A DNA stretch of 26,519 nt, from assembly GCA_021162685.1 (NCBI GenBank), contig JAGGYF010000041.1, positions 1-26,519 of the forward strand. The letters are read 5' to 3'. Under the pieces are notes generated by a model. The model made no database searches. It was not told the DNA's origin and saw nothing but the letters and a program-made list of their open reading frames with translations. Positions 1 to 26,519 of this stretch are shown one piece after another; the stretch's first letter is position 1, and every line of letters begins with the position of its first letter. Both the position numbers and the translations under genes were made by a program. The DNA is from Candidatus Iainarchaeum sp. (lineage in GTDB: Archaea > B1Sed10-29 > WALL01).

Positions 1-1359
1 AAGGTCGGAGGAAAAAGCATTGAAGTTCCAGAGCCAACAGAACCAGATGTGCATGTTGGGGATACCTTGTCAGTGTATACCGTAGATTTTAGTGAGGGAT
101 TTGGGAACAATGTGTATGTATCTTCCACTCTCGCACTGGAAAGAGATTATATACAACAGATTATAACCATTGAGAACACAGATGAGAGAGAAGAGAAGCC
201 TGTTGAGATAGAATTGTTGCCAAGAGGCAATGGTGTTTATTATCTTTTCAATCCAATGGCAAAAACAACAAGGGCGCGATATTACGCTATTTCTCCATCA
301 GGATATAAGGAGAGGGGGTATAATCTCATTGTAACATTTGATACATTTGTGCCAAGCTATCCACAGATAAGAGAAATAAACCTTAAGTCCAATTTCATCA
401 GAGTATTTTCATGGAACGTAAAACTTGCGCCAAAGAAAAAAGAGGTGATTGTACTAAAGTATAATGTAGGGTATATTACAGACGAAACATTGCTTGAAAA
501 CGCAACATATAGTATTCCGTTGAGTAAACAATACCTCCTAAATGCAGAAATAAGGCCACTTGTGAATGTTGTTAATGCGGATGCGTTATCAAAAATCGCA
601 CCAAATGTAGCAGGCATAGTAAGCAGCCAGGATGCTATCAATGGGATAATCACTGTGTTGGATGGAATTCCAGATATAGAGATAGCAGGCTCTGAGTTGA
701 AGACAGAAATTGATGGAAAAGCTGTCATTGGAAGAAGGGATATTGGATTAACAAGCATTGAGAAAGCAGTTATATATCGTGAGTTATGTAGGGGTTTTGG
801 GGTACCAACAGAACTGCGTATTGGAGAACATAATGGAAAGTACTATGCATGGGCAGTATCATATGTTGGTGTCAATGTTATAACATATGACCCAGCAGGC
901 AAAAAGTCAAAGTTCAGACAATTATATTCTGAACCAGTTCCACTAATATGTAAGAGCAAGTCATTATATGAATGTCCTTGGTCCGGAGGGATAAGACCTG
1001 ATGTATTATGTATAGGTACATTCTGTATGTCTGCTTATATACTTATAGGTGCTGTTGTTCTCATTGTCATTCTTCTTTTTGTGATATTTCAATACAAAAC
1101 TGAATACCTATATCCATTGCTTGGTGTGAAAAGAGGTAAGCCAATTGTTAAAGAGGAGAAATTGAAGGGTACATATAAGATACTAAAAAAATTCTCGCCA
1201 AATACGCCACTTGAAGAATCGGTTTGGAATGAATTGAAAAGAAGGCATGGTATATTCTCCCCTGATGAATTTGAAAGAGTTACTGGTTTTTCTAAAATCT
1301 TGGTGAACAGTGTAATTGAGGACTTGATACAAAAAGGGGTTATAAAGAAAGAACTATAA
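1..1359 (+). CDS. Membrane-anchored protein with degenerate transglutaminase-like domain, one TM helix and C-terminal winged-helix-like domain (5'-truncated by window edge)
   Basis: Frame is open from base 1 (KVGGKSIEVPEPTEPDVHVG...). TGase-like pattern TSIEKAVIYRELCRGFGVPTELRIG...YAW...YDP. Hydrophobic segment AYILIGAVVLIVILLFVIF. C-terminal pattern TGFSKILVNSVIEDLIQKGVIKK. Confidence 0.65.
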   Translation, partial: KVGGKSIEVPEPTEPDVHVGDTLSVYTVDFSEGFGNNVYVSSTLALERDYIQQIITIENTDEREEKPVEIELLPRGNGVYYLFNPMAKTTRARYYAISPSGYKERGYNLIVTFDTFVPSYPQIREINLKSNFIRVFSWNVKLAPKKKEVIVLKYNVGYITDETLLENATYSIPLSKQYLLNAEIRPLVNVVNADALSKIAPNVAGIVSSQDAINGIITVLDGIPDIEIAGSELKTEIDGKAVIGRRDIGLTSIEKAVIYRELCRGFGVPTELRIGEHNGKYYAWAVSYVGVNVITYDPAGKKSKFRQLYSEPVPLICKSKSLYECPWSGGIRPDVLCIGTFCMSAYILIGAVVLIVILLFVIFQYKTEYLYPLLGVKRGKPIVKEEKLKGTYKILKKFSPNTPLEESVWNELKRRHGIFSPDEFERVTGFSKILVNSVIEDLIQKGVIKKEL

Positions 1360-2844
1360 CGTTCCTTCAATCTTCCTTAGAAATTCTTCTCTATGGGTAT
1401 AGAAGGAATGTATAAAGCGGCTAAAATCATGATTGGAAAAGTTTTCATCAACAGCCAACCTGAAAAGTGTCTCTCTTAACCTCATCTCCTCAATAATTTC
1501 ATTTTTTGTGAGACCACATTTGTATGCGAGCTTGTCTAAAATTTGAGACGGAGTTGTTTCCCTCACAATCCTATCCCTCTTTTTATCCCAAGAGAATATC
1601 TCATTTAATGTTATTTTGTCACCCATGAATCCTACCTCTGATACACTTGTTACCCTTCTTATCAGTCCCTTTCCTGGCCAATTAAAACGATGCTGCACAA
1701 TAATGATATCAAGTAATGGGAGCATGCCCTCAGGTACCTCCATTGGAGGACTTTGCAGGCGAATAAGTGCTTCTCTTGCGTTATTTGCGTGGAGTGTTCC
1801 CATTGAACCAGAACATCCTATATCCATGGCAACAAATAATGTTTCTGCCTCTTTTCCTCTGACCTCACCAACTATTACTCTATCTGGCCTCATTCTCAAT
1901 GAAGTCCTGAGCAGATCATTCATTGTTATCTCCTTTTTCTTTACATAATCGTAATATGTACACAATTGTATCCAATTGTCTCTGTTTTCAAGGTTTAGTT
2001 CCAATGTGTCCTCAACAGTTATTATCCTTTGAGATGTTGGGATGAGTGCAGCGAGTGCATTTAATGTCGTTGTCTTTCCAGAGCCAGAACCTCCAACAAC
2101 AAGCATATTCATTGGGTTTATGTGCATGCCTTCTACAGCCAACCAGAGAAAAGCTGCTAATTCATAACTTATTGTATTATTACTTATAAGTTGTGGCAAG
2201 GTCATTGGCTCTAAATAGAACTTTCTGATAGTTAGGGTTGGGTAAACAGAAACCGGAGGTATTGTTGCATTGACCCTTGAACCATCTGGTAAACTAAAGT
2301 CAACTATTGGATGGTCACTATCAATAATCTTCCCACCTGTGTTAGCCAGACGTTTTATTATCAACAATAATTCATCTATGGAATCAATCACTATGTTGGT
2401 TTTACACATCCCTTTCTTCCTATGAAAAACATATACCGGCCTATGCACACCATTTACCATAATCTCCTCAAGTTCCTGATCTTCAAGAAGAGGATAGAGT
2501 TTGCCTGGGCCTGTTAATATGTTAAATAGATACTGGGCAACTTGCATTTTATTTTTTGACTGAGGAAGCACTGTCTCCACAAAGGATTCAATGCTTTTCT
2601 CAAGTTCAGTTAACTCCTCCTTTGATAGAGGCCCATTTCTCAACTTTGGATGGATTTTCTCTCTGAACCGATTTATTACTTCGCCTTTCCTCTTGTCTTT
2701 CAGATATATCTGCTGGAGCTGAGAGGGAGAAGTAATATATAGGTAGGACATTACAACAGTATCTATAAGGTCCTGCTCTTCAGGTGTTAGAATTGGGATA
2801 TTTATAGTATACTCTCCCGATTCATAGCTGTTTGGGGAACTCAT
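1354..2844 (-). CDS. CpaF/TadA/VirB11-family secretion/type IV pilus assembly ATPase
   Basis: Walker A GGSGSGKTT, Asp box TVEDTLEL, LRMRPDRVIVGEVRG, His box MGTLHAN, and N-terminal LEEIMVNG / LPDGSRVNA / TIRKF motifs. Confidence 0.95.
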   Translation of the reverse strand: MSSPNSYESGEYTINIPILTPEEQDLIDTVVMSYLYITSPSQLQQIYLKDKRKGEVINRFREKIHPKLRNGPLSKEELTELEKSIESFVETVLPQSKNKMQVAQYLFNILTGPGKLYPLLEDQELEEIMVNGVHRPVYVFHRKKGMCKTNIVIDSIDELLLIIKRLANTGGKIIDSDHPIVDFSLPDGSRVNATIPPVSVYPTLTIRKFYLEPMTLPQLISNNTISYELAAFLWLAVEGMHINPMNMLVVGGSGSGKTTTLNALAALIPTSQRIITVEDTLELNLENRDNWIQLCTYYDYVKKKEITMNDLLRTSLRMRPDRVIVGEVRGKEAETLFVAMDIGCSGSMGTLHANNAREALIRLQSPPMEVPEGMLPLLDIIIVQHRFNWPGKGLIRRVTSVSEVGFMGDKITLNEIFSWDKKRDRIVRETTPSQILDKLAYKCGLTKNEIIEEMRLRETLFRLAVDENFSNHDFSRFIHSFYTHREEFLRKIEGTL

Positions 2845-2903
2845 AAATAGTAGAAAGCAGTATAGCTTTTTAAATGTTTAGTTATGTGGTTTGCATGATA
2901 TCC

Positions 2904-4139
2904 ATGGAAAAACTGAAGCCAACAAAAAATGAAGTGGAGAAAGAAAAAGCGATTGTAGAGAAGATTATAGGGCTCATAAAAGAGGTATCTGGAAGAGATG
3001 CAATGCTTGTTGGCTCAATAGCAAAGAATACTGCATTGCGCGGGGACAAAGACATTGACATATTCATATTATTCCCAAAAAGCATACCAAGAAAACAACT
3101 TGAAGAAGAAGGCCTATCAATTGGCAGGAAGGTTTGTAAACTACTTGGGGTGAAGCCAAGACTAAAATATGCAGAACATCCATATACCTGCACAACTGTT
3201 GATGGATATGATGTAGATATTGTACCATGCTATAAAATAAAGATGGGTGAAAAGATCATTTCCGCTGTTGATAGGAGCCCATTACATACAGAATACATAA
3301 AAAAGCACCTGAAAAATACTGATGATGCAAGGATGTTGAAGTATTTCATGAAAAAGATTGGCGTATATGGCGCAGAGATAGAAACCCATGGCTTTTCTGG
3401 ATATCTATGCGAACTTTTGGTTTTGCATTATGGCTCATTTGAAAATGTCCTCAAGGCAGCAAGCAGATGGGAGAGGGGAAAGCGTATTGACATTGAAGGA
3501 AAAAGCAATGAAAGATTTAATGCACCGCTTGTTGTTATTGATCCAGTTGATCCACATAGGAATGTTGCTGCTGCTGTTAGTGAACAAAAACTTTGCGAGT
3601 TTATTCTACTGGCACGCTATTATCTTAAACACAAGACAATACCAAAGAAAGCAAAGATTATGAAAAAACGTGGAAAGATATATGTTGTAGAATGGGCACT
3701 GAAAAAGGAGGAGGTTAAAGAGATATTATGGTCTCAACTTGAAAGATTCCAAGATAAGGTAGTAAGACATCTAAATTTCCATGAATTACATTGCATTGAC
3801 TCAATGATTTGGACTGACGCAAAAACAAAGGCGCAATTATTAGTTGAATTAGAGGTATGGGACATGCCTCCTATAAATGACCACTGGGGACCAAGGGTGT
3901 ATGATATTGAACACTCAAAACTATTCATTGAGAAATATGGGAAGGTCATGGTGAGGAAGAACAGGCTTGTAACAGAGAAGAGGAGAGAGTATCCAACTGC
4001 AAAAGGCTTGCTCAAGGATCTCCTAAAAGAAGTCCCATCACACCTAAAAAGGAAAAAGTGGACAATAAAGAAAGGTAATGCTGCAAGGGCAACTGAGATA
4101 TGGCAGATATATAGTAAAAAATTCTGGAATCTAAAATAG
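2904..4139 (+). CDS. cca: Archaeal class I CCA-adding tRNA nucleotidyltransferase
   Basis: GSIAKNTALRGDKDIDIF, YAEHPY, VDIVPCY, SAVDRSPLH, GFSGYLCELL, DPVDPHRNVAAA. Start at ATG 2904 (or 2895) is more plausible than 2874. Confidence 0.96.
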   Translation: MEKLKPTKNEVEKEKAIVEKIIGLIKEVSGRDAMLVGSIAKNTALRGDKDIDIFILFPKSIPRKQLEEEGLSIGRKVCKLLGVKPRLKYAEHPYTCTTVDGYDVDIVPCYKIKMGEKIISAVDRSPLHTEYIKKHLKNTDDARMLKYFMKKIGVYGAEIETHGFSGYLCELLVLHYGSFENVLKAASRWERGKRIDIEGKSNERFNAPLVVIDPVDPHRNVAAAVSEQKLCEFILLARYYLKHKTIPKKAKIMKKRGKIYVVEWALKKEEVKEILWSQLERFQDKVVRHLNFHELHCIDSMIWTDAKTKAQLLVELEVWDMPPINDHWGPRVYDIEHSKLFIEKYGKVMVRKNRLVTEKRREYPTAKGLLKDLLKEVPSHLKRKKWTIKKGNAARATEIWQIYSKKFWNLK

Positions 4140-4152
4140 TTAGGGGGTTAGT

Positions 4153-5415
4153 ATGGAATTCAAGAAGATTTGTGATATAAAGCCAGGAGAGCATGTCAAG
4201 ATCAGGGGATGGGTGTATAGGCATAGAGTTGGGAAGGATGTTGTATTTATCGTATTGAGAGACAGTTCTGGAATAGTACAATGTACATCAAAAGGAAAAA
4301 CCTACAATACTGCAGAAGAGCTTTCAATTGAGAGCTCTGTGATTATAGAAGGAGATGTTGTAGAAGATAAGAGAGCGCCGACAGGAATGGAAGTAAAAGT
4401 TAGTGGGATAGAGGTTGTGCATAAAGCAGAGCGCTTCCCTATCACAAAGGACCAGAGCAAAGAATTCCTCAGAAATGTAAGACACCTCTGGTTACGCTCA
4501 CAATACATGACAAACATAATGAAGGTGCGTTCAACAGTTTTTGATGCAATACATGATTATTATAGGAGCAATGGATACTACGAATTTCAATCCCCTATAT
4601 TGACAACAAATGCGTGTGAGGGTGGAACAACATTATTCAAAGTTGATTACTATGGAAAGGTCGCATATCTCGCACAGAGTTGGCAACTATATGCAGAAGC
4701 AATGATATTCGGATTGGAAAAGATATACACTATTGCACCAAGTTTCCGAGCAGAAAAATCAAGAACAGTTAGGCACCTTTCTGAGTATTGGCACTCAGAG
4801 ATGGAAGCAGCATGGATGGAGTTTGATGATTGTATAAAAGTAGCTGAGGAGCTTGTCTCACATATTGTTCAAACAGCAATAAAGAAGAACAAGAAGGAGT
4901 TAGAGGCACTTGGTACTGATATTGGAAAGTTAGAAAAGGTAAAGCCTCCATTTCCAAGAATAACATATGAAGAGGTATTAGAGCTGCTGAAAGAGGACGG
5001 GCTCAATGTCCCATGGGGAAAGGACCTCAGAACAATTGAGGAGCAGGCGCTTATGAAACACTACGAGAAACCTCTATTTGTTACACACTACCCAGAAGAG
5101 ATAAAAGCATTCTACATGAAAAGGGCTGAAAATCCAAAACTTGTACTTGGATTTGACCTCATCGCTCCGCATGTTGGAGAAATCATAGGAGGAAGTGAAA
5201 GGGAGAACAACATAGAGCTGATGAAACAACGACTGAAAAAGGATAAAGTACCATTGGAGAACTACGAGTGGTATTTTGATACAAGAAGGTATGGTGCTGT
5301 GCCTCATTCTGGATTTGGCATGGGGGTAGAGAGGGTTGTTCAGTGGATATGTAACCTTGAGACAATACAGGATGCAATAGGTTTTCCAAGAACTATGGAC
5401 CGTATTTATCCATAG
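4153..5415 (+). CDS. asnS: Asparagine--tRNA ligase
   Basis: OB-fold start (IRGWV...FIVLRD), CEGGTTLF, YLAQSWQLY, motif 2 FRAEKSRTVRHLSEYW, KAFYM, GEIIGGSERE, motif 3 PHSGFGMGVER. Confidence 0.92.
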   Translation: MEFKKICDIKPGEHVKIRGWVYRHRVGKDVVFIVLRDSSGIVQCTSKGKTYNTAEELSIESSVIIEGDVVEDKRAPTGMEVKVSGIEVVHKAERFPITKDQSKEFLRNVRHLWLRSQYMTNIMKVRSTVFDAIHDYYRSNGYYEFQSPILTTNACEGGTTLFKVDYYGKVAYLAQSWQLYAEAMIFGLEKIYTIAPSFRAEKSRTVRHLSEYWHSEMEAAWMEFDDCIKVAEELVSHIVQTAIKKNKKELEALGTDIGKLEKVKPPFPRITYEEVLELLKEDGLNVPWGKDLRTIEEQALMKHYEKPLFVTHYPEEIKAFYMKRAENPKLVLGFDLIAPHVGEIIGGSERENNIELMKQRLKKDKVPLENYEWYFDTRRYGAVPHSGFGMGVERVVQWICNLETIQDAIGFPRTMDRIYP

Positions 5416-5424
5416 AGGGAGAGC

Positions 5425-5517
5425 ATGATACGGGAGTATAGGAGGAAGGGTATAGCAAAGGCATTGATGAAAGAATTGATGAAGCGTCTTGAAAAGTTGA
5501 AAAAGAAGATTTATTAG
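5425..5517 (+). pseudogene. GNAT acetyltransferase remnant (motif A only)
   Basis: My translation MIREYRRKGIAKALMKELMKRLEKLKKKIY* contains the acetyl-CoA motif YRRKGIAKALM. Purine-rich GAGGGAGAG lies upstream. Not in the ORF track. Confidence 0.65.
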
Positions 5518-6443
5518 CGCTCCTTTAACATCTTTTCTATCTCCTCTAACTGGAAGAGGACATCTTGCAATGCTTCCTTATCCTTTTTCGTTACGCCTTT
5601 AGGCTTTTGAAGTGTTTCTTTTATTGCTTTCTTCTGCTCTGTAATTGTTTCCTTTGTAACGCTCATCTGTTTTATTTCTGATAGCAGTTTATCTATCTCC
5701 TCAACAGGTTTTGGTTTCTTCTTCTCCCCTTCAATCTCTTCAACAACCTTTTTCAAACTAACCTTCGGAGTTATAATCTCTGGTTTTCTCTCAACAACTG
5801 GCTTTGGCTTTTCTATTGCTGGGATATAGTACTCCACCTGTTCTCTTGCCCTTTCTATCTGTATGCCCCTTGCCTCAAGCACCTCCCTCCTTATATCTCT
5901 TATTAATGGAGACATCATTGGCTGAATCTTTGCTATTGGTCCCTCAACACTCCTCTCATGCTTGAGTCCATGCCAATCAATAACCCTAACAAACATTAAG
6001 AAGCGTCCTTTTTCAATAGAACATCCTGCATGCACCTTGTATTTTGCTGATTTGCCATCCATAACAAACCTATATATCTTTGCCTCAGATGGTTGAGCAT
6101 ACTTATTGACAAAATGCCTGAAAATCAAGAATGGTTGCTTTATCTCAACACGTGTAACTGCTTCTCCTCCATCAAACTCTCTATATATCTTTGTTAGCGC
6201 ACCTGAGACCCTAACTACTGTTGATATGTAATCATAGAACCTTGCAACGGCTATAACCGCACATAGTACAGAGATAGCTGGGATGAGGAGCAATACCTGA
6301 GGGAATGGTGCAAGCTTATAGTATATTGCAAGGAAATTGAAAATAATGCCCAAAACAAGAAATGTTAGTACAAGGTCTATTATGATAATCTTTATGAGTA
6401 TTGTCTCCATATGAGCCGGCGTAACCGGCCTCTCAATCTTCAT
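5514..6443 (-). CDS. Hypothetical membrane protein (two N-terminal TM helices, charged C-terminal tail)
   Basis: 309-aa ORF with two hydrophobic segments and a K/E/P-rich C-terminus. No family recognised. Confidence 0.75.
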   Translation of the reverse strand: MKIERPVTPAHMETILIKIIIIDLVLTFLVLGIIFNFLAIYYKLAPFPQVLLLIPAISVLCAVIAVARFYDYISTVVRVSGALTKIYREFDGGEAVTRVEIKQPFLIFRHFVNKYAQPSEAKIYRFVMDGKSAKYKVHAGCSIEKGRFLMFVRVIDWHGLKHERSVEGPIAKIQPMMSPLIRDIRREVLEARGIQIERAREQVEYYIPAIEKPKPVVERKPEIITPKVSLKKVVEEIEGEKKKPKPVEEIDKLLSEIKQMSVTKETITEQKKAIKETLQKPKGVTKKDKEALQDVLFQLEEIEKMLKER

Positions 6444-6517
6444 AAGGCATTTATCTCAAAACAGAATATAAAAGCTTTCCGTATATGCTTAAATAATCTG
6501 TTGCCTACATCTTATCT

Positions 6518-6934
6518 ATGAAGAAAGGGATGGCATTTGGGACATTCTCAATTATACACCCAGGGCATCTGTTTTACTTAGAATCAGCAAAAAGACACTG
6601 TGATTACCTCATTGTAGTTGTCGCGAGGGATTCAACTGTAAAAAGGATTAAAGGAGAATGCTTAATACCGGAAAAACAAAGGCTTGAGGTTGTAAAGGCA
6701 CTAAAACCAGTTGATAAAGCAGTTCTTGGGTATACAAATGACATGTATAGGATTATTGAGAGGATAAAACCTGACATTCTTATTCTTGGACCAGACCAAG
6801 AACATGACACAGAAAAACTGAAGAAAGAATTGAAGAGGAGGGGGCTTAACCCAAAGATTGTAAGGATAAAACGGATGAAAAACGGGAGATTACACAAAAG
6901 CTCAAAGATTGTTAGGATGATTAGAAAGAAATAG
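6518..6934 (+). CDS. ribL: Archaeal FAD synthase (cytidylyltransferase-like family)
   Basis: GTFSIIHPGH (HxGH), VVVARD, LKPVDKAVLG, PDILILGPDQ, SSKI. Confidence 0.85.
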   Translation: MKKGMAFGTFSIIHPGHLFYLESAKRHCDYLIVVVARDSTVKRIKGECLIPEKQRLEVVKALKPVDKAVLGYTNDMYRIIERIKPDILILGPDQEHDTEKLKKELKRRGLNPKIVRIKRMKNGRLHKSSKIVRMIRKK

Positions 6935-7765
6935 CTATTTACGCAGGAGTGTGAAAACAAGACAACCTGGTCCTCCTCCTCCCTTTCTCAGTTCTTGTAG
7001 AGGAGTAGTGATAACATCAACACCTCTTTTCTCAAGCTCTTTTATTGTATGTTCTGCCTCTTCGTTTATTATCACCTTGTTTGATTTTATCATTAAAACA
7101 TCAGAAGATAAAACGCGTAACTCTTGTAGTGTTGCATCAACAAGTTCAACATCGTTCTTTATGAGAAAATCTATGAACTCCTTTGGCAATACTTCTGTGC
7201 ATAGAATAGCGAGGTCCTCTCTTATCATATTAAAAAGGATATCTAAATGCGCAAATTTTCTATCATGTGGAACAGGTAATAGTGTAACATCCAAGTACTC
7301 ATCTATTTCCTCAAATCCTCCATAGGATGAACGCATTACACCAAGAGCTGCTATGTCATCTGCTATCTGAACAAAATCTCCGCCTTCAAAATAGTTATTA
7401 TGTATCACAGCAAATATTGGGATGCCAAGTTCCCATGCCTTTATTCTTAAATACAATTCCTCTCCCTCCCTGTACTCCTCCCTAAAATTAGCAAGTATAA
7501 TGCCATCCTTTGTGCATAAGCCTAAGTCCCTTGTGTAGTATAGGTTGGGTGGTGGCGCCTCCTCTGGCTCAATCAACTCAATCTTGACCCTCTCTGACCT
7601 CAACTTGTGGAACAATGTGTCAAACTCTTCTACTGCCTTCTCAATATTTGGTTTTGAGAAAAATCCCCACTCAGACGGTTCTTGTACGAGTTTTAGTTCT
7701 TCTCCAGGCCTATGCATCAGTGCCCATCTTAACTTTCCAAAGCATTTCAATGTGCCATACTGCAT
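6935..7765 (-). CDS. Amidinotransferase / arginine deiminase / DDAH family protein
   Basis: MHRPGEEL, NLYYTRD, FEGGD, HLD and C-terminal ELRKGGGGPGC with catalytic Cys. Confidence 0.9.
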   Translation of the reverse strand: MQYGTLKCFGKLRWALMHRPGEELKLVQEPSEWGFFSKPNIEKAVEEFDTLFHKLRSERVKIELIEPEEAPPPNLYYTRDLGLCTKDGIILANFREEYREGEELYLRIKAWELGIPIFAVIHNNYFEGGDFVQIADDIAALGVMRSSYGGFEEIDEYLDVTLLPVPHDRKFAHLDILFNMIREDLAILCTEVLPKEFIDFLIKNDVELVDATLQELRVLSSDVLMIKSNKVIINEEAEHTIKELEKRGVDVITTPLQELRKGGGGPGCLVFTLLRK

Positions 7766-7798
7766 ACATTATTTTTATGGTACACATATTAAAAAGAG

Positions 7799-7872
7799 CG
7801 CCCCTGTGGGGATTTGAACCCCAGCTTCAGGCTCCGCAAGCCCACGTCCTATCCAGGCTAGACTACAGGGGC
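7799..7872 (-). tRNA. tRNA-Arg(GCG)
   Basis: Reverse complement GCCCCTG TAGTCTAGCCTGGATAGGAC G TGGGC TTGCGGA GCCTG AAGCTGGGGTTCAAATCCCCA CAGGGGC G. Cloverleaf with no encoded CCA. Confidence 0.95.
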
Positions 7873-7903
7873 ACAATATTTAATAGGAAAACCTCTGTTA
7901 TTA

Positions 7904-8889
7904 ATGCTTATGGAGCTATCAAGAAAAGCAAGGTTGTTTGTTGGCGCAATATTCATTTTTGTGCTGGGAAGTGCACTTAGAGTCCCAATAGTATCTAGGT
8001 TTATTGAGCTATTCACAAATGACCCCTTCCTTATTGGAGTGCTGTTTGCGTAACTGCAACAGCTATTGTGATGGACATAAGTCCAAAACAATGGATGGGA
8101 GAGACATTTGGTCTCTATGGCGCAGGATATAATCTTGCATGGGCGATTGGACCGATGATTGGAGGATACCTCGCATATGTATTCAGATTAAACAGTGTGT
8201 TCTTGGCAGGTTCTATAATATGTTTTGTATCAATGTTTATTGTCGCTTCAGTATCACCAAAAAGTAGGGGCAAATCAATAATAAAGGGGATAAAAGATGT
8301 TATTGAGAAAGATGGTCTATTCGCAGCAGAAATGAATTTCTTAAGGCATTCAAACATAACAGTAAAGATGGTTCTTGTTATAGAATTTGTTGTATATTTC
8401 TTGTATTCAATAAAGTGGGCATTCATCCCTTTATTTATGAATGGCTACTCAAACCTGGATGTGGGTTTTGTGTTTTTTGCTTCTACTATCCCGTTTGCCA
8501 TCTTTGATGTGCTTGTTGGTTGGATTTCAGATAAAATTGGGAAGAGGAGGCTTATACTTCTCGGGTTGTTTCTTGGTTCAATTGCTACATTATTATTCAC
8601 AACAAGTTCCTCAATTATATCATTTGCTTGCTTTGCATTCCTCATGGGTTTCTCTATGACATTCATTGAACCATTGATATCTCCTTCTCTTGCTGAATTT
8701 ACACCAAAAAGGAGGAGGGGCACCATTGTTGGTATAGGAGGTCTTGCAGTTGACTCAGCGTATCTTATTGGTCCAATAGTTGGAGGAATACTATCAAAAT
8801 ATTTCGGGTTCTCAGCTCCATTCATATTTTCCTCAATCATGCTGTTTCTAACAGGTATCCTTGCCGTTTTCCTGCTAAAGGAACGCTAA
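7904..8889 (+). pseudogene. MFS transporter disrupted by an internal deletion and frameshift near 8050
   Basis: 7904-8053 encodes MLMELSRKARLFVGAIFIFVLGSALRVPIVSRFIELFTNDPFLIGVLFA* (TM1 and start of TM2). A different frame resumes as VTATAIVMDISPKQWMGETFG... and carries C-domain motif A GWISDKIGKRR. Confidence 0.8.
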
Positions 8890-8940
8890 CCTTTATTAAT
8901 GAACACATATACAATATTAGCACTCCTTTTGGTGGTGCAT

Positions 8941-9093
8941 ATGCTAAAGTGTGTTTCATGTAAAAGAGAAGTTACAGACAATTATATTAAATTCAAATGT
9001 CCAAACTGTGGCAGAGAGATTATTAGATGCCATAATTGTAGGGAGATCGCAGCAAGATATACCTGCCCTGAATGTGGGTTAGAAGGGCCATAG
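8941..9093 (+). CDS. Small Zn-ribbon protein (HVO_2753/DUF1610-like)
   Basis: Four CxxC pairs, FKCPNCG...IIRC..CR...YTCPECGLEGP. SD GGTGGTG before ATG 8941. Usual position upstream of aEF-1beta. Confidence 0.92.
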   Translation: MLKCVSCKREVTDNYIKFKCPNCGREIIRCHNCREIAARYTCPECGLEGP

Positions 9094-9102
9094 GTGGAGT
9101 CT

Positions 9103-9369
9103 ATGGAAGAAGATATTATAGAAGCAAATGAGTTGATAGTTGAGAAAGGAGAGAAACCAAAGAAAAAGTACAAAGCAGGTGGTGTAACACTTAGTGTATT
9201 TGAAAGGGAATCAGATGGAAAGAAATGGGATGTCTACGTTTTCCAGAGAACATATCTTGACAAAAAAACAGGTGAGTGGAAACACACAAACTCTCTGAAT
9301 GAGAAAGACCTTCCAAAAGCACTTGCTGTTCTGCTCAGAGCATTTTCAGATAAAGTTGAGGTGGAATAA
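9103..9369 (+). CDS. Small hypothetical protein, possibly PC4-like ssDNA-binding fold
   Basis: KKYKAGGVTLSVFE...FQRTYLDKKTGEWKHTNSLNEKDLPKA. SD GGTGGAG before ATG 9103. Confidence 0.6.
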   Translation: MEEDIIEANELIVEKGEKPKKKYKAGGVTLSVFERESDGKKWDVYVFQRTYLDKKTGEWKHTNSLNEKDLPKALAVLLRAFSDKVEVE

Positions 9370-9629
9370 TGGGGGATGTAGTTGTTGTTGTAAAGGTGCT
9401 TCCAAAAGATGTAGGGTTGTTTGATAAGATGAAGGAGGATGTATTGAAATCTATCACCTATAAAGTTACACACACAGAAGAGGAGCCAATTGCGTTTGGC
9501 TTGAAAGCATTTAATGTAACGCTTGTAATGCCAGATGCAGAAGGAGGAACAGACAAGATAGAGAAAGAACTGAAAGGTATAGAATCAGTCGGAGATGTAC
9601 AGATTGTTGGAGTAGCAAGAACAATGTGA
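9369..9629 (+). CDS. ef1b: Elongation factor 1-beta (archaeal)
   Basis: MGDVVVVVKVLP...EEEPIAFGLKA...PDAEGGTDKIE. SD GAGGTGG. Confidence 0.96.
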   Translation: MGDVVVVVKVLPKDVGLFDKMKEDVLKSITYKVTHTEEEPIAFGLKAFNVTLVMPDAEGGTDKIEKELKGIESVGDVQIVGVARTM

Positions 9630-9630
9630 G

Positions 9631-10437
9631 TCATATCTTCCTCGCTATAGAAACCCTCACTTCTGGTGGTTTCTCCCCAACAACTTTCCTGTAGTTGTGT
9701 CGTGTTGATTTGACAATATCTGAGAGTTTTCTTATATGGGGGGCTAATTTTTTTGGGTCTCCGTACTTCATCTCATATATGCCCTTGACAATTTCCCCAC
9801 ATGTCTTTAGGTTCTCAACAAACTTATTTTTCAATTCCTCTCTTTTCTTCAGAAGGTTCGTGTATTTCTCCCTAATCCCTGGGTCAATATTATTTATGTT
9901 ATTCTCATATACCCTATGTATCTCATTTCTCCTTTTCTCAAGTAGTTCAACACGCCTGTACGCTTTCTCAAGTCTCTTGTGTATATCATCCCCTATCTCA
10001 TTTTCCTTGGCTATTCTGTTATAAAACGCCATCTTCAAACTTGGGTATTTGCTCAACATCTTTGAAAGGATGTCATGAGATTCAACATCGTGTTTTGCTC
10101 CTCTCAACAATAGATTGAGATGTTCTGCATTCCTCACTGCACGAGAGAAATCCATGCCTATTGCGTTTGTTACTGCTCTCCTTATTTCTTCCTTGTGCTG
10201 CTTTACTCCATCCATACTATTTATTGCTCTTAACTCCTCCTTTAGCGCGTATAACTCATCATGTGCTTCACTAAGCTCTTCTTCTGCATTCTTTTTACTG
10301 GTCTCTATATTCAATATCCTTTTACCGTGCTCATGCCCTTCTAACTGCTCAAGGAGTTCATTATACTCCTTTATCCTTCCCTCTATCTCATTCTGCTTCT
10401 GCTCCAATTTCTTTATCTCATCACTGAGCGACATCAT
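9631..10437 (-). CDS. Hypothetical coiled-coil protein
   Basis: 268-aa ORF rich in heptad-like E/K/L segments. Starts 12 nt after the Mut7-C gene on the same strand. Confidence 0.75.
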   Translation of the reverse strand: MMSLSDEIKKLEQKQNEIEGRIKEYNELLEQLEGHEHGKRILNIETSKKNAEEELSEAHDELYALKEELRAINSMDGVKQHKEEIRRAVTNAIGMDFSRAVRNAEHLNLLLRGAKHDVESHDILSKMLSKYPSLKMAFYNRIAKENEIGDDIHKRLEKAYRRVELLEKRRNEIHRVYENNINNIDPGIREKYTNLLKKREELKNKFVENLKTCGEIVKGIYEMKYGDPKKLAPHIRKLSDIVKSTRHNYRKVVGEKPPEVRVSIARKI

Positions 10438-10449
10438 AATAATTTTGCA

Positions 10450-10851
10450 CTATGTATTATTTAAATGTTGGGCGAATGCGCTTATCCTCCTCCAGTGAGA
10501 GCCCTTCCAATATTCTTGGCCGCAATCAACACATCTCCACTTGCTTCCATCTTTAACAAGCCTTCCGTTACATCGCGAGCAGAACCTGAAAACTGGCTCA
10601 TTCGGTATTACTAAATTAAATCTCTTCTTGACAAACTCCATCTGCTTTTTTGGGTCATCATAGGGTATTAGTACACATCTTTTATCTCTTGCTAATGCCT
10701 TATCCCGTGTTAATATTATCCTCCCCTCTATTTTTGCCCTCTCAAGTATCTCATCGTCACTCTCCTCATCAGAAGCTAATTCGCAATCATATCCAAAAAT
10801 CCTGAGCCAAACAGCAAGTTTTGCCAGCATCGCATCGCATAGAAACAACAT
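10450..10851 (-). CDS. Mut7-C RNase (PIN-like, DUF82) domain protein
   Basis: FLCDAMLAKLAVWLRIFGYD, DDEIL..AKIEGRIILTRD, CSRCNGRL...CVDCGQEYWKGSHW. Confidence 0.93.
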   Translation of the reverse strand: MLFLCDAMLAKLAVWLRIFGYDCELASDEESDDEILERAKIEGRIILTRDKALARDKRCVLIPYDDPKKQMEFVKKRFNLVIPNEPVFRFCSRCNGRLVKDGSKWRCVDCGQEYWKGSHWRRISAFAQHLNNT

Positions 10852-10852
10852 T

Positions 10853-10935
10853 GAGCCACCCTTTAACGTAGGGTCCCTGGGGAGAGGAGAAGGGGGACCC
10901 TACGGGAGAGGAATTCAGAGAATTTCTCCCCACTC
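10853..10935 (-). promoter_or_regulatory. Candidate structured RNA leader (or ncRNA) upstream of the Mut7-C gene
   Basis: GC-rich island with a perfect 11-bp stem (10867-10877/10894-10904), a second hairpin (10904-10930) and an 8-bp loop complement (10878-10885/10925-10932). TATA-like TTTATA on the minus strand at 10961-10956. Confidence 0.55.
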
Positions 10936-11000
10936 TAATTTATTGCTTCAGCCAATATAAACGTTGTGTATTTATTCTATTATTTACATAAATCTAGATT

Positions 11001-13352
11001 ATGATTAAGCGCCTTGCACTGAAAAATTGGAAAAGTCATGAAACTACAGAACTTGTTTTTGCCAGAGGCACAAATGTCATTGTTGGGCAAATGGGCTCTG
11101 GGAAAAGCTCTGTCATGGATGCAATATGTTTTGCACTATTTGGAACATTTCCTGCTCTGCAATCAAGAAAGATAAAGCTGGAACAATGCATACAGAACAA
11201 GCCAAAACAAAAGCAAGGCGCTAGGATAGAGCTGGAATTCATACTTGGAGATGAGACATATAGTATTATCAGAGAGATAACAAGGGGAAAAGGAACAACA
11301 TTATCTGAAATAAGGAAGAATGGTATGCTAATTGAGGGACCAAATGCCCAGCGTGTAACAGAGAAGGTTGTTGAGATATTGAAAATAAACTATGACCTAT
11401 TCTCAAGAGCAGTATATTCTGAGCAGAATCAGATTGACTACTTTCTTCAGATACCTTCTGGCCAGAGAAAGAAGAAGATTGATGAGCTACTTGGCATAAA
11501 CCGATTTGAGAATGCTAGGAAGAATCTTAAGACATTGAGAAATCGGCTGAAGGGAAAACTTGACGATAGAAAAAAACAGATTGCTGAAATGGAGAAGGAT
11601 GAACAACTTAAGAGAATTGGGGCAATAGAAGAAGAAATCAAAAGAACAAAGGAAGAGATCAGCCAGTATGAAAAGGAGATTGCTGAAAAAACAAATGTTT
11701 TGAACCAACTAATTGCGAGAATAAAAGATGTTGAGGCAAAGGAGCAGGCATACAAAAAACTTGTTGAGGAGCAGTCCCTGCTAATAAATAAAATAGATAT
11801 GATGAAGAAAAGTATCCAAGAGATTGAGGATAAACTTGGGGAAAAGATATTGAAAGCGGACCTTGAAGTAGAATTAAAACGAATTAGAGACAAAGAGAGA
11901 GAACTAAGAGAGAGGATGAGGAATATTGAGGAATCAGATATAAAAAAGCAATTTATTGAGAAGAAAGAGTTGCTGTCCTCACATGAAACACAATTGAGAC
12001 AGATGGAAAAAGATGCTGAAAAGAAAAAGCAATTAAAAAAACGCCTTGATGAGTTGAGGTCTGTTATAACAATTGAATCCTTTGATAAATTAAAGGAGAA
12101 ACTGCGAAGTATTGAAGCGGAGATTACGAAAGTAGAGTCAAATATAGCGCATGAGAAAAAGCGTATTCAGGAGCTTGAAAAAGCAGGGGATAAATGTCCT
12201 GTATGTGATAGTGATATAAGCGAGCAGAAGAAAGATGAACTTATATCCAGTGCACTCATATCCATCAAAAAACTTGAAGAAAGGGCTAAGGAACTAAACA
12301 GGGAAAAGAGCAGCATAGATATTGAAAAAATGGAGAAAATTATTGAGGAACAAAAGATTATTGAAGAACAGATAAAGGCAATAAAAGAGGAAGGTATTGG
12401 AAAGAAAAAGGATATTATTGAACATCTGAGAAAAGAGCTGAATGAAATTGAGAAGGAGATGGCAGAACAGAAGAAAGAGGAGCAGAGCATAAGGGATGAG
12501 ACTGAAAAAACGATAAAATTGATTACGAAAATTGAACAATTGATTGAAAAAAAGAAGGAAAGAGCTAAACATATAGAAGAAGTTGGCAAGATGGAAAAGC
12601 GGGTAGAGGACATCAAAAATGAGATTACAAAGTTAAATTTTGATGAGAGTGAGATCAGAAAACTAAGAGACGAAAAGGAAAAATTAAGTATTTTGATAAA
12701 TGAAAGAAAGACAAAAGTTGAGATGAGTAGACGCATAATCAAGGATAAAGAAGCACTCCTTCGTGAGCTTGAGCAGAAAAAGGGGCAGATAGAAAAAATG
12801 AAAAATGAGGCAGAATTTATATCAAAGACTATAGACTCCCTTTCTGTGTATGAGCGGGCTATTGAATCAACACAAGTGATGCTTAGGGAAGAATTTACAT
12901 CTGCATTAAATGCTGCACTTGAGGATATATGGTTTAGGATATATCCTTATGGAGACTATCTCTCGCTACGACTTGGATTAGAATCTGGTGATTATACACT
13001 CCAATTGAAAACAAGAGCAGGAGAATGGGTGAATGTTGATGGTATAGCATCTGGGGGTGAGAGAAGCACAGCATGTCTGGCACTGAGAATTGCATTTGCA
13101 CTGGTATTAACACAAAACCTTTCATGGTTGGTTCTTGATGAGCCAACACATAACCTTGATGAAAGTGGTGTAGAGGTGCTCTCAAGAGCAATGCGCGAAC
13201 ACCTCCCCGAACTTGTAGACCAAATATTTGTTATAACACATGAACGGAAGATGGAGAAGGCAGTATCTGGTATGTTGTACAGATTTGAGAGAAAGAAGGA
13301 GGAGGATGAACCAACGAAAGTAGTGTTAGTTAGTGAAGGTCCTATATATTAA
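11001..13352 (+). CDS. rad50: Rad50/SbcC-family SMC ATPase
   Basis: LKNWKSH, Walker A GQMGSGKSS, Q-loop VYSEQNQI, zinc hook CPVC mid coiled-coil, signature ASGGE, Walker B LVLDEPT, H-loop VITH. Confidence 0.92.
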   Translation: MIKRLALKNWKSHETTELVFARGTNVIVGQMGSGKSSVMDAICFALFGTFPALQSRKIKLEQCIQNKPKQKQGARIELEFILGDETYSIIREITRGKGTTLSEIRKNGMLIEGPNAQRVTEKVVEILKINYDLFSRAVYSEQNQIDYFLQIPSGQRKKKIDELLGINRFENARKNLKTLRNRLKGKLDDRKKQIAEMEKDEQLKRIGAIEEEIKRTKEEISQYEKEIAEKTNVLNQLIARIKDVEAKEQAYKKLVEEQSLLINKIDMMKKSIQEIEDKLGEKILKADLEVELKRIRDKERELRERMRNIEESDIKKQFIEKKELLSSHETQLRQMEKDAEKKKQLKKRLDELRSVITIESFDKLKEKLRSIEAEITKVESNIAHEKKRIQELEKAGDKCPVCDSDISEQKKDELISSALISIKKLEERAKELNREKSSIDIEKMEKIIEEQKIIEEQIKAIKEEGIGKKKDIIEHLRKELNEIEKEMAEQKKEEQSIRDETEKTIKLITKIEQLIEKKKERAKHIEEVGKMEKRVEDIKNEITKLNFDESEIRKLRDEKEKLSILINERKTKVEMSRRIIKDKEALLRELEQKKGQIEKMKNEAEFISKTIDSLSVYERAIESTQVMLREEFTSALNAALEDIWFRIYPYGDYLSLRLGLESGDYTLQLKTRAGEWVNVDGIASGGERSTACLALRIAFALVLTQNLSWLVLDEPTHNLDESGVEVLSRAMREHLPELVDQIFVITHERKMEKAVSGMLYRFERKKEEDEPTKVVLVSEGPIY

Positions 13353-14112
13353 TTTTCTTTTCAAACATGAAGTAGAATATCAGCCATGCACAGAGAAAAT
13401 ATGCCGCAACAACGAGCATAATAAAATTACTTATGAAGCACCCAAAGGCTGGAACAAAAGAAATTAACATAATAAAAAAACTCGCAGCAATTGAAGCAAT
13501 GAAAAGCGAAAGTAATTCTTTTGATATATTCCTTTTTGTTATACTAAACGCTCTTAATATACCATCTGGTGCTCTTCTTTTTTCCACAACAATTGATGCT
13601 GGAAGCAGACTATTTGCTATGGAGAGGAATGCCTCAATTAATACAAACAATGCAATACCAGAGAAAACAAGCACTATAAAAATAATTGGATGCGACGAGA
13701 CAATGCCTATTGCAATCATCAAACTGCAAATGAAAATAGCTATAAAGGAGAGGAGCCAGATGACAATCTTTGCAAAAAACAGAGGAATAAACAATGGAAT
13801 AAATGAATGAATTGCTTTACGCATTGATGCCTTCTGCTTTGTCCTCATCTGAATAAATGATGCTGACACCCCAACAACAAATGTTGAGATAAAGAGGTGA
13901 AGAATGAATATCATTATAAATGTTGGGAATATCGTTGAAATCAGGCCTTTCATTGCTATTGGATTTGACAATGCATTGTATAGCTCATACCGCAATGATG
14001 CTAGATACAGAATCAATATCAAAGAGGGGAGCCACCCTAAAAATTGCAGGAGTATGAGTTCTGGGTTTCTCCTCAAAAACATCGCGCTTTTTGTGAATAT
14101 TCCCATTATCAT
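13342..14112 (-). CDS. Polytopic membrane protein, about 5-6 TM (DUF7847/GPDPase-membrane-like)
   Basis: Multiple hydrophobic helices and ASIVVEKRRAPDGILRAFSIT pattern. ATG 14112 overlaps the pcm stop (ATGA). Confidence 0.7.
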   Translation of the reverse strand: MIMGIFTKSAMFLRRNPELILLQFLGWLPSLILILYLASLRYELYNALSNPIAMKGLISTIFPTFIMIFILHLFISTFVVGVSASFIQMRTKQKASMRKAIHSFIPLFIPLFFAKIVIWLLSFIAIFICSLMIAIGIVSSHPIIFIVLVFSGIALFVLIEAFLSIANSLLPASIVVEKRRAPDGILRAFSITKRNISKELLSLFIASIAASFFIMLISFVPAFGCFISNFIMLVVAAYFLCAWLIFYFMFEKKINI

Positions 14113-14735
14113 CCCTCGTTGATAAGTGGTACAAATACACAATCGCAGTGCAGGTCTGTTACATTGATATTGTTATTCTTTTTCTCAATAAGTAATAGCT
14201 TCTGGAGATAGAATGGTCCAACCGGGACAACCATTTTCCCATTATTTTTCAATTGTTTGACTAAATCCTCTGGTATTGTTCTTGCAGCACAGGTAACCAT
14301 AATTCTATCAAACGGTGCTTCATCTGGAAGCCCTTTTGCACCATTTCCTAAGATCACTTTTATGTTTCTCCACTTCATCAGATTTTTTCTTGACATCTCA
14401 ACAAGTTTTGCATGCCTCTCTACAGTAAATATCTTTCCATCTCTACCAACAAGTTCTGCAAGGATGGCTGCTTGATAACCAGAACCAGAACCAATCTCAA
14501 GAATTTTCATCCCTGGCCTGACATCTAGATATTGGCTCATCATTGCAACCATATGTGGAGCAGATATTGTCTGATTTGCGTATATTGGTAGTGGAGTATC
14601 AGCATAAGCATAGTCTTTATATTCATCCAGAACAAACATTTTCCTATCTACTTTGCGCATAGCCCTCTCAACGTCCTTGTTGGTTATTATCCCAGTCCTC
14701 ACCAAGTAGTCCACAAGCTCGTCATTTGAGTGCAT
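14109..14735 (-). CDS. pcm: Protein-L-isoaspartate O-methyltransferase
   Basis: AYADTPLPI..NQTISAPHMVA, ILEIGSGSGYQAA, APFDRIMVTCAA, CVFVPL. Confidence 0.97.
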   Translation of the reverse strand: MHSNDELVDYLVRTGIITNKDVERAMRKVDRKMFVLDEYKDYAYADTPLPIYANQTISAPHMVAMMSQYLDVRPGMKILEIGSGSGYQAAILAELVGRDGKIFTVERHAKLVEMSRKNLMKWRNIKVILGNGAKGLPDEAPFDRIMVTCAARTIPEDLVKQLKNNGKMVVPVGPFYLQKLLLIEKKNNNINVTDLHCDCVFVPLINEG

Positions 14736-14770
14736 GATGTATATAGGAATAGGAAATATTAAATAGGTGT

Positions 14771-14806
14771 TATATCAAAATTTGATATATATCAAAAAAT
14801 GATATA
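14771..14806. promoter_or_regulatory. Tandem palindromic operator TATATCA-N5-TGATATA (two copies), probable PadR site
   Basis: TATATCAAAATTTGATATA at 14771-14789 and TATATCAAAAAATGATATA at 14788-14806, ending 8 nt before the padR ATG. Confidence 0.75.
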
Positions 14807-14814
14807 GTGATGCA

Positions 14815-15231
14815 ATGGAACAATTAATTGCAGAGATAAGGGATATCAGGAAGAAAATGGTGAAAAATGCTCCTCCAGAGATGAAAAAGGTTATGCTGAA
14901 CAAGTATGTATCCACTATATTTAGAATTAGGCTTTTGGCACTTGCCCTCCTGTCAAAAAAGGAGACATATGGCTATGAGATAATCAACTTAGCAAAGGGA
15001 ATAAGTATAGAGGAAGAACCACGCATAAGTGCGAGCAAGGTATACCCCGTATTACACGAGATGGAGAACAAAGGACTTATAAAAGGCAGATGGCATGGAA
15101 GGAAAAAGATATATAGCATAACAAAAAAGGGGTTGAAGATGATGAATTGGATAAAACGGAGTTGGAAAGAGAGTATCATATTACAAGCAAAAGTATTCAA
15201 AAAAATATTTAATGAAGAGGTGAAGACATGA
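14815..15231 (+). CDS. PadR-family transcriptional regulator
   Basis: LALLSKKETYGYEII...SASKVYPVLHEMENKGLI...RKKIYSITKKG. Confidence 0.92.
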   Translation: MEQLIAEIRDIRKKMVKNAPPEMKKVMLNKYVSTIFRIRLLALALLSKKETYGYEIINLAKGISIEEEPRISASKVYPVLHEMENKGLIKGRWHGRKKIYSITKKGLKMMNWIKRSWKESIILQAKVFKKIFNEEVKT

Positions 15232-16736
15232 AAAAAATAATTGTGCTTTTGTTGTTGCTATCAACTGTGTTTGGTGCAGCAATTGAGATAAGCCAAAGCC
15301 AGACAAAGGTATATGATGTATATGTGCCAGCAACTCCCACTACATATCCATCACAATTAAGAAAGGGTATGAATAACATCTTGGTTGAAGTACCATTGAC
15401 AAATTATGCAAAAACCACATTATATAATCTATCAACTGAACTGAGAACCACACATCCGTTTATTGGTGTTAAGACAAAAGACTTTATAACAAGAATTGAC
15501 CCAAACGAACGTGCATCTGTTTTTTATAGGATAAATATTGCTGATGATGCACAGCAGGGCGAATATCAATTACTCCACAAGATTACGTATTATGATGCAA
15601 GTGGGAACAAACAGGAGACGAGCAAAACGATGATATTCAGGATATCGTATGTTAAGAGGATTGAGGTAAGTAAGATAGATGCTATAGAAGCATTACCTGG
15701 ACAGACAGTCCCGATAAAGATAACATTTGAGAATACTGGTGATCTTCTCGTTGATGACATATCTGTGACACTAACCCCTAGCTCAACAGCATCTGGAAAT
15801 ATTGAGTTTGTTCCAACAATGAAGAGGATTGAGATTATACCTATTGGGGAAAACAAAACAATAGAATTTGAGATGACTGCTAGCAAATTTGCATCTGCTG
15901 GCAGTTATCCCGTCACAATATCCGCAACGTATGGTGACAATACACTAGAACAAACATTTATTGCCACAGTCGCAGGAAAACCAATACTTGATGTTAAGGA
16001 CATGCACTTTTCCGATACACCAATGCCAGACAGCACAATAACGTTGCATGTTGATATCACAAATCCAGGTGGGGCAAAGATAACTGGGGTAACTGCAAAA
16101 CTTTCTTCTTCAACATCTGGCATCGCTGTTGTATCAGATTCGCAGCTTTATATAGATGAGATATTACCAAAAGAAAAGACATCACTTGAGTACACGATAA
16201 AGATTGATAAATCAGTAACCTCTGGCGTGTATGCACTAACATTAGAATTTACATCGTCTGAGATAAGCCAGACACAAACAATATCATTTGAGGTAAGGGG
16301 AAAGCCAAAACTTCAGCTTGCTGGCGTACAAACAGACAAGGATGTTGTGTATACTGGCTCTCCTTTCTCGCTTAGTATACAATTTGAAAACATTGGTACA
16401 GGTGATGCAAAATCTGTAAAGGTTGTTCTGGATGATAATGACATAGAGGGGGTACTAACAAGTTTTGTTGGAACAATTGAGGTTGATGACACAGGAACTG
16501 CTATATTTGATATTATTGACAAGAAGCCTGGCAGGAGGATTGTAAAAGCAACAGTAACATATGAGGATGAATATGGAAACCCAGCAAAAAAGGAGGTAAA
16601 CATTGAGTACTATGTAACAAGCAAACCTATAAACATTGTTGGCATTATTGTTGTTGTAGCAGTATTAGGAGGTATCGGATACTACCTATACAGAAAGAAG
16701 CAGAAGGAAAAGCGATTAAAGCAATTGGTGAAGTGA
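15228..16736 (+). CDS. COG1361 S-layer-like / CARDB-repeat membrane-anchored protein associated with ABC transporter
   Basis: Signal peptide MKKIIVLLLLLSTVFG, repeated Ig-like units (FENTG, ITNPG, FENIG), TYEDEYGN, C-terminal TM plus basic tail. Confidence 0.85.
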   Translation: MKKIIVLLLLLSTVFGAAIEISQSQTKVYDVYVPATPTTYPSQLRKGMNNILVEVPLTNYAKTTLYNLSTELRTTHPFIGVKTKDFITRIDPNERASVFYRINIADDAQQGEYQLLHKITYYDASGNKQETSKTMIFRISYVKRIEVSKIDAIEALPGQTVPIKITFENTGDLLVDDISVTLTPSSTASGNIEFVPTMKRIEIIPIGENKTIEFEMTASKFASAGSYPVTISATYGDNTLEQTFIATVAGKPILDVKDMHFSDTPMPDSTITLHVDITNPGGAKITGVTAKLSSSTSGIAVVSDSQLYIDEILPKEKTSLEYTIKIDKSVTSGVYALTLEFTSSEISQTQTISFEVRGKPKLQLAGVQTDKDVVYTGSPFSLSIQFENIGTGDAKSVKVVLDDNDIEGVLTSFVGTIEVDDTGTAIFDIIDKKPGRRIVKATVTYEDEYGNPAKKEVNIEYYVTSKPINIVGIIVVVAVLGGIGYYLYRKKQKEKRLKQLVK

Positions 16737-16737
16737 T

Positions 16738-17883
16738 GTGTGGCATATTGCTTTCAGGAATATATGGAGGAATAAATCAAGGACAATACTTGCAATGCTC
16801 GCACTTATTGTAGGTATTATAACAATCATTGTTCTGGTTTCTGCTACACTCGGTGTGAAGTCATCAGTATCAAATGTCATGGGACAGATGAAAGGTATAA
16901 TTGTATACGAACATGATGCTGCTGATGTTCCATATTCACACTTATCCTCTGATTATGAGGAAAAGCTTGAGGATATAAGAGGGGTCAGGGTTGCCCTACC
17001 AGAGATATATGGCATGGTTAGAACAATTGATGGGAAAAAAGCAGAAGGAACTGGCTCATTTACTGCTGGTATGGTCATGCTCGTAGGACTTGATCCAAAA
17101 AAGGAACGGATGAGACAAGGGGATATGTATGGGATTGGTGTTGAGGAGGGGAGAAAATTTATTAGTTCTGACAAATATGCTGCCATTATAAGCAAGGATA
17201 TTGCTGATAACTACAAGAAGAACATAGGGTCAAAGATTGAGCTTGATGACGGAAAGAAATACACGGTCATTGGGATCCTTGAGGAGAGTTCTGTTCTTGG
17301 TTCAATTATTGTTGTGCCATTGGATAGGGCAAGAGAACTTGCACATCTTAAAGAAGATGAGGTAAATAGTTTCACAGTACAAACGAAAAATCCAGAAGAT
17401 GAGAAGAGGATTGCCACACTTATAAAGATGAAATATCCAGAACTTGAAGCTATTACTGCATCGCAAGCAGTTGAAGAAACCGAGGACATTATGGGTATAA
17501 TGGATTTGTTCTTTTATGTAATGGCAAGCATATCATTGATTATTGCAGGTATCGGAATAGTAAACGCAATGCTGATGTCTGTGCTTGAGAGGACAAAGGA
17601 ATTTGGAGTGTTAAAGGCTGTTGGATGGGAAAACGATGACCTGCTAAAACTCATAATTGAGGAGTCTATTCTAATTGGGGTTGTGGGTGGCATTATTGGA
17701 ATAATCATAAGTGTAGCAATTGTTGAGATATTAAACAACTATATGCCATTCAGTTTGCTGATCACAAAGGAACTGATTGGAGAGGCATTCCTATTCTCAG
17801 TAATAGCAGGCATTGTTGGGGGCATCTATCCTGCATGGAGGGTTACAAAGATTGATCCAATACAGGCAATAAGAGGAGAGTAG
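16738..17883 (+). CDS. MacB/FtsX-family ABC transporter permease
   Basis: AFRNIWRNKSRTILAML, GIVNAMLMSVLERTKEFGVLKAVGW, YPAWRVTKIDPIQAIR. GTG start. Confidence 0.95.
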   Translation: MWHIAFRNIWRNKSRTILAMLALIVGIITIIVLVSATLGVKSSVSNVMGQMKGIIVYEHDAADVPYSHLSSDYEEKLEDIRGVRVALPEIYGMVRTIDGKKAEGTGSFTAGMVMLVGLDPKKERMRQGDMYGIGVEEGRKFISSDKYAAIISKDIADNYKKNIGSKIELDDGKKYTVIGILEESSVLGSIIVVPLDRARELAHLKEDEVNSFTVQTKNPEDEKRIATLIKMKYPELEAITASQAVEETEDIMGIMDLFFYVMASISLIIAGIGIVNAMLMSVLERTKEFGVLKAVGWENDDLLKLIIEESILIGVVGGIIGIIISVAIVEILNNYMPFSLLITKELIGEAFLFSVIAGIVGGIYPAWRVTKIDPIQAIRGE

Positions 17884-19029
17884 ATGTTAAGAATTGCTAT
17901 GAAAAACCTTATGAGAAACAAGAGCAGAAGCATACTGGCACTGGTTGGGTTAGTGCTTGGAGTAACCACCATAATTGCACTTATATCTATTACTGTTGGC
18001 ATTGATAATTACGTCACAAACACAGTATCAAAGATAAAAGGTATAATAGTGTATGAGAAGGATGTCTCGTTTCTTCCACTATCACGTATTGATGAACAAA
18101 CTATTGAGAAGATTGAAAAGATTGATGGTGTCAGAGATGTTGCTCCCCGTGTGTTCGTTACAGTAATGCGTATTGATGATAAGGGAGGAGGTATCTCAGG
18201 ATTTAAGGAGATGATAAGGGTATATGGTATAGACCCTATTAGAGAATCAAAAACAAGGAAGGGGCAACACCCACTCGGGAGTGAATTGTTGAGAGGGAGA
18301 TGGCTTGCCTTAGGAGATAAATATGCAGTAATACTGGATGAAAACATTGCCGATGATTATAAGAAAACTGTTGGGTCAAAAATAAAACTCAATGATTATA
18401 CATTTAAGGTTGTAGGTATAACAAAGGAGATGGGAGGGATGATTCCAGGAAGTGCAACAATCCCTCTTGATATAGCAAGGGAGATGGCTGGGATAAAGCA
18501 GAATGAAGTCACCGCACTACTTGTTGAACCAGATCATCCTGAGGAGACAGAACGTATTGCTGACCTAATTGAAATGCAGATAGATGGTGTAGATGCAAAG
18601 CCAACTGAGGAGTATGCCAAACAGATTGCAACTGTCTTAAACTACATAGATGCCTTATTTTGGATTGTGTCCAGTATCGCTGTCTTCGTTGCGGGCATTG
18701 GAATATTGAATACAATGCTGATGTCTGTGCTTGAGAGGACAAAGGAATTCGGAGTGTTGAAGGCTGTTGGGTGGACAGAAGAAGATATTATAGTACTTGT
18801 CCTTTCAGAATCGTTCCTATTGGGAGTCATTGGAGCAATTATCGGAACACTCTCTGGCGCAATTGTTGTTGAGATTGCAAAACACTACCTTGGTATACCT
18901 ATGGCAATAAGCACAAACCTAGTTATCTATGCATGGTGTTTCTCAATCATTGTTGGCGTGTTGGGTGGGATTTATCCAGCATGGAGAGCAAGTAAACTTG
19001 ACCCAATAGAAGCAATAGGGGTTGGTTAG
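17884..19029 (+). CDS. MacB/FtsX-family ABC transporter permease (tandem paralog)
   Basis: AMKNLMRNKSRSILAL, GILNTMLMSVLERTKEFGVLKAVGW, YPAWRASKLDPIEAI. Confidence 0.95.
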   Translation: MLRIAMKNLMRNKSRSILALVGLVLGVTTIIALISITVGIDNYVTNTVSKIKGIIVYEKDVSFLPLSRIDEQTIEKIEKIDGVRDVAPRVFVTVMRIDDKGGGISGFKEMIRVYGIDPIRESKTRKGQHPLGSELLRGRWLALGDKYAVILDENIADDYKKTVGSKIKLNDYTFKVVGITKEMGGMIPGSATIPLDIAREMAGIKQNEVTALLVEPDHPEETERIADLIEMQIDGVDAKPTEEYAKQIATVLNYIDALFWIVSSIAVFVAGIGILNTMLMSVLERTKEFGVLKAVGWTEEDIIVLVLSESFLLGVIGAIIGTLSGAIVVEIAKHYLGIPMAISTNLVIYAWCFSIIVGVLGGIYPAWRASKLDPIEAIGVG

Positions 19030-19764
19030 ATGAATGATGTAGTAATAGAAGCAAAGAACCTAAAAAAATACTACAAGATGGGTGAAACAATAGTAAAGGC
19101 ACTACGAGGAGCCAATATCAAAATAAAAAAGGGAAGTTTTGTCTTCATTGTTGGCCCATCTGGAAGCGGTAAATCCACACTTATGCATCTTCTTGGCGCA
19201 TTGGACCATCCAACAGGCGGCTCTGTAAAGATGGATGGGAAGGAAATAAGTAAAATGGATGACTGGGAACTCTCAATGATAAGGAGAAACAAGGTTGGTT
19301 TTATTTTCCAAACATTTAATTTGGTTCCATCACTGACTGCATTGGATAATGTTAAACTACCACTGCTTACAGACAAGAGGATAAGTGATGAAGAATTAAC
19401 CGCCAGGGCAATAAAATTACTAAAAGTTGTTGGTTTGGGTCATAGGATTTACCATACGCCAAATGAATTAAGTGGTGGGGAAAGACAGAGGGTTGCAATT
19501 GCACGTGCGCTAATAAATAATCCGGAGATCATTCTAGCAGATGAGCCAACAGGCGAGCTTGACTCAAAAACAGGTGCAGAAATATTTGAACTTATGAGAA
19601 AAATGAACAAAGAGGAAGGGAAAACGTTCATAATTGTTACGCATGACACAGAATATATAAAACATAATGACACTGTATATCACATAAAAGATGGAGTAAT
19701 CAAAGAAACGAGCAAAAGAGAGCTTGAGAAAAATGGTATGAAGGGGAAAAAAGAGATTACATAA
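19030..19764 (+). CDS. LolD/MacB-type ABC transporter ATP-binding protein
   Basis: GPSGSGKST, GFIFQTFNL, LSGGERQRVAIARAL, ILADEPTGELD, IVTHD. Confidence 0.97.
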   Translation: MNDVVIEAKNLKKYYKMGETIVKALRGANIKIKKGSFVFIVGPSGSGKSTLMHLLGALDHPTGGSVKMDGKEISKMDDWELSMIRRNKVGFIFQTFNLVPSLTALDNVKLPLLTDKRISDEELTARAIKLLKVVGLGHRIYHTPNELSGGERQRVAIARALINNPEIILADEPTGELDSKTGAEIFELMRKMNKEEGKTFIIVTHDTEYIKHNDTVYHIKDGVIKETSKRELEKNGMKGKKEIT

Positions 19765-20266
19765 GTGACTCTATCTCATCTGCGAGTTGTTTTATCCTTT
19801 TCAATACTGGGCTGTTTTTCCCAAGTTTTCTCTCAAATTTTTTCAGGGTCTCATCAATGCTCACAACCTTATTTCCCATAACGATATTGTCTGCATGTGC
19901 TATAATCTTTTCCTCAATAGTTACTGGAACCATATCTCTTTCTGGCAATCCCAACTGTTTTGCCTCTTCTGCAGTTATCCCTGCTCCTATATGTCTCTCG
20001 GCGACATCAGCGAACTTTGGGAGACCACGCGCTCGTAGTATCTCTGCTCCTATTACACCATGGTCAATGCCATGTGACCTGCTCCTTCCTATGTCATGAA
20101 GCAGTGCTGCTATCCTGACAAAATCTACATCAACGTTAATACCATTTGGTAGTATGTGATTTGCAATCCTAACTGCCTCTCTTGCAACTGTTTTTGAATG
20201 CTCAATAACATTCTCTGGAACGCCTTCTTCCCTGAGAATAAGAAGTGCTTCATCCTCTGTTATCAT
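19757..20266 (-). CDS. HD-domain phosphohydrolase (TIGR00295-like)
   Basis: VIEHS, ALLHDIGRS..HG..HG..GAEIL, AERHIGAGIT, EEKIIAHADN. Coupled to tfe by an ATGA overlap. Confidence 0.9.
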   Translation of the reverse strand: MITEDEALLILREEGVPENVIEHSKTVAREAVRIANHILPNGINVDVDFVRIAALLHDIGRSRSHGIDHGVIGAEILRARGLPKFADVAERHIGAGITAEEAKQLGLPERDMVPVTIEEKIIAHADNIVMGNKVVSIDETLKKFERKLGKNSPVLKRIKQLADEIESLM

Positions 20267-20871
20267 TTTTTCCCCTTTCTACGTGCCTTCTTCTTAGTTG
20301 TCTTCTTTTTCTTTGTGGTCTTCTTCTTTGCCTTCTTCTTAGTTGTTTTCTTTTTCTTCTTTGGTTTCAGTCGCTCTATTAGTTCCTCTATCTCCTTAAT
20401 ATCCTGCACAACTTCTTTGATTGCAGATTTGTTATCAATAATCCTTAATTCTCCACCACAATCAGGACACTTAAAATCATATTCAACAGCAAGCTCAAAC
20501 GGCAACTTCTCGCATTTATTGTCACATTCATAGAATACATAACTAGATTCGTAATCCAACTTGTCCCTGAGTTCATCAAGTTTTTGTATAAGGTGGTTCC
20601 TAACGATCTCTGCTATCTTATCGCTCCTTGCATACCATGTATATGTATACCAATTTGTCTTTTGGTTCTTCTCCCTATCGTATGCAACAAGTCCTATATA
20701 GTGTAGTTGATTAAGAACAGAACGAACAGTATTGAGTTTCAGCTTTGTCCTCTCAGATATCTTCTCATCAATAACTGGCTTTTGGCATGCCTCTAATACA
20801 GCAACACCATTCTTGCCAACAATCTCTTCAAGAAACCTGCGGATTTGTCTGCTAGATATTTTAATTGCCAT
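20263..20871 (-). CDS. tfe: Transcription factor E (TFE/TFIIE-alpha) with Lys-rich C-terminal tail
   Basis: wHTH DEKISERTKLKLNTVRSVLNQL, NWYTYTW, Zn ribbon FYEC...FELAVEYDFKCPDCGGEL..IDN, followed by a KKKKKTTKKKA tail. Confidence 0.93.
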   Translation of the reverse strand: MAIKISSRQIRRFLEEIVGKNGVAVLEACQKPVIDEKISERTKLKLNTVRSVLNQLHYIGLVAYDREKNQKTNWYTYTWYARSDKIAEIVRNHLIQKLDELRDKLDYESSYVFYECDNKCEKLPFELAVEYDFKCPDCGGELRIIDNKSAIKEVVQDIKEIEELIERLKPKKKKKTTKKKAKKKTTKKKKTTKKKARRKGKK

Positions 20872-20965
20872 TGCTCATAATTTTGTTTAGAGAAGTATAT
20901 TAAGATATTGTCAAGGGAATATGTTAAATATTTATATTATCTAATGCATAAAAATACTCTCTGTT

Positions 20966-21071
20966 GGGCCTGTAGCTCAGTCTGCTTTCGGTCATTAAGA
21001 CTGAATGCCTGAAATGGCAGAGCACGAGGCTCTTAACCTCGGTGTCGCGGGTTCAAATCCCGTCAGGCCCT
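20966..21071 (+). tRNA. tRNA-Lys(CTT) with 32-nt D-loop intron (20983-21014)
   Basis: Acceptor GGGCCTG/CAGGCCC, anticodon arm CGAGG-CTCTTAA-CCTCG, T arm GCGGG-TTCAAAT-CCCGT. Removing 20983-21014 restores D arm GCTC-AGTCTGGCA-GAGC. Confidence 0.92.
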
Positions 21072-21074
21072 TAT

Positions 21075-21185
21075 GCGCCTGTAGTCTAGTCTGGTTAGGA
21101 CTCAAGCTTGCCAAACAAAAAGCCTCTGAGACACAGAGGAAGATGCAAAGAGCTTGCGGCCCGGGTTCAAATCCCGGCAGGCGCA
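21075..21185 (+). tRNA. tRNA-Gly(GCC) with 37-nt canonical 37/38 intron (21114-21150)
   Basis: Acceptor GCGCCTG/CAGGCGC-A, anticodon arm CAAGC-TTGCCA|A-GCTTG, BHB central helix TTGC/GCAA, intron hairpin CCTCTG/CAGAGG. Confidence 0.93.
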
Positions 21186-21200
21186 CTCTCTTTTTTATAT
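21186..21200 (+). terminator. Oligo-T archaeal terminator after the tRNA-Lys/tRNA-Gly pair
   Basis: CTCTCTTTTTTATAT immediately after the discriminator base. Confidence 0.5.
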
Positions 21201-21223
21201 TAGTTCTTTTTAACTAGTATCAT

Positions 21224-22855
21224 ATGAAAAATGTTGTTATTCTCCTGTTGCTGTTAGCAGGTATTTGTTCAGCACAGGGTTTCCAGGTGAGTAACGTAGG
21301 ATATGCAAACATAACAATGGTGATCTCTGGTGAAGCTTCAAAAGACCAAATAGTTTATGTGCCAGCAACAGACTCCAGACAAACTGTTGAATTTCCAAAA
21401 GGATTAGATATAAAAAAGGACGAGTATGGGAATAATTACATCATAGTAAATGGTCCATATTCCTACACTTTTAAGATAAGAGTTAATGGGATGAGACCAA
21501 TCATTACAAGGGACCAATCATTCCCAATAAGTGAGAAGAGGCTTGAGGAATACCTCAGGGACAGCAACTATGTTGTTGTTAGTGACCCTGACACACAGAA
21601 GTGGGCCAGAAGCATAACATCAAGATCAGGAAGTGTGCTTGAGGCAATGACAGACCTCATGCTCTGGGTTAATTCATACGCCACATACGACCAAAACTAT
21701 GGCGGTTCTCTACTATCAAGCAAAGAGGTTTTGAAAACGAGAAAGGGATGGTGTGGAGAATTCTCAAATCTCTATACAGCAATGGCTCGCTATCTGAACA
21801 TACCTACAAGGATAACCACTGGGATGATATATACTGGTTCAAGATGGGTGAGACATGGGTGGGCAGAGAGTTATGTGAATGGAGCATGGGTGCCAGTTGA
21901 TGGAACATATGGTGAGATCGGCCATATAAACGCCCTCCACGTGAAATTATATTCTGCACCAACCTATCTATTCTACTTGCTCCCAGACACAGTAGAAAGA
22001 ATAACAATAACTGACTTTGAGGTGGCACCATATGACCCACCCATAGAAGTGGAAGCAAATCTCTCCTCTGAAGTCGTTGCTCCAAGGAGTATATTTTATC
22101 TAAGGATGAATGTAACAAATAAAGGAAAGAGTATATTTATGCCAACATACTACGCACAAAAAACTGTTGGCATAGAACTTGTTGATGAATTCAGGAAAAG
22201 TGTTATACTGCACCCAAATGAAACAAAACAACTTGAGTGGAAATTTATAGCGCCGTTTGGAGAACGTGACAAGTACTATGTTATGCTTGGTGGTCCTGGT
22301 GTTGAGATGAAATTTCCGCTCATTGTTGATCCGAATGCAAAAGCAGAATTGGAGGAAGGATTTGATATCTCTGGAGTATTCAATCACATAGAAGGGAATG
22401 AGTTGGTCATAGAGTTCACAGTTGAAAACACAGGTAATAGAAATCTTAGAGACGTTGTAGTTAGTGTAATAACTGATAGACTTGGTACCCAGCAGAGAAC
22501 AATTGAATTAAGAGTTGGTGAGAAAAAACATATGTCGTTCAAATATCCTGTGAGCGAGGGAGTATACTCATTTGAGATACGCGTGGAAAAAGACGGTAAA
22601 ATAAAGAACAGTTTTGGCACTGCAATAGTGCCAAAAACAGAGGCAAAACCAGAGGAAAGTTTATTAAACTCAATAATTAAATATCTATACCTGAACGCGC
22701 CTACACTCTTCCTCATATTTGTAATTGGTGTGGCTGGTGTTGTCCTTCTGATATTATTTGTACCAACAATAGAGGGACCCAAAACGCCGTTTGGAGAAAA
22801 GGAGGAGTGGGAAAAACTATTAAAACTAGAAAAGAAAAAAGAAGAGCGGCCATAG
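21224..22855 (+). CDS. Secreted, membrane-anchored transglutaminase-like (Cys-His-Asp) protein with Ig/CARDB domains
   Basis: Signal peptide, GWCGEFSNLYTAMARYLNIPTRITTG, RHGWAESY, WVPVDGT, VENTGNRNL CARDB-like unit, C-terminal TM. Confidence 0.9.
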   Translation: MKNVVILLLLLAGICSAQGFQVSNVGYANITMVISGEASKDQIVYVPATDSRQTVEFPKGLDIKKDEYGNNYIIVNGPYSYTFKIRVNGMRPIITRDQSFPISEKRLEEYLRDSNYVVVSDPDTQKWARSITSRSGSVLEAMTDLMLWVNSYATYDQNYGGSLLSSKEVLKTRKGWCGEFSNLYTAMARYLNIPTRITTGMIYTGSRWVRHGWAESYVNGAWVPVDGTYGEIGHINALHVKLYSAPTYLFYLLPDTVERITITDFEVAPYDPPIEVEANLSSEVVAPRSIFYLRMNVTNKGKSIFMPTYYAQKTVGIELVDEFRKSVILHPNETKQLEWKFIAPFGERDKYYVMLGGPGVEMKFPLIVDPNAKAELEEGFDISGVFNHIEGNELVIEFTVENTGNRNLRDVVVSVITDRLGTQQRTIELRVGEKKHMSFKYPVSEGVYSFEIRVEKDGKIKNSFGTAIVPKTEAKPEESLLNSIIKYLYLNAPTLFLIFVIGVAGVVLLILFVPTIEGPKTPFGEKEEWEKLLKLEKKKEERP

Positions 22856-22919
22856 TCTAGTCTGGTTAGGACAGTGGCCTTCCAAGCCACTGACCCGGGT
22901 TCAAATCCCGGTGGCCGCA
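22846..22919 (+). tRNA. tRNA-Gly(TCC)
   Basis: Acceptor GCGGCCA/TGGCCGC-A, anticodon arm GTGGC-CTTCCAA-GCCAC, T arm CCGGG-TTCAAAT-CCCGG. Confidence 0.96.
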
Positions 22920-22925
22920 TATGTT

Positions 22926-22999
22926 GAGGCGGTAGCTCAGCCCGGGAGAGCGCCAGGCTGAAGACCTGGGTGTCGGGGGTTCGAATCCCTCCCGCCTCA
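22926..22999 (+). tRNA. tRNA-Phe(GAA)
   Basis: Acceptor GAGGCGG/CCGCCTC-A, anticodon arm CCAGG-CTGAAGA-CCTGG, T loop TTCGAAT. Confidence 0.95.
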
Positions 23000-23022
23000 C
23001 TTCTTGTTCTCAAAAGATTATA

Positions 23023-23036
23023 GAAAACTTTAAATA
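23023..23036 (+). promoter_or_regulatory. BRE-TATA promoter for the Lys-rich micro-gene
   Basis: GAAAAC-TTTAAATA matches the archaeal BRE/TATA consensus and lies about 70 nt upstream of GTG 23105. Confidence 0.6.
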
Positions 23037-23104
23037 CCCAAAGGGTTTAATTTGGTTTAGTTCTTTTGTTGAACGTGCGGAACAAGAAATGGGAGGTGAA
23101 TGTT

Positions 23105-23221
23105 GTGCCGGCAAGGAAGAAAAAGAAGACAACTAAGAAGAAGAAAGCAACAAAGAAGAAGACAAAGAAGAAGACCACAAAGAAAAAGAAGACAACTAAG
23201 AAGAAGAAAAGGAAGAAGTGA
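23105..23221 (+). CDS. Unannotated 38-aa Lys/Thr-rich basic peptide (histone H1-tail/protamine-like composition)
   Basis: SD GGAGGTGA, GTG start, MPARKKKKTTKKKKATKKKTKKKTTKKKKTTKKKKRKK* (24 K + 2 R). Upstream TATA and downstream hairpin. Confidence 0.85.
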   Translation: MPARKKKKTTKKKKATKKKTKKKTTKKKKTTKKKKRKK

Positions 23222-23232
23222 GAATCCTCATA

Positions 23233-23256
23233 AGCCGGTCGCATGAGTGACCGGCT
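23233..23256. terminator. GC-rich hairpin between convergent genes (terminator or 3' stability element)
   Basis: AGCCGGTCGC-ATGA-GTGACCGGCT, a 10-bp stem with one G-U pair. Confidence 0.6.
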
Positions 23257-23257
23257 G

Positions 23258-23608
23258 CTATTTATTTATGAGCATATACAACCCTGCCAGAAGTATTAAT
23301 AACAGCAGAACAGCAAATGCCAGAAAAAGCGCCTTTTCCACTGTTTTCTCCTGTTTTTTCATCTTTTTCTCAACAGTGGTTGCAACAGCCCTACCCTGCT
23401 CCACATCCCTTCTTATGCTTGCGCCAAATTGTTTTGAGAGTATATCCTCATCTACATGGGTCTTCTTTTTACCCTTTTTGATGTTTGATATCTCCCTTGC
23501 AATCTCTTGCGCTGAATAGCCCTTGTCCATAAAGTATTGCATAATCTGAGATTCGCTTATTCCCTTATCCATGAACGTCCTAAGTGTTTCCTTATCGCTT
23601 TCATCCAT
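23258..23608 (-). CDS. Hypothetical tail-anchored protein
   Basis: Likely start MDESDK (GGTG upstream). N-terminal KGISESQIMQYFMDKGYSAQEI motif and C-terminal TM. Confidence 0.7.
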   Translation of the reverse strand: MDESDKETLRTFMDKGISESQIMQYFMDKGYSAQEIAREISNIKKGKKKTHVDEDILSKQFGASIRRDVEQGRAVATTVEKKMKKQEKTVEKALFLAFAVLLLLILLAGLYMLINK

Positions 23609-23616
23609 CAAAACAC

Positions 23617-24201
23617 CTATGTGCATTTGAATCCGTCTGGTAACGTGTTCTCGCTAGTTACTACATATGTTTTTCCCTTCTCAAAATTACCAACACAAAC
23701 AATCTGTTTCTCCCATCCTGGGTATATCGTAACCTTTGGTGTGCATGTTGCTCCATCAACACTAAACTCTGATTCTGGTAATGTCGTACCCTCCATGTTC
23801 TTTATGCCAAGCACCACCTCATTATTAGAGCATGAGATAACTCTTACAGCAATGCCCCATTTCACTGTTGGTTTTGATATGTCCTGTAATGCTTGCCAAG
23901 CTGTTGGTCCAAACCATGCTACAACACTGATAATAATTCCCACCAGACAGATTATAAGTATGACCATGGGTAACGACGTATGGAACCTTCTCCTTTTCAC
24001 CATTGGTATGACGATGTCTCTCTGCGGTATCTCCTCTTTTTTCTTCTTTGGCATATTTTTTATGGTCTCCTCTGCATTCAATATCTCTTCCTTTATCTCA
24101 TTACGGGAATAGCCGAGAACCCTAAATATCTTTATGATCTTCTCATCTGGTTCTCCTCTTATCTTCATGTCAACAATACGTTTTCTGTCCTTTGGGTCCA
24201 T
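23617..24201 (-). CDS. Hypothetical single-pass membrane protein with Cys-containing beta-rich C-terminal domain
   Basis: Likely start MDPKDRK at 24201, since the longer ORF overlaps serS and its promoter. Motif RGEPDEKIIKIFRVLGYSRNEI, central TM, four Cys downstream. Confidence 0.7.
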   Translation of the reverse strand: MDPKDRKRIVDMKIRGEPDEKIIKIFRVLGYSRNEIKEEILNAEETIKNMPKKKKEEIPQRDIVIPMVKRRRFHTSLPMVILIICLVGIIISVVAWFGPTAWQALQDISKPTVKWGIAVRVISCSNNEVVLGIKNMEGTTLPESEFSVDGATCTPKVTIYPGWEKQIVCVGNFEKGKTYVVTSENTLPDGFKCT

Positions 24202-24276
24202 ATATCTAAAACTATGTGCTCTCTGTTTAAAAATATAACATTTTATATAAAGGCATGAATAATATATGGGGGTAAC

Positions 24277-25545
24277 ATGCTTGACATAAAAATGATAAGG
24301 GAGCACCCTGAGATTGTTTCCAATGACCTAAAAAAGAGGGGTCTCACTACAGAGCTACTTGACAAAGTTATTGATATGGACAAGAAATGGAGAGAGTACG
24401 TAAAAAAGAGGGATGAACTAAAACATAGAAAAAATGTTGTGACATCTGAAATTGCTGATATGAAAAAAAGGGGGGAAGATGCAACCAAAGAGATAAATGA
24501 GATGAAAGAAATAAACAGGAAGATTGAAGAGATTGATAAAAAAACAAAAGAACTGCTTAGAGAAAGGGATACATTGCTGATGAGGATCCCAAATATACTA
24601 CATGATAGCGTGCCAATAGGTAGGGATGATAAGGATAACGTTGAGATCAGAAGATGGGGGAAGCCAAAACAATTCACATTTGAAGTAAGAAATCATGGAG
24701 AGCTTGCTGAGTCGCTTGGTGTTGGAGATTGGGAGCATGCAGCAAAAATCGCTGGCGCTGGTTTTGTGTACCTAAAAGGGGCGCTTGCTCTACTTGACCA
24801 GGCACTTATACAATTTGCCATTCATGAACTCATCAAGAAACACTACACCCCCGTCTTCCCTCCATTCATGATGAGGAGGAAACCCTATGAGGGTGTAACA
24901 GACCTAGAAGATTTTGAGAACGTTATGTACAAAATAGAGGATGAGGATTTGTACATGATCGCGACATCAGAGCATCCTTTGGTAGCAATGTTTATGAATG
25001 AAGTCATAGCAGAGGAATCACTACCAATAAAGATGTGTGGTATCTCAGCAAACTTCAGAAAGGAAATTGGTTCACATGGAGTTGACACAAAAGGGTTGTT
25101 TAGAATGCATCAGTTCAACAAGGTTGAACAGATTATTCTATCAAAACCAGAAGAGTCATGGGAATATCATGAAGAACTAATAAAAAACGCAGAGGAGATA
25201 TTCCAAAAACTTGAACTTCCATATAGAGTAGTGAACGTCTGTACAGGGGATATAGGCACTGTTGCAGCTAAAAAATATGATTTAGAGGTGTGGTCGCCAA
25301 GACAGAATAGATATATTGAAGCGGTCTCTTGTTCTAACTGCACAGACTACCAAGCCAGAAGATTGAACATAAAGTATGGAAAGAGGGGTGGAGAAACAAA
25401 CCTTGTCCATACATTGAACAGCACTGCTATAGCAACATCAAGGGCAATGGTCGCAATTCTTGAGAACTTCCAAAATGAGGATGGAACTGTAACCATACCT
25501 AAGGCATTAAGGCCGTATATGCATGGCATAGATGTGATAAAATGA
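24277..25545 (+). CDS. serS: Serine--tRNA ligase (bacterial/standard type)
   Basis: MLDIKMIRE, IPNILHDSVPIG, LYMIATSEHPL, FRKEIGSHGVDTKGLFRMHQFNKVEQ, SCSNCTDYQARRL, HTLNSTAIATSR. Confidence 0.98.
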   Translation: MLDIKMIREHPEIVSNDLKKRGLTTELLDKVIDMDKKWREYVKKRDELKHRKNVVTSEIADMKKRGEDATKEINEMKEINRKIEEIDKKTKELLRERDTLLMRIPNILHDSVPIGRDDKDNVEIRRWGKPKQFTFEVRNHGELAESLGVGDWEHAAKIAGAGFVYLKGALALLDQALIQFAIHELIKKHYTPVFPPFMMRRKPYEGVTDLEDFENVMYKIEDEDLYMIATSEHPLVAMFMNEVIAEESLPIKMCGISANFRKEIGSHGVDTKGLFRMHQFNKVEQIILSKPEESWEYHEELIKNAEEIFQKLELPYRVVNVCTGDIGTVAAKKYDLEVWSPRQNRYIEAVSCSNCTDYQARRLNIKYGKRGGETNLVHTLNSTAIATSRAMVAILENFQNEDGTVTIPKALRPYMHGIDVIK

Positions 25546-26348
25546 AATTTGTTGTTTTGGGTTCTGGTGGTGCCATCCCTGCTCCTATCCCGTGCTGTTT
25601 CTCTGGTGAAAGTAGGTACTATAAAGAAAACATGATATACAGGACTGGTCCTTCTATTTACCTATATAATGCATCCGTGCTCTTTGATACCCCAGAGGAA
25701 ATAAGATGGCAATTGAATAGAGAAAGCATTCGCTCACTAAAGCATCTCTTCTACACGCATTGGCATCCAGACCATACTGCTGGTATTAGGATTATTGAGC
25801 ATGTTGGGAGAATCTCTAAAAGGCCCATTGATGTTTATATACCAAATGATGTTATGATAGATTTTGAAGCATTTGGTCTCACAAAACACTTGGCATATTT
25901 TGAAAAGAAGAAGTGGATGAAACTGAATATTATCAAAGACAGGGAACCGATAAAGATTGATGGTATTACCATAACACCATTAAATCTCTACAGGAATGAC
26001 AGGACAAGATATGCATATAAAGTATCCCAAAGGAAAAAGAGTATTGTTTATGCTCCATGCAGCACATACCAAATGAAAGTTGATAAGCTCTATGACGATC
26101 TTGACGTCATGCTCTTAGAATGTGGATTTTATGGAAACAGAGAAAAATTGAAGAAAAAGTATCCCTGGGTTTTGGACCACATAAGTCTGGGGGAGAGCAT
26201 AGAACTACTTAACAGGATAAAGGCGAAAAGGAGCATACTCACTCACATAGAGGGGATAAAGCCAGGACCAACAACAAAACAGTTGCAGGATGCAGTAAAA
26301 GGCACGAACATTGAGATAGCATATGATGGCATGAAAATAACATTATAA
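25542..26348 (+). CDS. Metallo-beta-lactamase fold hydrolase (PhnP-like)
   Basis: LGSGGA.PAPIPCC, LFDTPE, THWHPDHTAG (HxHxDH), DHIS, ILTHI, AYDGMKI. Confidence 0.9.
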   Translation: MKFVVLGSGGAIPAPIPCCFSGESRYYKENMIYRTGPSIYLYNASVLFDTPEEIRWQLNRESIRSLKHLFYTHWHPDHTAGIRIIEHVGRISKRPIDVYIPNDVMIDFEAFGLTKHLAYFEKKKWMKLNIIKDREPIKIDGITITPLNLYRNDRTRYAYKVSQRKKSIVYAPCSTYQMKVDKLYDDLDVMLLECGFYGNREKLKKKYPWVLDHISLGESIELLNRIKAKRSILTHIEGIKPGPTTKQLQDAVKGTNIEIAYDGMKITL

Positions 26349-26519
26349 TGCTAAAACAACAGTTACAACCAAACTCAAATTCCGTATTGGAACAACAATT
26401 GCTGCTTTGCCTTTTGATAATGCTGTAACAAATGCAATAAATGAGATTGTTGCTGTCATTGCTGAAATACCTGCGTATATAATGCCTTCGGTTGTTATGG
26501 TTTTTTCTGACATGAAAAA
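26343..26519 (-). CDS. EamA/DMT-family transporter C-terminal part (window-truncated, last helix apparently missing)
   Basis: My translation ...FFMSEKTITTEGIIYAGISAMTATISFIAFVTALSKGKAAIVVPIRNLSLVVTVVLAL* matches the EamA ALSxGKAxxVVP pattern. Confidence 0.7.
   Translation of the reverse strand, partial: FFMSEKTITTEGIIYAGISAMTATISFIAFVTALSKGKAAIVVPIRNLSLVVTVVLAL

Follow-up and report, generated by a model that had tools for sequence, protein, structure and literature searches.

The window, by which we mean the whole stretch of 26,519 nucleotides analyzed here, most likely carries on its minus strand a member of a conserved, structured small RNA gene family. We give a probability of about 0.85 to the family being real and to the window copy belonging to it and doubling as the leader of a Mut7-C gene. 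The family is lineage-specific: its small RNAs, of ~65–75 nt, come from a single order within a DPANN-type archaeal phylum. Below, G000 is the genome of the window copy, the other G-numbers are its relatives, f1–f4 are families, and L188 is a metagenome contig.

Structure of the window element

The sequence that the initial annotation gave for the minus strand (window positions 10840–10961) was confirmed. The TATA box of the small RNA gene, TTTATAT, lies at 10955–10961 on the minus strand, and the orthologues have AAAGGCTTTTAAAA at the same distance. From the position of this box, a putative transcription start site is placed near 10931–10936 (minus strand). The GGGGAG start is at 10931, which is 24 nt past the end of the TTTATAT box on the minus strand. 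The copy itself is of the type that we call type A, and its extent (10860–10936, minus strand) is that of the covariance-model match. It scores 54.4 bits (E 3.1e-9) with R1, the covariance model from type A copies, and 25.2 bits with R2, the model of a second type, B. Searched with blastn against its own 1.11-Mb genome, the element is a single copy. Of the 5 sequencing runs listed as containing this DNA, none is an RNA run; the contigs from 4 DNA runs were identical, with no variants.

RNAfold reproduced P1 and the perfect 11-bp P2 with a 16-nt loop that had been drawn earlier, with a minimum free energy (MFE) of −34.5 kcal/mol. P1 (10905–10931, minus strand) pairs GGGGAG with CUCUCC, followed by an inner AAUUC/GAAUU helix, and has an energy of −10.1 kcal/mol on its own; compensatory changes to this hairpin are seen in the orthologues. 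P2 (10867–10904, minus strand) is formed by 10894–10904 with 10867–10877 and reaches −19.8 kcal/mol alone. Both helices are real, but C 10904 had been counted in P1 and in P2. The P2 loop spans 10878–10893 (minus strand). It contains a near-invariant motif, UUCUCCUCUCCCC, at 10879–10891 (minus strand), which emerged from the alignment of 15 family members and is our proposed pairing seed. A Shine–Dalgarno-like GGGUGG of the Mut7-C gene is found at 10856–10861 (minus strand), 4 nt before the ATG.

The element had been described as a GC-rich island, and the covariance-model match is indeed 56% GC against 39.6% for the genome. The fold energy alone is weak (z = −1.97, with 8 of 200 shuffles equally stable), and the opposite, plus strand is equally stable (z = −2.14). 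The element is more than a chance fold because it is conserved and covaries in relatives, not by virtue of its fold energy. It matches no known Rfam motif, as was originally remarked: only 4 tRNAs in the window reach the gathering score. At E values up to 10, the sole Rfam match was a chance lncRNA.

Orthologues at the type A locus

A blastn search of the element in 60 relatives gave chance-level matches only (best E 0.04). A clearly homologous element is present upstream of Mut7-C in G002 and G004, which belong to the same family as G000. Searching all 31 genomes of the class for the motif brought in G005, the pattern matches being confined to family f1, and the metagenome scan yielded one further copy, on contig L188. 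When contigs were scanned with the 17-mer motif, at least 120 stretches were returned, almost all of them bacterial chance matches. Among the 127 motif sites listed, only the already known loci and the G005 record fitted the closing-stem check.

All five type A copies have a TATA box 24–30 nt upstream, which reads AAAGGCTTTTAAAA in four. In each of them P1 starts with GGGGAG or GGGGGG, the letters of the P2 stem vary yet the pairing is kept, the loop is UUCUCCUCUCCCC, and GUUA follows 3′ of P2. A run of five to six T (T5–T6) lies downstream in G002, G005 and L188. The RNA is independent of Mut7-C. In G005 and L188, Mut7-C is missing at the syntenic place and the RNA has Rad50 on one side and a convergent aEF-1β gene on the other; these two copies still have the upstream AAAGGCTTTTAAAA and the downstream T5–T6 run.

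Paralogues

Model R1 uncovered a second locus type, type B. With R2, type B was found in 9/9 genomes of families f1, f2 and f4 (E 3.8e-25 to 5.2e-10) and in 0/4 genomes of family f3, and there was no credible match in the remaining 18 genomes of the phylum. Weak model matches in G016, G029 and G013 look like noise. Across 151 genomes, of which 120 are outside the phylum, R2 found no more family members. Type B RNAs have an 8-bp P1 with a UUU or UUA loop, an 11-bp P2 and the same loop motif. There is a TATA-like 8-mer ~25–30 nt upstream in all nine copies. Type B always adjoins nrdD (anaerobic ribonucleotide reductase), downstream and on the same strand in 7 cases and upstream in 2. The G000 copy is at C38:79200–79268, beside nrdD.

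A third, looser copy in G000, type C, is located at C24:~13602–13646, divergent from an XPD-like helicase gene. Its motif sits in a larger loop, and its second hairpin has a CCCACCCAA loop. This element upstream of XPD is not conserved in 9 other XPD loci. Extra copies were observed in G008, G009 and G002. There are two or three copies per genome, at unrelated loci, and the copies within one genome share only the loop; their stems differ. The GGGGAGAGGA sites of the RNA-bearing genomes (36 sites, 33 loci) gave no convincing further loop-bearing hairpin. The 3′ end of a tRNA-Ile in G004 carries the loop motif.

Covariation, strand and loop conservation

Covariation had been proposed as a check, and both helices covary. 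In the alignment of 15 members, which is model-fitted and hence leans towards structure, 90.4% of 271 cells are paired and double changes, on both sides, occur in 17/20 pairs (11/13 for P2). The covariation score of 0.587 compares with 0.211 for shuffles (0/500 reach it) and 0.08–0.17 for slid partners. RNAalifold on plain MAFFT alignments gave the same two helices, with compensatory pairs at 7/20 in type A and 8/18 in type B.

The alignment contains 20 G–U cells versus 6 A–C cells. The strand named here is favoured because G–U cells exceed A–C cells and because of the positions of the promoter and the T-run. The loop 13-mer UUCUCCUCUCCCC is identical in 11/15 members, and UCCUCUCCCC is present in 14/15. 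The 13-mer is unpaired in both the MFE and the consensus folds. The P1 loops are UCU, CUUG, UUU or UUA, and the pyrimidine motif is present in the P2 loop only.

Gene neighborhood

The Mut7-C gene (10450–10851, minus strand) encodes 133 aa with a PIN-like RNase domain (PF01927, E 1.1e-30). Its ATG is 10851–10849, and no promoter lies in the gap between P2 and the ATG. Divergent from the RNA gene is a gene for a Rad50-like ATPase (11001–13352, plus strand; AAA_23, SMC_N, Rad50 zinc hook). Further along the minus strand there is a coiled-coil ORF of 268 aa (9631–10437) with no Pfam family, and then an aEF-1β gene (9369–9629, plus strand; PF00736). EF-1β, Mut7-C, the RNA and Rad50 form a conserved block. 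Rad50 is the conserved neighbor of type A and adjoins the RNA in G002, G004, G005 and contig L188. At 18 of the 29 other Mut7-C loci, as well as at L066 and L188, EF-1β adjoins Mut7-C or the RNA.

The element was first described as standing in front of a Mut7-C/coiled-coil gene pair. A tblastn search with the coiled-coil ORF matched none of the 29 other Mut7-C loci, nor L066 or L188. Among the loci compared this gene is unique to G000, and the pair should not be annotated as a conserved unit.

Mut7-C homologues occur in 38 of the 61 genomes searched, G000 counted. The regions upstream of the other Mut7-C loci, whose collection the initial annotation had recommended, contain the element in only two of 29 cases (G002 and G004); 27 are without it. 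The RNA is necessarily in the Mut7-C transcript in G000 and G004 because the P2–ATG gap there is only 15 and 13 nt, respectively. In G002 the gap from P2 to Mut7-C is 112 nt. Since the RNA gene lies between the promoter position of Mut7-C and its ORF, the window transcript is also the Mut7-C 5′ leader; for annotation, the sequence suggests that the Mut7-C gene here is transcribed behind the RNA gene. The first description as a Mut7-C leader is therefore apt in the physical sense at this locus, but with the element at 2/29 other loci the results do not support a cis switch as its main role.

The loop and the ribosomal RNA

The loop had also been called anti-SD-like, on account of its CUCCU. The 3′ end of the 16S rRNA is ordinary (..GATCACCTCCT) and reads ..GAUCACCUCCU in G000, G006 and G011. 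The words enriched before 620 confident G000 starts are GGTGA (74/620, 10.6-fold) and AGGTG (74); GGTGG precedes 25/620 starts (5.3-fold). GGGGAG is found before 3/620 starts, compared with 1.9 expected. With GGTGA as the preferred SD and nothing unusual at the 16S 3′ end, the loop does not mimic the organism's anti-SD, and this candidate is rejected. A role as an rRNA guide was rejected too: the best duplex between the loop and the rRNA operon is −16.7, and 29/30 shuffled loops were better.

Candidate targets of the loop

The complement of the loop, GGGGAGAGG(AGAA), is found 0–6 nt before the start codons of small pilins and other genes. When 9993 candidate starts of G000 were ranked by duplex, the two strongest (−24.8 and −22.2) fell on the ribosome-binding sites of adjacent pilin-like genes with a class-III signal peptide (63 and 60 aa). 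The leaders of these two pilin genes read GGGGGGAGGAGGA-N1-ATG (−24.8) and GGGGGAGAGG-N4-ATG (−22.2). The next ranked are genes for an Fe–S protein, a 111-aa membrane protein (TM111), a 1255-aa secreted protein, a uL4-like protein, a 1555-aa protein and the pilin-like 'MKGF' protein; the Fe–S, TM111, 1255-aa, 1555-aa and MKGF genes are within the top ten. Pilus and surface-protein genes are thought to mediate the attachment of tiny DPANN symbionts to their hosts.

Orthologues in families f1–f4 keep the motif 0–6 nt before the start. We scored a locus by the longest exact match to the loop complement, of at least 7 nt, within −30..+3. Such a match was present at 12/24 small pilin loci, 6/6 Fe–S protein loci, 4/4 TM111 loci (13, 12, 10 and 9 nt) and 5/5 MKGF loci; the control loci gave 0/9 for XPD and 0/11 for Mut7-C. 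The target families were picked from the top matches in G000, and only their conservation in orthologues is independent. Outside the RNA genes, the order's 13 genomes contain only two exact 13-nt complements, both directly before a start codon. The start of TM111 has exact 13- and 12-nt complements in G006 and G008.

There is no genome-wide excess of complementary sites. The 13-mer with up to 2 mismatches has 71 sites in G000 versus 92 for the reversed control. Duplexes of −16 or better number 29, against 26–31 for four composition-matched loops, and the 10-mer and 13-mer counts across genomes are close to those of controls after the RNA genes are subtracted. In a permutation test, 20/300 permuted loops paired as well with the 24 pilin ribosome-binding sites. 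Most candidate sites match only 8–10 of the 13 conserved loop positions.

The four genomes of family f3 keep the leader motif at the same genes. It is over-represented there (54 versus 24 for the reversed control), and 19/31 motif sites precede an ORF start. No sRNA was detected in f3 by either model or by motif, including 9 regions and 31 sites. Since the motif persists in f3 although no sRNA was detected there, it has some function independent of the sRNA. In genomes that carry the sRNA, the motif would be what it acts on.

Proposed role and alternatives

As a mode of action we propose, tentatively and at slightly less than even odds, that these are trans-acting sRNAs whose loop pairs with leaders of the GGGGAGAGG class. 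A TATA box of its own precedes each copy, which folds into two GC-rich hairpins, the second bearing an unpaired loop that hardly varies. This loop would be the seed and would base-pair with the GGGGAGAGG(AGAA) leader and ribosome-binding motif of mRNAs for small pilins, the pilin-like 'MKGF' protein, the 111-aa membrane protein, large secreted proteins and an Fe–S protein. Pairing would mask translation initiation or alter mRNA stability. What the sequences show is the family with its structure and strand, its independence of Mut7-C, and a complementarity that orthologues keep; that the RNAs are transcribed, that they pair in vivo and in which direction they regulate we infer. Regulation of pilus and surface genes is likelier than a switch for the neighboring gene because the loop exactly complements their leader. 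The earlier suggestion of an sRNA with an anti-SD-like loop thus survives in good part. The RNAs are a free-standing family with their own TATA boxes and T-runs, are kept without Mut7-C and have paralogues, and the invariant loop complements a purine-rich leader and ribosome-binding motif, but that motif is not the organism's SD, which is GGTGA.

The main rival to loop pairing is a protein-binding RNA, whose loop would be read by a protein, for example a KH-type protein that binds C-rich RNA, with the RNA serving as a decoy, a scaffold or a chaperoned particle. All 13 loop positions are kept in 11/15 copies while most mRNA sites match 8–10 of them, complementary sites are not in genome-wide excess, and f3 has the leader motif without the RNA; all of this would suit a protein reader. 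We nevertheless consider it unlikely. No one protein gene accompanies the RNAs throughout, their neighbors (Rad50, nrdD and XPD) include no RNA-binding protein, and the exact 13- and 12-nt TM111 complements in G006 and G008 are hard to explain without pairing. A literature search on the binding of CU-rich RNA by archaeal NusA/KH proteins returned only general KH papers. Less likely again is a cis riboregulator of Mut7-C, in which P1/P2 and alternative folds would control translation. The P2–ATG gaps of 15 nt (G000) and 13 nt (G004) put the RNA within the Mut7-C mRNA, and G004 has a conserved TTTTTCTG run in Mut7-C codons 2–5, an attenuator-like arrangement. Both of the alternative pairings put forward initially exist in the letters of G000: the 5′ UGGGGAGA with the loop UCUCCCCA (8 bp, duplex −13.8 kcal/mol), and the P2 5′ arm with AAGGGUGGCUC (10/11 positions, two of them G–U). 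The second of these, an SD-sequestering switch, is not supported. Its forced fold is 8.3 kcal/mol worse (−25.6 versus −33.9), only ~5 bp of the pairing are left in G004, and G002 has its SD 112 nt away. Every type A copy could form the 5′-end/loop helix (−13.8 versus −10.1 for P1), and both partners of this helix are invariant, but type B offers nothing equivalent. The 5′ arm of P1, GGGGAGA, resembles the leader motif complementary to the loop, and P1 of type A may be a built-in, target-like GGGGAGA that is base-paired to another copy of the pyrimidine motif. Control of Mut7-C in cis also has to contend with an RNA that retains promoter and terminator in G005 and L188, where Mut7-C is missing (2/5 type A loci), with 27/29 other Mut7-C loci that are without the element, and with paralogues at nrdD and XPD.

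Two further explanations are much less probable. Copies in unrelated contexts had been named as the sign of a repeat or MITE, and such copies exist, two to three per genome; they have diverged, stay in synteny and share the loop only. A miniature mobile element, relic or active, or a hairpin derived from an att site or tRNA end would account for these copies, for a type A element that looks inserted into an ancestrally short (~55–60 nt) Rad50/Mut7-C spacer, and for the loop motif at the tRNA-Ile 3′ end in G004. We regard it as very improbable, given that the stems differ between copies and covary, and that type B stays beside nrdD in three families. Neither terminal repeats nor target duplications turned up, blastn finds one copy in its own genome, and the metagenome scan gave only 1 further copy. 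The 31 motif matches on viral contigs include none that fits the structure (best 16.8 bits, loop only). The least credible is that the RNA serves the PIN-like Mut7-C RNase as an antitoxin or a dedicated substrate, an idea which had been offered at the start and for which nothing in our results speaks beyond adjacency in G000, G004 and G002. Mut7-C is present in 38/61 genomes, mostly without the RNA, G005 and L188 have the RNA but no Mut7-C, and Mut7-C behaves as a conserved neighbor of Rad50 and EF-1β and not as a mobile toxin module.

Returning to loop pairing in trans, a wider version of it can be formulated, although we think it rather unlikely. The pyrimidine-loop RNAs might act post-transcriptionally as the master switch for a regulon of pilus and cell-surface genes, its members marked by the GGGGGAGAGG leader that mRNAs for pilins, pilin-like proteins, giant surface proteins and a few others share. 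The paralogues beside Rad50/Mut7-C, nrdD and XPD would then tie appendage synthesis to different physiological inputs, and in type A the co-transcribed Mut7-C RNase might act on the sRNA–mRNA duplexes. If the pairing is true, it provides a testable handle on surface regulation in genome-reduced archaea.

Comparison with known systems

Rfam has no family for the pyrimidine-loop small RNA. In a full-text search of the main texts of openly accessible papers, neither a description of the family nor a DPANN regulatory sRNA was found. At this locus the RNA resembles structured 5′ leaders in lying between a promoter and the Mut7-C ORF and ending 15 nt before the ATG. It is unlike riboswitch-like leaders in that the members of the family do not share one kind of downstream gene, have terminators of their own at other loci and show no conserved alternative fold.

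The closest entry is CcsR1 (RF02791), which of 5 type B loci matches that of G006 alone, and weakly, with 25.3 bits (E 0.013) against a gathering score of 65.3. The window region has no match to RF02791 at E values up to 10. The CcsR or 'cuckoo' RNAs are alphaproteobacterial, with two hairpins whose C/U-rich CCUCCUCCC loops are read as anti-Shine–Dalgarno; they are multi-copy and have their own promoters or lie in the 5′ or 3′ UTR of a neighboring gene (PMC8034643). CcsR (RF02791 CcsR1; alpha-r14) and the present family are alike in their two hairpins, exposed C/U-rich loop motif and several paralogues, and in standing behind promoters of their own or in the UTR of a neighboring gene. They differ in that CcsR has CCUCCUCCC in both loops, whereas UUCUCCUCUCCCC is in the P2 loop only, and in that CcsR is bacterial and linked to DUF1127 genes, while no DUF1127 is seen here. 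The CcsR motif is also read as an anti-SD; here the loop complements a special leader motif and not the usual SD. The CcsR or 'cuckoo' RNAs are an analogue, not a relative.

The Firmicutes RsaE/RoxS RNAs and the hairpins of RNAIII have unpaired C-rich loops that pair with the G-rich ribosome-binding sites of many mRNAs. These RNAs are bacterial, and their UCCC or CCCC motifs are 4–6 nt long. The present family is like them in its C-rich loop and is probably unrelated to them in sequence.

In archaea, loop 2 of Methanosarcina mazei sRNA154 and the sRNA41 of the same organism have anti-RBS loops that mask ribosome-binding sites, with the translation of several mRNAs repressed (PMC5867862). The likeness lies in archaeal RNAs with stable stem-loops and anti-RBS loops. 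sRNA154 and sRNA41 belong to another lineage, have targets in nitrogen and carbon metabolism and were shown experimentally, whereas the present case is argued from sequence. If the pairing proposed here is true, archaea would have a second, independent example of sRNAs whose C-rich loops mask ribosome-binding sites.

Genes around the small RNA in the window

In the window, Rad50 (11001-13352) and Mut7-C (10450-10851) form a divergent pair. Across the phylum, 19 of the 29 further Mut7-C loci show the same divergent arrangement, with the two genes no more than 1.5 kb apart. In the window, Rad50 has no Mre11 gene next to it. A candidate for Mre11, a metallophosphatase ORF of 407 aa, lies away from Rad50 in the same genome (G000:C28:1425-2045). 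Beside Mut7-C is a coiled-coil ORF of 268 aa (window 9631-10437, minus strand), which matched no Pfam family. A homologue was present in none of the 31 other loci compared, and the ORF appears to be an insertion, specific to this genome, that separates Mut7-C from EF-1beta.

Further copies of the small RNA

The small RNA has a type B paralogue on the minus strand at G000:C38:79200-79268 (L200:1501-1569). It is flanked on one side by nrdD (C38:79669-81660), from which it is separated by a cupin gene on the opposite strand, and on the other side by a 98-aa membrane ORF and nrdG (radical SAM).

A third, looser copy (type C) was located on the minus strand at G000:C24:~13602-13660 (L224:~1003-1060), divergent from a gene for an XPD/Rad3-like helicase. 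Its stem, GUGGAGGGG/CCCCUCCAC, closes a 26-nt loop containing CUCCUCUCCCC, and the next hairpin is GGGCAG/CUGCCC with a CCCACCCAA loop. This copy upstream of XPD is not conserved in nine other genomes. On the strand divergent from XPD, the regions upstream of the XPD genes in G000, G004, G005 and G002 (L225, L230, L231 and L233, respectively) share a conserved TATAAAA, followed after approximately 16 nt by GTTGCCGAG; this looks like a promoter with a conserved transcript start.

The loop motif also occurs within the tRNA-Ile(GAU) gene of G004 (L254; G004:C30:~3900-4000), since the T-arm and acceptor 3' strand of this gene read ..TTCGAATCTCCTCTCCCCCA. G004 was the only genome in which tRNA-Ile(GAU) was seen to contain the motif, and its presence there is probably coincidental.

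A purine-rich leader before pilin and surface-protein genes

A purine-rich leader, GGGGGAGAGG, is present at G000:C38:40120-40308 and 39924-40103 (both minus strand), and each of the order's 13 genomes has orthologues. Genes for small pilins, MKGF/MRGF pilin-like proteins, secreted proteins, the 111-aa membrane protein and the Fe-S protein carry it 0-6 nt upstream of their start codons. The leader is conserved across four families and is over-represented in the sister family f3. The usual SD of G000, GGTGA, differs from this leader, and the 16S rRNAs have ordinary 3' ends.

Other features of the window

An Rfam tRNA call of 111 nt (window 21075-21185, plus strand) is absent from the ARAGORN output; the probable explanation is a tRNA gene with an intron. 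The MFS transporter ORF (window 8068-8889, plus strand) gave only a partial match to MFS_1, covering positions 2-174 of the 347 in that profile, and short overlapping ORFs precede it. The ORF may have suffered a truncation or a frameshift.

Follow-up and report, generated by a model that had tools for sequence, protein, structure and literature searches.

The sole TFE alpha gene detected in this archaeon ends in a lysine/threonine-rich tail, 44 nt of which are identical to part of a separate polylysine micro-gene that lies on the opposite strand of the window (the whole stretch of DNA analysed here, 26,519 nucleotides). The best explanation overall, to which we give a probability of roughly 0.55, is that a basic tail already present on TFE underwent ectopic gene conversion with the K/T sequence of the micro-gene, and that this tail would serve as an electrostatic DNA anchor. 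The TFE gene, its predicted domains and its downstream neighbour are arranged on the minus strand as follows.

20263..20871, minus strand: TFE alpha gene, 202 amino acids plus stop (from the ORF list)
20545..20832, minus strand: winged-helix domain, TFE residues 14–109 (Pfam match, coordinates computed from the ORF)
20455..20526, minus strand: Zn-ribbon cysteines C116, C120, C135 and C138 with G139 (alignment A1)
20365..20439, minus strand: predicted C-terminal helix region, approximately residues 145–169 (relatives' C-termini, alignment A1)
20266..20364, minus strand: K/T tail of 33 residues (21 K, 2 R), PKKKKKTTKKKAKKKTTKKKKTTKKKARRKGKK (sequence, ORF)
20287..20330, minus strand: 44-nt stretch in the tail, 14 whole codons KKKTTKKKKTTKKK plus 2 bases (exact match to the micro-gene)
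20263..20266, minus strand: ATGA overlap of the TFE stop TGA with the ATG of the HD-domain gene (sequence, ORFs)
19757..20266, minus strand: HD-domain gene, downstream of TFE (Pfam HD, 5.8e-17)

A search of the genome (G000) returned one TFE match, and the C-terminal end of this protein reads KPKKKKKTTKKKAKKKTTKKKKTTKKKARRKGKK. Its winged-helix domain was recognised by Pfam TFIIE_alpha PF02002 (E 2.3e-18; score 66.4 bits, cut-off 22.9), and NCBIfam NF004910, 'transcription initiation factor E subunit alpha', matched residues 6–172 with an E-value of 1.7e-42. The curated equivalog cut-offs were missed (NF004910, 144.7 bits versus 180; TIGR00373, 130.2 versus 149.5), a shortfall that we read as that of a divergent DPANN sequence; no competing family came near in score. 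Solved TFE 6kf4_G matched at 3.5e-42 (profile positions 6–167) and 6pln_A at 5.3e-41, and alignment to solved TFE suggests a helix at approximately residues 145–169, the region in which the TFEs of tail-less relatives stop (...LMKQLK). The columns of the four cysteines C116, C120, C135 and C138 are invariant across the 19 TFEs of alignment A1, and the tight junction between TFE and the HD gene is also present in nine relatives. Every TFE profile ends before the tail begins.

The tail is polycationic and of low complexity, and from this composition we assume that it is disordered. It holds an internal 45-nt direct repeat (family D3: 20284–20313 versus 20329–20358, 97%). The preliminary description had reported a 44-nt identity between 20287–20330 (minus) and 23163–23206 (plus), forming an inverted repeat about 2.9 kb apart; we confirmed the match as exact and the arms as inverted, with a spacing of 2,832 nt. 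Two matches were obtained in 0 of 100 dinucleotide shuffles, compared with the two exact copies in the window, and a genome-wide search for the 44-mer yielded just these two and no third copy in 45 contigs, 1.11 Mb of assembled genome. Around this core, an inverted repeat of 109 nt without gaps shows 81% complementarity, and a gapped alignment of the tail with the last 31 codons of the micro-gene through its stop has 82/93 identical bases with one 9-nt gap; both peptides open with Pro and then Lys. The partner locus carries the following features.

22846..23000, plus strand: tRNA-Gly(TCC) and tRNA-Phe(GAA), just 5' of the micro-gene
23020..23037, plus strand: promoter word ATAGAAAACTTTAAATAC, BRE/TATA-like, approximately 68 nt 5' of the start codon (sequence)
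23092..23099, plus strand: Shine-Dalgarno sequence GGAGGTGA, 5 nt ahead of the GTG (sequence)
23105..23221, plus strand: K/T micro-gene with a GTG start, 38 amino acids MPARKKKKTTKKKKATKKKTKKKTTKKKKTTKKKKRKK plus stop (sequence, ORF, G004 orthologue)
23163..23206, plus strand: micro-gene copy of the 44-nt stretch (exact match)
23233..23256, plus strand: terminator-like hairpin of 10 pairs (7 G-C) with a T-rich run after it (sequence)

An orthologue in a genome of the same family, G004 (MPAKKKKTTKKK...), has the promoter word and the N-terminus (MPA-KKKK) of this micro-gene, and a near-identical word, 'atagaaaaGTTT(TT)aaata', lies 5' of the micro-genes in G004, G010, G012 and G007:C16; the TATA-like word is a putative promoter. 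An SD-like GGAGGT/GAGGTG precedes 10/10 of the micro-ORFs examined. Stand-alone K/T micro-genes were found in G004, G007 (two copies), G009, G010, G011 and G012, and clusters encoding KKKTTKKK in 7 of the 13 genomes of the order; these were sought by degenerate DNA patterns, a HMMER-based peptide search having overlooked the known copies in G007 and G012. The micro-genes of different genomes are non-syntenic with one another and the orthologues sit in unrelated contexts. The micro-gene is absent from the syntenic gap after the tRNAs in the same-family genomes G002, G003 and G005, the home genome has none at the slot where family f3 has its MVTKKK gene, and none was found beside TFE in 51 metagenome loci (a set that does not include the P0001 contig). 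The micro-protein had no match among Pfam families, nor among those of NCBIfam when E-values as high as 1 were admitted, and a 51-aa ORF homology search gave 3,270 candidates with common words, none of them scoring.

Judged by these sequence signals, the micro-gene is genuine and complete in itself, and its family is conserved within the order; by the same reckoning it predates the putative exchange event. Birth of the micro-gene from the TFE tail was rejected because it has its promoter word and N-terminus in common with the G004 micro-gene. A role for the micro-gene as a lysine leader that regulates the gene after it was likewise rejected, given that the next gene is on the opposite strand, a terminator follows and the contexts of the orthologues are unrelated; and RNA pairing between the two copies was discarded since both mRNAs bear the same sense of the repeat.

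The preliminary description had recognised that codon bias alone might account for the identity, a possibility that our simulations did not bear out. Independent codon shuffles of both tracts reached 44 nt in 0 of 20,000 runs (maximum 32, mean 16), and first-order codon Markov simulations, a lenient null with the model trained on the same two tracts, did so in 7 of 20,000. Given identical peptides, agreement at 14/14 codons has a probability of 7e-4 under the codon usage of the tracts and 3.5e-5 under that of the genome. A comparison of 18 K-rich tracts, drawn from 7 genomes, gave a median of 13 nt for the exact match between genomes and a longest of 24 nt, which 0 of 132 pairs exceeded. The G007:C16 micro-gene, from another family, agrees with the 44-mer at 41/44 positions, so that a shared peptide and codon bias alone give approximately 93%, though not 100%. 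The 44-nt identity thus exceeds the expectation from codon bias. AAG makes up 36 of the 45 Lys codons in the tail and micro-gene tracts, versus 45% in the long ORFs of the genome, a preference that fits selection for translatable polylysine; one published study (PMC4363877) reports iterated AAA as reducing protein output more than AAG does.

The MAG contains strain-like duplicate contigs, C39 and C40. Many contig ends share overlaps of exactly 127 nt, which points to an assembly k of 127, far above the length of the repeat; the assembly at both copies is indirectly backed by these overlaps and by the independent tails of the related TFEs P0001 and P0019.

It had been stated in the preliminary description that archaeal TFE normally ends after the Zn ribbon and the following helix, which stands for most archaeal TFEs, although polybasic C-terminal tails are common in the DPANN: 34 of the 107 nearest TFE representatives carry basic tails, mainly in low-GC lineages. 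Such tails clearly have many separate origins in TFE. The same-family TFEs are tail-less in 5/5 cases, ending ...LMKQLK or similar with the HD gene directly next. The two closest TFEs in large libraries, P0001 (64% identity) and P0019, have K/P/A tails; these tails and that of the TFE here begin at the same LKP junction, and the three proteins form a clade with support of 98/93. The basic tail is therefore probably older than the 44-nt identity, a step that rests on parsimony over three sequences, with P0001 and P0019 compared at the protein level only; three separate gains of a tail would be a less probable alternative. Tail and free peptide, whose co-occurrence the preliminary description had also raised, go together in one direction: K/T micro-genes are present in 3/3 of the genomes of the order with a tailed TFE, but G004 has a micro-gene and no TFE tail.

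Other tracts in the order show comparable identities. The N-terminal extension of TFB in G010 matches that genome's own micro-gene exactly over 84 nt, with sharp tract edges; the extension is found in 4/4 genomes of the family of G010, and so the recipient tract clearly predated the exchange. In G007 the micro-gene paralogues C3 and C16 have 64 nt exactly in common. Of 22 within-genome pairs, 3 matched over at least 44 nt, versus none of the 132 pairs compared between genomes over more than 24 nt. For orthologous extensions of two species that belong to a single genus, the match is only 29 nt. Intragenomic exchange is not universal among K-rich tracts: in G007 and G011 the tail of TFE matches the genome's own micro-genes over just 9–14 nt, and the half-TBP extension of G002 has only 15 nt in common with a PPDK-like tail.

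K-rich extensions are also present on S19e, L35Ae, uS2 and uS12 in the genome studied here. Among relatives, a PEP-utilising enzyme has a K-rich tail, and a DnaG-like protein is likewise extended by K-rich sequence. The half-TBP N-terminal extension occurs in two genomes; like the TFB extensions (one family), the half-TBP extension (two relatives) is long and basic-plus-acidic. No paper in the literature searched describes polybasic tails or extensions on archaeal TFE, TFB or TBP, and polybasic tails on core transcription factors are apparently a wider, and undescribed, habit of these archaea.

In the history that we favour, a basic tail would already have been on the TFE of the sub-clade before the exchange, and AAG-rich repeats would have seeded ectopic recombination (gene conversion) between the tail and the micro-gene. 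On this view the DNA that encodes the tail is paralogous to the micro-gene. Recent overwriting of the old tail by micro-gene-type K/T sequence would have produced a 44-nt identical core within approximately 90% identity over the whole tail, while leaving intact both the frame of TFE and the ATGA that it shares with the HD gene. Intragenomic exchange of a like kind has probably taken place elsewhere in the order, the partners being a micro-gene and the TFB extension in G010, and two paralogous micro-genes in G007. The preliminary description had offered a copied module or gene conversion as the origin of the identity; this was the right class of event, with conversion of an older tail favoured by the tails of P0001 and P0019 and their common clade with the TFE here.

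With respect to function, the tail and the free peptide would be expected to bind nucleic acid electrostatically, and the TFE tail may tether the factor to DNA without sequence specificity, increasing local concentration or helping to hold the opened promoter. Two histones and Alba are encoded, none with basic tails. No TFE beta family scored above its cut-off in the genome, which is 98% complete, and a review (PMC7289017) states that DPANN archaea lack TFE beta.

Absence of any function for the tail is a possible, if somewhat doubtful, alternative, by which AAR codons would multiply, through AT-biased mutation and replication slippage, where the end of a protein tolerates them, conversion between such tracts being a by-product. 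Tails with a net charge of at least +8 were found at 9 of the 21 TFE loci with a GC of 0.412 or less versus 1 of the 26 above this value (Spearman -0.40), and the genome here has 39.6% GC compared with 51–56% at the TFE locus of its tail-less family relatives. Given this correlation and the tail on the PEP-utilising enzyme, neutral AAR expansion can explain the tails without any role in transcription; the extension on the DnaG-like protein agrees with it, as does the divergence of tail sequences, which are not conserved among close relatives. However, 12 of the 21 low-GC TFE loci are tail-less, AAG is strongly favoured over AAA despite an AT-rich genome, and a charged tail occupies one junction across three diverged TFEs. 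Basal factors have, moreover, been hit repeatedly (TFE in 34/107 representatives, TFB in 4/4 genomes of one family and half-TBP in 2 genomes), which also argues against a functionless tail.

We consider it unlikely that the tail arose recently in one step by fusion of a copy of almost all the micro-gene ORF, from codon 2 to the stop, onto the 3' end of a tail-less TFE, with the tails of P0001 and P0019 as independent gains. The alignment of 82/93 bases with the last 31 codons to the stop would be expected from such a fusion, as would the Pro-then-Lys start of both peptides, and the many separate origins of basic TFE tails make independent gains easier to accept. The tail and the micro-gene are also both missing at the same-family syntenic sites, so that both could stem from one local duplication-inversion. 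Set against this are the LKP tail junction and single clade shared by the three closest TFEs, and the G010 precedent, in which exchange went into an extension already held by 4/4 family genomes.

More speculatively, the micro-proteins and the K-rich extensions of TFE, TFB and half-TBP could form one polyelectrolyte system in which micro-genes are donor cassettes pasted by recombination and the factors co-partition with micro-protein-coated DNA, a primitive, linker-histone-like concentration of the initiation machinery; we regard this as improbable. Slightly harder still to credit, and unsupported by the present evidence, is the shared tag put forward in the preliminary description, through which TFE would partition into a polyelectrolyte condensate or into chromatin coated with the peptide while conversion keeps the pair alike. 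Such a tag would account for identical peptide stretches in a micro-protein and a factor in two independent genomes and on two different basal factors, and for the presence of K/T micro-genes in the three genomes of the order in which a tailed TFE was seen, but polylysine binds any polyanion and sequence matching is therefore unnecessary. In neither G007 nor G011 does the TFE tail match the genome's own micro-genes, and with tail-less histones and Alba encoded, chromatin could be built without the peptide. Readings from generic charge or from mutational bias are simpler than a shared tag, given the ribosomal and enzyme extensions and the low-GC trend. Very improbable is an artefact or chance, with one copy mis-assembled or polished from the other or low-complexity codon bias at work: duplicate contigs in the MAG and the strong compositional convergence implied by 41/44 agreement with a distant micro-gene lend it something, but it is opposed by the codon simulations and between-genome controls, by two intact, in-frame ORFs with unique flanks, by a presumed k-mer far longer than 44, and by a like signature in two further independent assemblies.

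Archaeal TFE, TFB and TBP are the minimal model of eukaryotic initiation and are usually drawn as compact folded proteins. On the conversion history favoured above, the window would offer a dated example of how disordered regions are made and renewed, through recombination with a polylysine micro-gene that looks highly expressed. Should the tails contribute to DNA binding, reduced genomes without TFE beta would have in them a cheap, testable way to tune initiation; should they not, the tails would illustrate cleanly how composition can drive disordered ends to grow on essential proteins.

Canonical archaeal TFE alpha (Thermococcus 6kf4_G and 6pln_A; winged helix 1q1h_A) has the same winged helix, four-Cys Zn ribbon and C-terminal helix, the profile aligning to residues 5–168 of a 185-aa solved chain, whereas the TFE described here adds 33 K/T residues past the helix and would act without TFE beta. 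Eukaryotic TFIIE beta has a basic C-terminal region that is thought to touch DNA near the opened promoter; this too is a basic segment on factor E, but it belongs to the other subunit and is non-homologous, so that the likeness is a functional analogy only. The C-terminal domain of linker histone H1, chlamydial Hc1/Hc2 and the C-terminal tail of mycobacterial HupB are lysine-rich, disordered and DNA-binding. They resemble the TFE tail and the micro-protein in having a lysine-rich, low-complexity segment, appended or free, with presumed electrostatic action; their composition, however, is K/A/P, whereas here K/T sequence is carried on a basal transcription factor and binding is predicted, and no Pfam or NCBIfam match to H1- or Hc-type models was obtained. 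Dispersed repeats in prokaryotes are known to undergo ectopic gene conversion and to evolve in concert, and the present case has the same long within-genome identity together with divergence of orthologues, and sharp edges in G010. It differs in its partners, which are a micro-gene and the disordered extensions of unrelated proteins, and in its seed, which would be low-complexity, AAG-rich coding DNA.

The gene for the transcription factor TFE and a lysine- and threonine-rich open reading frame of 38 codons, here called the micro-gene (window 23105..23221, plus strand), carry one 44-nt sequence in common. The features concerned are as follows.

TFE gene and micro-gene in the window
20263-20871, minus strand: TFE gene, 202 aa, C-terminal sequence PKKKKKTTKKKAKKKTTKKKKTTKKKARRKGKK
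TFE residues 14-109: Pfam TFIIE_alpha
TFE residues 116, 120, 135 and 138: invariant Cys
23020-23037, plus strand: word upstream of the micro-gene, ATAGAAAACTTTAAATAC
23105, plus strand: GTG start of the micro-gene, 5 nt past GGAGGTGA; 38 residues, MPARKKKKTTKKKKATKKKTKKKTTKKKKTTKKKKRKK
23233-23256, plus strand: hairpin of 10 pairs 3' of the micro-gene, then a T-rich run

Bases 20287-20330 (minus) and 23163-23206 (plus) agree base for base over 44 nt. Within the window a search for the 44-mer hits these two places and no other, also when up to three mismatches are tolerated, and two matches occurred in 0/100 shuffles; no third copy was found across the 45 contigs of the genome (1.11 Mb, 39.6% GC), confirming the identity noticed in the preliminary description and placing it at these two sites genome-wide. 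The arms are inverted with a spacing of 2,832 nt, and an ungapped inverted repeat of 109 nt has 81% complementarity. With gaps allowed, the whole tail of TFE (its C-terminal 33 residues) matches the 3' part of the micro-gene at 82 of 93 bases with one 9-nt gap, reaching a shared TGA. The identical stretch holds 14 whole codons, KKKTTKKKKTTKKK.

Given the same peptide, the chance of codon agreement at all 14 positions is 7e-4 under the codon usage of the tracts themselves and 3.5e-5 under that of the genome. Independent codon shuffles of both tracts reached 44 nt in 0/20,000 cases (maximum 32, mean 16), and a first-order codon Markov model trained on these tracts did so in 7/20,000 runs. As an empirical control, 18 K-rich coding tracts from seven genomes of the order gave a maximum between-genome exact match of 24 nt (0/132 pairs longer; median 13). 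The 44-mer agrees at 41/44 positions with the micro-gene on contig 16 of a relative from another family (G007:C16); a shared peptide and a strong AAG/ACA bias alone therefore give ~93% identity, and recent common descent is needed only for the last step, from ~93% to 100%.

Indirect evidence argues against an assembly artefact: neither ORF is interrupted and each has unique flanks; at many contig ends of this genome (G000) there are exact 127-nt overlaps, an assembly-graph signature that we read as a k-mer of 127, far above 44; the TFEs nearest to ours, which come from independent assemblies, are tailed too; and the same identity signature appears in two other assemblies. Separately, the genome has 142 internal exactly repeated regions of at least 40 nt, among them short dispersed elements as well as tandem repeats within surface-protein-like genes, and its contigs C39 and C40, which have many identical segments in common, may be strain variants.

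TFE is canonical as far as residue 169. It matches the NCBIfam TFE alpha model at 1.7e-42 over residues 6-172, yet under the curated cut-off, and the solved TFE 6kf4_G at 3.5e-42. In all five same-family relatives the protein ends at ...LMKQLK or similar, and a gene for an HD-domain protein begins 0-9 nt past the TFE stop or overlaps it; in our genome 99 nt are inserted at the TFE 3' end, yet the TFE stop still overlaps the HD start as ATGA. The surrounding gene order, ABC-HD-TFE-tRNAs-transglutaminase-tRNAs-(micro-gene)-p122-p229-SerRS, is otherwise kept in relatives. The HD-domain gene (window 19757-20266) directly follows TFE order-wide, by ATGA overlap or 1-9 nt (loci L002-L010, L018), and the two are probably a conserved, translationally coupled pair. 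Elsewhere in this neighbourhood, a 111-nt tRNA at 21075-21185, called by Rfam and missed by ARAGORN, probably contains an intron, and repeat families D4, D6 and D8 suggest an extra tRNA-like gene at ~20962-21074, called by neither program. Two adjacent unannotated membrane-anchored proteins of 122 and 229 aa (23258-23626 and 23617-24306, both minus) each show, close to the N-terminal end, a short helix motif 'GYS..EI'; their homologues occupy the same place in relatives, and no credible Pfam or NCBIfam match was found for either.

The closest TFEs in large libraries, P0001 (250 aa, 64% identity) and P0019 (203 aa), have K/P/A-rich tails starting at the same LKP junction as ours, and the three form one clade in a tree of 23 TFE cores (support 98/93). 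Read most economically, these sequences point to a basic tail in the ancestor that all three shared, with our K/T sequence coming later. More widely, the best 150 representatives of a profile search giving 1,173 hits (E up to 0.001) were surveyed for tails within three limits, a length of 20 residues or more, a K+R content of 35% or more and a net charge of +8 or more; among the 107 with a recognisable last CxxCG (the regular expression dropped the other 43), 34 had basic tails, as did 5/18 near homologues. Tails of net charge at least +8 occurred at 9/21 TFE loci with GC at or below 0.412 versus 1/26 above it (Spearman -0.40), in a set of 47 distinct complete TFE ORFs with DNA that includes non-independent relatives and the near-duplicates L123 and L124. 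As 12 of the 21 low-GC loci are without a tail, low GC favours tails yet does not suffice.

A comparable identity was found in the transcription factor TFB of a relative, G010.

TFB and micro-gene of G010
L071 904-2403 (L045/L071, G010:C34): TFB ORF
L058 1492-1662 (L058, G010:C84): micro-gene

This TFB has an N-terminal extension of ~200 residues, basic first and acidic after, containing 84 nt identical to the K/T micro-gene of the same genome. Identity falls off sharply at either edge, and among five genomes searched the stretch is at 100% only in these two places. Such extensions occur in 4/4 genomes of the family to which G010 belongs (f3) versus 0/8 other complete TFBs in the order, including ours; the recipient extension clearly pre-existed. 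In G007, two micro-gene paralogues (L023, G007:C3; L025, G007:C16) have an exact match of 64 nt, whereas a same-genus orthologue (G012:C32) has only 22 nt in common with them, which points to concerted evolution among micro-genes. Altogether 3/22 within-genome pairs reached at least 44 nt and no between-genome pair exceeded 24 nt. Between TFE tail and own micro-gene, G007 and G011 have just 9-14 nt in common, and two K-rich tracts of G002 just 15 nt. Within-genome identity without between-genome identity is as predicted by intragenomic gene conversion between AAG-rich tracts, and the earlier proposal of a copied or converted module is supported by the 44-nt identity beyond chance together with this recurrence. 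We favour conversion of an older basic tail. Gene conversion would be the exchange route and the micro-gene type the probable donor: K/T composition is typical of the micro-gene family elsewhere, whereas K/P/A is that of the sister tails.

Signals and conservation mark the micro-gene as a genuine gene. KKKTTKKK clusters (degenerate pattern) occur in 7/13 genomes of the order, G009 being also positive in the reverse-pattern control, and correspond to micro-ORFs that stand alone and encode 38-103 residues, found in G004, G007 (two), G009, G010, G011 and G012. Five micro-ORFs (ours, G004, G010, G012 and G007:C16) have the upstream word atagaaaaGTTT(TT)aaata in common; an SD-like site precedes 10/10 examined and T-rich sequence follows 9/10, the tenth (C33_A) having the next micro-ORF within ~30 nt. 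The N-terminus MPAKKKKTTKKK is identical in our micro-protein and that of same-family G004. The micro-genes of the order show no synteny with one another, and none was found at the syntenic site, just past tRNA-Gly and tRNA-Phe, in G002, G003 or G005. In the two window tracts 36 of the 45 lysine codons are AAG, versus 45% in the genome's long ORFs, and AAG exceeds AAA in 9/10 micro-ORFs (exception G009: 27 AAG, 32 AAA). Since iterated AAA cuts protein output more than AAG does, according to PMC4363877, this bias fits translated tracts. The micro-protein matched no Pfam or NCBIfam model, and nothing scored in a word-index homology search. Two further basic micro-ORFs lie in tandem at G000:C33:4034-4522 (L139), each with an SD-like site, a TTG start and RRTRRR as its C-terminal end: one of 44 aa (MATRRRTTKKKTT...RRTRRR) and one of 72 aa whose N-terminus, ASKVTLSLTTKEATTLKRIIKK, is short and free of repeats and leads into a K/R/A tract, with no Pfam match.

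K-rich extensions are also found on S19e, L35Ae, uS2 and uS12 in our genome, and relatives have them on a DnaG-like protein and a PEP-utilising enzyme, which weakens the case for specificity to transcription. The PEP-utilising-enzyme-like protein (L156; G002:C9, ORF to 1656; PPDK/PEP synthase motif GGMTSHAAVVARG) has a ~130-residue K/A/T/V-rich C-terminal tail at a 62%-GC locus, so that polybasic tails extend beyond nucleic-acid-binding proteins and AT-rich DNA. For a coiled-coil-like protein of 476 residues (L138, G000:C44:13542-14987), which ends in ...KKKDKTKKKTTKKGKKSTKKKGRKRR, Pfam gave no match; its DNA has at most 16 nt in common with other K-rich tracts. TBP in the order is encoded by single-repeat, half-size genes (Pfam TBP matches in 12/13 genomes, nearly all open frames ~90-125 aa). 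Our genome has two (G000:C20:20720-21022 and G000:C14:13279-13566), and G002 (L172, G002:C15) and G005 (L157, G005:C1) have one each with a ~130-residue polybasic N-terminal extension.

Judged from composition alone, the TFE tail would be disordered. Tail and micro-protein may both bind nucleic acids electrostatically, and a +23 tail past the helix after the Zn ribbon could touch DNA non-specifically close to the opened promoter. In a search for TFE beta families, which matched the control genome Sulfolobus, our genome gave nothing above cut-off, and a passage of a review describes DPANN as without TFE beta (PMC7289017). Two histones and one Alba are present, all without basic tails, so the micro-proteins would supplement rather than replace ordinary chromatin proteins. 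That the shared tail is a tag directing TFE to peptide-coated chromatin or condensates, as the preliminary description suggested, may hold but is unsupported.

Full-text literature searches found no description of archaeal TFE or TFB with polybasic tails, nor of DPANN K/T micro-proteins. Polybasic disordered DNA-binding tails and ectopic gene conversion are both known already, and the interest lies in such tails recurring on basal transcription factors. For the polybasic tail, the systems for comparison are H1, Hc1/Hc2, HupB and TFIIE beta.

Follow-up and report, generated by a model that had tools for sequence, protein, structure and literature searches.

A stand-alone lysine/threonine mini-gene in Candidatus Iainarchaeum sp., a candidate free form of a basic tail module carried by transcription factors, MC1, and ribosomal proteins

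The described proteins closest to the one considered here are low-complexity or polybasic proteins of several kinds. Linker histone H1 has a winged-helix globular domain and a Lys-rich C-terminal tail with S/TPKK-type motifs, and proteins of the H1/Hc2 type have spacers of the Ala/Pro type. Protamines are small, stand-alone, domain-free polycations that neutralize DNA charge; they are Arg-rich, eukaryotic, and sperm-specific. Among ribosomal proteins, eL41, bS22, and bL37 are tiny and polybasic (about 25-40 aa) and are often missed by gene callers; each has a fixed, alignable sequence and occurs in one copy per genome. Hc2 of Chlamydia is reported to vary in its number of lysine-rich pentamers and to be 165-237 aa long (PMC2848022). 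According to a 2018 review, no H1 homologues had been found in Archaea (PMC6136690). The literature searched gave no description of stand-alone poly-Lys genes, which small-protein catalogues such as sORFdb might contain (PMC11796252).

In this work, we analyzed a window of 26,519 nt, the whole stretch of contig JAGGYF010000041.1 of Candidatus Iainarchaeum sp. The source genome (G000 hereafter; 1.11 Mb, 45 contigs, 39.6% G+C, 98% complete) was compared within a set of 31 genomes of its phylum. Downstream of tRNA-Gly (22846-22919) and tRNA-Phe (22926-23000), the plus strand carries a compact unit. It begins with a BRE/TATA-like core (GAAAACTTTAAATA, 23023-23036), which was read from the sequence and is a candidate promoter. 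An 8-nt Shine-Dalgarno (SD) site (GGAGGTGA, 23092-23099) lies 5 nt upstream of a GTG start at 23105, and the coding sequence of a 38-aa Lys/Thr peptide extends over 23105-23221, including the TGA stop at 23219-23221. A G+C-rich hairpin of 10 bp followed by T-rich sequence (23233-23256) separates this mini-gene from a convergent gene for a 122-aa membrane protein (23258-23626, minus strand), the 3' end of which abuts the hairpin. This hairpin has seven G-C pairs and a folding energy of -25.4 kcal/mol (z = -5.2; none of 200 shuffles folds as well), and is probably a two-way terminator.

The product, MPARKKKKTTKKKKATKKKTKKKTTKKKKTTKKKKRKK, has 24 Lys and 2 Arg among its 38 residues and neither Asp nor Glu. 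Blocks of three to four Lys alternate with one or two small spacer residues, mostly Thr, in a repeat of about five residues; at the DNA level, TRF finds 6.5 copies with a period of 15 nt, or five codons, in the coding sequence. No signal peptide or hydrophobic segment was identified in the peptide. With a default cut-off of 60 aa, the only ORF listed at this position is a Phe-rich one of 65 aa on the opposite strand (23047-23244). A first-pass annotation of this DNA had described a BRE-TATA element, an SD site, a GTG, 38 codons, a stop, and a hairpin, with 26 of 38 residues basic and none acidic, and an ORF track that showed only a Phe-rich antisense shadow; each element lies where it had been placed, and both the composition and the antisense ORF agree with that description. 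Among the sequencing runs searched, five DNA runs are listed as matching the locus (X1-X5), all labeled hydrothermal vent metagenome, X4 and X5 with a small share of words; no RNA run is among the matches. Contigs from runs X1-X4 are short, of low depth, and broken inside the repeat, and they hold no usable population variants.

Compared with the described systems, the peptide resembles the H1 C-terminal domain, Hc2/HctB, and AlgP of Pseudomonas, all of which are Lys-rich, acid-free, low-complexity repeats. The five-residue period (15 nt) is the same as that of the Hc2 pentamers, but these proteins are all much longer. The winged-helix domain of linker histone H1/H5 gave no Pfam match in the peptide, in which a 38-residue repeat leaves no room for it; S/TPKK motifs are absent, and the sole Pro is residue 2. 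The Pfam HC2/Hc1 models gave no match either, though the composition filter of HMMER suppresses true low-complexity matches too. Protamines are alike in being small, stand-alone, and domain-free, but the peptide has 2 Arg against 24 Lys and no Pfam protamine match. The tails of MC1 proteins in the phylum agree with the peptide in composition and style, with K3-4 blocks, spacers of TT, TV, or AT, and a terminus rich in R; the MC1 tail of G013, for example, ends in ...KKKTTKRRTTKKKKTTKKKTTKRKATKRKTTKRRRR and a second mini-gene of the source genome (C33a, on contig C33) ends in ...TTKKRTTTRKRRTRRR. Those tails are appended to a folded domain that Pfam assigns to MC1 (E = 9e-31 and 6e-28), whereas the 38-aa peptide has no domain at all and does not match the MC1 fold (PF05854). 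In size and charge the mini-genes are similar to eL41-type ribosomal proteins, from which they differ in their variable repeats and lengths, in the three copies found in G000, and in having no Pfam or NCBIfam match.

More generally, searches against Pfam (E up to 0.1) and NCBIfam assigned no family to the 38-aa peptide or to two further basic peptides encoded on contig C33. In a protein search among the relatives, even the matching tail of transcription factor E (TFE) in the same genome reached only E of about 1 against the 38-aa peptide, and a homologue search with a 44-aa peptide of G007 returned 5537 word candidates, none of which scored. Low complexity defeats homology tools, so the family proposed below rests on architecture and composition rather than on alignment statistics. 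The earlier suggestion of a protamine- or H1-like chromatin peptide holds as far as a Lys-rich, acid-free polycation is concerned, but homology to H1, Hc1/Hc2, or protamine is not supported by Pfam or NCBIfam. By its sequence, the peptide would be a Lys-rich polycationic nucleic-acid binder outside the H1, Hc2, protamine, MC1, and ribosomal protein families.

The first-pass annotation had proposed a pattern search in related archaeal genomes, and stand-alone K/T(V,A) mini-genes were found in at least 10 of the 31 genomes of the phylum (G000, G004, G007, G009, G010, G011, G012, G016, G018, and G020). They encode 38-103 aa with N-termini of the type M-[PVA]-[ATPM]-K. The copy in G004, a member of the same family as G000, encodes 47 aa (MPAKKKKTT...) from an ATG preceded by the SD site AGGAGGT; the copies of G009, G010, G011, G016, G018, and G020 encode 103, 56, 63, 100, 91, and 77 aa, respectively. 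The DNA pattern for KKKTTKKKK matched only G000 (four times), G007, and G012 among the 31 genomes, and its reversed control matched none of them. The G007 and G012 matches are stand-alone ORFs with a GAGGTG SD site, an ATG, and the start MVTKKK... (38-44 aa). A looser pattern, KKKxxKKKxxKKK, matched 24 of the 31 genomes, but its controls match too; for this census, we inspected 30 returned loci and 16 further regions, a subset of all matches.

The source genome has three stand-alone copies. The two on contig C33 both start with TTG: one (4136-4270; SD GGGGGTG) encodes 44 aa of K/R/T ending in RRR, and the other (4304-4522; SD GGAGGTG) encodes 72 aa with a short non-repeat N-terminus followed by a K/R/A tail. 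The region as a whole (C33 4083-4522, equivalent to L003 1411-1850) is an array of tandem basic mini-genes, and the N-terminus of the 72-aa peptide (MASKVTLSLTTKEATTLKRIIKK...), which has no Pfam match, looks like a strand and a helix before the basic tail.

Between G000 and G004, the promoter cores are nearly identical (ATAGAAAAGTTTAAATAC in G004 and ATAGAAAACTTTAAATAC at the mini-gene), and the codons CCG GCA follow the start in both, which indicates that the GTG of the mini-gene corresponds to the ATG of G004. Boxes of the type GAAAG(N)TTTTTAAAT lie at similar distances upstream of the copies in G007, G012, G020, and G016. The spacing between the GGAGG core and the start is 8 nt in the mini-gene and 7-11 nt in the other copies, as read off the printed sequences. 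We propose a family of genes with their own BRE/TATA, an SD-led start, at least 55% K+R, no acidic residues, a stop after the repeat, and a terminator; the mini-gene has the BRE/TATA, the SD-led start in the Lys frame, the terminator, and a stop directly after the repeat. The copies occupy non-syntenic positions across genomes: the syntenic tRNA loci of relatives hold no copy of the mini-gene, and the gaps of G000 that match the positions of the relatives' copies hold no basic mini-ORF. The idea of a hidden stand-alone gene that gene callers miss is borne out in that the copies keep promoter, SD site, start, and frame, and that their peptides are absent from a collection of 15 billion proteins (exact look-up, 0 of 10 present), an absence that differing start calls could also explain.

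A second copy of the module is present in the same window as the tail of a basal transcription factor. The gene at 20263-20871 on the minus strand encodes TFE, as shown by a Pfam match to TFIIE_alpha (E = 2.3e-18). It also matches NCBIfam TFE models with scores under their curated cut-offs (E = 1.7e-42 and 4.6e-38), and its C-terminal K/T tail (20263-20367, minus strand) ends in ...KPKKKKKTTKKKAKKKTTKKKKTTKKKARRKGKK. Positions 23135-23206 of the mini-gene and the DNA for this tail, about 2.7 kb apart, are identical at 68 of 72 nt, with an exact run of 44 nt and the same synonymous choices. Together, 23125-23233 and the TFE tail form an inverted repeat with arms of 109 nt that are 81% complementary and separated by 2756 nt. 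None of five TFE loci of the same family has a K/R-rich tail, and the TFEs of G007 and G019 carry different tails. Because the stand-alone form also occurs in genomes with a tail-less TFE, such as G004, the TFE tail was apparently copied from, or converted by, a mini-gene, and the transfer would thus have run from the mini-gene to TFE and not in reverse. The event, a copying or gene conversion that involved the mini-gene and the 3' end of TFE, would have been recent.

The same module is found on other proteins of the phylum. In G010, a K/T module is fused to the N-terminus of TFB, and a single-repeat TBP-like protein carries one in G005 (confirmed with Pfam) and in its G002 orthologue (by sequence reading). 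The basal transcription factors of the phylum repeatedly carry such basic tails. As to their extent, the N-terminal K/T/S-rich extension of the G010 TFB (L216 1384-2871) has about 190 residues, and the (KKKxx)n extensions at the N-termini of the TBP-like proteins (L214 1102-1779 in G005 and L236 in G002) have about 115. K/T modules were also found on MC1 in G017 and G018 (Pfam), and a K/R tail, in some cases closely resembling that of C33a, ends all ten MC1 genes found in the phylum; no MC1 gene was found in 13 genomes of the order to which G000 belongs, G000 included. K-rich tails of the same style occur on ribosomal proteins S3 and S19e, and, by sequence reading, on an L37Ae-like zinc-ribbon protein and on two proteins of G000 that are likely S19e and S12. 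Further partners are a PEP-utilising enzyme and membrane proteins. Another gene of G000 (C44 13542-14987, equivalent to L005 166-1608) encodes a 481-aa coiled-coil protein with weak SMC-like matches and a K/T-rich tail of this style at its end.

These patterns lead us to favor, with a probability of roughly 0.55, the reading that the mini-gene is a real translated gene, that its product is a nucleic-acid-binding polycation with DNA as the first candidate, and that it represents the free form of a lineage-wide tail module, the one put on basal transcription factors, MC1, and ribosomal proteins. The mini-gene would be separately transcribed and translated into a disorder-prone polycation of 38 residues. 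With 26 positive charges, no negative charge, and no hydrophobic core, such a peptide can hardly do other than bind polyanions. It would most likely bind the phosphate backbone of nucleic acids without sequence preference, and binding would then neutralize charge and bridge or stabilize the polymer, by analogy with the H1 C-terminal tail, protamines, and polyamines. That most fusion partners bind DNA or RNA is the basis for a function in nucleic-acid binding. The idea of nucleic-acid binding in the first-pass annotation is thus supported indirectly by the fusions to TFE, TFB, TBP, MC1, and ribosomal proteins; these fusions do not single out DNA, since ribosomal proteins, a PEP-utilising enzyme, and membrane proteins are also among the partners. 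Non-specific DNA binding appears most likely in view of the fusion partners and of the likeness to H1 tails, Hc2, and protamines, with RNA or the ribosome as the main alternative.

Under that alternative, the peptide is made but acts on RNA as a ribosome- or rRNA-associated filler or chaperone and not as a component of chromatin. The K-rich tails on S3 and S19e, and those read on the L37Ae-like protein and on the likely S19e and S12 of G000, are consistent with it, as are the size and charge that the peptide shares with eL41, bS22, and bL37. Unlike ribosomal proteins, the mini-genes vary between genomes in copy number, length (38-103 aa), and location, and their repeats have no fixed sequence; in addition, most fusion partners bind DNA (TFE, TFB, TBP, and MC1). 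On balance, we regard an RNA-acting peptide as rather unlikely, and it is the strongest of the competing explanations.

Even if the favored reading of a nucleic-acid-binding polycation is right, its role is probably a minor one. With genes for two tail-less histones, Alba, spermidine synthase, and pyruvoyl arginine decarboxylase, G000 has no evident use for a further polycation, and the peptide would be at most an accessory one, not a replacement. For the same reason, we dropped the ideas of a substitute for polyamines (spermidine synthase and the decarboxylase are present) and of a sole chromatin protein (the histones and Alba are present). A role as heat stabilizer is unsupported, as the match to the reverse gyrase model is confined to a topoisomerase-like part and lies under the cut-off. 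The Thr residues had been suggested as phosphorylation sites. Thr makes up 218 of 315 non-basic residues in the pooled family members (by our own division), but Val and Ala replace it freely, and Val (16) outnumbers Thr (15) in the G009 copy; since Thr is exchanged in this way, neither the hydroxyl nor, as a consequence, its phosphorylation seems to be required, and the case for phospho-sites is weak.

Whether the frame is translated at all deserves separate consideration. An open Lys frame alone is no evidence, because AAG-rich DNA has few stop codons; at the mini-gene, the +1 frame and two antisense frames are likewise open. The sequence GGAGGTGA occurs 19 times in the genome, about as often as base composition predicts (our own estimate), and only 5 of the 19 precede a long ORF, while a given start codon would have it within 10 nt by chance with a probability of about 1e-4 (our own estimate). 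SD sites of at least 6 nt precede 0.77% of random genome positions, 64 of the 824 first start codons of long ORFs, and 6 of 11 family members, two of these six being mutual orthologues. As open frames and the genome-wide frequency of GGAGGTGA are uninformative, the case must rest on comparison between genomes. All 11 members have an open Lys frame, with an SD-led start in 10 of them. Five members also have a fully open +1 frame, which in the other six is closed over part of the core; SD-led starts in this frame are limited to the mini-gene (spacing 2-3 nt) and G011 (weak 4-mers). No member has a fully open +2 frame, and only 1 of 33 antisense frames examined has a 4-nt SD match. Conservation of frame and SD site in close relatives was one of the points on which the first-pass annotation had let its proposal stand or fall, and it is what we observed.

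The differences between copies likewise point to the Lys frame. The orthologues of G007 and G012 differ 1, 0, and 11 times at the first, second, and third codon positions (10 synonymous and 1 non-synonymous changes), and the mini-gene and the G004 copy differ 2, 1, and 13 times; these counts come from a protein-guided alignment, which favors synonymous matches, and a plain DNA alignment gives the same picture. Each of the five indels in the plain DNA alignment of G007 and G012 has a length divisible by 3. Taken together, 13 members contain 428 K, 218 T, 57 R, 42 V, and 27 A with a single acidic residue (D+E = 1); 12 of the 13 have none, and K+R ranges from 0.55 to 0.68. Because Glu is one transition away from Lys, the absence of Glu indicates selection on charge. 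AAG accounts for 20 of the 24 Lys codons in the mini-gene, compared with 45% genome-wide (p = 1.5e-4), and for 16 of 21 in the TFE tail, which is bona fide coding sequence with the same bias. A-runs have at most 5 nt in the mini-gene and at most 6 nt in the TFE tail; avoidance of slippery poly-A fits the AAG bias and the short A-runs, and so does a repeat that originated by slippage.

It is conceivable, then, that the frame is not translated and that the DNA is a purine-rich repeat of 15 nt produced by slippage, or else a defunct partial duplicate of the 3' end of TFE, serving at most as spacer or terminator for 23258-23626. Several of the observations above would fit: the composition of AAG-rich DNA keeps more than one frame open, replication slippage could produce both the AAG bias and the repeat structure, the genome frequency of GGAGGTGA is not above chance, the TFE tail is identical at 68 of 72 nt, and the T-rich antisense strand follows the stop and hairpin of the convergent gene. 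What counts against it is that promoter core, SD site, start, and CCG GCA are common to G004, whose TFE is tail-less; that the start in the Lys frame is SD-led in 10 of 11 members; that differences fall on third positions, indels comprise whole codons, and Glu is absent; and that, among the matches listed in a wider scan (below), equivalent units with terminators occur in unrelated lineages. An untranslated repeat is therefore an unlikely explanation in our judgment, more so than a peptide acting on RNA.

A polycation of this kind could also target another polyanion, such as polyphosphate, or the host cell membrane, as the archaeon is presumably host-attached. Pseudomonas AlgP, which is H1-like and Lys-rich, has reportedly been linked to the spacing of polyphosphate granules (PMC9239181), but the peptide lacks both a signal peptide and a hydrophobic segment and the fusion partners point to nucleic acid, so we consider such a target improbable. 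Least probable is that the product comes from the +1 frame, where ATG 23100 to 23246 would encode 48 aa rich in Arg and Gln, because the ATG, open frame, and SD site just upstream are offset by a distance of about 3 nt from the GGAGG core (compared with 7-11 nt in other members), by the lack of an SD-led start in 9 of 11 members and partial closure of the core in 6 of them, and by the fact that the third-position changes of the Lys frame would all be non-synonymous there.

Three other candidates were rejected on the layout of the locus. An amino-acid-sensing leader peptide or attenuator does not fit, as the ORF and hairpin are followed by the 3' end of the convergent gene 23258-23626. An element integrated at a tRNA gene would call for a duplicated tRNA-Phe end, and none is present downstream. 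The mini-gene as a split N-terminus of the neighboring membrane protein is on the wrong strand, and the similarity to a K-extended protein of G012 is non-significant (E = 0.11).

Comparable units are found beyond the phylum. In a scan for KKKTTKKKK with one genome per species, there were at least 120 stretches, with 122 ORF contexts among the matches listed, of which 45 are C-terminal tails of longer proteins. Another 22 stand alone cleanly, with no more than 80 aa, a K+R share of 55% or above, and no acidic residue, and 14 of these 22 have an SD site of at least 5 nt. By record title, the lineages among the matches listed include Woesearchaeota, Thermoplasmata, WOR-3, Omnitrophota, and Saganbacteria. 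Again among the matches listed, most stand-alone copies end in hairpin or oligo-T terminators, SD-led units of the form M[APV]xKKK...KKKK[RK] with terminators occur in unrelated MAGs, and one WOR-3 copy starts with MPAKKKKK. A metagenome scan for the start M-P-A-[KR]-KKKK-TT-K found seven stretches, two of them stand-alone (31 and 24 aa).

A broader and more tentative proposal is that small archaea and many uncultivated prokaryotes possess domain-free "tails in trans". These free poly-Lys/Thr peptides would serve as a gene-encoded chromatin polycation that is linker-histone- or protamine-like in its action yet unrelated to these proteins, and their coding sequence would be a mobile module that recombination grafts time and again onto DNA-binding proteins (TFE in G000, and TFB, TBP, and MC1 in relatives), with the 72-nt stretch as a fresh graft. 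We consider this possible but doubtful.

If the mini-genes are translated, archaeal and, it seems, bacterial proteomes leave out a whole class of peptides with abundant charge, and so do models of nucleic-acid neutralization and organization in tiny cells. Gene callers and HMM tools are blind to such products, and the practical lesson is that these genes are to be found by DNA patterns and architecture, not by alignment scores. The occurrence of one module both free and fused to TFE within about 2.7 kb is a natural experiment, which raises the question of whether a free polycation and a basic transcription-factor tail can replace each other and illustrates the acquisition of low-complexity tails.

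The scans also turned up other Lys-rich proteins. Tiny ORFs and tails in which a Cys cluster accompanies a run of poly-Lys, such as MGCGCCCGAKEPAKKKPAKKKPAKKKKK and MECCCCCKPKPKKTKKKAKKKK, were found at L238 (G005:C11), L245 (G024:C44), L112, L119, L132, and L187; they may form a class of their own, perhaps one that binds metal or is lipid-anchored. Two loci titled Woesearchaeota/Pacearchaeota (L088 5655-5831 and L115 1505-1732) encode proteins of 59 and 76 aa with no Pfam family, in which a conserved small N-domain (..RKPGYLYYVDxxGNVCEA..) is followed by a poly-Lys tail.

For the remainder of the locus, the 2.76-kb segment inside the inverted repeat contains three tRNA genes and a transglutaminase-like gene, and recombination within the inverted repeat would leave both reading frames open. 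The tRNA-Gly gene starts 10 nt before the stop codon of the gene for a 543-aa transglutaminase/CARDB protein (21224-22855). At 21075-21185, Rfam identifies a 111-nt tRNA of a size that suggests an intron, which ARAGORN does not call. Directly before it, 21043-21075 is similar to the T-arm and acceptor 3' end of the neighboring tRNAs (67-76% identity) and could be a tRNA fragment. On the other side of the mini-gene, the genes 23258-23626 and 23617-24306 (both on the minus strand) overlap by 10 nt and encode membrane-anchored proteins without a Pfam family, which have an N-terminal helical motif in common (30% identity over 64 aa, E = 7e-4).
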